Assembly (NCBI RefSeq): GCF_004010195.1
Contig: NW_025214720.1
Coordinates: forward strand, 1-50,000
DNA from: Chiloscyllium plagiosum
Lineage: Eukaryota
Reading direction: 5' to 3'
Length of the DNA stretch: 50,000 bases
Shown here: piece by piece, positions 1 to 50,000 of the stretch
Numbering within the stretch: the first letter of the stretch is position 1
Layout of the letters: each line of letters starts with the position of its first letter
Notes under the pieces: model-generated
The model's input: the letters and a program-made list of their open reading frames with translations, nothing else
Database searches by the model: none
What the model was told of the DNA's origin: nothing
Translations under genes and position numbers: made by a program

Positions 1-984
1 GTGGATGACTAGAAAAACAATTCAACTGTCCAGTCGTCGTTAGTGGGGAGATGGGGGTTGGGGTTGGGGTTGTGTGGTGGTAAAGGAATTTGAACTAGTC
101 GAGGGATATGGAACTAGGTGCACAAGTCGGAACTTGTATGGATGATTTTGCCAAGAAATTTGAACGTAGATGAGGAAGAGGACGAGCCAAAAATGGATGG
201 CAATTGCCGTGTCTTTCTTAGACATGGCCGTTATTTCTAGATTTATGTCAAGAAATCTAACTAAAGAAAGTGCTATTTATACTGTGCCTTCCATTGTACT
301 TCTAATTAGGCTGATTAAATATTGTTTAAGCATGTTGAGCTAGATTTTACCAGCCTTCTGGAAACAAGTAAAGAAATAGGACGGCTTACAAAATGGCAGC
401 AGAAACCCAATGTCTTCCCGTTGCCATGGGATATTCTGAATGATCAGAGACAGATCAGATGACTGGCTGATAAACAATCACTTTCCACAACCCTGTTAAT
501 ATTTTCAGGGTTGTGGTTACGGCTGAGAGGTTCAGGCAATGGTTTAGAAATCCAATAGGGTTTCCCTGTGTTCTGCCATCCGCACTTCTCCAATCCTAGC
601 TTGAACCAAGTGCCTGTGTGTGAAGAGTTAACATGGGACACACAAAATACCATTGGTCTTTTACTGTGATCAGACTGCACCACCAACCCAATGGCTAAAC
701 GAATACACCCTCCAGGAATACACCCTCTCAAAGACTGTCTGGAGTGTGGGGAGTGGTGGAGGCAGCTTTATGGTTACTCGATGGTCAATGGTGGGAGTCT
801 GTCTGTGAAAACCTGTGACTATCCTGCACCACTAGAGGGTTTGATCCTCTCATTACTGGCACGTGTCTAGCTGGCGTTGAAGAGCCAAATCAAGAAAAGA
901 TGATGCACCCTTTGACAGCACATCAACCTGAGCAGCAGTCATGTCTCCACATGACGCTGCCAATGTTGGCAAGGCTGCTGACAC

Positions 985-2140
985 AGAACATAGAACTGTA
1001 CAGCACAGGAATGGACCCTTTGGCCCAGGATGTTATGCTGAACATGAAGCCAAATTAAACTAATCCCTTCTGTCTGCCCTTGGTCCACATCCCTCAATTC
1101 CTTGCATATTCATGTGCTTATCTATAACTCCCTTAAATGACCCTATCGTATCTGCCTTTACCACCACCCCTGGCAGTGCATTCCAGACTCCTACCACTCT
1201 CTGTGTAAAAAACTTGCCCCTTACATCTCCTTTGAAATTTCCCCCGCTCACCTTAAATGCATCCCTTCTAATAATAGACATTTAAACTCTGGGAAAAATA
1301 TTCTGACCATTAACCCTATCTATGCATCTTATCATGTTACAGACTTCTATCAAGTCTCCCCTCAGCCTCCACTGCTCCAGAGGAAACAACCCGAGGGTTT
1401 CTAGCCTCTCCTTATAGCTCAGACCCTTGAATCCAGGCAGTGTTCTGGTAAACTTCTTCCATACCCTCTCCAAAGCCTCCACATCCTTCCTGTAATGTGA
1501 CAACCAGAATTGAACACAATACCCTTAAGTGCAGCTTAACCAAAGTCTTATAAAGCTGCAACATTACATCATGACTCTTGTACTCAATTTCCCAATCAAT
1601 AAAGGCAAGCATACCCATGCCTTCTTTACCACTCTATCTACCTGTGTTGCCACTTTCAGGGAGCTATGGACTCAAACCCTAAGATCCCTCTGTACATCAA
1701 TGCTGTTCAGGGTCCTGGGCAAGCCAAATCTGAATTCACGTGGTCAAGTCACCATGGATCCTTCACAACTTAATCATCTGGATGAGCCTACCATGAGGGA
1801 CCTTGTCTAAAGCGTTATTAAAATACAGGTAGACAATGTCCACTGCTCTACCTTCATTGATCACCTTTGTCACGACCTTGAAAAATTCAATTGAGTTGGT
1901 AAGACATGACCTGCCCTGCACAAAGCCATGCTGACTGTCCCTAATTAGGCCATGCTTTTCCAGATGCACGTAAAGCCTATCCCTAAGAATTCTCTCCAAT
2001 AGCCTCCCAACAACTGATGTGAGACTCACCGGTCTATAGTTTCCCAGTTCCCTATCACCCTTCTTGAACAGAGGAACAACATTTGCTACTCGCCAGTCCT
2101 CCAGAACCTCTCCAGTAGCTAGCAAGGATACAAACATCAT
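985..2140 (-). mobile_element. CR1/HER1-type LINE, 5'-truncated, degenerate RT and 3' end
   Basis: ORF fragments EDWRVANVVPLFKKG, NYRPVSLTSVVG, YRKDVEALERV, FFTQRVVGVWNALP; internal deletion near 1720. Confidence 0.9.
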
Positions 2141-2861
2141 GATTAGACCAGCAGCAGGGAGAGGCTGATATCCTGACTTGTAATGGCTTACCAGTCAGTG
2201 CCAGTCAAACCATCCTCTTTCCCCCTCCATCCTGGGATCCCAACATCTGACTGTGCAGGTTTGGGATTCACATTTTCATCTCATGTGATGCAGAACTGGG
2301 ATTTAGAAAAATTCAGCCTAGAGTCTCTATCCCCCTGATGTAGAAAACAGGACAGATAACCTGCACTGGGAGAACCACCTTGCTGTTCAAAAAGGGTAAT
2401 GGGGTGTTAATCAGATCAACATCTCAAACAGCAGCCATAATTGGCAGCATTATCCGAGAGAGTGCTGCATTGACAGCAACAGCTGAGAAAGTGTCCATGA
2501 CCACTCGCTATAAGGCTTGGACTCACAACCTTCTGACTATGATAGACACCCAGTGATCCATATTTGGCCTCACAAAAGTTAAAGGAAAGGAGATTCGTTT
2601 TTCAAAAACTGACATTTATGAGAGAGTCAACCTTAAGAAATTCAGTGCTCAGCCCTTTGACCCTTGCAAAAGAATGAAAACTATTTCAGAAGGCCATATA
2701 CAACACAGAGGAAGATCAAACATTCCTTGGTGGACAAATGCAAGCTCTATGAAACAAATTTATAGTTAGTCCCACTCTCCTGCATTTTCCCATTCACTCT
2801 GCACAATTTCCCTGTTTGTATGGGCTCAAATCTCTTGTTACCAGTAATATACTCAGTGCAT

Positions 2862-5512
2862 TTAGAGTCATGGAGATGACTTTGTTCCAACTCGTCCATG
2901 CCAATGAGATGACCTAAATTAATCTAGTCCCATTTGCCAGCATTTGGCCCCAATCTGCCAAAACCCTTCCTATTTATATGTCCATCCAGACGGTTTTTAA
3001 ATCTTATAATTGAAACAGCCTCGAACACCTCCTCTGGCAGTTCATTCCATAAACCCACCACCTGCTGTGTGAAAAACTTGTCCCTTAGGTCCCTTTTAAA
3101 TATTTCCTCTCTCACCATAAACTTACTCCCTCTAGTTTTGGACTCCCCTACCCTGTGGAAAAGACTTTGACTATTCACCCTCTCCATGCCCCTCATGATT
3201 TTGCAAACTTCTGTATAGTCACCCCTCAGCTTCTGACGGTCCAGGTAAAATAGCCTGCGCCTATTCAGCCTCTCCCTATAGCTCAATCCCTCCAACCCTG
3301 GCAACATCCTTGGTAAATCTTTACTGAACCCTTTCAAGTTCACAACATCTTTCCTATAGCAGGGAGACAAGTATTCCATAAGTGACCGAACCAATGGCCT
3401 GTTCAGCCGCAACATGACCTCCCAACCCCTGTACCCAATGTACTGACCAATAAATGCAAGCATACCAAATGCCTTCTTCACTACCCTGTCTATCTGCAAC
3501 TCCACTTTCAAGGAACTATGAAGATGCACTCCAAGGTCTCCTTGTTCGGCAACACTCCCCAGGTCATTACCATTAAGTACATAAGTCCGAAAATGTAGCA
3601 CCTCCACATTTATCTAAATTAAAGTCCATCTGCCACTTCTCGGCCCATCTGATTGAAGTCCCTTTGTACTCTGAGGTGACCTTCTTCACTGTCCACTACA
3701 CCACCAATTTTGGTATCATCTGCAAACTTCCTAACCATACCTCCTATGTTCATATCCATATTATTTATACGAATAACAAAAAGCAGGCACCAATCCTTGT
3801 GGCACACCGCTAGTCACAGACCTCCTGTCTGAAAAGCAACCTTCCATTCTCTGCCTCCTATCTTTGAGCCAGTTTTGTATCCAAATGGCTAGTTCTCCCC
3901 ATATTCTATGTGACCTAACCTTGATAACCAGTTGACAATATGGAACTTTGTCACATGCCTTACTAAGTCCACATAGATCACATCCACCACTCTGCCTTCA
4001 TTAATCCTCTTTGTTATTTCTTCAAAAAACTCAAAGCATTGGTTTAAGGTGAGAGGGAAAAGATTTAAGAGGGATCTAAGGGACAACTTTTTCCTGGATT
4101 GAGCTGCCAGAGGAAGTGGTGGAGGCTGGTACAATTACAACATTTAAAAGGCACGTGGATAGATACGTGAACAGGAAAGGTTTAGGAGGATATGGGGCAA
4201 ACTTATTTAGGATATCTGGTTGGCATGGACAAATTGGACTGAAAGATCTATTTCTGTGCTGTATATCTCTATGACTCTAATTTAGTGAGACACAATTTCC
4301 CATACACAAAGACATGTTGACTATCCCAAATCAGTCCTTGCCTTTCCAAATACATGTAAATCCTGTTCTTCAGAATCCCCTCCAACAACTTACTCACCAC
4401 TGATGTCAGGCTCACTGGCTTCTCCTTTCTTAAATAATTGCAACACATTAGCCAGCCTCCAGTCTTCCAGCACCACGCACGTTGTTATCAATGATACAAA
4501 TATCTAAGCAAAGGGCCCAGCAACCACTTCCCTAGCTTCCCACACAGTTCTAGGGTACACCTGACCTGGTCATAGGGATTTATCCACTTTATCCATTTTA
4601 AGACAAGCAGCAACTCCTCCTCTGAATTATGGACATTTTTCAAGATGTTACTATTTATTTCCCCAAGTTGTCTAGTTTCCATATCCTTCTCCACTGTAAA
4701 CACTGATGCAAAATATTCATTTAACATCTCACCTATCCCCTGCGGTTTCACACATAGGCAGTCTTGCTGATCTTTAAGGGGCTCTATTCTCTCCCCTGTT
4801 ACTCTTTTGTCCTTAGTGTATTTGTAGTATCCCTTTGGATTCTCCTTGAACCTATTTGGCAAAACTATCTTGCGTCCCCTTTTTGCCCTCCTGATTTCCC
4901 TCTCAATTATATTCCTACTGTCCTTATACTCCTCTCAGGATTCACTCAATCCCTGCTGTCTATACCTGATATATGTTTCCTTCTTTTTCTTGATCAGAAC
5001 CTCAATTTCTCTGGTCATTCAGCATTCCTTAAATCTATGAGCCTTGTCCTTCACTCTAACAGGAACATACTGTCTCATTATTTCATTTTAGAAGGCTTCC
5101 TACTTTCCAGCCATCCCTTTACCTGTGAATATCTGCCCCAATCAATATTTGAAAGTTCTTGCCGAATATCATCAAAATTGACCTTCCTCCAATTTAAAGC
5201 TTTAACTTTTAGATCTGGTCTATCCTTTTCAGTAAGTATTTTAGAAATAATAGAATTATGATCATTTGTCCCAAGTGCTCCCCCACTGACACCTCAGTCA
5301 CTGCCTTATTCCCCAAGAGAAGGTCAAGTTTTGCTCCTTTTCTAGTAGGTACATCCACATACTGAATAAGAAAATGTTCTTGCACACATTTCACAAGTTC
5401 CTCTCCATCCGATTTCTTAACACTATGGCAGCACCAGTCTATGTTTAAAAAGTTATAATCCCTTACCATTACCACCCTATTATTCTTAAAGATAACTGAG
5501 ATCTCCTTACAT
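2862..5512 (-). mobile_element. CR1/HER1-type LINE, degenerate endonuclease C-terminus through RT and 3' end
   Basis: Fragments QYVDVPTRKGAKLDLLLGN, KENPKGYYKY, KFADDTKIGGVVDSEE, FFTQQVVGLWNELP, with frameshifts. Confidence 0.92.
4036..4278 (+). mobile_element. CR1 3'-end fragment nested in antisense orientation inside the 2862-5512 CR1
   Basis: GGTTTAAGGTGAGAGGGAAAAGATTTAAG...GAGCTGCCAGAGGAAGTGGTGGAGGCTGG...CTCTATGACTCT interrupts the host RT sequence. Confidence 0.85.
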
Positions 5513-5969
5513 TAATACTGCTAGGAATAATTATTAACTAACCCTGCCAAATAAACTGAAAATTTCTACTGCTTTATCACAGCTGGTGCTTTTGTTTCAC
5601 TTTCTATCCACTGATGCTCACAAAAGATTGTAAACAGGACACAGTCAATAAATTTTGCAAGTATTTTCACATTCATAAATGATGTATCTGATAATCTCAG
5701 CAAAATATTAAAAATTTAGAGAAATTTGAATCAACTGATAAGAACATTGGGTTCATGGTAAATTACGACAATGACAAAACTTTGCAAGCATGAAGTGAAG
5801 TTGGAATTTAAAATGAGAAATAAAATAATGTTGAAAAAAAAATTCACTAGCTTGTTTGGTGCCATGTTTTATATTATTGATTCTCTAATGGTGTCATATT
5901 TGGCCCAACTCAAATAAAAGAAATTGAGTTCAAATCCCACTCCAGTAACAGACAGACAAAGTTAAGACT

Positions 5970-6057
5970 GATGTGGAGGTGCCGGTGTTGGACTGGGGTG
6001 TACAAAGTTAAAAATCACACAACACCAGGTTATAATCCAACAGGTTTATTTGGAAGT
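5970..6057 (-). mobile_element. Penelope-like terminal fragment (family B) within an older DeuSINE-like relic
   Basis: AAAGTTAAAAATCACACAACACCAGGTTATAATCCAACAGGTTTATTTGGAAG; the same sequence recurs at 15106-15290 and 28344-28396. Confidence 0.6.
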
Positions 6058-6291
6058 AACATTGTAGTGTAGTGCTGCAGTTCTATTTTAAAGAGCATGG
6101 GTGTTCACTCCAGTGTCCATGCCAACATTTTTCTGTTAACTCACATCACTAAAACCATACTTTCTGGTCAATTTTACAATGCAATGTATGTGCTAGATGT
6201 GCTTAAATTGACAGTATTCCCAGCCTGACCCTAGATGTTAACCTTGCTTTGAATATCCAACTTCTGTTCTTGGGGTGAGAGTGATGGTAAA

Positions 6292-6625
6292 AGGAGAAAG
6301 TGAGGTCTGCAGATGCTGGAGATCAAAGTTGAAACTTTATTGCTGGAACAGCACAGCAGGTCAGGCAGCATCCAGGGAACAGGAGATTCGACGTTTCGGG
6401 CACAGGCCCTTCTTCAGGAATGAGCAGAGAGTGTTCAGCAGGAGAAGATAAAAGGTAGGGAGGAGGGACTTGGAGGAGGGGCGTTGGAAATGTGATAGGT
6501 GGAAAGAGGTCAAGGTGAGGGTGATAGGTCGGAGTAGTGGAGTGGGAGGGGGAGTTGAAATGCTGTGCTACAAGGTGGTTGGGTTGGTTCGTCCGGGTGG
6601 CCCAGAGGTGCTCTCTGGCCCAGAG
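6292..6625 (-). mobile_element. Penelope-like element 3' portion (family A): GIY-YIG C-terminal remnant plus pseudo-LTR
   Basis: Translates REHLWATRTNQPNHLVAQHFNSPSHS, typical of the end of the PLE ORF; followed by a hammerhead motif and tail CCAGCATCTGCAGACCTCACTTTCTCC. Confidence 0.8.
6386..6421 (-). ncRNA. Minimal type I hammerhead ribozyme in the Penelope pLTR
   Basis: Minus strand reads AUUC-CUGAAGA-A-GGGC-CUGU-GCCC-GAAAC-GUC-GAAU: intact CUGANGA/GAAA core, stem II, GUC cleavage triplet, stem I AUUC/GAAU. Confidence 0.75.
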
Positions 6626-8369
6626 ATGGTAAAAGGGCCATCCTTTGGATAAGTATTTGTGGACAAGCTCGCAATCAACAGTCACAAGTTACTTTTCTGG
6701 CTTTTAAAAGCTTTTGGTGTTCCACACATATCATAATAGGGAGAAAATTTTGACATTCTTCAAGTGAATTACCTCCACGAGACTTTCATACGTGGCTTTT
6801 ACTTTAAGTGTCTGCAGCCATCAGTTGTTTTACCTTCTCAAACGCTATGTAAGTTTGCTTGGGGTGCTTACAAAGCTTCAGGACCAAATCAAAACCATTG
6901 AGGATAGTCACTTTATAATCTATGAAAGTCCCCTCAGAAAACTTGGCATGAACCTCACAGGCTTTGGCTGGTATCATGTTCCGCATTAGCAGCATCCAGT
7001 TTTCCACAGGCCATTTCATTTGATTTGCCATTTTACCAAATGAAATGAAAAATGTCTCTCAGTCCCTTTCTTCAAATATTGAGATTGTTAAAGCACAAGT
7101 AAACAGCTTGGCTCTTGGCCTCAATTTGGGGGCAGATCTTAATTTGAGCTGATTTATTGTCACATTTACTGAGAAACTCCTTGACAGTACCTTCTCTGGG
7201 TTCATTAGCACAAGGCAGTTTGTGGGAGTTTGCTGAAATTAATTGGCTTCCGTGTTTCCTACATTACATTCGTCTGTGCACTTCAAAAAGTACTTCATTG
7301 GCAATAAAATACTTAAGGATCCTCCTATGTCATGAAATGCAAGTCCTTCTTTCTTCATGTAACAGATCTGAGTCCCACATATACAGGAAAGCTTCTAGAA
7401 TGGCAAATCTTTGATGTTTAGGTTAGTAAAATCATGAAGCAATCAATCTGCAATGGACTACATGCAAATGGGAGTCAGTTTGCCAGTAACCTTCAGTCTA
7501 GTTATATTGAGTTTAGTTGAATCTGTGACATTTAATCATTTCAGCAAACAAGGTCAACTCCTGAGTATAGTAGTTTGTGTCATAATTAGACCTTGCTTGC
7601 TTTGGTTTAAAAGAGCACTCATTTATAGCATTTCCTCCCCCTTCAAGATCAGACAAGGTAGATTCATGCAGGGATTTTACAGAAAAGCCACAAAAAAAAA
7701 ACAGAAATTGTTTCTTTTCCTCTACAATCCTGTACTAAATACTGATCATACTCTGTGTGGAAAAGGATTGCCTAATACAAGTCTACTGTACAAATCAGAT
7801 CCCAAAATGAAAGTCTAAAAGTATAATTCAAACCTATTTAAACATGGATTACCTTGTCTTACCTCACAGTTTAACAAGAAAGAATATATATTTTGCATGA
7901 GCTCAGGATGCCTTGAGGTGCAATAATAATGTGCTTTTGAAGTACAGTCATTGTTGCAGTGATGGAAATACAACTGCCAATTTATATGACAGCTAGCAAG
8001 CTCCCACAGCCAACGATATAACTGGTAAAATGACCAGTGCCATGGTAATGTTCCTCCCTACAAATAAGGAGGTCCAGATTTAAGTACCACCTGCTTCAGA
8101 AGTGTGTCATAACATCTCTGAACAGGGCGATTAAAAAATATCTGTAATGTTTGTTGAAAGGGACATAATAGTGAATGGAGCAGAGAGAACACCCTTACTC
8201 TTCTTTGAAACAGCACATGGAATTTTTTACTTTGACCTGAGAAGGCAAATGGGCTCTCAGTTTAAAATTTCACCAAAGAGACAGCACTTCCAATTCTGTA
8301 ACACGCCATCCTTCCAGTTGTACTGGATGTCAGACAAGGTTACGCTCTTATATTGGTTTGCAGTTAAAA

Positions 8370-8750
8370 AATGTCTTGATTTTGAAATTCACATCCTTGT
8401 ATCAAATCCTTCCATGGATTCACCCTTCCCTTTCTCTGTAAATTGCTCCAGCCCCACAAACACTCTGATATATCTGTGCTCGCTTGAATGCCAGCCTCTT
8501 CAGCATCATTGATTTTAATCACCTCAGTATTGGTGTCTGTGCACTCAATTGCATGGGCCCTAAACTCCAGAATGCTCTCCTTACACCTTTCTACCTCACT
8601 TTCTTCCTTCAAAGGTTCTTCTTAATTAACATAACCATTGATCCAGCTTTTAGTCATCTGACTTAACATTATCTTGTATGACATGTTGTCATACCTTTTT
8701 TTCGCAATGCTCTTGTGAAAGGTCTTGCTAACGTTATGGTGCAATGTGAA
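8370..8750 (+). mobile_element. Old L2-like LINE 3' fragment (similar pieces at ~9710-9920 and ~21500-21840)
   Basis: Degenerate TTTAAAATTC...AAATCCTTCCATGG...CCCTATCTCTGTAACCTCCT motif shared between the copies. Confidence 0.5.
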
Positions 8751-10339
8751 CTTAAGTGAGTGTTTTTGTTTAACAAATGCAGATACCAAACCTGTTTGCT
8801 TCAATTGTGTGGGCACATCCACAGCAAATAGCAGATGAAAGAATTTGCATGTGATATTCCATGGCACAATTTCAAGGACAGAATGTTAACTGTTTAAACA
8901 TGTATGAAGCCTGTTAACAATAGGAAAGGGAAAGAAAGATTACATGACCCAGAGACAGAACCAGCGAAGTATAGAGGAAGAGTGAACTGCTTTAACCCTA
9001 GTTGTTAACCAGCTGTACATTATGTTGTACATTATTTTTACATAACCACATCTAAAATGTCAAAAAGTAGGAAGTTATACAGTCATGCTACTCTAAAATC
9101 TGATTAAAAAGAAAAAGGACGTATTTTAATCTTTGAAGTTGCATATTAGTGTTAAGTCAATTGCGTTTAACAAAAGCTGTTTCTTTAACGCTGAATTATA
9201 ATCAACCAAACAGATTTTTCACAGAAAATGTCAAGAAAATTATCAAATTATTTGACTTTCTAAATCACTAAACATTTAATTCAGCATACAAAAGATTTAA
9301 ACATATTCTTTCACAGCTGAAACATTGAGTAGAACAATAAAGCTAACTCAATTCAGTAACCCATTTAATGCAAATTCTGAAACCAAGTTACTGTTCTGTT
9401 AATGGATGACAACGTTGACAATTGTATCATTGCTTATAGAAGTAGCAAAATAAAATAATTATTATTCAGGAAGATATCCTTGTGTTTAGTTGATCCTTTG
9501 AAGTTTTTAGATCTGAAATAAATTCTGTACCTTGTTCCTTCTCGTACTGAACAGCAACTTAGTCGCTGTTAATTGAATCGGCGACAACATACTTCACCAC
9601 TTCTTAACTAACACATATACTACTTTATTACTTACAAGTTACCATCTTGTTTCTGTATGCAACAAAATATTCTATTCATGATCACCTCTATATTTGTCTA
9701 CCAGTTGGGCAGTGCTTTGATTTTAAAATTCATGTCTTTATTTCTAAATCCTTCCATAGGCTGTGCACCTCCCTATCTCAGTAACCTCCTTTGACCCTAC
9801 ATCTATTCCGGATCTCTGTGTCCCTCCAATTTTGGTCTTTTGCACATCCCTGATTTTCTATTGCTCCCATAGTTTCAGCTGTTTGGTCCTAAACCACTGT
9901 AATTCTTTCTGGAAATCTCTCCACATTTTAATGTTAATTTAAAATCTGAAATAGGTACATTTTTGTTAAGCATAGATATTAAGGCATATGGGCCAAAGGC
10001 AAGTATATAAAGTTAGATCACAGATCAGCTTTGATCTAATTGAATGAAAGAAAGGACTTAAAGAGCTGAGTGATTAACTCTTGTTTCTATGTTCCTATAT
10101 CTCTTTTATGAAGCTTCTTCAAACATATGTTTTTGGCTAGGTTTTTGATCACATGCCCGATGATACTAATCATGTGATTCAGCATCAAACTCTTCCTTTG
10201 ACTGGTCTCCCGCGAAGTACATGGGAAATATTGCTATGTTAATATAAAATAAATGCAATTTATTTTGAATGGTGCACAAAAGAACAAAATGAGCTGATTC
10301 AGAAAGCATTTTCCTTAATCTCAGCTCATACTAAACACT

Positions 10340-10720
10340 TCACTAACAGTTAAGCAGTTTCAGAAGTACAGTCAACTATTGTACTATTGGAAACATGGCA
10401 AAGACATTATACATATTAAGATCCTACATATAGCAAGGACATAATTGACCATATAATTTGATTTTTGTGATATTAATTAAGATATAAACATTAGCCAGGT
10501 AAGCTCCATTCTTCATTTTTCTTTGAAATAAATGCCTTGGGTTTCACATCCACTTGAGAGGGCCTCAGCTTAATGCTTCGTCTGGACCATGTCACTTCAG
10601 GCAGTGTAGCACTTCCTTCACACAGCATTGAAGTGTCAGCATGGATTATGTGTTTAAGTCTCTGGAATCAGACTTGAACTTCAAGTGTGCTGGCAAAGAA
10701 AGAACAGCATTACCCACTGA
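10340..10720 (-). mobile_element. Ancient DeuSINE (SacSINE1-like) relic; related copies at ~7890-8340(-), ~26440-26750(-), ~41540-41760(-)
   Basis: Reverse complement resembles the Deu core GCTGACACTTCAATGC..TGAAGGAAGTGCTACACTG...CAGACGAAGCATTAAGCTGAGG. Confidence 0.5.
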
Positions 10721-11789
10721 GACAAGACTGACATTATAGCATAGCAGAGTGTTAGTTGGATCAATACATCTTTTTCTGTCAGACATTACCTCTGTTGCTG
10801 AAGTTGGGCAGAGATAGTGTATTTGCCCTTGCCAATCTATCAGTCTGTAAATATAGCTCAAAGTCTGATGAACAAATTCAATGAAACATGGTACACAGAT
10901 TGGATACAGCTCAACAAAGAACTGTTTAGTTTTGGTAAATAAGCAAATCCAGATCCAAATCCTGAATGTGTTTTCTCCCACTAACTTTGGGAGATAGGGC
11001 AAATTGACATTTTTTTTAAAGGATGCTTTTGATTGTTTTAGAATGTTGTGGATTGTCTCAGACAGATTTGTGGTGGATTTCACAGCCTTCAAAATGAAAG
11101 CTGAATTTTCAAAGCAGGTTGTTGATTAAGGATTAGCCTGAAGCCTCTCAGTGAGATAGAAGTTCTTAATACAAAAGATTTCTTGTTTCAGGACTATAGT
11201 TACAGAATGATAAGGAAAAGCTTCAAGAAAGAGTTTTGTAATTATTAAAGCATTAACTGCCTTGCAGAGACATGCACTATACTGTGTGCCATCTTCAGCT
11301 GTTTTAATGTGATTCAAGAATGAAGACATTATATGGTTGGATTATGCTTTAAAATGTCAAAGTCTAATAAGTAGAACGACAAAACTGGATCTGGTTAAAA
11401 TTTAAGTAATACATCTTTAATACCAATAACAGAAAATATATAATGAAATTTGTTTTGTTTTCATATGTAATTCATTTTACTTCATATCATTTTTTCTAAA
11501 CTTTGATCTTTCTGCCCTTCAATATCCCATTTACTTTGTTGGCAGCTTTCTTGATTATACTATATTGATCTTGTTAGGCTGGGAATATGGCTGATAGATC
11601 TGACTGTCTAGCATTTTGAAAAAAAGTAACAAAATACAAGGACAGAAATTTTCCATTTGCAATTAAAACGCACTAAGTAGCAGTGCAGCCCATTTCCCTT
11701 TACAATTTTTTTTCTTTTTTCTGTTTTAAATGTTTTTCAATTAGTATAGATAGCATAGATAACATCAAATTCATCATTCCTTCATTTAA

Positions 11790-12310
11790 AAGCTTCAGCC
11801 ATGAGCTTCTTCTAAGCGGCAGTTGCTTCCGGCAGTCCAAAGTGGCGGTCTTTCCTAGCTTGTTGGTCTCGGCCTGCGGAGTGATCTCTTATGGAGCAGT
11901 TTACCCCAATTTGAGATCTTGACAGTGGTTCAGCTCAATCTTCATCTTTGGCAAGTGCTTCTGGCTCTATGTTCTGACATCGTTTTATCCATGAGTGGTG
12001 GTCTTACCCCAACCCAATGATCTGAAGGCTTAGCATTTATTCTAAGTGGCGTTCTTAGCGCTTTCGGCCCAATGGAGTGGCATTTCGGCATTTCAGTTTT
12101 TGTCCCATCATGTCGTTCTCATCGTGGATGTTGTTCTCATTCCAGCTGTGTCTATCATCTTCAAGACCAGGAGCCTTTAAATGGAATTTAATGAACTTTG
12201 TCTTATATTTACTTTTTGTGACTTATGATTTTACCATGACTTCTGACTTAGAACACTTTTATTGTATTTTTCTTATAAAAAACATGTGACAATAAATTCT
12301 AAATTCTAAA
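11790..12310 (+). mobile_element. Probable non-autonomous retroelement with a LINE-type 3' tail
   Basis: CpG-containing 5' part; ends GTGACAATAAATTCTAAATTCTAAA, resembling the tail of the Rex-like element at ~25710. Confidence 0.35.
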
Positions 12311-13010
12311 ATGTTCTGTCTGGAGCTCAATCTGCCATGGTTTACAGTGACTTTGCTCATGCAATTTTTTTCTTTTCATGTCTTTAATCATGCAGCAGGG
12401 CTCTTTGGCACCCTTCCCATGGAATCATATAGCAGTAATGGCAGAGAAACTCGCTGTTGCCAGGGACCTCTGTCAATTGTACCACTGGTGCCATGTTTAA
12501 AGTCCAGCTATAGCACGGCAAGCCAAGAGCTGGCCCTCACCCTGTAAGACTGAGCCCAAAGGAAAGGGAAACCCGCTCCATGCTTCACAGACAGAAACCT
12601 GGAGGGCCTGGTGGATGGGGTGATAAAGAGAAAGGAAGTTCATTTTCTGAGGTCAGTCCGAGCAGTGACAGCAGCAACAACAGAGTGAAGGACAAGAAAG
12701 GTGACATACGAGTGACTGCTCAGGAACCAGATTTGCAGACTAATTGTGTCTAAAGTACTAAGATCAGTCATGATCTTGTTAAATGGAGGAGTGCCCTTGA
12801 AGGGCTGAATTGCCTACTCCTGCTCTTAACTCCTATGTTTCTATTTACTTACTTTTTGTCGTTATAATCAGCTAGGAATAGAGAGAAGCAGTGAGACAAC
12901 TGAGTTCGGTGATGAGAAGGTAAGATTGTGTGATCAGTTCCTAGATTATTATCTGTAGTTAATAGTGTTGATTTAGTCAGTTAGGTTTGAATTAGTCAGT
13001 TACGTTTGAA

Positions 13011-15925
13011 ATGGCAGGAGAACTGAGCCTGTGGAATGCTCCTCCTGCAATAAGTAGGAATCAAGGACACTTCCAATATCTATGCTGAATACGTATGCAG
13101 AAAATACGATCAGCTGCAGCTCCTGATTTGCTGCATAGAGCACCTGGAGCACTACTCATGATGAATCGTCCATGAGGCTGCGGATGTCATTGATAGCACA
13201 ATTAGCCAATGGTCACATACCAGTAAGGGCTACACATACAGGGAAGAGTTGGGTGACCACCAGGAAGATGAATAAGCATGGACAATCAGTGCAGGAGTCC
13301 CCTGTGGCCATTCCCCTCTCAAACAGGTGTACCATTTTAGATACTGATGGAGGAACAACATCTCAGGGGAGAGGTTATTAAATACAATGAAACTGCTGGT
13401 CTGAAGTGTTTTGTTCTAATGCAAGGAGTTTGACAGGTAAGGGAGATGAACTTAGGGTTTGGATTAATACATATAACTATAATGTTGTAGCTATTACAGA
13501 GATTTGGTGGAAAGAGCGACAAGTGTGGCAGCTTAATGTTCCAGAATTTAAATGTTTCAGGTCAAATAGAGAGGGATGTATAAGAGGTAAGGGAGTTGAG
13601 TTTCTGATAAAAGAGGGTATGTTGCAGCTGTCTTGGAGGATGTCTCCGAGACTTATCCAGTGAGACCATATGGGTAGAGTTCCCATCGCTTTGATGAAAT
13701 ATGTACTATAAGCCTCCCAAAGCCAGCAGGTGTTAGAAGAAAACTATAGGGTTGTTGTGATGAGTGATTTTAATTCTCTCTATATTGCCTGGGATTCACT
13801 CAGTGCCAGGGGCTTGGATGAGGGGACATTTGTTCGGTGTTCAGGACATTCTTTTGAAACAATATGTAAATTGTCCAACAAGGGAAGGAACCGTACTAGC
13901 CCTGGTATTGGGGAATGAGCCCAGCCAAGTGATGAAAGTTGTATTGAGAGAGCATTTTGGAAACAGTAACCATAATTCTGTAAGTTTTAAGTTATTTATG
14001 GATAAGGATACGTGTAGTCCTCAGGTGAAAGAACTAAATTGGGGGAAAGCTAATGACCACAATATTAACTCAGGACTGGGGAATGTAGCTGTTTGAAGGT
14101 AGATCCACATCTGTAGTTGTAGTCTGTTCAGAATAAAAAGCAGCATGTGGGAATCCTTTAAAAGCCAATCGATGACAGAACCAGCACATTCCTGTGAAAA
14201 TGAAAGATAAGGATAGCAAAAGTAGGGAACCTTGGATGACAAGAGAAGTTGTGAGCTTAGTCAAAAAAAGGAGGCAACGTAAGGTTTAGGAAGACAGACA
14301 GAGCCATTTAAGTATACAAAGTCAACAAGCATTAAAGTAAAACAAGGAATTAGGAGGGCTAAAAGGGCCATTTGGCAAACAAGTTTAAGGGAAATCCCAA
14401 GACAAATATAAGGAGCAAGAGGGTAGCTAGGGAAAGGGTAGGTGAGCCTTATGTCAGTGCTAGGGAAATTATTGGAGAAGATTCTTAGTGATAGGATTTA
14501 TTCACATTTGGAAAAATATGGTTTTATTAGCAGTAGGCACTATGTCTTTGAGCAGGAAGGTCATGTCTCACAAACTTAATTGAATTTTTGTAGAAAGGTG
14601 GCAAAGATGATTGATAATGACGGGGCAATAGATGTTAGCAAGGCCTTTGACAAAGACCCTCAAGGCAAAAGGTGAGGTCACATTGGATCCGTGGTGAGCT
14701 AGTAAGATGGATACAGACCTGACTTAGTCATGGAAAAGAGAGGAGCAGGGAAAGGTGTTTTACTGAGTGGAGATCTGTGACAAGTGGTGGTCTGCAGGGA
14801 TCAGTGCTGAAACCCCTATATATAACAAGTGATTTGAACAAAGATTGGGCGAGTGTGGATAAAGAGGAAGAATGCTAGAGGATACAGCAGGACATAGATA
14901 GGCTGGAGACTTGGGTGGAGACATGGCAGATGGAGTTTAATCAGGACAAATGTGAGGTGATGCATTTTGGAAGTTCTAATGCAGGAGGGAAGTATACAGT
15001 AATTGCAAAACCCCTAATAGCATCAACATACAGAGTGATTAGGCATGCAGGTCCAGTTCCCTGAAAGTAGTAACACAAGTAGATAAGTTGGCCAAGATGG
15101 TGAATTTAAAAATCACACAACACCAGGTGATAGTCCAACAGGTTTATTTGGAAGTACAAGTCCCACTAGCATCCTGAAGCAGAAGCTCTCCAAAAGCTTG
15201 TACTTCCAAATAAACCTGTTTGACTATCACCTGGTGTTATGTGATTTTTAACTTTGTCCACCCCAGTTCAACACCAACACCTCCACATCAAGATAGCATA
15301 TGGCATACTTGCCTTCATTGGTCGGGCCACAGAGATTAAAACTTGATGTCATGTTGCAGCTGAATAGAACTTCAATGAGGCCACATTTGGAATATTGTGC
15401 AGTTCTGGTCGCCGCAATACCAAAAGGATGTTGCCTGCTTTGGAGAAGGTACAGAATCACATGTTGCCTGGATGTTGTCTGGTTTGGAGGGAATTAGCTA
15501 TGAGGAGAAATTGGACAGACTTGGTTTATTTTCACTTGAATGGCAAAAAATGTGGGCTGAGCTGATAGATGTTTACCAAATTGAGATGCATAGATAGGAC
15601 TGGTAGACAGAGTTTTTTTTTCCCAGGTGAGAAATGTCAATTACAAGGGGATATAGGTTTAAGGTAAAAAGGGATAAGTTTAAAGGAAATGCAAGAGGCA
15701 AGTTTTTCACACAGAGAGTGGTAAATGCCTGGAAAAAGGACATGGTGGAGGTGGATACAATCGCAATATTTAAGAGGCATCTTGACAGATATATGAATAG
15801 GCAAGGGAGTAGAGGGATATGGACTGCATAGAGGCAAAAGATTTTTTATTCAGAAAGTCATCATGTGCCAGCACTGTCTTGGTTAGCCAAAAGTGATTCT
15901 GTGCTGTACTGTTCTGTTCTTTGCT
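13011..15925 (+). mobile_element. Long degenerate CR1 LINE (ORF1 remnant, endonuclease, RT, 3' tail)
   Basis: NARSLTGKGDELRVWINTYNYNVVAITEIW, QYVNCPTREGTVLALVLGNEP, RPHLEYC, FFTQRVVNAW; many deletions. Confidence 0.9.
15106..15290. mobile_element. Penelope-like family B terminal element in inverted (palindromic) arrangement, inserted in CR1
   Basis: 55-nt arms 15106-15160 and 15197-15251 are reverse complements at 53/55; flanked by a CAAGAT(G/A)G duplication. Confidence 0.75.
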
Positions 15926-16739
15926 CTTTGAAGTGCCACAGGAAACCATGCCGCTTAGCTACCCTGAATCCAGATAGAGCCCAGGCCGGTGCTAAAGCAG
16001 AATGCCCAACACTGAAGGAGGAAAGATGGTGATCTTCTGAGCTTTGAAGGGGTCAGTGCAACTATTCCTCTCTGCTACATCACACTCACAGGGCCCCACT
16101 CACTCTAATAGTGAAATGGCACACACACTCACTACTCGCATGCAATATCCATTGCATCAACCATTTCATCCTCCCAAACTAATAGCCCTTCCTCTCCCCT
16201 GATTCACTGACTGGGAACACTTTAGATTTTCCTTCTATATCATAATTAACTACTCTCCCACCCATTTCCATCATTCCCAAAAACCTTGTTGTTTTATAGA
16301 AGGATAAACTGACTCATAACCAAGCTGACAGGGCCAAGATCAGTGGTGGTTGATTGGCATCAAACTCTTTATTCTATATGAGAAGATTAGACACAGGAAA
16401 GCATAACAACTCATATGGTACAGGGAGGCATCAATAGCCAACCAAATTTTAGTAAGATTCCACTAGCTGTGCTGCACTGCTCTTTCATTAACATAACATT
16501 AATAATTTATCCATCTTAGAAAGGTAGAGCTCTTTCTTCCCTTATGTAAGGACTTGAGGTATCCAGAAAACCTTCACAAAGAGTCCAATGCCAAAGCGCA
16601 TCCTTGCCTCTGAGGAGGAAGCCAGTGAAGCCTGCGAGAATGCACCAGCAAGGCTTTCTCCTACACCCCCTAACAGCTCAGAGACTTTCACCTTGGTGTG
16701 TACTGTTTTACATAGATTAGACTCAGGAGCATCTCTAGT

Positions 16740-17040
16740 CACGGTGGCTCAGTGGTTAGCACTGCTGCCTCACAGCACCAGGGACTGGTGTTCAATTCCT
16801 GCCTCGGGTGACTGTCTGTGTGGAGTTTGCACATTCTCTCCGTGTCTGCGTGGGTTTCCTCCGGGTGCTCCGGTTTCCTCCTACAATCCAAAGTTGTGCA
16901 GGTCAGGTGAATTGGCCATGGTAAATTGCCCATAGTGTTAGAGTCAGGGGAATGGGTCTGGGTGGGTTACTCTTCGGAGGGTCGGTGTGGACTTGTTGGG
17001 CCTGTTTCCATACTGTAGGGAATCTACTAGATTAAATTAA
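16740..17040 (+). mobile_element. HE1-type tRNA-derived SINE
   Basis: A box GGTGGCTCAGTGG, B box GTTCAATTCC, V-domain-like GTGTGGAGTTTGCACATTCTC; TCTAGTCA direct repeat at 16734-16741 and 17041-17048. Confidence 0.9.
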
Positions 17041-18816
17041 TCTAGTCAGGTAGTCAGGGAAGAAACTCCTGGAGTCTCCAGCACTCAGAGGACTGTCAAG
17101 AGTCAGGCACTGGTTGGAACTCCAGGAAGAAGAGGATCCCAAGGTCTCAGCCATTAATGACTTTGTTAAAATGCAGGAACAGCAGGTAGGTTTGTCAGAT
17201 GCAGTCAGTAAATAGACTGAAAGATGGAGTATTATCAGAACCATGGAGGCTCCAGCATGTCTGTAACTGGCTGTCTCCATGGAAAGATTCTCAACCACCA
17301 TGGAGACTCAGTTCCACCAGTCAGTTTCTGCTGGATATATCCCCTGCCCTACCCTAACACTTAGCATCAATAGCAAGGTGAGAAAGTGACAAGGATTTCA
17401 ATCTCATTCCACCTGCCCCTTCCTCCCAGAGAGGCAGTATGGTGCCAAAAGGCACTCACAAAGAGGAGAAGCCACATGCATGAACTCCAGAAGCTCTTCT
17501 TAAGACACTCAGAGATTCCTGGCCTCTTCACAAACCCCCTGCCTGAGATTACACAAATTCTGAAGACTAAAAAAAGGATGGCAAGCCTGCATCTAGGCAG
17601 GAGATCCTCGACAAGCCTGAACCTCTAGACCTCAATGTTCCTCGGGACAACTGCCCAATTCTTCAGGGCCAACTACAAAACCACAGGTTCCTTTCATCAG
17701 CTGTGAAAGTCAGGGCTACATTTAGAGATCATGGGAGGCAAAGGAAGAAAAAGAACAAATAGAGGGAACAGAGGTAGGTTGGGTGAAACAACACAGTAAA
17801 AACCCTTTCATTTATGTACACATGTCTTCAGATGCACCTTTAAAACATCTGCTCATGCAATTTTCAGTACTGGAACTGGTTGAGCACTTGTGAGAGTTGA
17901 ATCACCCCTTCAGATATCCCAAAAGTGAAAGAAATTGTAATGTTCAAGTATTGCTCATCTTTCATAATTAACAGACTGCTTGACTGATCAAAGATCCTTG
18001 AATTTTAGTTGATATCCACAACTATGATGTTGCACTTTAACAATGAGGCTAAATTCTATGTACAGAGATTATGGTATGGCCTGGCCTGCATACATCATTC
18101 CATGCTGATGCTCTGCTTGTGAGAGTATGGAATCAATAATGATTCCACCCATCTCTACAAGGAAAGTTTAATTCTATATTTCAGCTTTTCAAGGGAGCAT
18201 TCTGCCATTCAAAGCAAAGATAGACAATAGGCAAATCTCATGAACACACTGGTCAACCAAGAAAAGTGGCACAAATTGTGGCAACTCTCATTCTCTCTAT
18301 ATTTTCCTAACTTGCTTGGTATTGCTCACAACATTCCAGGCAGGGCAAAGTTCTACAACATGCTACTGTAGACAAAATGACATATTGGATGGAGATTACA
18401 TCACATTATAGAAATTATGTAGCTGGAGATCAATAATTTCAGGCCTAGGACGTTTCTGTAGAGTTCCTCAGCGTTATGTCCATCCTCAGAAGCTTCATTG
18501 ATGACATTCCCTTGATTGATGGGAATAATCTTTGATGATTTCACAGTGTTTAGTTCCATTTCCTATTCCTCAAATAATGAAGCAATGCATGTCCATACAC
18601 AGCAAAATCTGAATGACCAATGTGTTTAATTGTGAAAATAAAGAGATACAATGTTAAAGCATCAAGGTTGAAGCCTCACACCCGGCTTCCTATAAGGACT
18701 CCATTCCATTCTCATTTTTTCCCCAGTACATCCGTTACAATGATGCTACCTTGCATAAGGGTGCTCTGACATGACCTTTTTTCCTCAACTCCTGAAGATT
18801 CTCTTGGGGCAGAATT

Positions 18817-19101
18817 GGGGGTGACATGGTGGCTCAGTAGTTGGCACTACTGCCAGAGTCCCAGGTTCAATTCCAGACTCGAGCGACTGTCTGTATGAAG
18901 TTTGCACATTCTCCCTGTGTCTGCATGAGTTTCCTCCCACATTGCACAAAGATGTGCAGGTCAGGTGTATTGGCCATGCTAAATTGCCCATACTGTTAGG
19001 TGCATCATTCAGAGGGAAATGGGTCTGGGTGGGTTACTCTTCGGAGGATTGGTTGGGCCAAAGGGCCTGTTTCCACACTGTAGAGTATCTAATCTAATCT
19101 A
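18817..19101 (+). mobile_element. HE1-type SINE
   Basis: Same head and body as the other copies; (AATCT)n tail. Confidence 0.88.
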
Positions 19102-19435
19102 GAACATTCAGCTAACTGAGTCTGCTTCACCATTTTTTCATGGCTAATAATGTTTATCTCAACCCCATTCTCTTGCCTTCTCCCCATAACCCTTGATCCC
19201 CTTAGTAATCAAGAACCTATCTATCTTTGTCTTAAAAACATTCAATGACTTAGTCTCCAAACCTTCTGTGGCAATTAATTCCACAGATTTGTCATCCTCT
19301 GATGAAATCTCCCCTTATTTCAGTGCTAAAGGGTCATCCCTTCACTCTGAGGCTATGCCCTCAAGCCCTAGTCTCACCTACTAGCGGAAACATCTTCTCC
19401 ATCTCCTCTCTATCCAGGCCTCTCAGTATTCTGTA
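19102..19435 (-). mobile_element. CR1 LINE 3' fragment
   Basis: CCTTCTCCCCATAACCCTTGATCCCC...AATTCCACAGATT...TGAGGCTATGCCCTC matches the reverse complement of the CR1 3' end. Confidence 0.7.
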
Positions 19436-19749
19436 ATCACTACAATGAGTTGGACCAGTATGTGACATTCATAAATCTAGGACTTTCGTGGTATTGTTAC
19501 AGCCTCTGAGCCAGAAGGTCCAGGTTGAAGTCTAACTTACGCCATTCATGTCTCACAACATGTCTGAACATGTTGGTTCAAAATACAAGGGCCTCTTGTG
19601 GTGATATCCCGGCTCTGAGATGATTGACATCTAGCAACTACGTCAGTCTTCCTTTGTGGAGCTATGACTCCCAGCCAGCAGAGTTTTACCACTGACTTCA
19701 ACTGTACTCTGCCACACTTAGTCATTTTTGGACCAAAACTATAACGTTT

Positions 19750-20950
19750 TGATTAAATTATTCATAGTGTTTCTTTTAGTATATTTGAAAGGAGCAGGAC
19801 AGGAAAACGTGCTACGCCCTGATTCATATTTTCAGCAAAGGGCATTATTTAAATCATTTATCAGGAAATGTCTCATGAAGCCTCGGGATTCCATGCAACC
19901 ACTTTTAAAAAGTTGTAACCTTAGTCTCCAATTACTGACGGCACCTCCGAAAGGACAGCCAGCCTCGATGTTTGCCCACAGACTTGGGAGGGGGCTCTAA
20001 ACTACAGATTCAGAAAGCTTTGAGGGCAACGATATTTTTTTAAATCCTTTGCTATGAATGTAAAACTAAATGGGATCTCTAACGTTCCAGGCGCAGAAAG
20101 CCCAAATGCCTACAGGGCACTTTCAAGGAGATCCAACATATCGTCTTATGCAAAACGGAAGCTCTTAAAAATTAATCAGGGACTTTCCAGGCACGAAGCA
20201 CCGATTCATTCCACAAATTCTTTACATTCCTCTCTCTTGTTTCCAGCAAGATTAATTAAGCCATCCGTGAAATATATCCAGTTCCTGATCCCTCCCACGC
20301 AAAGGGAGAACTGACTGTTCCTGCATAAGTGATCCTGGCTCTGCACGCTTGTTTGTTATCAAAAACCCTGTTCCCTCTCAAAATCAACTTTCTGATCTCA
20401 GATTCAGGAAATCCTACTATTCCGAAATTGTTCTCAAACTGCAGCTGTTAGAACCGTACGTCTGTCTTATATTCCTTCCCCACTCCCCTTTGTGCCTTGC
20501 AGAAATTCGCTCATTAAAGATAAACAGCCTGACGCTGCAGCGAAATATCTCGCATCCGGTCCGGGAGGCTGCATTAACCAATGCCTGTTCCACTCGGACG
20601 ATCGTATTTCTAGCCAATTAAAGCGTGACTCAGGATCACGCACTGAACACATCAGCAGCAACAGTACGTTGCCTCTGAACATAACTGTGAGTCATTCACA
20701 TCACACGATACCCAGTCGTGACTACTTCAGAGGACCAAATAGAACCTATACGTTTACAAGTCTCATCTTGTTCCTCAATCCTCCTCACGAATGCAATATC
20801 GACCTCGTCGTTTTCTGTTTCTTCCTATATCCTCCACCCTAACACAGACGCAAATCTATTTCATTCATAAAATTTGTAAGGGTACAGTCCAAAGTATTTA
20901 AGTACAACGCGAATACAATTCAGCTTTTCCTCCACTTTGAAGCGTCCCAG
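19750..20950. promoter_or_regulatory. TE-free CpG-enriched region; candidate enhancer or upstream alternative promoter
   Basis: Elevated CpG; CCAAT at 20578-20582 and 20614-20618; AP-1 sites TGACTCA 20626-20632 and TGAGTCA 20688-20694; donor-like GTGAGT at 20687. Confidence 0.45.
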
Positions 20951-21255
20951 TTCGAATACAATGCTCTTGATACTCACAATGTGCATTCCAGGGCAGGCAT
21001 TAGAATTGGAGGAGCACACACAGAGTTTTAGGGCAAAGGAGGTTACAGGGAGAGAGGAAAATACTGCATGTTACTCTAAATCCTTCCTTCGGTACTGCAT
21101 TAAGTCATCAGCCTTGACTATGAGTTTAAGGCAGTAAAGTCAGAGTCACTGACTGTGACTCAGAAGTGAAAATAGTGTCCATTCAGTTACAGCTGGCACT
21201 GGTATCTTGAGTAACTTTGAGTACCTATCTGTAATGTGAACTGTTTTATAAACTT

Positions 21256-21470
21256 GGAGATAGTAAGGACTGCAGATGCTGGAAGTCAGTGTGAATATAA
21301 TGTGGAGCTTGGAAAGGCACAGGAGGTCAGGCAGCATCAGAGGAGCAGGAAAGTCAACATTTCAGGTCAAGACCCTTCATCAGGAGGGTCTGGAGAGGAA
21401 ACATCGACTTTCTGTTCCTTCGAAGCTGCCTGAATTGCTGTGCCTTTCCAGTTCCACATTTTATCAACTA
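21256..21470. mobile_element. Penelope-like family A pLTR in inverted arrangement with a decayed hammerhead
   Basis: Left arm similar to 6292-6420; minus strand CCTGATGAAGGGTCTTGACCTGAAATGTTGAC; right arm is an inverted copy. Confidence 0.7.
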
Positions 21471-21969
21471 TATTTTATAAAGTTATGTGTAGGTCTTACT
21501 TTCACAGCCTCATCACCTCTCTGTGTCCATTATCTCATCATTGCCCTAGAATTCTCCGAAGTACTTGCACTTTTCAAATTCTGGGCTCTTATGCATACCA
21601 CTCCATTAATGATGATCATGCTTTCAGTTACCTCAGAACTCACTCTAGAAATGCCTCTCTGCCTCTTTTAGTTCTCTAACTAACAATAAGGTGTCCCTTA
21701 AAACCCATTGCTTTTACAAACTTTTGGCCATTTGTCTTAGAATCTCCAAGTGGCTTATCGTCAAGTATTATCTGCTAACTCCTATCAAGTGCATTTCTAT
21801 GTTTTACTACATGGGAACTACTAGGTAAATGCATTTATTGTCAAATATTGTGCTATCGACTCTGATCTCCAGCATCTGCAGTCCTCACTTTCTCTTAAGT
21901 ATTATAATATGGTAACCTCTAGCTAGAATGTGCTCTACTCATGCCTTAGATACATGACTGATACAGATC

Positions 21970-22350
21970 AAACATAAGAGTCATAGGAAATAGGACCAGA
22001 AGTAGTCTAATCAGCCTATCATGCCTATCCATCACTCAAATAGATCATGGCTGATCTACTTATCTTAATGTTCAAACATTATCCCCATATTCCTTGATAT
22101 TTTAATATCTAGAAACCTATCAGCCTCTGTCTTAAACATGCTGAATGACTGAGCCTCTACACCCTCTGGGTAAGGAATTGCAAAGATTTGCCAATCTGAG
22201 TGAAGACATTCCTTCTCAACTAAGTCTTAAATGATCTCCCTCTTGTTCTGAGAATGTGTCCCCAGTTCAAGGACCCTCAACAACAAGAAACACTGTTCCT
22301 GCATCAATCCTATCTAGCCCTGTAAGAACTTTGCTTGCATCAATGAGATA
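21970..22350 (-). mobile_element. CR1 LINE 3' fragment (old)
   Basis: Reverse-complement CR1 tail (CATAGGAAATAGGACCAGAAGTAG...GATCATGGCTGATC) followed by ORF2-end sequence. Confidence 0.7.
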
Positions 22351-22587
22351 AACACAGAGAAGAACATGAAACGCTGTTCTGGCTGCTTTTGGTTCTCCCT
22401 TGCCCTTCACTGCTTCAATTTCCCACAGCTCCCTTCATTTTTCCTTCCCTTCTTCCTCACAAACTCCCAGCCATCTCTCTCACTTCCACCACCAAGCCAC
22501 CAAACGTATGTGCAGCAGGGAGCTGGAGGCAACATTTAGTGTGGGAGTGGATAAGAGGGAGCAGTAAAGAGACTTGAATGGGAGGTC

Positions 22588-22805
22588 CAGGTAGTTCTCT
22601 CATAACACCATAGTTCGGTTCCCATGCGATGTCGCTTTATAAGAAAATCGTGCAAACCAGCATCATTGAAACTAATGGAGCTGGAATCGTGTTATAGCCA
22701 GTACAGGTAAGGAAAGTTCATGTTCTACAAATATTAGTCTAAATTCGGCATTCGTGTTGTGGCTAATTCATGTTGTGCAAACACGTGCTATAGGAGAACC
22801 ACCTA
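22588..22805. mobile_element. MITE, Tc1/mariner-pogo-like
   Basis: Imperfect ~20-nt TIRs CAGGTAGTTCTCTCATAACAC and GTGCTATAGGAGAACCACCT, TA on the right flank, no coding capacity. Confidence 0.65.
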
Positions 22806-23094
22806 TACAAGGAATTGAACGGCAGAAGGTGGATGTATATATTGACACAAGCAGTTGGAGAAAGTGTGTGGATGCCAGTGGACAGAGTGAGAGATTACTT
22901 CCTGATTTTCTTTTCCAGGTTGCTGGTGACAATAATTACATCTAAAAATTAATGGTGAGAATTATGGTCTAAGCGCTCCAATGGCCTTCTCACTGAATTG
23001 TTCTCCTGTTTTTAATTTTTCTCCTACTAAAATTAAAATGTACTAATCTGAACAGGGCAATGTTACTGATGTGTCATTTCAGTTTTAAACCAAT

Positions 23095-23357
23095 CAGAGT
23101 CATATAGCACAAAAACAGATCCTTCTGTCCAACTCATCCATGCTGACCAGGTATTCCAAAATGAACTAACCCCATTTGCCTGCATCTTGTCCATATGTTT
23201 CCAAATCTTTTCAATTCATGTACCTGTCCAAATGTCTTTTAAATGTTTTAATTTTACCCAACTCTACCACTTTCTCTGAGAGCTCATTCCATACATGCAT
23301 CACCCACTATTGAAAACATTGCTTCTCAAGTCCCTTTTAAATTTTTCCCCTCTCAAT
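23095..23357 (-). mobile_element. CR1/HER1 3' fragment
   Basis: Similar to the 3' end at 2862-3120. Confidence 0.75.
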
Positions 23358-23479
23358 CACACAAAGAATGTTAATGTGTGTGCCCCTCACTCCCTGCTTC
23401 ATTTGTTTATATATTGTTCATTGTAAACACCTATCTATAACAATTAAACAGGCTGATCTACAATTGCTTCAGCACACTA

Positions 23480-23822
23480 TTTTGGCTGACACTTCAATGG
23501 AATGCTGCATCAGCACAATCGCCACTGCCTAAATGAGATGTAAGCCTAAATGCAGGCTCCCCTCTGAGGTGGATATGAAATATCCCATCAAATTACAAAA
23601 GTGTTTTTACTGGCATCCTGGCCAAAAAAACTCACCCTTGTTCAACATCATTAAAACAGTCAGATTATTATTACACATTATTATAGGAGCTGGCTGTGCA
23701 CAAATTGGCTGGCATGATTTCAGCATTACATTTGAAATTGTCCCACAAAAACCCTTCTTTAGTTGTAAAGCACGTTGTGACCTCCTCAGTTGGTGAAAGG
23801 TGTGATATAAATACAAATCTAT
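23480..23822 (+). mobile_element. Ancient DeuSINE-like element with L2-type tail (another + copy at ~27530-27740)
   Basis: GGCTGACACTTCA...TGCTGCA...ATGAGATGTAA...AGGTGGATATGAAATATCCCAT...GTAAAGCAC...TATAAATACAA. Confidence 0.55.
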
Positions 23823-25339
23823 TAAAGAAATTTTGCTGATAGTTTGTGAACTTAATTTTGGAATTCGTATATACTTCCTTAAAAAAAACAAAAATCATCA
23901 GCTTTATTCCAGCAAGCCTGGGGGTATTTTTGCAGATGACACCAAAATGTGCATAAGATCAGTAATTTTGTACTAATGAATAGTTTGCAGGTTGATTTAG
24001 ATGGGCTTGGTGACAAAGCTCCTGCATAGCAGGTGCCATTTAATGTAGCTGAGTCAAGCACTTGGGTTTAGAGACTCTCGAGATGCAGCAGGAAAACACC
24101 TTGAAGCTGGTATTTAAGCTTCATTAAAGGATAGTAGATGAGTCTACTATATAGAATTGAGAACGTTCTTGTGACAAGTTGTGGTTATTTTTGTTGTAAA
24201 AAGAAAGATAATTTTGACCCATATTTAAAAACATAATAAGTGAGTGCTGCTCTAATAAGACACACCTGTTTGTAAGTCTGGATTTAACATGCAATTTTCA
24301 GCTGATTTACTGATTATCATAATTTGAATTTGCCTGAGATCCCAATCCAGAACTAAGTTCAGCACTCAAAATGTTGATTGGAGGCAAATTCTGTACAGAG
24401 GGCTCCTTGCATCCGCTTCCACTGAAGGTGTTTGGAATGCCCTAGCTGGTATATACTGTCACATTCCAGGGACACATAATGCACATAGGCTCACGGCTAT
24501 ATCACTGGAAAGCTCAGGAAAGGAGGCTGACATGAGAAGGAATATCCTGAATCCCTAAAAGAGGTCACCTTGCCTTCTTTAGACCTGTCTCTTCTCTCCT
24601 GCAGCAACTGGTGGTTCTCCACTCAACTTCATGCCCACTTCCCCATTGCTCAGCCAGACTGACAGGGACCCCCAGAAAGATACTGATAATCAAACTCTAC
24701 CTTTTGTCCGGGTGACTCCTAATAGATATCCAATATAGTCACAGGATATAACTCTCACTTTCATTAGATGAAGTCCTCAGAGACTTCGTACAATGAGTGC
24801 TGCTCATGTGTTGAGAAAGCCATAACAAAGTGATCCAGAAAAGTCCCCTTGGAGATGTGCTTCAGAAGGTTATCTATAAAGCAATCAACATGACACAAAG
24901 GGTAGGCTTTTACGTAATGTTTCAACATGGATACCATGTTTACTTCTGAACAGTTGATTGCCACTCGGAGAGGCTGTTAGTTGACGTACTAACCACCAGA
25001 ATACCATACAGCTTCCTTAATGAGCACCAGCAGGGTTTTAAATGGCAGTCAGCTCCTTAATGAGCCTCTGGGGGCCAGCTCCTAGTGCATCAACTTACAG
25101 TATATTTATTTTGCACCTTAACATCATAAAACATCATGAGGCGCTTCACAGGAGTATTATAAAATAAAACAAGCTGAGTCATATAAGGGGATAATATATC
25201 TGATGATCAAAAGCTTGGTCAAAGAGCTGGACTTTAAGAGTAATCTTAAGGTAGGAAGGTGAATAAAAGAGTCAGGGAGGTGTAAAGAAGGAATTCTTTG
25301 GCTTAGGACCCAGGAAACTGAAGATGTAGCCAATAATCA

Positions 25340-25737
25340 AAGACCCCTCCCACTACGGTTATAATCACTTCCATCAGACAGAAGACACAGTAAAAGTTTG
25401 AAAATATGTACCAACAGATTCAAGAACAAATTCTTCGCTGCTGCTATCAAACTTATGAAGGACTGCTCATACGTTAGAGTTGATCTTTCTCTGCACCTTC
25501 TCTGTAATTGTAACATTATATTCTGCACTCTGTTCTTTTACCCTGATGTACTTACAATTGAAGAAGGGCTTATGCCCGAAACGTCGATTCTCCTGTTCCC
25601 TGGATGCTGCCTGACCTGCTGCGCTTTTCCAGCAACACATTTCCAGCTCTGTACTTACAATTTGTCTGGTTAACACACAAAACAATTCTTTTCACTGTAT
25701 CTTGGTACATGTAACAATATTAAATTAAATCAAATCA
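25340..25737 (+). mobile_element. Rex1/Babar-like LINE 3' end
   Basis: LPSDRR...TNRFKNKFFAAAIKLM resembles the Rex1 ORF C-terminus; ends GTAACAATA..AAATCAAATCA. Confidence 0.65.
25560..25649 (+). mobile_element. Short Penelope family A pLTR insertion with a 5'-truncated hammerhead
   Basis: GAAGAAGGGCTTATGCCCGAAACGTCGATTC...; 13-nt duplication TGTACTTACAATT at 25547-25559 and 25650-25662. Confidence 0.8.
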
Positions 25738-26074
25738 TAATGACCAAGGCTGAAGACAGGTCAAGAAGGACAAGCAGCTTATGTTTGTAAAAAGACTCAC
25801 AAGATCTCAGACTTCAACTCATTGCCAAAGTTGTTGGAATGTGGAATTGCAGACCCAATCACATCAGCTATGATTTTGTTGCATCCATCTTGAGGGTCCA
25901 GGTGACTCATCTTACTCCTATCTTGTAAGTTCATATGTTCATAAGATGACACTTGGTAGTAAATATGCTTTACCTCAGAATCACTTTAATGATCTCAAAT
26001 GTGCTGCCAAAATTGCCCCAAATACTTATATTTATACACTGTCTTCTACAATTTCTGAACATGGATAGCGTGTT

Positions 26075-26403
26075 TCCCTGCGGGGGAGGGGGGTGGGAGT
26101 CCAGAACTAGAGGGCATAGGTTTAGGGTGAGAGGGGAAAAATTTAAAAGGGACTGAAGGGGCAACTTTTTCATGCAGAGGGCAGTGGTGAATGGAATGAA
26201 CTGCCAGAGGAAGTGGTGGAGGCTGGTACAATTACAACATTTAAAAGGCACCTAGGTGGGTATGTGAATAGGAAGAGTTTAGAGGATATTGGCCAAAAGG
26301 TGGCAAATGGGACTAGGTTAGTTTTGGATATCTTGTTGGCATGGATGAGTTGGACCGAAAGGTCTGTATCTGTGCTGTACATCTCTATAACTCTGTGACT
26401 CTA
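26075..26403 (+). mobile_element. CR1/HER1 3' fragment
   Basis: ESRTRGHRFRVRGEKFKRD, VEAGTITTFKRHL; CTCTATAACTCTGTGACTCT tail. Confidence 0.85.
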
Positions 26404-27752
26404 TTTCAACTTTACAGCCAATAGTATAATTGTTAAGGGTAGTCACAAGTGTAATGTAGGAAAACAGCAGAGTTTATGAACGGTAAGATCTAATGATCAG
26501 ACAAGTTGTATCTTTCACCAAAGTTAGTTGAAGGAAGATATTGGCCTGGACATTTGAGAGAGCTTGCCTGCTTCAAATTGTGCAATAGGGCCTGTTATAT
26601 CCACATGCGAGTCAGATTGAGATTTGGTTTGCTATATCATCCAAGAGATGACATCTCTACCATTGTAGAACTCCCTCAGTGTTGGAGAGTCAATCTAGAT
26701 TCTGTGCTAAAGCCTCTGCAGTATGATTTGAGCCACAACCCTGTTGTGTTGCTGGAGCAATCAAGTACAAAGAAGGAACCCTGTGCTTAAGTTAAATACG
26801 ACTCTAATATGTCTTAAATTACAGAGCTTAGCTTTGGTGAAGAATATTGAATCTCCAGCAAGGATGCAGCAGAGGACAACCAGAATAGAATATCTTACCA
26901 CTCTTAGTCAACCATGAAGATTAGCTGCTGAATTTAAAGGTTTGGACAGCAGCGAAAAATGATTGACCTTTTTAAAATAACGGTAGCAATGTACACAGAA
27001 TGGATAGATAAATTCACTTAAGTATTTAGAAATGGGAGGACATGAATCTTTTCCTATAAAATCCGTGGACAATTTAGTTTTCATACCAGGAACTACTTAC
27101 TTTCCCAATGGAACACCTTGCCAAAGCATGTTGAAGTTGGAATTCTCAGTCCTTTAATAAAGGGTGATTCCAGTTATAATAGGTAAATTGCTAGCTGGTT
27201 GAGATTATGGCTAATCATAGGCTTCTGCAGGCTCTTAGATCCTTGCTTGATTGTTCTGGAGAATTCAACAAGAATCTTGGGAACTTTTCCAAATTTGCTG
27301 CATTTGTTTTCTCTATTTTTGTTGTCTCCCCCATTACTAAAAAATTATGGAGTGTGGTACAGCACTGCTAGTTGAATCGAGAGGGCTTCTTGCTACACTC
27401 CATCTGTCTAATCATTATCTTCACGTGAACAAATTAACAGTAAATTTTTTTTTAAACTTGATTGCTTTTCCTGAAACAGTGTTAATTAAAAATAATTTTG
27501 TCAGTTACGGTTTACTGGACAGCAACTGAATTTGGAACATTGTGGGTCAAGACCCATACCAGAGACATGAGCATATAATCTAACCTGATCCTTCAGTATG
27601 ATACTAAGGATACTTTGCATTGTTTTGGATGATTGTGCTATGGTAAGCAAGGGAAGTCCTGTGAGACTACTTTGAAGAGCAAGCAAATTCCTTCTACTTC
27701 TTGGTCACGGTTCATCCCTCAGCTGACATTACTAGACCAGACTACCTGTTTG

Positions 27753-28343
27753 TTAGAACAAAGAACAATACAGCAGAGGAACAGGCCCTTTGGCCCTCCA
27801 AGACTTTGCCGCCACAATTGGCCCTACCATACTAAAACTATTATCACTTAAAGAGCCACATCCCTCTATTCTCTTCTTTTTCATATATTCAGCCAGGTGC
27901 TTCTTGAATGCTGCTTTTGTATCTTCTTCCACCACCTCTTCTGGCTATGTGTTCCAGGCACTCACCACCCTTTGTGTGAAAAAAATGATCTTGCATATCT
28001 CTTTTACACTTCCCTGCTTGCACCTTGAAATTGTGTCCCCTAGTAATTGACCCCTCCACACTGGGAAAAAAACTCATACTTTCCACTCTATCCATGCCAT
28101 TCACAATTTTATAAACTTTTATTAGGTTGTCCCTCAACCTCCTGCATTCGAGTGAAAACAAATCCAATCTATCTAACCTTTCTTTGTAGCTAAAAGCTCT
28201 TATCATGGTAAACCTTTTCTGTACGTTCTCCAAAGCACGTGTGTTGACGAGAACTGTATGCAATGTTCCAAGTGTGGCCTAACTGAAGTTCTATACAGTT
28301 GCAGCATAACTTGTCTATCCTGATACTCAACACCCCTTACAAT
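27753..28343 (-). mobile_element. CR1 LINE 3' fragment
   Basis: ALENVQKRFT...SYKERLDRLDLFSLECRRLRDNLIKVYKIVNG. Confidence 0.88.
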
Positions 28344-28480
28344 AAAGTTAAAAATCATACAACACCAGATTATAGTCCAACAAGTTTATTTGGAAGGTAA
28401 CTAGTAGTGGCAGGATCATGAGAGACAGAATTTATAGCAAAAGATCACAGTATCATGCAATTAAAACTAATATTGAACAA
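28344..28480 (-). mobile_element. Penelope-like family B fragment
   Basis: AAAGTTAAAAATCATACAACACCAGATTATAGTCCAACAAGTTTATTTGGAAG matches the 6004 and 15106 copies. Confidence 0.6.
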
Positions 28481-29439
28481 TATATTGTTTCTTTTACTTT
28501 GTTAAAAGCATTTCGCATTTTCCACTGTGATCAAGACATAAATCTTAATAGAAGATGCATCAAAACCAGCAAAGAATCGAGGGAAAATCATTAAGAGAAG
28601 TCAATGAGAAATAGTTTGCTTTTGATGATTGTTGAATAGAGCAGATCTGCAAATAATTCTAGAATTCAGCAAGCGTCTCTCCCAAAAACACCAGCATGGA
28701 TTCCAGATTTGTGCAGTAGCATGAAGGATTCCATTGTACTGAAAGTATACGCAATAGGACTTTTATTTTAAATTTGAATCTAGAGCTTAATAGTTTGCAA
28801 TGTTGAAAATCAATTTATTTTCTGTCCTCATTAAGGCACTGTTTACATTCTAGAATACATATTAACACCAGAACAAGAAAATAAACAGAAAACATTACAA
28901 ATGCTGAAAATCTCAAATAATAAAGTGCAGAAAGAAACTCAATTGATCTGGCAACATCTGTGCAGAAAGAAACAGAGTTAACATTTCAAATACAGCATGA
29001 CCATTCTTTGAAACTAGAGTCATACTGGGCTCGCTTTCTCTCGCTACAGTCACTCTCAGACCTACTGAGTTTCTCCAGCACTCTATTTTTATGTAACTTC
29101 AGAACAATAAGCTCAATGTGAGACCTTGCGTAATAGAACACAGGATCATGTAGAATTTAGGATGCAAAAACAGGTCATTTGGTTCAGCTAGACTGTCCTT
29201 ATCAAACTTCCTTTTAAATTGTAACCATTCTTTAGATAAATAAATGTCTCTAAATTCTTCACTGGTTTTATCAGCAATTCCATTTTTTTATAATACTGAG
29301 TTTATAGTTTTCCAACAAATTAATCTCAAACATTAATTTTAATGAGGATTACAATGATTGTTTATCTCAAGGTGCATTATAAATGAATAAAAAGAAAAAA
29401 CAATACATAATACATACATTTATCTGAATGTATTTAAAT

Positions 29440-29770
29440 TAAGTCTCTTTCCTGCTGTGTGTGGTTAATTTCCATCATGGATGTAAATGTGGAGGTGAAA
29501 AAGTGATTCCTACTATTGCAACAGGGTTGGGATTCAAACATATAAATATAATGCTACAATTGGGCAAGGTTTTAGTTAAACATCTGGGATATTTTGCACA
29601 GTTCTGATCTTCATATCAAAGGAAGGATTTATTTGCTCTAGAAGCATGCAATAAAAGTTCACCAGTTAGTTTCCTGGGATATGAGGGATTGAGTAGAATC
29701 GATGTCTATTCTCTGGAGTTTAAAAGAATGAGAGATGGTCATGTTGAAAGGTTCTAAGGCTTGAGAAAGT
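29440..29770 (+). mobile_element. Old CR1 RT C-terminal fragment
   Basis: Degenerate MLQL..LV..HL.YFAQF and LYSLEFKRMRDG motifs. Confidence 0.6.
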
Positions 29771-30256
29771 ATCATCACAAATTATAATTGATACAGATGT
29801 AACTAAGACGAATTTTAAATTTTTATTGGCATTTCATCTATGATTTCAACATAAACATAACCTTAAAGGTTCAATTCGGGAATTTAGTTGTTCAAGATTG
29901 AAATATAAAAGATGCAACATTCTGCTCTACCTGTCTTTTACAAATTTATTGGTATCTCTGGAATACAATTTTTACATTGAAATACATTCAAAACTGTTGA
30001 CCTTTAGGTTGATGTGGAGTAATGTTGACTTTTTTGCAAGACCCTTTTGCTTACCTCAGCACAAAGGTAACACATTTCTTGTATCTTGGGAATCAATTGG
30101 AATAAAGACTTTAATATTGTGCATTTTCCACATCTGCAGACACATACGTTTGTGATGTTCTGCAGTTTGAATTTTTTTTACTTTCGTCACTTGAAATATC
30201 TCAGTTGCGTTATTTAAGTCATACTGCAAATGAATTGCAACTTTCCTTTTTAGGTT

Positions 30257-31950
30257 TACATAAGAATTAGGAGCAGGAGTTGGCCATACGGCCCTTCGAG
30301 CCTGCTCCACCATTCAATAAGATCATGGCTGATCTTTTTGTGGACTCAGATCCATTTCCCCGCACTCTCACCGTATTCCTTAATTCCTTTATTGTTAAAA
30401 AAAATCTACCTTAGCTTTAAAAATGTTTACTGAAGTAGCATCAACTACTTCCCTGGGCAAGGAATTCCATAGATTAACAGCCCTGTGGGTGAAGAAGGTC
30501 CTTCTCAATTCAGTCCTAAATCTGCTCCCTTTTATCTTTAGGCTATGTCCTCTTCTCCTAGCTGCACCTGTTAGTGGAAACATCCTATCTGCTTTTATAT
30601 TATCTATTCCCTTCATAATTTTATAAGTTTATATATGATCCCTGCTCGTTCTTCTGAATTGCAATGAATATAATCCCAATCTACTCAGTTTTTCCTCATA
30701 AGTCAATCTCCTCAACTCCGGAATTAACTTTGTGAACCTCTTCTGCACTCTCTCCAGTGCTAGTACATACTTTCTTAAGTAAGGAGACTAAAACTGCACA
30801 TAGTACTCCAGGTGTGGCCTCACCAGCATCTTGTACAGCTGCAACATGACTTCTCTGCTTTTAAACTCAATCCGTTTAGCAATGAAGAACAAAATTCCAT
30901 TTGCCTTCCTAATTACTTGTTGTACCTGCAGACCAACATTATGTGATTCATGCACAAGGCCACCAAGGTCCCTCTGCATAGCAGCATGCTGCAACATTAT
31001 ACCATTCAAGTAATAATCCTTTTTACTGTTACTCCTATCAAAATATATGACTTCACATTTATTAATATTGCATTGCATCTGCCGGACCTTTGCCCACTTA
31101 CTCAATGTATCTATGTCCCTCTGCAAAGTTTCACAGTCCTCTGCACACTATGGTCTGCCATTCATCTTAGTGTCATCTGTAAACTTTAACACACTACACT
31201 TTGAAAAATTGTTTTGAAAGTCCTCCACTGCTCATCAACTGTCCCACCAATCTTTAGTCAAATCCTCCCTCATTCTATTGTAGGCCCCCTTGTTCAAGCA
31301 CAGGACCCTGGTATTGGATTTTATCTTCACACTCTCCATCTGTATTCTAAATTCAACCATACAGTGATCACTCCAAGAGGATCCCTATTCTATGAGATCA
31401 TTAATTATTCCTGTCTCATTACACAGGACCAAATCTAGGACAGCTTGCTCCCTTGTCGGTTCCATTACATACTGTTTAAGAAAACTATCACAGACACACT
31501 CAATGAACTCCTCCTCAAGGCTACCATGACCTAGCTGGTTCGACCAATCTACATGTAGATTAAAATACCCCATGATAATTGCCATACCATTTTTACAGGC
31601 ATTAGTTATTTCTTTGTTTATTGCTCACCCCAAGTGATATTATTTGGTGGCCTATAGACTATGCCTATCAGTGACTTTTTCTTCTTAGAATTTTTAATTT
31701 CCACTCAAATGATTCAACCTTATTCTCCATAGAAGCTATATCATCTCTCAGTACCAACCTGATGTCGTCCTTCAATATCAGAGCTACACTACCTTACCTT
31801 CCTGTCTGTATTTCTGAATAGTCTGGTACCCCTGGATATTTAATTCCCAGTTGTGACCATCCTGTAGCCATGTCTCATAATGGCTACCAAATCATATTCA
31901 TTCATGATGATTTATGCCGTTAACTCATCAACCACATTACAAATGCTACA
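30257..31950 (-). mobile_element. CR1 LINE (endonuclease and RT C-terminus, large internal deletion)
   Basis: IIMGYFNLHVDW...QYVMEPTREQAVLDLVLCNE; QRDIDTLSKWAKVRQMQCNINKCEVIYF; FFTHRAVNLWNSLP. Confidence 0.92.
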
Positions 31951-32667
31951 AACATTTTCTGGACCACATTGTTGGTGTGTTTACTGATGACATGGAATTG
32001 TACCTGCTGTCAAATCCCAAACAGGACAGGAGTCACATATCTTCCCAGATCACCTGATCTGCCTTACAATGCACACCAACATAATAAAACTCACTATTAC
32101 TCAAATGCCCATCAAAAGAGGAGACTCAAGTAACTGGCCTGTACAGTTACTACCAAAACAGAGTACCTCAAAATGGTGTTGGATTATGGTGACAGAACTC
32201 TTTACACAGTATCTTCCGAGATGTATGTAACAATAAATCATTAATTCATTCAGAAGCAGGCCCTGCCTTTCAATAAGATCGTGACAGCTCGAATAATTCC
32301 ATAGTTGCGCCTACCCAGGATAACCAGACAAGCCCGCACTTCCTTGGCCACTAGGAATATCGACCTTTGTCTTAAGAAGAGTGAAGAGATTATCTGAAGA
32401 GGTCCAAAGACTTGGTTTGAGTGTCTGCATTTGTGGGGAGATTTTTGCAGTTTATGGTAGTGGGATTAAGGCGATATTTTTATATTCCTCAGACAGACAC
32501 AACAAGAAATATCATAAAAGAGCACAGCCGTAATTTAACATCTTAGAGCAGCAAGCGCCACGAGGCCCTTCTTCCAATAAGCTCCGCTCTTCACCCCCTC
32601 CCCTCACATCCCAGGGCGGCGCAGTCTCGCGCGAACCGGCTCGCGCCGGCTGCCTCCCCGCTTTTTC

Positions 32668-32734
32668 ATTGGCCAAGCCACCTGCCGGCTGACGTGTTGC
32701 TGACGTTACTGGCCCTGAAGAGAGGTTATAAAAG
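32668..32734 (+). promoter_or_regulatory. Core promoter: reverse CCAAT (32668-32672), two CRE/ATF-like sites (TGACGTGT 32690-32697, TGACGTTA 32701-32708), TATA box TATAAAAG (32727-32734)
   Basis: Motifs read directly in canonical order and spacing; predicts a TSS near 32755-32760. Confidence 0.75.
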
Positions 32735-32756
32735 GATGCGGGCCAGCCGTCGCGGT

Positions 32757-32990
32757 GGAGGGAGGGGGAGGACGGCAACGTTAAAGACTTGGACGGCAGA
32801 GCCGGAGAGTGATAAACGCGCTCACGCCCACACTTCAATCTCTATATATACATCTCTCTCACGCACATACATACGTAGAGTGTCAGAGAGAGTGACAGCC
32901 AGGCTTCGGGAGAAACCGGACCTTTAGGCAGCGTGGAGCAGAGCGGAGCGCCTGAGCGAGACTCATTCTTCAATGAGTAAGCACATCCCT
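32757..32990 (+). other. PTP4A1: PTP4A1 exon 1 (5'UTR; contains the first 6 codons of the uORF); start approximate
   Basis: Lies downstream of the TATA box and ends at the consensus donor CCT|GTAAGT (32991-32996). Its only AUG is at 32973. Confidence 0.8.
32973..32990 (+). CDS. PTP4A1 upstream ORF, part 1 (MSKHIP), phase-0 splice to 43561
   Basis: ATG AGT AAG CAC ATC CCT followed immediately by GTAAGT; joins in frame to the exon 2 portion. Confidence 0.8.
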
Positions 32991-35239
32991 GTAAGTCGAC
33001 GACCGGTGTCCGTCTTCGTGCCGCGGCCACGCGCCGCCGCACACGCGCGCTGTTGTCACTGTGCCCCTGTCTCGGGGAGGCGGCGCTAGGCCCGAGCTGG
33101 CGGGACGTGATTTTGGGGGGAGGGGAGGGGGCTTCTGGCCACCGGCACTGTGTTCGCCGGCATTTAACGGTCGTTCCCTCACCCGAGAAGAAGCCCCCCC
33201 CAATCTCCTTTCTTCACCATCCGGCTTCCTGCTGTGACTTTTGGGGGGGGAGGGTGCGGGGATTCCTCTGGAGCTGTTAGGAAGGGTGGACCGGGGGAGG
33301 GGAGAAAGAGGCAGTGTCCGTCCACCCCCCCTCAAAAAAAATCCGCTGTCGCCGTCAAAATGGATACTCTCGCTAGACAATTAAACGTGGCCGGTCTGAG
33401 GCGGAAGTCTCCCTGTCGCCGCCTTTGGTCCGAGCCCCCTTTCCCTTTTGAGTGAGACTCTGACGCAGCCCGTCTCCCTGTTCAGCTCACCTCAGCTCCT
33501 GTCTGCTTTTCCCCTTCCTCACCTTGCTTTCTCGTCCCACTCTCCCCAGCCCTTTCTCCTCCCTCTTCTCCCCCACCCACCACCACGCATTCCACTTTCT
33601 TTCCTCCCCGTCGTCCTCTCAACTCTCTCATTCTTCCAGCTCTCCGACCTGTTTTCACCTGTGTACGGAGCCAATTTCTCTTCCTGAAGCGTGTCCCAAA
33701 GGTTTGGTTGGCATCTTGGGAGTTGATATCGCCTTGCAGTCTGTGGGATCTTGCTGAGCGCAGCCTGATTGCGGTGTGGTTCGCTAAGCTGTGCAGCGTC
33801 CTGAGGCAGGGGCAGGCGCTGCAGGAGTGCACGTGCGCCTTTTGGGGAAACGCTGCTGTGAGCAGTAGCGGAAAACTTTCATACATTGTGGAAAACAGTG
33901 GGTTCAATGTTTGAGGCGTTAATAAACAGCAAGCTTCAGACTAAACACAGCATGTACAATCACATGGCAGAGAGATTAAATGTGCAGTTAATACAGACAT
34001 AAAGCTAAGCTGCTTGAGTGGAGATTTTGATGTTGACCATGCCGCCCCTATCTTTATTCAGAATGTGTGGTTCTGATCAAATTTGCAACATGTTTTAATC
34101 CTTGACTTCTGGCTAGCTTGTGTGGGAGGCTCATCAGTGATGTCATGAGTGTCTATTTGACAGTTTGAAAGCGCTATCAATGTAGTTGCTGTGAGAAATT
34201 AAACTTCTCAATCCGTGCACCCTGTTGCAGTCCTAAATTTTAGGATTGTGCTGTCTATTGTAGTTTATACCAGCTGAGTGGTCTTCTACACTGCCTTTGC
34301 ATTATAGTTGCTTAATGGAAACCAGGATCAAAAGGGCAATTGTTGCCAAATTTAGCAGAAAAGTTTTGTTTTGAACTCTTACACTAATTTCATTAATTAT
34401 TTGGGTTGATTTCAGGAAATGCTAGGTCTTTATGCAGTTATAATGGTTGTCAAAGCAGTTTAGCATGTCACGTGTGGATTCTACAGAAATTGCATCTGTA
34501 GACATGAAGTCTGCAGTTTTGTAGAATATGTATATTTATCTGTACAGTTGTAGAGTTAATCTTGCCTATAAGTGGCAAACTAACTTCCTACCAATCTGAA
34601 TGTTTCCATATGTTTGAATTTTAAAGTTTAATCCATTTATTTGTCCAGTGGGTAATTGTTTTTGTTTCAAAACAAATTGCTGTAGAAGCTCCACAGGTCT
34701 GGCAGTGCTTGTGGAGATGAGGCAGAGTTAAAGTTGAGTCCAGTGACCCTTCAGACCTGGTTTACCTTTTGAAAAGGTACAAAATTTGAGTGCAGTTCAA
34801 ACTAGTGCAAACTACTGTTACTAAAGGCTTCAACTGAATCAGTCCTCTAGTTCTAAAAATTATGGCCTTTATTTGTGTAGTCTTTGAGTGCTGATTTTCA
34901 AACATATGCAAATTCTTAATTGCCAGTTTCCATTTGTCGAGTTGGATGTTTGGCCTTTGATCTATATGGGACTGGTGCTCCAGTGGTTTGGATGATAAAT
35001 TGTGGTGTATAAACTTTTTTTAAAAAGTGGTTGATAGTCTAAGATACTGGTCTTCAAAGTGCCTTGTACCTAATTTGGGGAGTGGAGCATGAGGAAAAGG
35101 ATATGTAGAATGTTTCCCTTGTTGAGTGACTGTATAACCCAAACCACGTGATCTTCACTTCCACCCTGAGCAAGGTAACTGGTTCTTCAGATGTTGCTGT
35201 CATTGTTCCAAAATTGAGGTTCATAAGGGGATTTTTTAA

Positions 35240-35520
35240 AAATATTTTGTAATCAATCTGTTCAGAGATGTTAAACACCTCGGGAGCTGGTAGAACTTGA
35301 ATCTGGGTCTCCTGGCTCAGATATGGAGGTATTACCATTGTGCCACAAGAGCCAGCAGTTCATGAGAAGGGGATTCTTATGTTCCACTGGGTTTCTTTTT
35401 TAAATTAACCTTTTCTAATCAACCTGTTGAAAGATGTTGCACACATCTAGAGCACATGGGACTTGAATCCACGCCTCCTGGTCCAGGGGTAGGGACACTG
35501 CCACTATGCCATAAAAGCCT
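35240..35520 (-). mobile_element. Two tandem copies of a ~110-bp tRNA-derived short element (other copies ~8040-8143 +, ~19487-19585 +, ~45600-45716 -)
   Basis: Shared consensus GGCTCTTGTGGCACAGTGGTAGTGTCCCTACC..GAGCCAGGAGG..GGTTCAAGTCCCAC..ATAACATCTCTGAACAGGTTGATTAGAAAA. Confidence 0.6.
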
Positions 35521-35814
35521 CTAATTCAAGAAACCGGCTTCTTACTGAATTTGCAACAACTGTTGGATACGGCATCTGTTGCTCTTTTATAGTATCGAGG
35601 TTGACTGTGTTTCATTCTGATAACATGCTGATAATATATACCGTTAAGTGAATGCAGCAGAAATAGAGGGCTGAAATGGGAGTGATTGAATCAGCAACTG
35701 GTTCAATCCATGTCAAAATTTCAAGGGGTGGACCTAAAAAATAATCAGTTGAGTGAAGTGATTTTTCATTTAGGTCCTTTTTATGTTCATTAAAAGCTTG
35801 ACTTTAAGTTAAAC

Positions 35815-36305
35815 CAGCAATTCTGGTCTTCCTCCTATGGAAAGGATGTGAAATTTGAAAGGGTTCAGAAAAGATTTACAATGATGGTGTCAGGATTGGA
35901 GGGTTTGAACTACAGAGAGAGACTGAATGAATAGGCTGGGGCTGTTTTCCCTGAAGCCGCAGAGGCTGAGGAGTGACCTTATAGACGTTTATAAAATCAT
36001 GAGGGCCATGGTTGGGGTAAATAAACAAGGTATTTCCTTAGAGTGAGGGAGTCCAGAACTACAGGTTTAGGGTGCGCGGAGAAGGGACCTAAGAACAACT
36101 TTTCATGCAGGGGATGGTGCGTGTATGGGATGAGCTGCCAGAGGAATTGTTGAAGGCTGGTACAATAACATTTAAAAGGTATATGAATAAGAAGGTTTAG
36201 TGATGTGGACCAAGTGCTTGCAAGTGGAATTAGATTAATTTAGGATATCTAGTTGGCATGAACAAATTGGACTGAAGGGTCTGTTTCTGTACTGTACATC
36301 TGACT
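35815..36305 (+). mobile_element. CR1/HER1 3' fragment in PTP4A1 intron 1
   Basis: GAAAGGGTTCAGAAAAGATTTACA...GAGCTGCCAGAGG...GAAGGGTCTGTTTCTGTACTGTAC. Confidence 0.85.
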
Positions 36306-38994
36306 TCGCTTCCTATGGAATCTGCATTGTGTGAACCATGAACCTTGTCCTGCTTAAGATCAATCGTCAATGCTCCTATCCTATCTTCCATCAAGTGTAG
36401 GTTCATGGGGTATGGAAAATAATCGCATTTCCAGGAACTGGTGTTGTAATGCAGGAGCTGGCTTGTGGAAAATGTTAATTTTGCGTGAAAAGCCCATTTT
36501 GTCATGTGCTTTACGCACATAGTGAAGGACTGTTGAACTAGTATGATGCTGTATCAGTTGATGGCACTATTACTCGTTTTGTTCACTTTGGCACTGCACT
36601 TTATTTGGATCATTTTCTGTGCAGTTGCAACATATCTGCCTCCCCCATATGATCAAAGTCAATTTGCCTTGCCAAGGTGATGGTTTGACACTGAACTTTG
36701 GTCAGTATTGTGAAATCCTCCATGGTTTCTGACACTGTCCATCCTTTCCATACATGTTCATATATTATGATGCAAGAATCTGCAGTAGTGTCAATATCCT
36801 TCTATTATCTCCATGCCAAAATTCTGGCTGGCATGTTCTTGTCATCTGTTTTCTTGATTTTGGTTAATAGGTCTTGAATGGAGTAGTTGATCCTTGATCT
36901 TTGGGCTGTGACAGTGAAGTTGAGTTCAGGGCAGGAAAGCGTTCATGTTTTTGGGCACGTAATCAAGGCTGATGGAGTGAGATAATCAGTTATCAAAATG
37001 CACAATACTTTGAAGGTGTAATTTTATTTTAAGTAATATGCTGTCTTGGCAGAGATGGCATACAGATGATCAGTTATGTAAATTTTCTTCAATAGCACTG
37101 CACGTACTGAGGTTTTGAGTTGTTTCAAATGTGATCAGGTGCTTGTACTCCTAACTCTCAGCCAGGTCACATGATGTTACACAGTGTGTAACTTTACCGA
37201 AGTGAAAAGTGTAATATTATATGTTCTGACTTAGTTTAATGTCTTGTATAATAAACTGTGCTGAATAAATTTGAAATGTGCCAGTTGATTTGATCTACAG
37301 TTGCCCCCAGTATCTGTAGAGGGAGATGAGCCCCCAAGGCGGTCTTAGCTTGGTGGAAATCGCGGTCTAATCAGAATTGTTTATGATCTGTTCATGAACT
37401 CCTTAAAACAAAATAGTTCAATTTTATTTAATGAGGACTGGTGACTGGAATCCTGTGTACTGTGCTGTCAGACTGGTAGAGACTGTGCCTTCAGATATCT
37501 GGTCAAGGTGAACCTGTTTAATTCCTTGTGACAAACTTCAAGAAATACTTACTCATGAAGGTTATATTTGAGTTTCAATGCTTTCAAAATGAGAAGTAAT
37601 GCAGTGAGACTTGGATCGTGGATGTGACAATAGGAGGTTTGATTTGAATGCAAGACTTTGCAATTTTTATCCACTGATGAGCCTTTCAAGTTGATCTAGT
37701 TGGAATTTGAGAGGAGTGTTTATTTAAAGAGGCAAAAAAAACCTGTCCTGCAAGAGCAGTCTGGATTTTTAATTTAAACAAACTCAGGCACCCACTGAAA
37801 GTAATCAGATTATACATTAGTTCTGATTTAATTGCTGATCTTAAACTTCTGCTTGAATTCAGTTGCATGCGTCCAAGCATAAATAGCTGCAGTGCTGCTG
37901 CAGGTCTATTTCCCAAATTATTAATTGAAAGAGTAATTTCCACTCCTCCCAATAGTTCATCTCAAAGCAGTGGAGGACTTGAATGTGGCATATGAAATAG
38001 ACTGCCCAGTCTCCTGTGTGCCTCAGTACAGAGGGTTACTTTTACTGCTTTTTGATCTGTTGTCTGAAAGGTTAGACCTGAAGTGCAAACTGCTTGTTTA
38101 TATACTACTTTTAAATTGCTCGATGCTTTCTGGAATGTTCAAACAAAATATTAGAGCTAAGTAAGATGATATTATGACCGGTGACCAACTGCTTAGTCAC
38201 AAGTTAGTTTACAAAAGTGTCTTGAAAGAAGAATGCTAAAGTGGAGGAATTGGCAAAAAATTGTAGAATTTAGGGCTTAGCTGAAGACAACTGCCAATTA
38301 TGCAGCCATTAAAATCAGGTGAGAATTGTTATATGGAGGTTGCCCAGGAGGTTGACAAGACTCGTCCTCTCAGATTTGAATAATAGATGCAAACTGGTTG
38401 AACTGGGACAACGAGTGCAGTTGATGGATGATTGGGGTGTGGCATCAGTTTTGGGTGAGCTGAAGTTTAGAGGCTGAGAAGAATTTGAATTAGAATTGGA
38501 TTTTGTCATGGGTGCTCAATACAGAAGTAAATGAGCTGAGTGAAAAGTGTACAATATCGCCAATGCCAGTGCAAAGGTTCTTTGGTACCAAGTAGAAAAA
38601 TAAATTGTTAAAAAGTTCAAGTCCTAGTATTAAGTAGAAAAATAAAGTTCACCAGTCTTAAATGCTTAGCCATGCTGGATTTGATCTTCTCTGCTTTGGT
38701 TTGCTTTCTGGGAGACCTTGGTCTGCCTGCTTTTGCTGCCACTGCAGATGCCAGGGGACCTCCTTCACCGCTGCATTGGGCTCATTCTTCCCGCATTGGG
38801 CTTGGTCTGACCATCAAAAGTCCTAATTCAGGGCTCCAACTGCTTCCACGCACCAGAAAGCAATGAACCGCAACAGTTTGTTGAAATATTAGTCAAAAAG
38901 GAACAAAGCATACATCAAGGTTTTAGCAATTCCAACGTCTACACAATTTTCTTACATTAATGTTTTATAGCATTTGCTGTTCTTTTATCAAAAA

Positions 38995-39187
38995 AGTACA
39001 ATGTGGAAGCAAGGTATTCAGCCCAGAGTCAACACCAAACCTCTGAAGAACATCCATCCCAAATCTACCCCGTTGCCCTGTACCTGTAACCCTGCATTTC
39101 CCATAGCTAGCCCACCTAGCATGCACATTCCTGGATACTATGGGCAATTTAGCATAGCTAGTCTATTGGACCTGCACATCTTTGGAT
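38995..39187 (-). mobile_element. HE1-type SINE 3' half
   Basis: Reverse complement of CCAAAGATGTGCAGGT...GCTAAATTGCCCATAGT. Confidence 0.7.
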
Positions 39188-39989
39188 CGTCTTTCCAGTA
39201 TTGTATTATTTTGTATTTTTTTCTGCTCTTACTCACCAGACTTTACTTAGTATTTCTGATCCAAGTTGTCCTGCTGCTTGATTTGTTGGCTGAAGTCCTT
39301 TTGGCCAACCCTGTACTAGGATCCTCAGCCCAGAATCTGCTCATTGCTTTTGTACCTCCCCTATTGTCTACAAGCAGCTGCTGGTTGGGGAAACCATATC
39401 ATCCTGTCAGTTGCATTGCACACTGGAACTTTGGAAACTAGTTGGTCCAAAGTTGACATTTTTCCTCCCAAGCAATGTTATGTTTGCTTTTAGTCTCAAG
39501 ATTAGCCTAGCCCAGAATGTACTTTAGGGAATAAAACTCTGAATCAATCTTAGCTGCTTCTACACTAGTATCTGGTTCATAGTTAGGACATGCACTACCA
39601 TATTACTTCCAATCTGCCTTAATTGGCAGTCCCTAACCAGCCATAGTTCCAGACTGGCAGTCCCTCTTCTTCCAACCTCCCTTAATACACACATCAATAG
39701 CAGAACATCTGCAGCACAATGATGCACACCACGATCTTCATTTGTCTTCCCTCCATCACTCCTCTTCCTCATTATCTAACTTTCATGCCTTGCCAAGCCG
39801 CTCTGTGCCTCATTCAATTGGAGCTGTACTTTCACTTTATAGGTTTTGGCTGTGTCCTTTGATCCTGGTATCTCTCACTGCTGTTGATGTTTAATCTGTA
39901 GCTCTTGCCTCTCTAATACTATCATACGTTTGTAAACTTTATTATTGTCGTCAACTTGTATTGCTCTGAATGTCCCTTTTTATTTACTT

Positions 39990-41200
39990 GACTGGGTGTT
40001 GCTGATTGGCCAGCATTTATTGCCTATCTCCACTTGTCCTTACAATGACGGTGAGCTGTCTCTTTGAGCCGCAGCAGGCGATGTGCTTCAGATAGACTCT
40101 CAATAGCCATATGGAGAGAATTCCATGATCCCAATCCGGTGATACACTTCCAAGTCGAGAAGAGTTGCCTGGAGACGAACCTGCTTCCATGTTTATGCTG
40201 CACAGTCTCTCCAAATGGAGGTAGCCATAGGTTTGGAAGATGCTGCTTAAGAATTTTTGCAGTTAATCATGTCTCGTACATACTCCTGTCACTGAGTAGT
40301 GACAGTGGACATTTCTAGATATGCCAGTCAAGTGGGTCATCTTATACCAGATGTGTCGAGCCTCTGAGCACTGCTGGAGCTGCACCCATCCAGGCAAATG
40401 AGGATCACTCCGCCACAGCTCTGACCCATGGTCTTACATGTTGATTGGTCCTTGGAGAGGCAACCCACCTTCCTCAGCATTCTCACACTCTGATCTGCTC
40501 TTGTAGCAACTGTATTTGTGACAAGTCCAGTTGCATCTCTGGTCTGTGGTTGGCCCTCAATTGTGGACACAGTGATAGTGACATTGAATGTCAAGGGGCA
40601 CTAGTTAGTTTCTTATTGGAGATGGTCATTGCCGGGCAGCTGTGATGCAAATGCCACTTGACATCCCAAGCCCAGACATTGTCCAAATCTTGTTGCGTCT
40701 GAATACAGACCACTTCAGAATCTGAGTTGTTACAAGTAGTGCTGAACATTGCAATCATTGAACATCCCCAGTTCATCCTTATGATGGAGGCAGTGTCCAA
40801 ATGAAATAGCTGCAGATGGTTGGTTCCAGGACATTATCTTCTGTATATAGGTATGACTTCAACCAGTGGAGAGTTTGCCCCCTGATCCCAATTATTCCAA
40901 TTTTGCTAGGCTCCTTGATGCTGCATTTATGAGGGCTGTACTCACCTCTCCTCTGGAGTTTGTTTTGTCCATTTTTGAACCAAGGTTGTAATGTCAGGAG
41001 CTGAGTGGTCCTGGCAGAAACCAAACCTGGTGTCAGTTAGCAGGTTGTTACATAGGTGCTGCTTGATAGCACTGATGACACCTTCATCAGCGTACTCATC
41101 AGTAAAGTGATGGAGGAGTAATCAGCTGAGTTAGTTTTGTCCTTTTTTTTTCTACACTGGACGTACCTGGATGATTTTCCATCATGTCAAGTAGAGCCAG
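39990..41200 (-). mobile_element. Old CR1/L2-clade LINE RT C-terminus and 3'UTR (distinct subfamily; related pieces ~18230-18620 + and 49230-49670 -)
   Basis: IGIRGQTLHWLKSYL, QQDLDNVWAWDVKW, AMTISNKK fragments. Confidence 0.7.
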
Positions 41201-43560
41201 TATGTGTGTCAATGTATTTTAGGTGGGTTGTGTTACTGTCAGTATTCTGATCCTCAATTCAAAATGAAATGCACTGTTATTAAGAAAATATTCTGTTTAA
41301 TGGGCTGGAAAAGAGCAGCTTAAATATTTAATGACGAAGTAATAAAATGTTCGATTTCTTTAGCTGTTACATAAACAAGTGATTTATTTTCTATCTATGG
41401 ATAAATTGTGTACGCAAGAAATAAGAGATTTATATTGGGGTAGTGAATGTATACTCAGAATTTTGTGCTAGCCAGATCCCATGAATAATGTGCTTAATAA
41501 TTATACCTTTGTCTTCAATAACCTTGATCAAATGTTTCCAGGACACTGGGAGAATGCTAGTGGGATTGTTGAATGGTCCTGTGGAGCATTTTATATCCAA
41601 CTGGGTGTGTGTGGCCTCAGTTTAATATCTCAGCATGCTTTTCCCCCAGTAGACTACAGCACTGTCACTGCATTTCAGTGGAAGTGTCAGCCTAGTTTTT
41701 AGACTCAAGTCTTTGGAATAGGGCTGTAATGTATAATTTCTGACTGGAGCAAGACTGCTATTGCAAGTTAAGACTGCAGTTACTAGCTTCCAATTTCCTG
41801 TAGGAATAATTGTCATTGGTCTTTGTGACTTTGTTACTTCCATCTGGTCCATTAAAAATGTGCTCAGTCACTACTGCCCTGTTCAATACATGCATCTTCG
41901 TGGTCTTATAAATTTTCAGTTTATAAGCAGTGGAAGCAACCAGTCAACGTATTGTAGATGTGCTGTTTAGAATTAGACTACAGTACTTTAGTGCTAAATC
42001 TGTCACTCATTTATCAAATAATTTACTAGATGTTTATGAACAATAAAGCTAGACTAAACCATTTAGCCCTGTGCGCCACCTCTTTTCAATGGCTGACCTG
42101 TTACCCAAATCTCTCTACCCACCTTTCTCCCATTTCTCAATTTTTTTTGCACTCCATTTGTTATAGAAATAATTGATCTAGCAATTGCTGCATTCTACAG
42201 AATAACTCCAAGACCTCACAAACTGTACATGGTGTTTCACAAATTGTCCTCAAAAGTCCCTTCAGTTTCCATGTCGCAGACTCGCCAAATAACTTTTCTA
42301 TATCCATCCCTTAATATCTTTAGTGCATTGGTCAAATAATCTTCTAAATTTCTTAATTTCAAGACAGTACCTTTCGTTGACGACCCTAATTTGTTTAATC
42401 TTGCATGTATAACTTGCAGATCTACAGTGGACTTTATTTTGAGGATGCTATTATGTCTGTAAATGGCTAGAAAGGAACTCAATCTCAGGTTTGGTCAAAG
42501 TAGAGCTTTCCATAGCTGAAGCACAATGAGCCACTTCTGTTCCAGGTGATATCAGTTTCTGGTGTTTTAAATAGGAAGGAAGTGTTCCCAAGCACTGTTT
42601 GAAGAGGGAGTTTATTTCAAAGTTTTTGTCCATGTTTTGCCCTCAACCTACGCTATCAGGCCTATATTTAATGTGCCTCAGGAAAGGTTTTCTTTGTGGT
42701 AGTTGAGTTTTCTGATCTTAGTTTGAATGTGATGCAACCAGATGAAATTGGGCATGCTTCATTTATGTCACGAGGGAAGTAAGTTCTTGGTGCAGTGTCG
42801 CTGTTTGCAATAATGCTTGAATTAACAAACATGTACGTACTGAGATGTTAGAATTACTGAGATTGAATACATCCTGCATACAGTTGCTTTCAGTGCTTCG
42901 TGAGGCACAGTGATACAGCTAATCTAGAAATTGAGGTCCAGTTACTGCCCCAGTGCCAAAGATGCTCTAAAGACCATAAACTGTTTTTAGAACTGGTACT
43001 TTTGTCTAAATTTCTTTTCCTTATGAAGAGTTTAAAAGAAGTTTGCACATATCATAATTAAGACATCACAATGTTATATTCCATTGATTCCTGCCCAGCT
43101 AGTGACTTCTAGTCTACATTCTAGCACGTCGTCAAAGAAACAAGCATAACGTGGGTTCTGACAGTCTGCCTGTGTGGAATTCAAATGTGCTGTAATAAGT
43201 CCTGAACATTGAAAACAATGCTTTTTTTTTTATTTTAAGGAGAATCCCAGTTAATGGGGCTATGTTTTGAAGTCTTTATCAATTGCTGCTTGTGGAATCT
43301 TGGAGTACATGAAAGCCATAAGTGATTTATTTGTGTTTAAGGTTGATTGAGGTAGTGTAGTTCTTAAGCAGATGTTGGCAGAAGGCTGTAACTCCACTGG
43401 CTGCTTTGCACCCAGATTCATGGTGACCTAAGTTGCAAGTTGGCCATGCAATACCTTGAAGTTCACTAGGCTTGTTGTTTTAACTAAACATTTGGTGCAC
43501 AATGAAGAGTACAAAATTCCTACATGTGCTCTATTTAATATTTCTGTTTTGTTTTTGCAG

Positions 43561-43656
43561 CAGTTCTGTGGTGTTCTAGGTCGCACATTTATGGAGTTTC
43601 TGAAGGGCAGTGGAGACTACTGCCAGGCACAGCACGACATCTATGCAGACAAGTGA
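43561..43656 (+). CDS. PTP4A1 upstream ORF, part 2 (QFCGVLGRTFMEFLKGSGDYCQAQHDIYADK*); spliced peptide is 37 aa
   Basis: Polypyrimidine tract and TTTTTGCAG acceptor end at 43560; open frame to TGA at 43654-43656; internal in-frame Met at 43591. Confidence 0.85.
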   Translation, partial: QFCGVLGRTFMEFLKGSGDYCQAQHDIYADK

Positions 43657-43943
43657 ACTGTAAAAGTCTACTACGATTCCACTTAAGAAACCCCTCAAGC
43701 AGGTTACCAGCGGCTGGGAATAATAATTCATCGAAGACCATATCTGGATGGGGTAACCAAGTGGGCTCTTTTTTGTTGGTCACAGTATTACTGGATTGAA
43801 GATTTGCTGCTTGTTAAAAGCGTCATCAAAAGCCTTTGTACGTGCATACATTCTGGTGGAATTTGACAAAACTGGACTTTTTAATTTTCAGCTTTTGCAA
43901 GGCATTGTTTTCACTTTATAGGTTTTGCGCTTTTTATAAGAAA

Positions 43944-44048
43944 ATGGCTCGGATGAATCGTCCAGCACCTGTGGAAATTACCTACAAGAACATGAGATTT
44001 CTGATCACACACAACCCTACCAATGCAACCTTAAATAAATTCATAGAG
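43944..44048 (+). CDS. PTP4A1: Protein tyrosine phosphatase 4A1 (PRL-1), coding exon 1, aa 1-35
   Basis: AAAATGG Kozak context; [35 protein letters not shown]; donor GAG|GTGAGA. The MAR N-terminus, TYKN and KFIE favour PTP4A1 over PTP4A2/3. Confidence 0.95.
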
Positions 44049-45097
44049 GTGAGAGATCTCTTCAGGTTCTAAATTTTGGCATTACATTGAGTTTAGTATT
44101 GTGCAGATTTTCAGACAAATGGAGTTAATTTAAGTGCACTTAGTAACTTGTAATTTAACAACTCAAACTAATTAAATAATAAAAAGCTGAATGTGATTAT
44201 AACAATCTGGCTTTTGACCCCTTACATCTTAATCCTTGGACAGTTAAGGATTTTTTCTCCAGTGCTTTGCTTATTGAGATCCTTAGTTTAGTTTGATGTC
44301 CACTGTGACTGGTTGAAGCAAGTCTTTGCAAGACTGCATACTTTTCCTGGCAGTTGGAATGCAGGATGCCACGTGCAGTTGACTGCTTCAGATGACATTG
44401 CTCACTGTAGATTGAGCAGCTGGGGATCTGCAGCAAAAGCTTTAAAAGGCGGTGGGAAAGCAGGTGATTGATTCCCTGAAACCTGTGGTCATTGTTAAAT
44501 ATTACTGATTTGATTTTTGAAAATAACTGGTGTCTTTTTCTACTTGTATCTGAGCTATATGTTTTTGGATATGTTGGGTGGAAGATTAAAGTCTGGTGTA
44601 GTTTTTAAGTTTGTACATTTAAAAAATACTTTGTGGTTTGAAACCACTGAATCCTGTTTTGGTCTGCTTTTCAAAAATATTTCCATTTTTGTACTCAAAA
44701 AAAAACCCAACCAACTTGCACCACACATGATATTCTTTCCAATTTTCAGCTTTCTTCGAATCAAGGCCTTGGTTTAATTAGAAAACCAAAGAGGTGTGGT
44801 CTTTGTTTTAATAGAAATGCTTGCTGAATAACAATGCATTGCATATGTTAGTTTAACATGTGAACTGAAATTAAATGTCTAGTTGCAGACAGTTGTTGCC
44901 TCCCTAATTGTGATGGCAGTTAAATAAGGATAAACAAGATGTTTGAAAGCCTCTAAGTCTAGACTTGGTATTGATCCAAAATCTAGCTTTTGACCTGAAT
45001 CTCGGACTTCAAAATTGCAAATCTTGAACTATTAAAATAGTGTACTTTTTAACGTATATATCCAAGATAGACTTGTTTACTTTATCAACTTTTTCAG

Positions 45098-45190
45098 GAG
45101 TTGAAAAAGTACAGTGTCACCACAGTAGTTCGAGTATGTGAAGCAACCTACGACACCTCTCCAGTTGAAAAAGAAGGCATTCAGTTTTTG
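45098..45190 (+). CDS. PTP4A1: PTP4A1 coding exon 2, aa 36-66 (includes back-door Cys49)
   Basis: TTTTTCAG acceptor; [37 protein letters not shown] donor; 93 nt, phase 0/0. Confidence 0.95.
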
Positions 45191-46324
45191 GTAAGTACAA
45201 AATACCTTGCCATCTGTTTTGTTAACAGGGCAAAAATAGCCCAATTTCAGTCTAATATATTGCAGCAATGGTTGAGACCTCTCACCTTTGAATTGGAGCT
45301 GCCAGCTGATTTTAAAGTTGATGGTTCTTATATTAAAAGATTTACTGTGACTATTGTTCAACATCTGATTGTTACTGCTCATTAGTTTTGGGGCATCACT
45401 TTTCACCTATTCACTTTTCCTATCTAATACAGTATGCTTGACTACACCAATCTATCATAGGAGCATATTCACTTTGCGAACAGTTTTAGTCCAGTATACT
45501 CTGGCAAGCCTGAGGTGCAGTCGGTTTTATATTGCTGCTGAACTAACCTTGGCCGGTACACTTCCGGTTCTTGCACTTGAGTCTAGATTTGTTCTGATTT
45601 TTAGATATTTTTCTAATAGGCCTGTTCAGAGATGTTATTATACCTTTTAGCACTAGTGGGACCTGAGCATGGATCTCCTAGCTCAGGGATTGGGACACCA
45701 CTACTGCACCACAAGCTATACTGAAACCTGTATTTGTTTAAATCATGGGATATAGACCTCACCAAGGATGGCACCAATGCAGGAAAAGTACTCCTTTTGA
45801 ATCCAACTGAATAACTTTGTAGAGCAGTTGTCATCCATGTTGCTGTGGATCTGGAATCACTTTAAGGATGCATTTGGCTTTTCTAAAGAACCCTGAAGAG
45901 CAAGATGGGTGTCTGTTTCGAAACTGCAATTTTATGGTTATTAATACAAATACTTTGAGATTGTTATTTAACTGAATTGAACTTCAGGCCTCTGGATCAC
46001 TAATCCAACGACATAATGACCATGTTAGAGCATTCATATTCCGATATGGGGGATGGTTTGGGTGGTTTGTCCAATTCCTATCCAAATACTCTGCATTTAA
46101 TTAATGCTTTCAGTATGTAAGATACCTATAATAGGGAAAAAATGTTACATTTTCCATCTGTAACCATCTTTACTTTGAGCATGCAATTCCCCATTTTTCA
46201 GATGTTGACTTAAATGGGGGTAGGGCAGTTGATTTCATCATGACTTTGTGGAAAATGTGCTGGGAAGGGAATCCTTGCATTCAATATGTTAGAATCCTTG
46301 TCTTTGTCAGTTCGCAGGATCTGC

Positions 46325-46610
46325 AGGGAGTCCAGAACTAGAGGGCATAGGTTTAGGGTGAGAGAGGAAAGATATGAAAGAGACCTAAGGGGCAACTTTT
46401 TCACATAGAGGTTGGTACATGTATGGAATGAGCTGCCAGAGGATGTGGTGGAGGCCGGTACAATTGCAACATTTGAGGCATTTGGATGGGTATATGAATA
46501 GGAAGGGTTTGGAGGGATATGGGCCGGGTGCCGGCAGGTGGGACTAGATTGGGTTGGGATATCTGGTCAGGTTGGACCGAAGGGTCTGTTTCCATGTTGT
46601 ACCTCTGACT
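46325..46610 (+). mobile_element. CR1/HER1 3' fragment
   Basis: GGGAGTCCAGAACTAGAGGGCATAGGTTTAGGGTGAGAG... closely matches 26095-26400. Confidence 0.88.
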
Positions 46611-46726
46611 CAGACAAATAAGGCTAAAAATGCCTACTAAAGGCATCAGGGAGGTTTTGAGTAAGTGTTTGAAATAGTGGTGAATTGGTACATTAAAACA
46701 CAATGGGAACTTTGTTTTTCTAACAG

Positions 46727-46857
46727 GACTGGCCATTTGATGATGGTGCTCCACCTTCCAACCAGATTGTGGATGATTGGCTTACCCTTTTGAGAGCGAA
46801 ATTCCGTGAAGAGCCAGGTTGTTGCATTGCTGTCCATTGTGTAGCTGGTCTTGGACG
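46727..46857 (+). CDS. PTP4A1: PTP4A1 coding exon 3, aa 67-110 (WPFDD loop and catalytic HCVAGLGR P-loop, Cys104)
   Basis: TTTTTCTAACAG acceptor; [43 protein letters not shown](R); CG|GTATGT donor; 131 nt. Confidence 0.96.
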
Positions 46858-47109
46858 GTATGTACTATTTCTCCAGCTTTTATTGCATGTGATTCATACT
46901 ATGGTCGTCAGTCAGGCTAGTGTAAATGTGCTTAGTTGAGACTAAAGTTTGTAAATTAACTTTTTACCATAGTCTAGCTCAGCTTGTATTTGTGTAGTAA
47001 TATAGAAACTGTTTTGAAGGGAGAAAAGTCTTGGAGTAAAGGAGTAATTGATGTTATAATCTGCATTGAACAAAGATAGGATGTTGTACATGCATAGGAT
47101 GTTGTACAT

Positions 47110-47425
47110 GTGACATGTTGGCTCAGTGGTCAACACTACTGTCTCTCAATGCCAGGGACCCAGGTTCAATTCCAACCTCGGGCGTGTGGAATTTGCACAT
47201 TCTCCCTGTCTGCATGGGTTTCTGCTCGGTGCTCCGGTTTCCTCCCATAGTCCAAAGATGTGCAGTGCTAAATTATTCATAGTGTTCAGGAATGTGTAGG
47301 TTAGGTGCATTAGCCATAGGAAATGCAGGGTTACAGGTGTAGGGTAGGGGGAATGGGTCTGAGATGCTTGTTGGAGGGTCGGTGTGGACTTGTTGGGCTG
47401 AATGTTGTTTCCTGGAGATTCTATG
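47110..47425 (+). mobile_element. HE1-type SINE (older subfamily)
   Basis: TGGCTCAGTGG A box, GGTTCAATTCC B box, conserved body. Confidence 0.85.
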
Positions 47426-48119
47426 AAGATTAAGAAAGTGGAATTCGCAGAATGCAACAGAGGCAGCTGAGCACCCTCAGTCAAACAGAAGGAAAGGATA
47501 GAAAGCCTAAGAATAGGGTGTTACAGGTGGGAACAATGAACGATTGTGGCTATTTGAGGGATGCTGCTGGTGTGGGCTGAATACTGACAACGGAGTCTTA
47601 CAGTACTGTTTAACACCGGCATCTCCAAATTATGGAGAGTTCAGTATTGAAATAAAATTTGCTTTCTATCCAAGAATAGGTTAATGAACTAATTTCTTTT
47701 TTCAACTATTTGAAAAGACTTAAATATAATCAGAAGAATATTTGATGACATGGGCAGTTGCAAAATTGGACAAACTTGCCACTCATCAAAGCCTTATTCC
47801 CCAAGGCTTATGTCCTAACCCATTCATGCTGTGGCTTTTACTGTGCTTCAGCATCATTGCTCGCACTGCTGATAATCAAAGACTCTTAGAAATGACATCC
47901 TTTTCAATTTATTAATCTCCTATCTGGTCCTTAAGTTTTTTATAGGGTTATCTTTTGTTTGTCATCTATCCTTATGCATCTGTATTCTCTTGTCACATTT
48001 TCTCTCAACCCTCTGTGGAGAACAGTCCAATGTGGTTACAGTGCAGGGCACATACTAAGGTGGGAATTATTAGTGTTGCACTACATTATAGAAGCTTGGT
48101 CATAAGTCGCTAACACGTG

Positions 48120-48565
48120 CGTGAGTTTTGAGAAGATTTGTAGTTCAGGTTGAGGTTCTAGATATAGGTTTGCTCACTGAGCTGGAAGGTTCATTTTCAG
48201 ACATTTAGTGACCATACTAGGTAACATCTTCACTGAGCCTCTGGACGAGGCACTGCTGATGATTTCTGCTTTCTATTTGTGTTTGGGTTTTTTGGGTTGG
48301 TGATGTCATTTCCTGTTCTTTTTCTCCGGGGATGGTAAATTGGATCCAAGTCAATGTTTGTTGGTAGATCCATCAACAAGCACATTGACTTGGACCTGAT
48401 TTGCCACCCCTGAGAAAAAGAATAGGAAATGACATCACCAACCTGAACGTATAGAAAGTAGCAATCATCAGTGCTTCGTCCGGAGGCTCACTGAAGATGT
48501 TACCTAGTATGTTGCCGAAATGGCTGAAAATGAACCTTCCAACTCAACAAGCAAACCTACATCCA
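48120..48565. mobile_element. Penelope-derived palindromic element (family C), ~200-nt arms
   Basis: 48160-48366 and 48371-48565 are reverse complements; each arm has a decayed hammerhead-like CTGAAGATGTTACCTAGTATG....GAAA motif. Confidence 0.75.
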
Positions 48566-48683
48566 TAATGCAGTTGTCTCAGATGTTCTTCAGTGTGTGC
48601 AGTGCAAGAAACTGCTAATCTGGCCCCAGATCGGTTTATAGTTATACATTCCATAGGCCAATTGGCAAAACCTGTCTGAATTT

Positions 48684-48994
48684 GGGCGGCACGGTGGCAC
48701 AGTGGTTAGCACTGTTGCATCACAGCACCAGAGACCCGGGTTCAATTCCCGCCTCAGGCGACTGACTGTGTGGAGTTTGAACGTTCTCCCCATGTTTGCG
48801 TGGGTTTCCGGGTGCTCCGGTTTCCTCCCACAGTCCAAAGATGTGCAGGTCAGGTGAATTGGCCATGCTAAATTGCCCGTAGTGTTAGGTATAGGGGTAA
48901 ATGTAGGGGTATGGGTGGGTTGCGCTTCGGCGGGTCGGTGTGGACTTGTTGGGCCGAAGGGCCTGTTTCCACACTGTAATCTAATCTAATCTAA
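48684..48994 (+). mobile_element. HE1-type SINE, young full-length copy
   Basis: GGGCGGCACGGTGGCACAGTGG start, retained CpGs, (TAATC)3 tail. Confidence 0.93.
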
Positions 48995-49047
48995 CTTTTT
49001 CATGAAGTGAAAGTGATATTACTTGTTATACCTTTTCCTTTGCACAG

Positions 49048-49122
49048 AGCTCCAGTTCTGGTGGCATTGGCACTAATTGAATGTGGAATGAAGTATGAAG
49101 ATGCTGTTCAGTTCATTCGACA
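49048..49122 (+). CDS. PTP4A1: PTP4A1 coding exon 4, aa 110-135; gene continues beyond the window
   Basis: CCTTTTCCTTTGCACAG acceptor; (R)[24 protein letters not shown](Q); CA|GTAAGT donor; 75 nt, phase 2/2. Confidence 0.95.
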
Positions 49123-49229
49123 GTAAGTAAAGTTTGTTGTGTATTTGTCATTCACTTCTGCCACATTCTGTGCAAATACAGATATGAGTGATATTTACTT
49201 GAACTCCAGCATGTTTTTATTCATTCATG

Positions 49230-49670
49230 GGATATTGGCATTACTGATGAGCCAACATTTATTGTCCATCTCTAGTTTTCCCCAATGCTGGTGGTGTGCT
49301 GTCCCTTTGTATTGACCCACAATGCTGTTAAGAGGATGTTCCAGAACTTTGACCCAAAGTTTGAAGGAGCAACAATTTATTTCCTTGTCAGCATAAGTGG
49401 TTGCTTGGATGGCAACTTGCAGCTGGTGGTGTTCCCTGCATCTCCTGCTTTCCATTTCTAGTTCTGGGTTTAGAAGGTGCTGTCTAAGGAGTCTTGGTGA
49501 ATTTCTTCTGTGCATCTTTTTGGAGGTCAACAGTGCTGCTACGTAGTGGTGGTGGAGGGAGTGAATGTTTGTGGATGTGGTATCAAACCAGTGGGCTGCT
49601 TTGTTCAGGATGTTGTCAAGCTGGTGTTGTCGGAGCTGCCCACATCCAGGCAAGTGGATTATCCACATTG
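49230..49670 (-). mobile_element. Old LINE 3' fragment
   Basis: LDNILNKAAHWFDTTSTNIHSLHHH..VAA..KMHRRNSPRLLRQHLLNP; same family as 39990-41200. Confidence 0.7.
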
Positions 49671-50000
49671 TCCCTGATGAATTGATTTTTTTAACCTCAT
49701 TTTAGTTTAATGTTCAAATGAGATAATTGCCTGAATTCATCTTGAGTTGTCTGTGAAACAGTCAGTCACATTGAGTAAGAAATTACAGTTCTATCAGACA
49801 TTTGGTCTCCTGTCTAACCAGTATCTCAGATTCTGTATACTTGAAGTTGTGCATATGTCCCTCAACTAACAACCTCTCTTCTTATTGGCAAGCCTCTCTA
49901 TCTGGAAATAGAATTTTTGTGCTGCTTAGTCTTTTTGTATATCTTTGAAAATAAAATACTTTGTTAGCAAGTTGCGAGCTGGGACCAAAGATATATCCAT

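Follow-up and report, generated by a model that had tools for sequence, protein, structure and literature searches.

An intron-split upstream reading frame of shark PTP4A1, a predicted peptide-dependent brake on PRL-1 translation with counterparts in invertebrates

Main finding

The leader of the shark PTP4A1 (PRL-1) gene carries a 37-codon upstream open reading frame (uORF), which, from the reading of frame and splice sites, consists of 6 codons, a 10,570-nt phase-0 intron and a further 31 codons. We propose, with a probability of roughly 0.7, that it acts in cis as a nascent-peptide-dependent brake on PRL-1 translation, in a two-uORF leader derived from the protostome-deuterostome ancestor. 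Judged by sequence comparison, the uORF is of a kind already known, being the shark copy of the mammalian PRL-1 uORF and one more orthologue; what is new is that this peptide, followed by a second frame of two codons, also precedes PRL genes in molluscs and further invertebrate animals. Fig. 2a and Table S2 of PMC7530721 set out in which taxa the PTP4A1 uORF occurs, and may already include the invertebrates.

Structure of the PTP4A1 leader in the shark

The following features, all on the + strand, were located in the window (the whole stretch of 50,000 nucleotides analysed):

32668 to 32733, +: promoter-like cluster in a CpG island, from a motif scan (putative function and transcription start site)
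32952 to 32954, +: CUG in the frame of the uORF, seven codons upstream of its AUG
32973 to 32990, +: exon-1 part of the uORF, AUG and six codons (MSKHIP), an 18-nt arrangement shared by the PTP4A2 paralogue and the PTP4A3 candidate
32991 to 43560, +: predicted uORF intron, phase 0, GT-AG, 10,570 nt; join seen in orthologous mRNAs and proteins
43558 to 43563, +: tandem NAGNAG acceptor, Gln7 in (37 aa) or out (36 aa)
43561 to 43656, +: exon-2 part of the uORF, 31 codons and the stop
43591 to 43635, +: conserved core, from the internal AUG (codon 17) through QAQH; Met invariant in 16/16 other loci
43643 to 43663, +: out-of-frame six-codon uORF overlapping the stop of the 37-codon uORF, absent from both paralogues
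43748 to 43756, +: AUG-Gly-stop uORF, 187 nt upstream of the main start codon, with a pyrimidine at -3 and G at +4
43944 to 44048, +: first coding segment of the main PTP4A1 frame, whose AUG has a strong context (A at -3, G at +4)
45098 to 45190, +: PTP4A1 coding exon
46727 to 46857, +: PTP4A1 coding exon with the catalytic motif
49048 to 49122, +: PTP4A1 coding exon, followed by a final exon outside the window

The six exon-1 codons run to 32990 and directly abut a GTAAGT donor, the acceptor boundary falls between 43560 and 43561, and the stop (43654-43656) is followed 287 nt downstream by the main ATG at 43944; the phase-0 donor, the intron of about 10.6 kb and the distance from the stop to the main AUG are therefore as given in the original prediction. 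Two ATG-N15-GTRAG sites are present upstream in the window and a single one, located in the CpG island, is open, which argues that the spliced frame did not arise by chance. The genomic layout, the orthologous mRNAs and the invertebrate contigs all place an AUG-initiated uORF upstream of the main ORF. The stop, conserved in the three paralogues, human, mouse and lamprey, marks it as separate from the main ORF rather than an N-terminal extension; one gene model fuses the two. Use of the join in the shark is predicted, and comparison with these sequences confirmed the 37-codon, intron-split uORF.

Both in-frame AUGs have weak start contexts, that at 32973 with a pyrimidine at -3 and A at +4. The internal one, at 43591, opens a 21-residue form lying entirely within exon 2, which is visible at a low length cut-off, so that the statement that unspliced ORF calling cannot see the element was too strong. 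A 36-residue form through the tandem acceptor is possible; the same NAGNAG is found in three bony-fish-like loci, and an alligator isoform without Gln matches the skipped form, whereas the human sequence has a CAA Gln codon at this place. The motif scan also returned a second donor-like site at 32977. The out-of-frame six-codon uORF is probably a by-product.

The promoter-like cluster comprises a reverse CCAAT box (32668), TGACG half-sites (32690 and 32701) and a TATA-like box (32727), and 2 nt behind the latter sits an AUG at 32736. The uORF AUG, described as the only one in exon 1, is so if transcription, whose start is placed by prediction, begins after this AUG, and is not otherwise. The DNA of exon 1 and the promoter gave no second match in the genome.

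The identity of the host gene is clear from the main ORF: in its first coding segment 34 of 35 residues agree with the top-scoring PDB chain, which is of PRL-1. Among the 120 matches listed for the exon at 46727-46855, 100% identity was found only with three shark proteins, from Mustelus and Rhincodon (both named PTP4A1) and Chiloscyllium (hypothetical).

The mammalian orthologue

A magnesium-sensitive uORF of mammalian PTP4A1/PRL-1 was reportedly described by Hardy et al. in 2019. Compared by eye, the shark and human peptides share 35 of 37 residues, and their 111 nt show six synonymous and two non-synonymous differences; the difference of about two residues from the human peptide, as given in the original prediction, was accurate, and the proposed homology to the magnesium-responsive uORF is sustained by this identity and by the PTP4A1 host gene. 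In human and mouse mRNA the uORF continues uninterrupted across this join, and the public shark gene model chiPu_0007315 (P0207) contains the identical 37 residues. Since this model already holds the spliced peptide, fused to PRL-1, the supposition that the shark uORF is probably unannotated overstated its novelty. Sharing join, end and gene, the mammalian and shark uORFs are orthologous; the mammalian one, however, has a 44-residue form from an extra upstream AUG, and by eye the first AUG of human and mouse lies where the shark, with 37 residues, has the in-frame CUG. The human peptide corresponds to RefSeq gene LOC128125822.

The human uORF (NM_003463) has been in print since 2006 (PMC1402274). 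In human-cell reporters, described in PMC7530721, the PTP4A1 uORF represses the main ORF and a frameshift relieves the repression; frameshifting or rearranging the uORF is also reported to relieve magnesium sensitivity. For PRL-1/2, the summary of PMC11855589 gives stalling, dependence on the peptide and a magnesium response that needs AMPK/mTORC2; in mammals, the uORF is reported to hold PRL-1 synthesis down at plentiful magnesium, and low Mg2+ to relieve it. Moreover, the PTP4A1 leader is resistant to eIF2 phosphorylation (PMC4383229).

The three shark paralogues

The split into 6 and 31 codons is common to all three shark PRL paralogues (the first exon of PTP4A3 being a candidate), and the uORF has 37 codons in each; the joins are predicted at G000:C27:42872642^42954110 for PTP4A2 and at G000:C4:19853212^19731701 for PTP4A3. 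It stops after the same last codon in these paralogues, in human, mouse and lamprey, and the spacer between uORF and main ORF cannot be aligned among the paralogues. The frame in PTP4A3 points to an ancestral brake of this kind on PRL-3 as well, the family member with the strongest link to metastasis; no description of this counterpart was met in the portions of the literature and listings on PRL uORFs that were covered.

At conserved degenerate residues, identical codons are used in 9/11 cases in the uORF versus 33/75 in the main ORF between PTP4A2 and PTP4A3 (p=0.02), and in 15/19 (by eye) versus 46/84 between PTP4A1 and PTP4A2 (p=0.044), so that synonymous sites of the shark uORFs are conserved above expectation. 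This extra conservation is not explained by a pure peptide model.

The PTP4A2/PRL-2 uORF (LOC128031832; c1riboseqorf55) is a paralogous frame with ten codons ahead of the internal Met and the same core. In humans it is classed as protein coding by GENCODE, with HLA-I evidence, according to PMC13275300; the peptide being an HLA ligand, a released product exists. The peptide of the PTP4A2 paralogue had no match in a word-index search of proteins, which reflects a limit of sensitivity, since a full HMM search then gave 66 matches.

Range beyond jawed vertebrates

The uORF had been traced to the jawed-vertebrate ancestor, and this date is too shallow: homologues of the peptide are annotated in lampreys, and they precede PRL in mollusc and further spiralian-type loci. 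Of 28 metagenome loci, 22 have a PRL segment after the uORF, and 20 of these 22 are from invertebrates; intron-free contigs of invertebrates contain both elements. As for the other six, the sequence breaks off within 640 nt in L046, L057 and L067, continues for 1260 and 871 nt with no PRL match in L056 and L059, and was rejected as unrelated in the case of L061. Of the 66 profile matches, 12 share the 6+10 spacing of the first Met, 41 have other upstream sequence and 3 are unrelated repeats; none of the 30 checked by name is from a cartilaginous fish. The six-codon first segment is partly kept in invertebrates, with 6+9 codons in L055, P0038 and P0049 and 5+9 in L053; other layouts occur in L049, L050 and L052. 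Among the published sources consulted, PMC2276209, on dipteran uORFs, has no match for PRL-1, CG4993 or phosphatase, and the displayed rows of the PMC4568590 supplement contain no PRL uORF.

Conservation at the peptide level, suggested as a check in the original prediction, is evident from a pN/pS of about 0.12-0.20 in 14 related loci, and selection acts on the amino-acid sequence as judged from these ratios. Over the 91 pairs of these 14 other loci pS was 0.76 and pN 0.15, and for invertebrate loci alone 0.80 and 0.094, figures in which pN is lowered by the use of peptide patterns in gathering the set and the pairs are not independent. In invertebrates synonymous sites are saturated while residues are kept, Ala and Gly each appearing with four codons. 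First-position differences between paralogues had hinted at a coding signal in the +1 frame, which was rejected because 7/14 loci have a stop in this frame within the core.

The conserved part ends at QAQH. Within the core, Cys and His are invariant in 16/16 loci and the Cys codon is identical in all of them; there are invariant Phe and Gln residues as well; the Asp before Tyr-Cys is Glu in 4/16 loci and Gly in 1/16. Beyond QAQH, the tail measures 1-14 residues and differs among the three shark paralogues; a single residue separates QAQH from the stop in 15/26 metagenome loci, many of them near-duplicates.

A second, minimal uORF

The AUG-Gly-stop frame is present in all three shark paralogues and in 9/10 invertebrate loci tested, compared with 1-21 of 300 shuffles per locus. 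In one invertebrate group (10 loci) a stop stands just before the internal Met, and the AUG-Gly-stop frame is missing from the 8 loci checked; both the long form and the mini-frame thus have exceptions. The occurrence of the peptide upstream of PRL across phyla, its selection and the shared second frame indicate that the element is as old as the protostome-deuterostome ancestor, and suggest that translational control of the PRL-CNNM axis is older than vertebrates. A fuller claim, which we hold tentatively and at slightly less than even chance, is that PRL genes have kept a two-part cassette since the protostome-deuterostome split, a stalling peptide, whose core of 15-20 residues closes with QAQH, and then AUG-Gly-stop, with the same intron position, in molluscs, other spiralian-type animals, lampreys and the three shark paralogues including PRL-3. 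If true and unreported, it would be among the oldest known regulatory uORF peptides of animals; it would also add a second conserved control element, and fix the key residues and the probable pause site for magnesium control.

Proposed mechanism and related systems

Ribosomes starting at either leaky AUG would pause once the core, roughly codons 12-31, occupies the exit tunnel. Since many invertebrate frames stop one residue past QAQH, the pause is placed at or just after this motif and not at the vertebrate stop six codons later. The cross-phylum comparison, which predicts this site, also reduces the peptide to a short core of invariant residues and reveals the second conserved two-codon uORF. 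The paused ribosome would block scanning subunits, and queuing could promote further starts at the weak AUGs. As reported in mammals and assumed for the shark, low Mg2+ would lift the block via AMPK/mTORC2, and the additional PRL-1 would bind CNNM and restore Mg2+. Subunits that pass the first uORF would meet AUG-Gly-stop and have to reinitiate, a possible second control point that may explain the resistance to eIF2 phosphorylation.

AMD1 and AZIN1 are examples of metabolite-sensing arrest uORFs. Like the PRL uORF, those of the polyamine, arginine and sucrose types, named in PMC7530721, encode a short peptide with a conserved C-terminal part. They also share with it a leaky start and feedback on a homeostasis gene; by contrast, in the PRL uORF the signal appears indirect (AMPK/mTORC2) and the pause probably occurs independently of the stop codon. 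Sequence similarity to these uORFs is not expected. In ATF4-type two-uORF leaders a very short uORF is combined with a longer inhibitory one, with reinitiation and resistance to eIF2 phosphorylation. The PTP4A1 leader likewise has one very short and one longer uORF and the same resistance, but the order is reversed, with the long uORF first, and the main ORF is not overlapped, so that it does not belong to this type. The magnesium-sensitive uORFs of TRPM7 similarly control a gene of magnesium homeostasis; for these, competition between uORFs and main ORF is described and no conserved peptide mentioned in the summary of PMC11855589.

Alternative explanations

That the released peptide acts in trans as a microprotein, alone or besides its role in cis, for example as a partner of PRL, CNNM or TRPM7, appears unlikely. 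The RefSeq genes LOC128125822 and LOC128031832, the GENCODE class and HLA-I evidence of the human PTP4A2 uORF, the constant length in the shark paralogues and the dual-function precedents MKKS and MIEF1 (PMC7530721) would fit such a product; nevertheless, the relief by frameshift acts in cis, the placement upstream of PRL is maintained across phyla, and both termini are free to vary, down to a frame of 16 residues in one group. Moreover, the paralogue peptides belong to no Pfam family, the invertebrate profile has no PDB match, and HLA display attests synthesis, not stability.

Somewhat less probable again is direct binding of metal by the nascent peptide through a Cys/His/Asp motif, with stalling only in the metal-bound state. 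The invariance of Cys and His in the core favours it, and stalling dependent on small molecules is known in other conserved-peptide uORFs. Against it, Mg2+ prefers oxygen ligands, and Cys and His suit Zn or Cu; the Asp-rich tail, put forward as the metal sensor, is however variable beyond QAQH, with no conserved oxygen-donor (Asp/Glu) set in paralogues or invertebrates, which argues against an acidic tail sensor, and the Asp before Tyr-Cys varies in 5/16 loci. In addition, the response reportedly requires AMPK/mTORC2, as summarised in PMC11855589.

We consider it very improbable that the conserved element is RNA (a structure, a protein-binding site or a splicing signal) and the peptide incidental. 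The saturation of invertebrate synonymous sites is difficult to reconcile with this, in spite of the excess of identical codons between paralogues and the unchanged Cys codon; furthermore, the uORF RNA of the PTP4A2 paralogue shows no folding advantage over shuffled sequence (z=+1.08), and an Rfam scan found no match in 6/6 related loci.

Least credible of all is that further splicing makes the segment the beginning of a longer PRL-1 isoform, as the fused model chiPu_0007315 and those of the 66 profile matches that continue past the usual peptide end could suggest, since the stop position is kept in the three paralogues, human, mouse and lamprey, the spacer is unalignable between paralogues, and the model spans it with three short pieces, presumably in the way predictors avoid stops. 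The shark copy does illustrate the way in which gene prediction wrongly joins uORFs of this kind to the main protein.

A uORF split by an intron in the PTP4A1 leader

By sequence, the host gene is identified as shark PTP4A1. Its first coding segment shares 34 of 35 residues with the top-matching PDB chain, which is a PRL-1 sequence, and for a later exon the only proteins with 100% identity among the 120 matches listed come from Mustelus, Rhincodon and Chiloscyllium. The ATG, donor, acceptor, stop and main ATG, re-derived from the sequence, fall exactly where the original prediction had placed them.

32973-32990, + strand: exon-1 part of the uORF, ATG at the head of six codons, ending at the GTAAGT donor (32990/32991)
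32991-43560, + strand: uORF intron from the sequence layout, 10,570 nt, phase 0, CAG acceptor at 43560/43561
43561-43656, + strand: exon-2 part from the sequence layout, 31 codons, then the stop (43654-43656)
43944, + strand: main PTP4A1 ATG, with the uORF stop 287 nt upstream

Overlooked in that prediction were a tandem NAGNAG at the acceptor, which gives 37 or 36 residues; a second in-frame AUG at codon 17, alone giving 21 residues; a minimal AUG-Gly-stop frame at 43748-43756; and the start contexts, with a pyrimidine at −3 of both in-frame uORF AUGs as against a strong main AUG. Of the window sequence that precedes exon 2, the part richest in CpG is the one containing exon 1, and a motif scan found CCAAT, TGACG and TATA-like motifs upstream of this exon. 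Another donor-like site (32977), four bases inside the uORF, would shift the exon-2 frame if used. Within one PTP4A1 intron, 48156-48568 forms a long inverted repeat with nested arms (outer arms of 105 nt at 85%, inner arms of 37 nt at 95%) and resembles a small non-autonomous DNA transposon. Positions 1-32500 showed no evident neighbouring gene, and the long frames there look like decayed pieces of LINE reverse transcriptase.

Comparison with relatives appears to support the splice junction. According to the supplement of PMC1402274, the human and mouse PTP4A1 mRNA uORFs have 44 residues each; 35 of the last 37 human residues given there match the shark peptide, uninterrupted across the splice join and including the Gln supplied by the proximal acceptor. 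Counted by eye, the two differ at 8 of 111 nucleotides, 6 synonymous and 2 not, and CUG stands in the shark at the position of the mammalian extra first AUG. A profile made from two shark paralogue peptides and searched against 1.84 billion proteins matched 66, of which 12 had the first Met at 6+10 codons and 10 at 6+9, while 41 carried other upstream sequence and 3 were unrelated. In Chiloscyllium punctatum, a gene model opens with the 37-residue peptide unchanged and continues fused to PRL-1; being a predicted model from what may be a close relative, it is weak independent support. Shark annotation does therefore include the peptide, which had been thought probably unannotated.

Proposed function of the uORF

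We favour, with a probability of about 0.68, a cis-acting arrest peptide whose pause is relieved by low magnesium through energy-stress signalling; the frame, the start contexts and the selection are the part demonstrated in this analysis. Some ribosomes would be loaded at the leaky uORF AUGs, and the conserved core inside the exit tunnel would cause a pause, presumably at or just past QAQH, which would obstruct scanning; queuing of ribosomes probably belongs to the model, and the two-codon AUG-Gly-stop frame may have its own role in the leader. Low magnesium, through energy-stress signalling, would lift the block, and PRL-1 would increase and then act on CNNM and TRPM7. For the human PTP4A1 uORF, repression is reported to depend on the sequence (PMC7530721), stalling, peptide dependence and AMPK/mTORC2 are given second-hand for PRL uORFs (review PMC11855589 and PMC10083557), and the PTP4A1 leader is described as eIF2-resistant (PMC4383229, PMC11347596). 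HLA evidence for the PTP4A2 uORF peptide (PMC13275300) speaks for a microprotein acting in trans, to which we give a small chance.

Already known are the uORF itself, its response to magnesium, its place in RefSeq and the conservation of its peptide from human to fish (PMC3914846), and the shark copy is thus a further instance of a known element. For the invertebrate range, the PTP4A3 copy and the two-codon frame, a full-text literature search, thin on subscription journals, returned no prior description; they may be partly on record already. With a cassette shared across phyla, how the leader senses magnesium becomes a directly testable question.

Conservation of the peptide

The predicted conservation of the peptide held across loci, with a mean pS of 0.76 and pN of 0.15 over 24 codons (14 loci, the window's copy excluded). 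Among 10 invertebrates the values were 0.80 and 0.094, and in all 45 pairs pN was the lower of the two, the loci having been collected by peptide patterns and the pairs not being independent. Since several codons are in use at invariant residues, selection is judged to act at the peptide level. The conserved block runs from GHTF-like residues across the internal Met (codon 17) up to QAQH. The stretch beyond it varies from 1 to 14 residues, being a single residue in 15 of 26 loci and six residues long in vertebrates, so the acidic tail, formerly proposed as a metal sensor, lies outside the core; direct binding of metal by the nascent peptide is rated at roughly one in ten. In one invertebrate group of 10 metagenome loci (L062-L069, L071, L072) a stop directly ahead of the internal Met leaves a 16-residue frame, which points to the module starting at this Met as the minimal unit.

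Between shark paralogues, synonymous conservation in the uORF exceeded that of the main ORF, both for PTP4A2/PTP4A3 (9/11 vs 33/75, p=0.02) and for PTP4A1/PTP4A2 (15/19, by eye, vs 46/84, p=0.044), which counts against a pure peptide account. An RNA element as the conserved entity is rated very improbable; no excess RNA structure was found in the PTP4A2 uORF copy, and no Rfam family matched in 6 related loci.

A second element, AUG-Gly-stop

AUG-Gly-stop occurs in the spacer separating the uORF from the main AUG, both in all three paralogues of the shark and in three bony-fish-like loci, as well as in nine of ten invertebrate loci tested (two of the nine being close relatives); the tenth has AUG-Asp-stop. 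When the spacers of the invertebrate loci were dinucleotide-shuffled 300 times each, it turned up 1 to 21 times. Every such frame has a pyrimidine at −3 and G at +4. In the group with the shortened uORF it was absent from 8 of 8 loci checked, and AUG-stop was present in 7 of 7 examined.

In L062-L064, L066, L069, L071 and L072, an AUG directly after AUG-stop opens ~80-95 extra codons, in frame with PRL and open in 7 of 7 loci examined, a possible N-terminally extended PRL. That the uORF segment itself belongs to an extended PRL isoform is the least probable reading, at a few chances in a hundred.

Phylogenetic range

Names were looked up for 30 of the 66 profile matches and include mammals, alligator, chicken, amphibians, bony fish and two lampreys; the human PTP4A1 uORF protein is RefSeq LOC128125822 and its PTP4A2 counterpart LOC128031832. 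A divergent group of 10 contains molluscan hypothetical proteins from Elysia, Mizuhopecten and Argonauta (the three named). A metagenome scan with the profile of this group gave 28 loci. In 22 of these (2 vertebrate and 20 invertebrate-type loci, several of them near-duplicates) a PRL coding segment follows on the same strand, a linkage independent of the query, from which PRL was absent. In a tree of 7 PRL proteins from these loci and 29 named ones, L050 grouped with the bivalve Mya (99/95) and L049 and L070 with heterobranch gastropods (100/99); L052-L055 had no firm placement, their best matches being annelid, nemertean or bivalve. This placement with molluscs makes the element common to protostomes and deuterostomes. 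Conservation since the jawed-vertebrate ancestor, as first proposed, is thus upheld, but not as the age of origin, the uORF being found also in lampreys and molluscs. Among the copies identified, by scans not aimed at these groups, none was from an arthropod, nematode, echinoderm or cnidarian.

A CAG 27 nt ahead of the internal Met, mostly after a pyrimidine tract, is present in 22 of 26 loci; this is the position of the distal shark acceptor, which suggests that an intron here is ancestral and that a 3-nt shift of the acceptor added the Gln in vertebrates, though in spliced contigs CAG could be a Gln codon. The six-codon first segment is retained in only some invertebrate sequences. Mammal-like, more diverged copies lacking the Gln (profile matches P0042, P0047, P0050, P0052, P0054, P0057, P0060, P0061 and P0065) probably derive from processed PTP4A1 pseudogenes. 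In another match, P0063, the uORF exon of PTP4A2 comes after coding exons of that gene in a single frame, the order expected of a back-spliced circular RNA.

PTP4A2 and PTP4A3 in the shark

The shark genome also holds PTP4A2-like and PTP4A3-like genes (named by similarity), whose exon-2 parts are of equal length, with the acceptor exactly ten codons ahead of the internal Met. For PTP4A2, an ATG + 15 nt + GTGAGT site lies 81.5 kb away, inside the only CpG island within 150 kb upstream; for PTP4A3, a candidate first-exon site of that form is found 121.5 kb upstream, in the 500-nt stretch that ranks second for CpG richness, its six residues similar to a lamprey N-terminus. Given a background of 19 such open sites in 574 kb (0.033 per kb, ~6% per 2-kb island), each assignment is likely, short of proof. 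The first uORF AUGs of all three paralogues have a pyrimidine at −3 and A at +4. PTP4A2 and PTP4A3 have 12 of 31 exon-2 uORF residues in common, and the spacers to the main AUG are unalignable between the paralogues apart from the AUG-Gly-stop frame.

The heptamer GAGAGTG (window 32888-32894; ~8358 in L015, the PTP4A2-like first-exon locus; ~19853297 on G000:C4, the contig of the PTP4A3-like gene) lies 85, 68 and 68 nt upstream of the first uORF AUG in first exons that are otherwise unalignable, and is possibly a start-site or leader motif, or chance. A GC-rich tandem array of ~60-nt units with several AUGs (L015:7900-8310) is found just upstream of the PTP4A2 first exon. At L006:1420-1560 (G000:C9, near 65939494) the PTP4A2-like gene has a processed retrocopy that is truncated at its 5' end, with two coding exons fused without the intervening intron.
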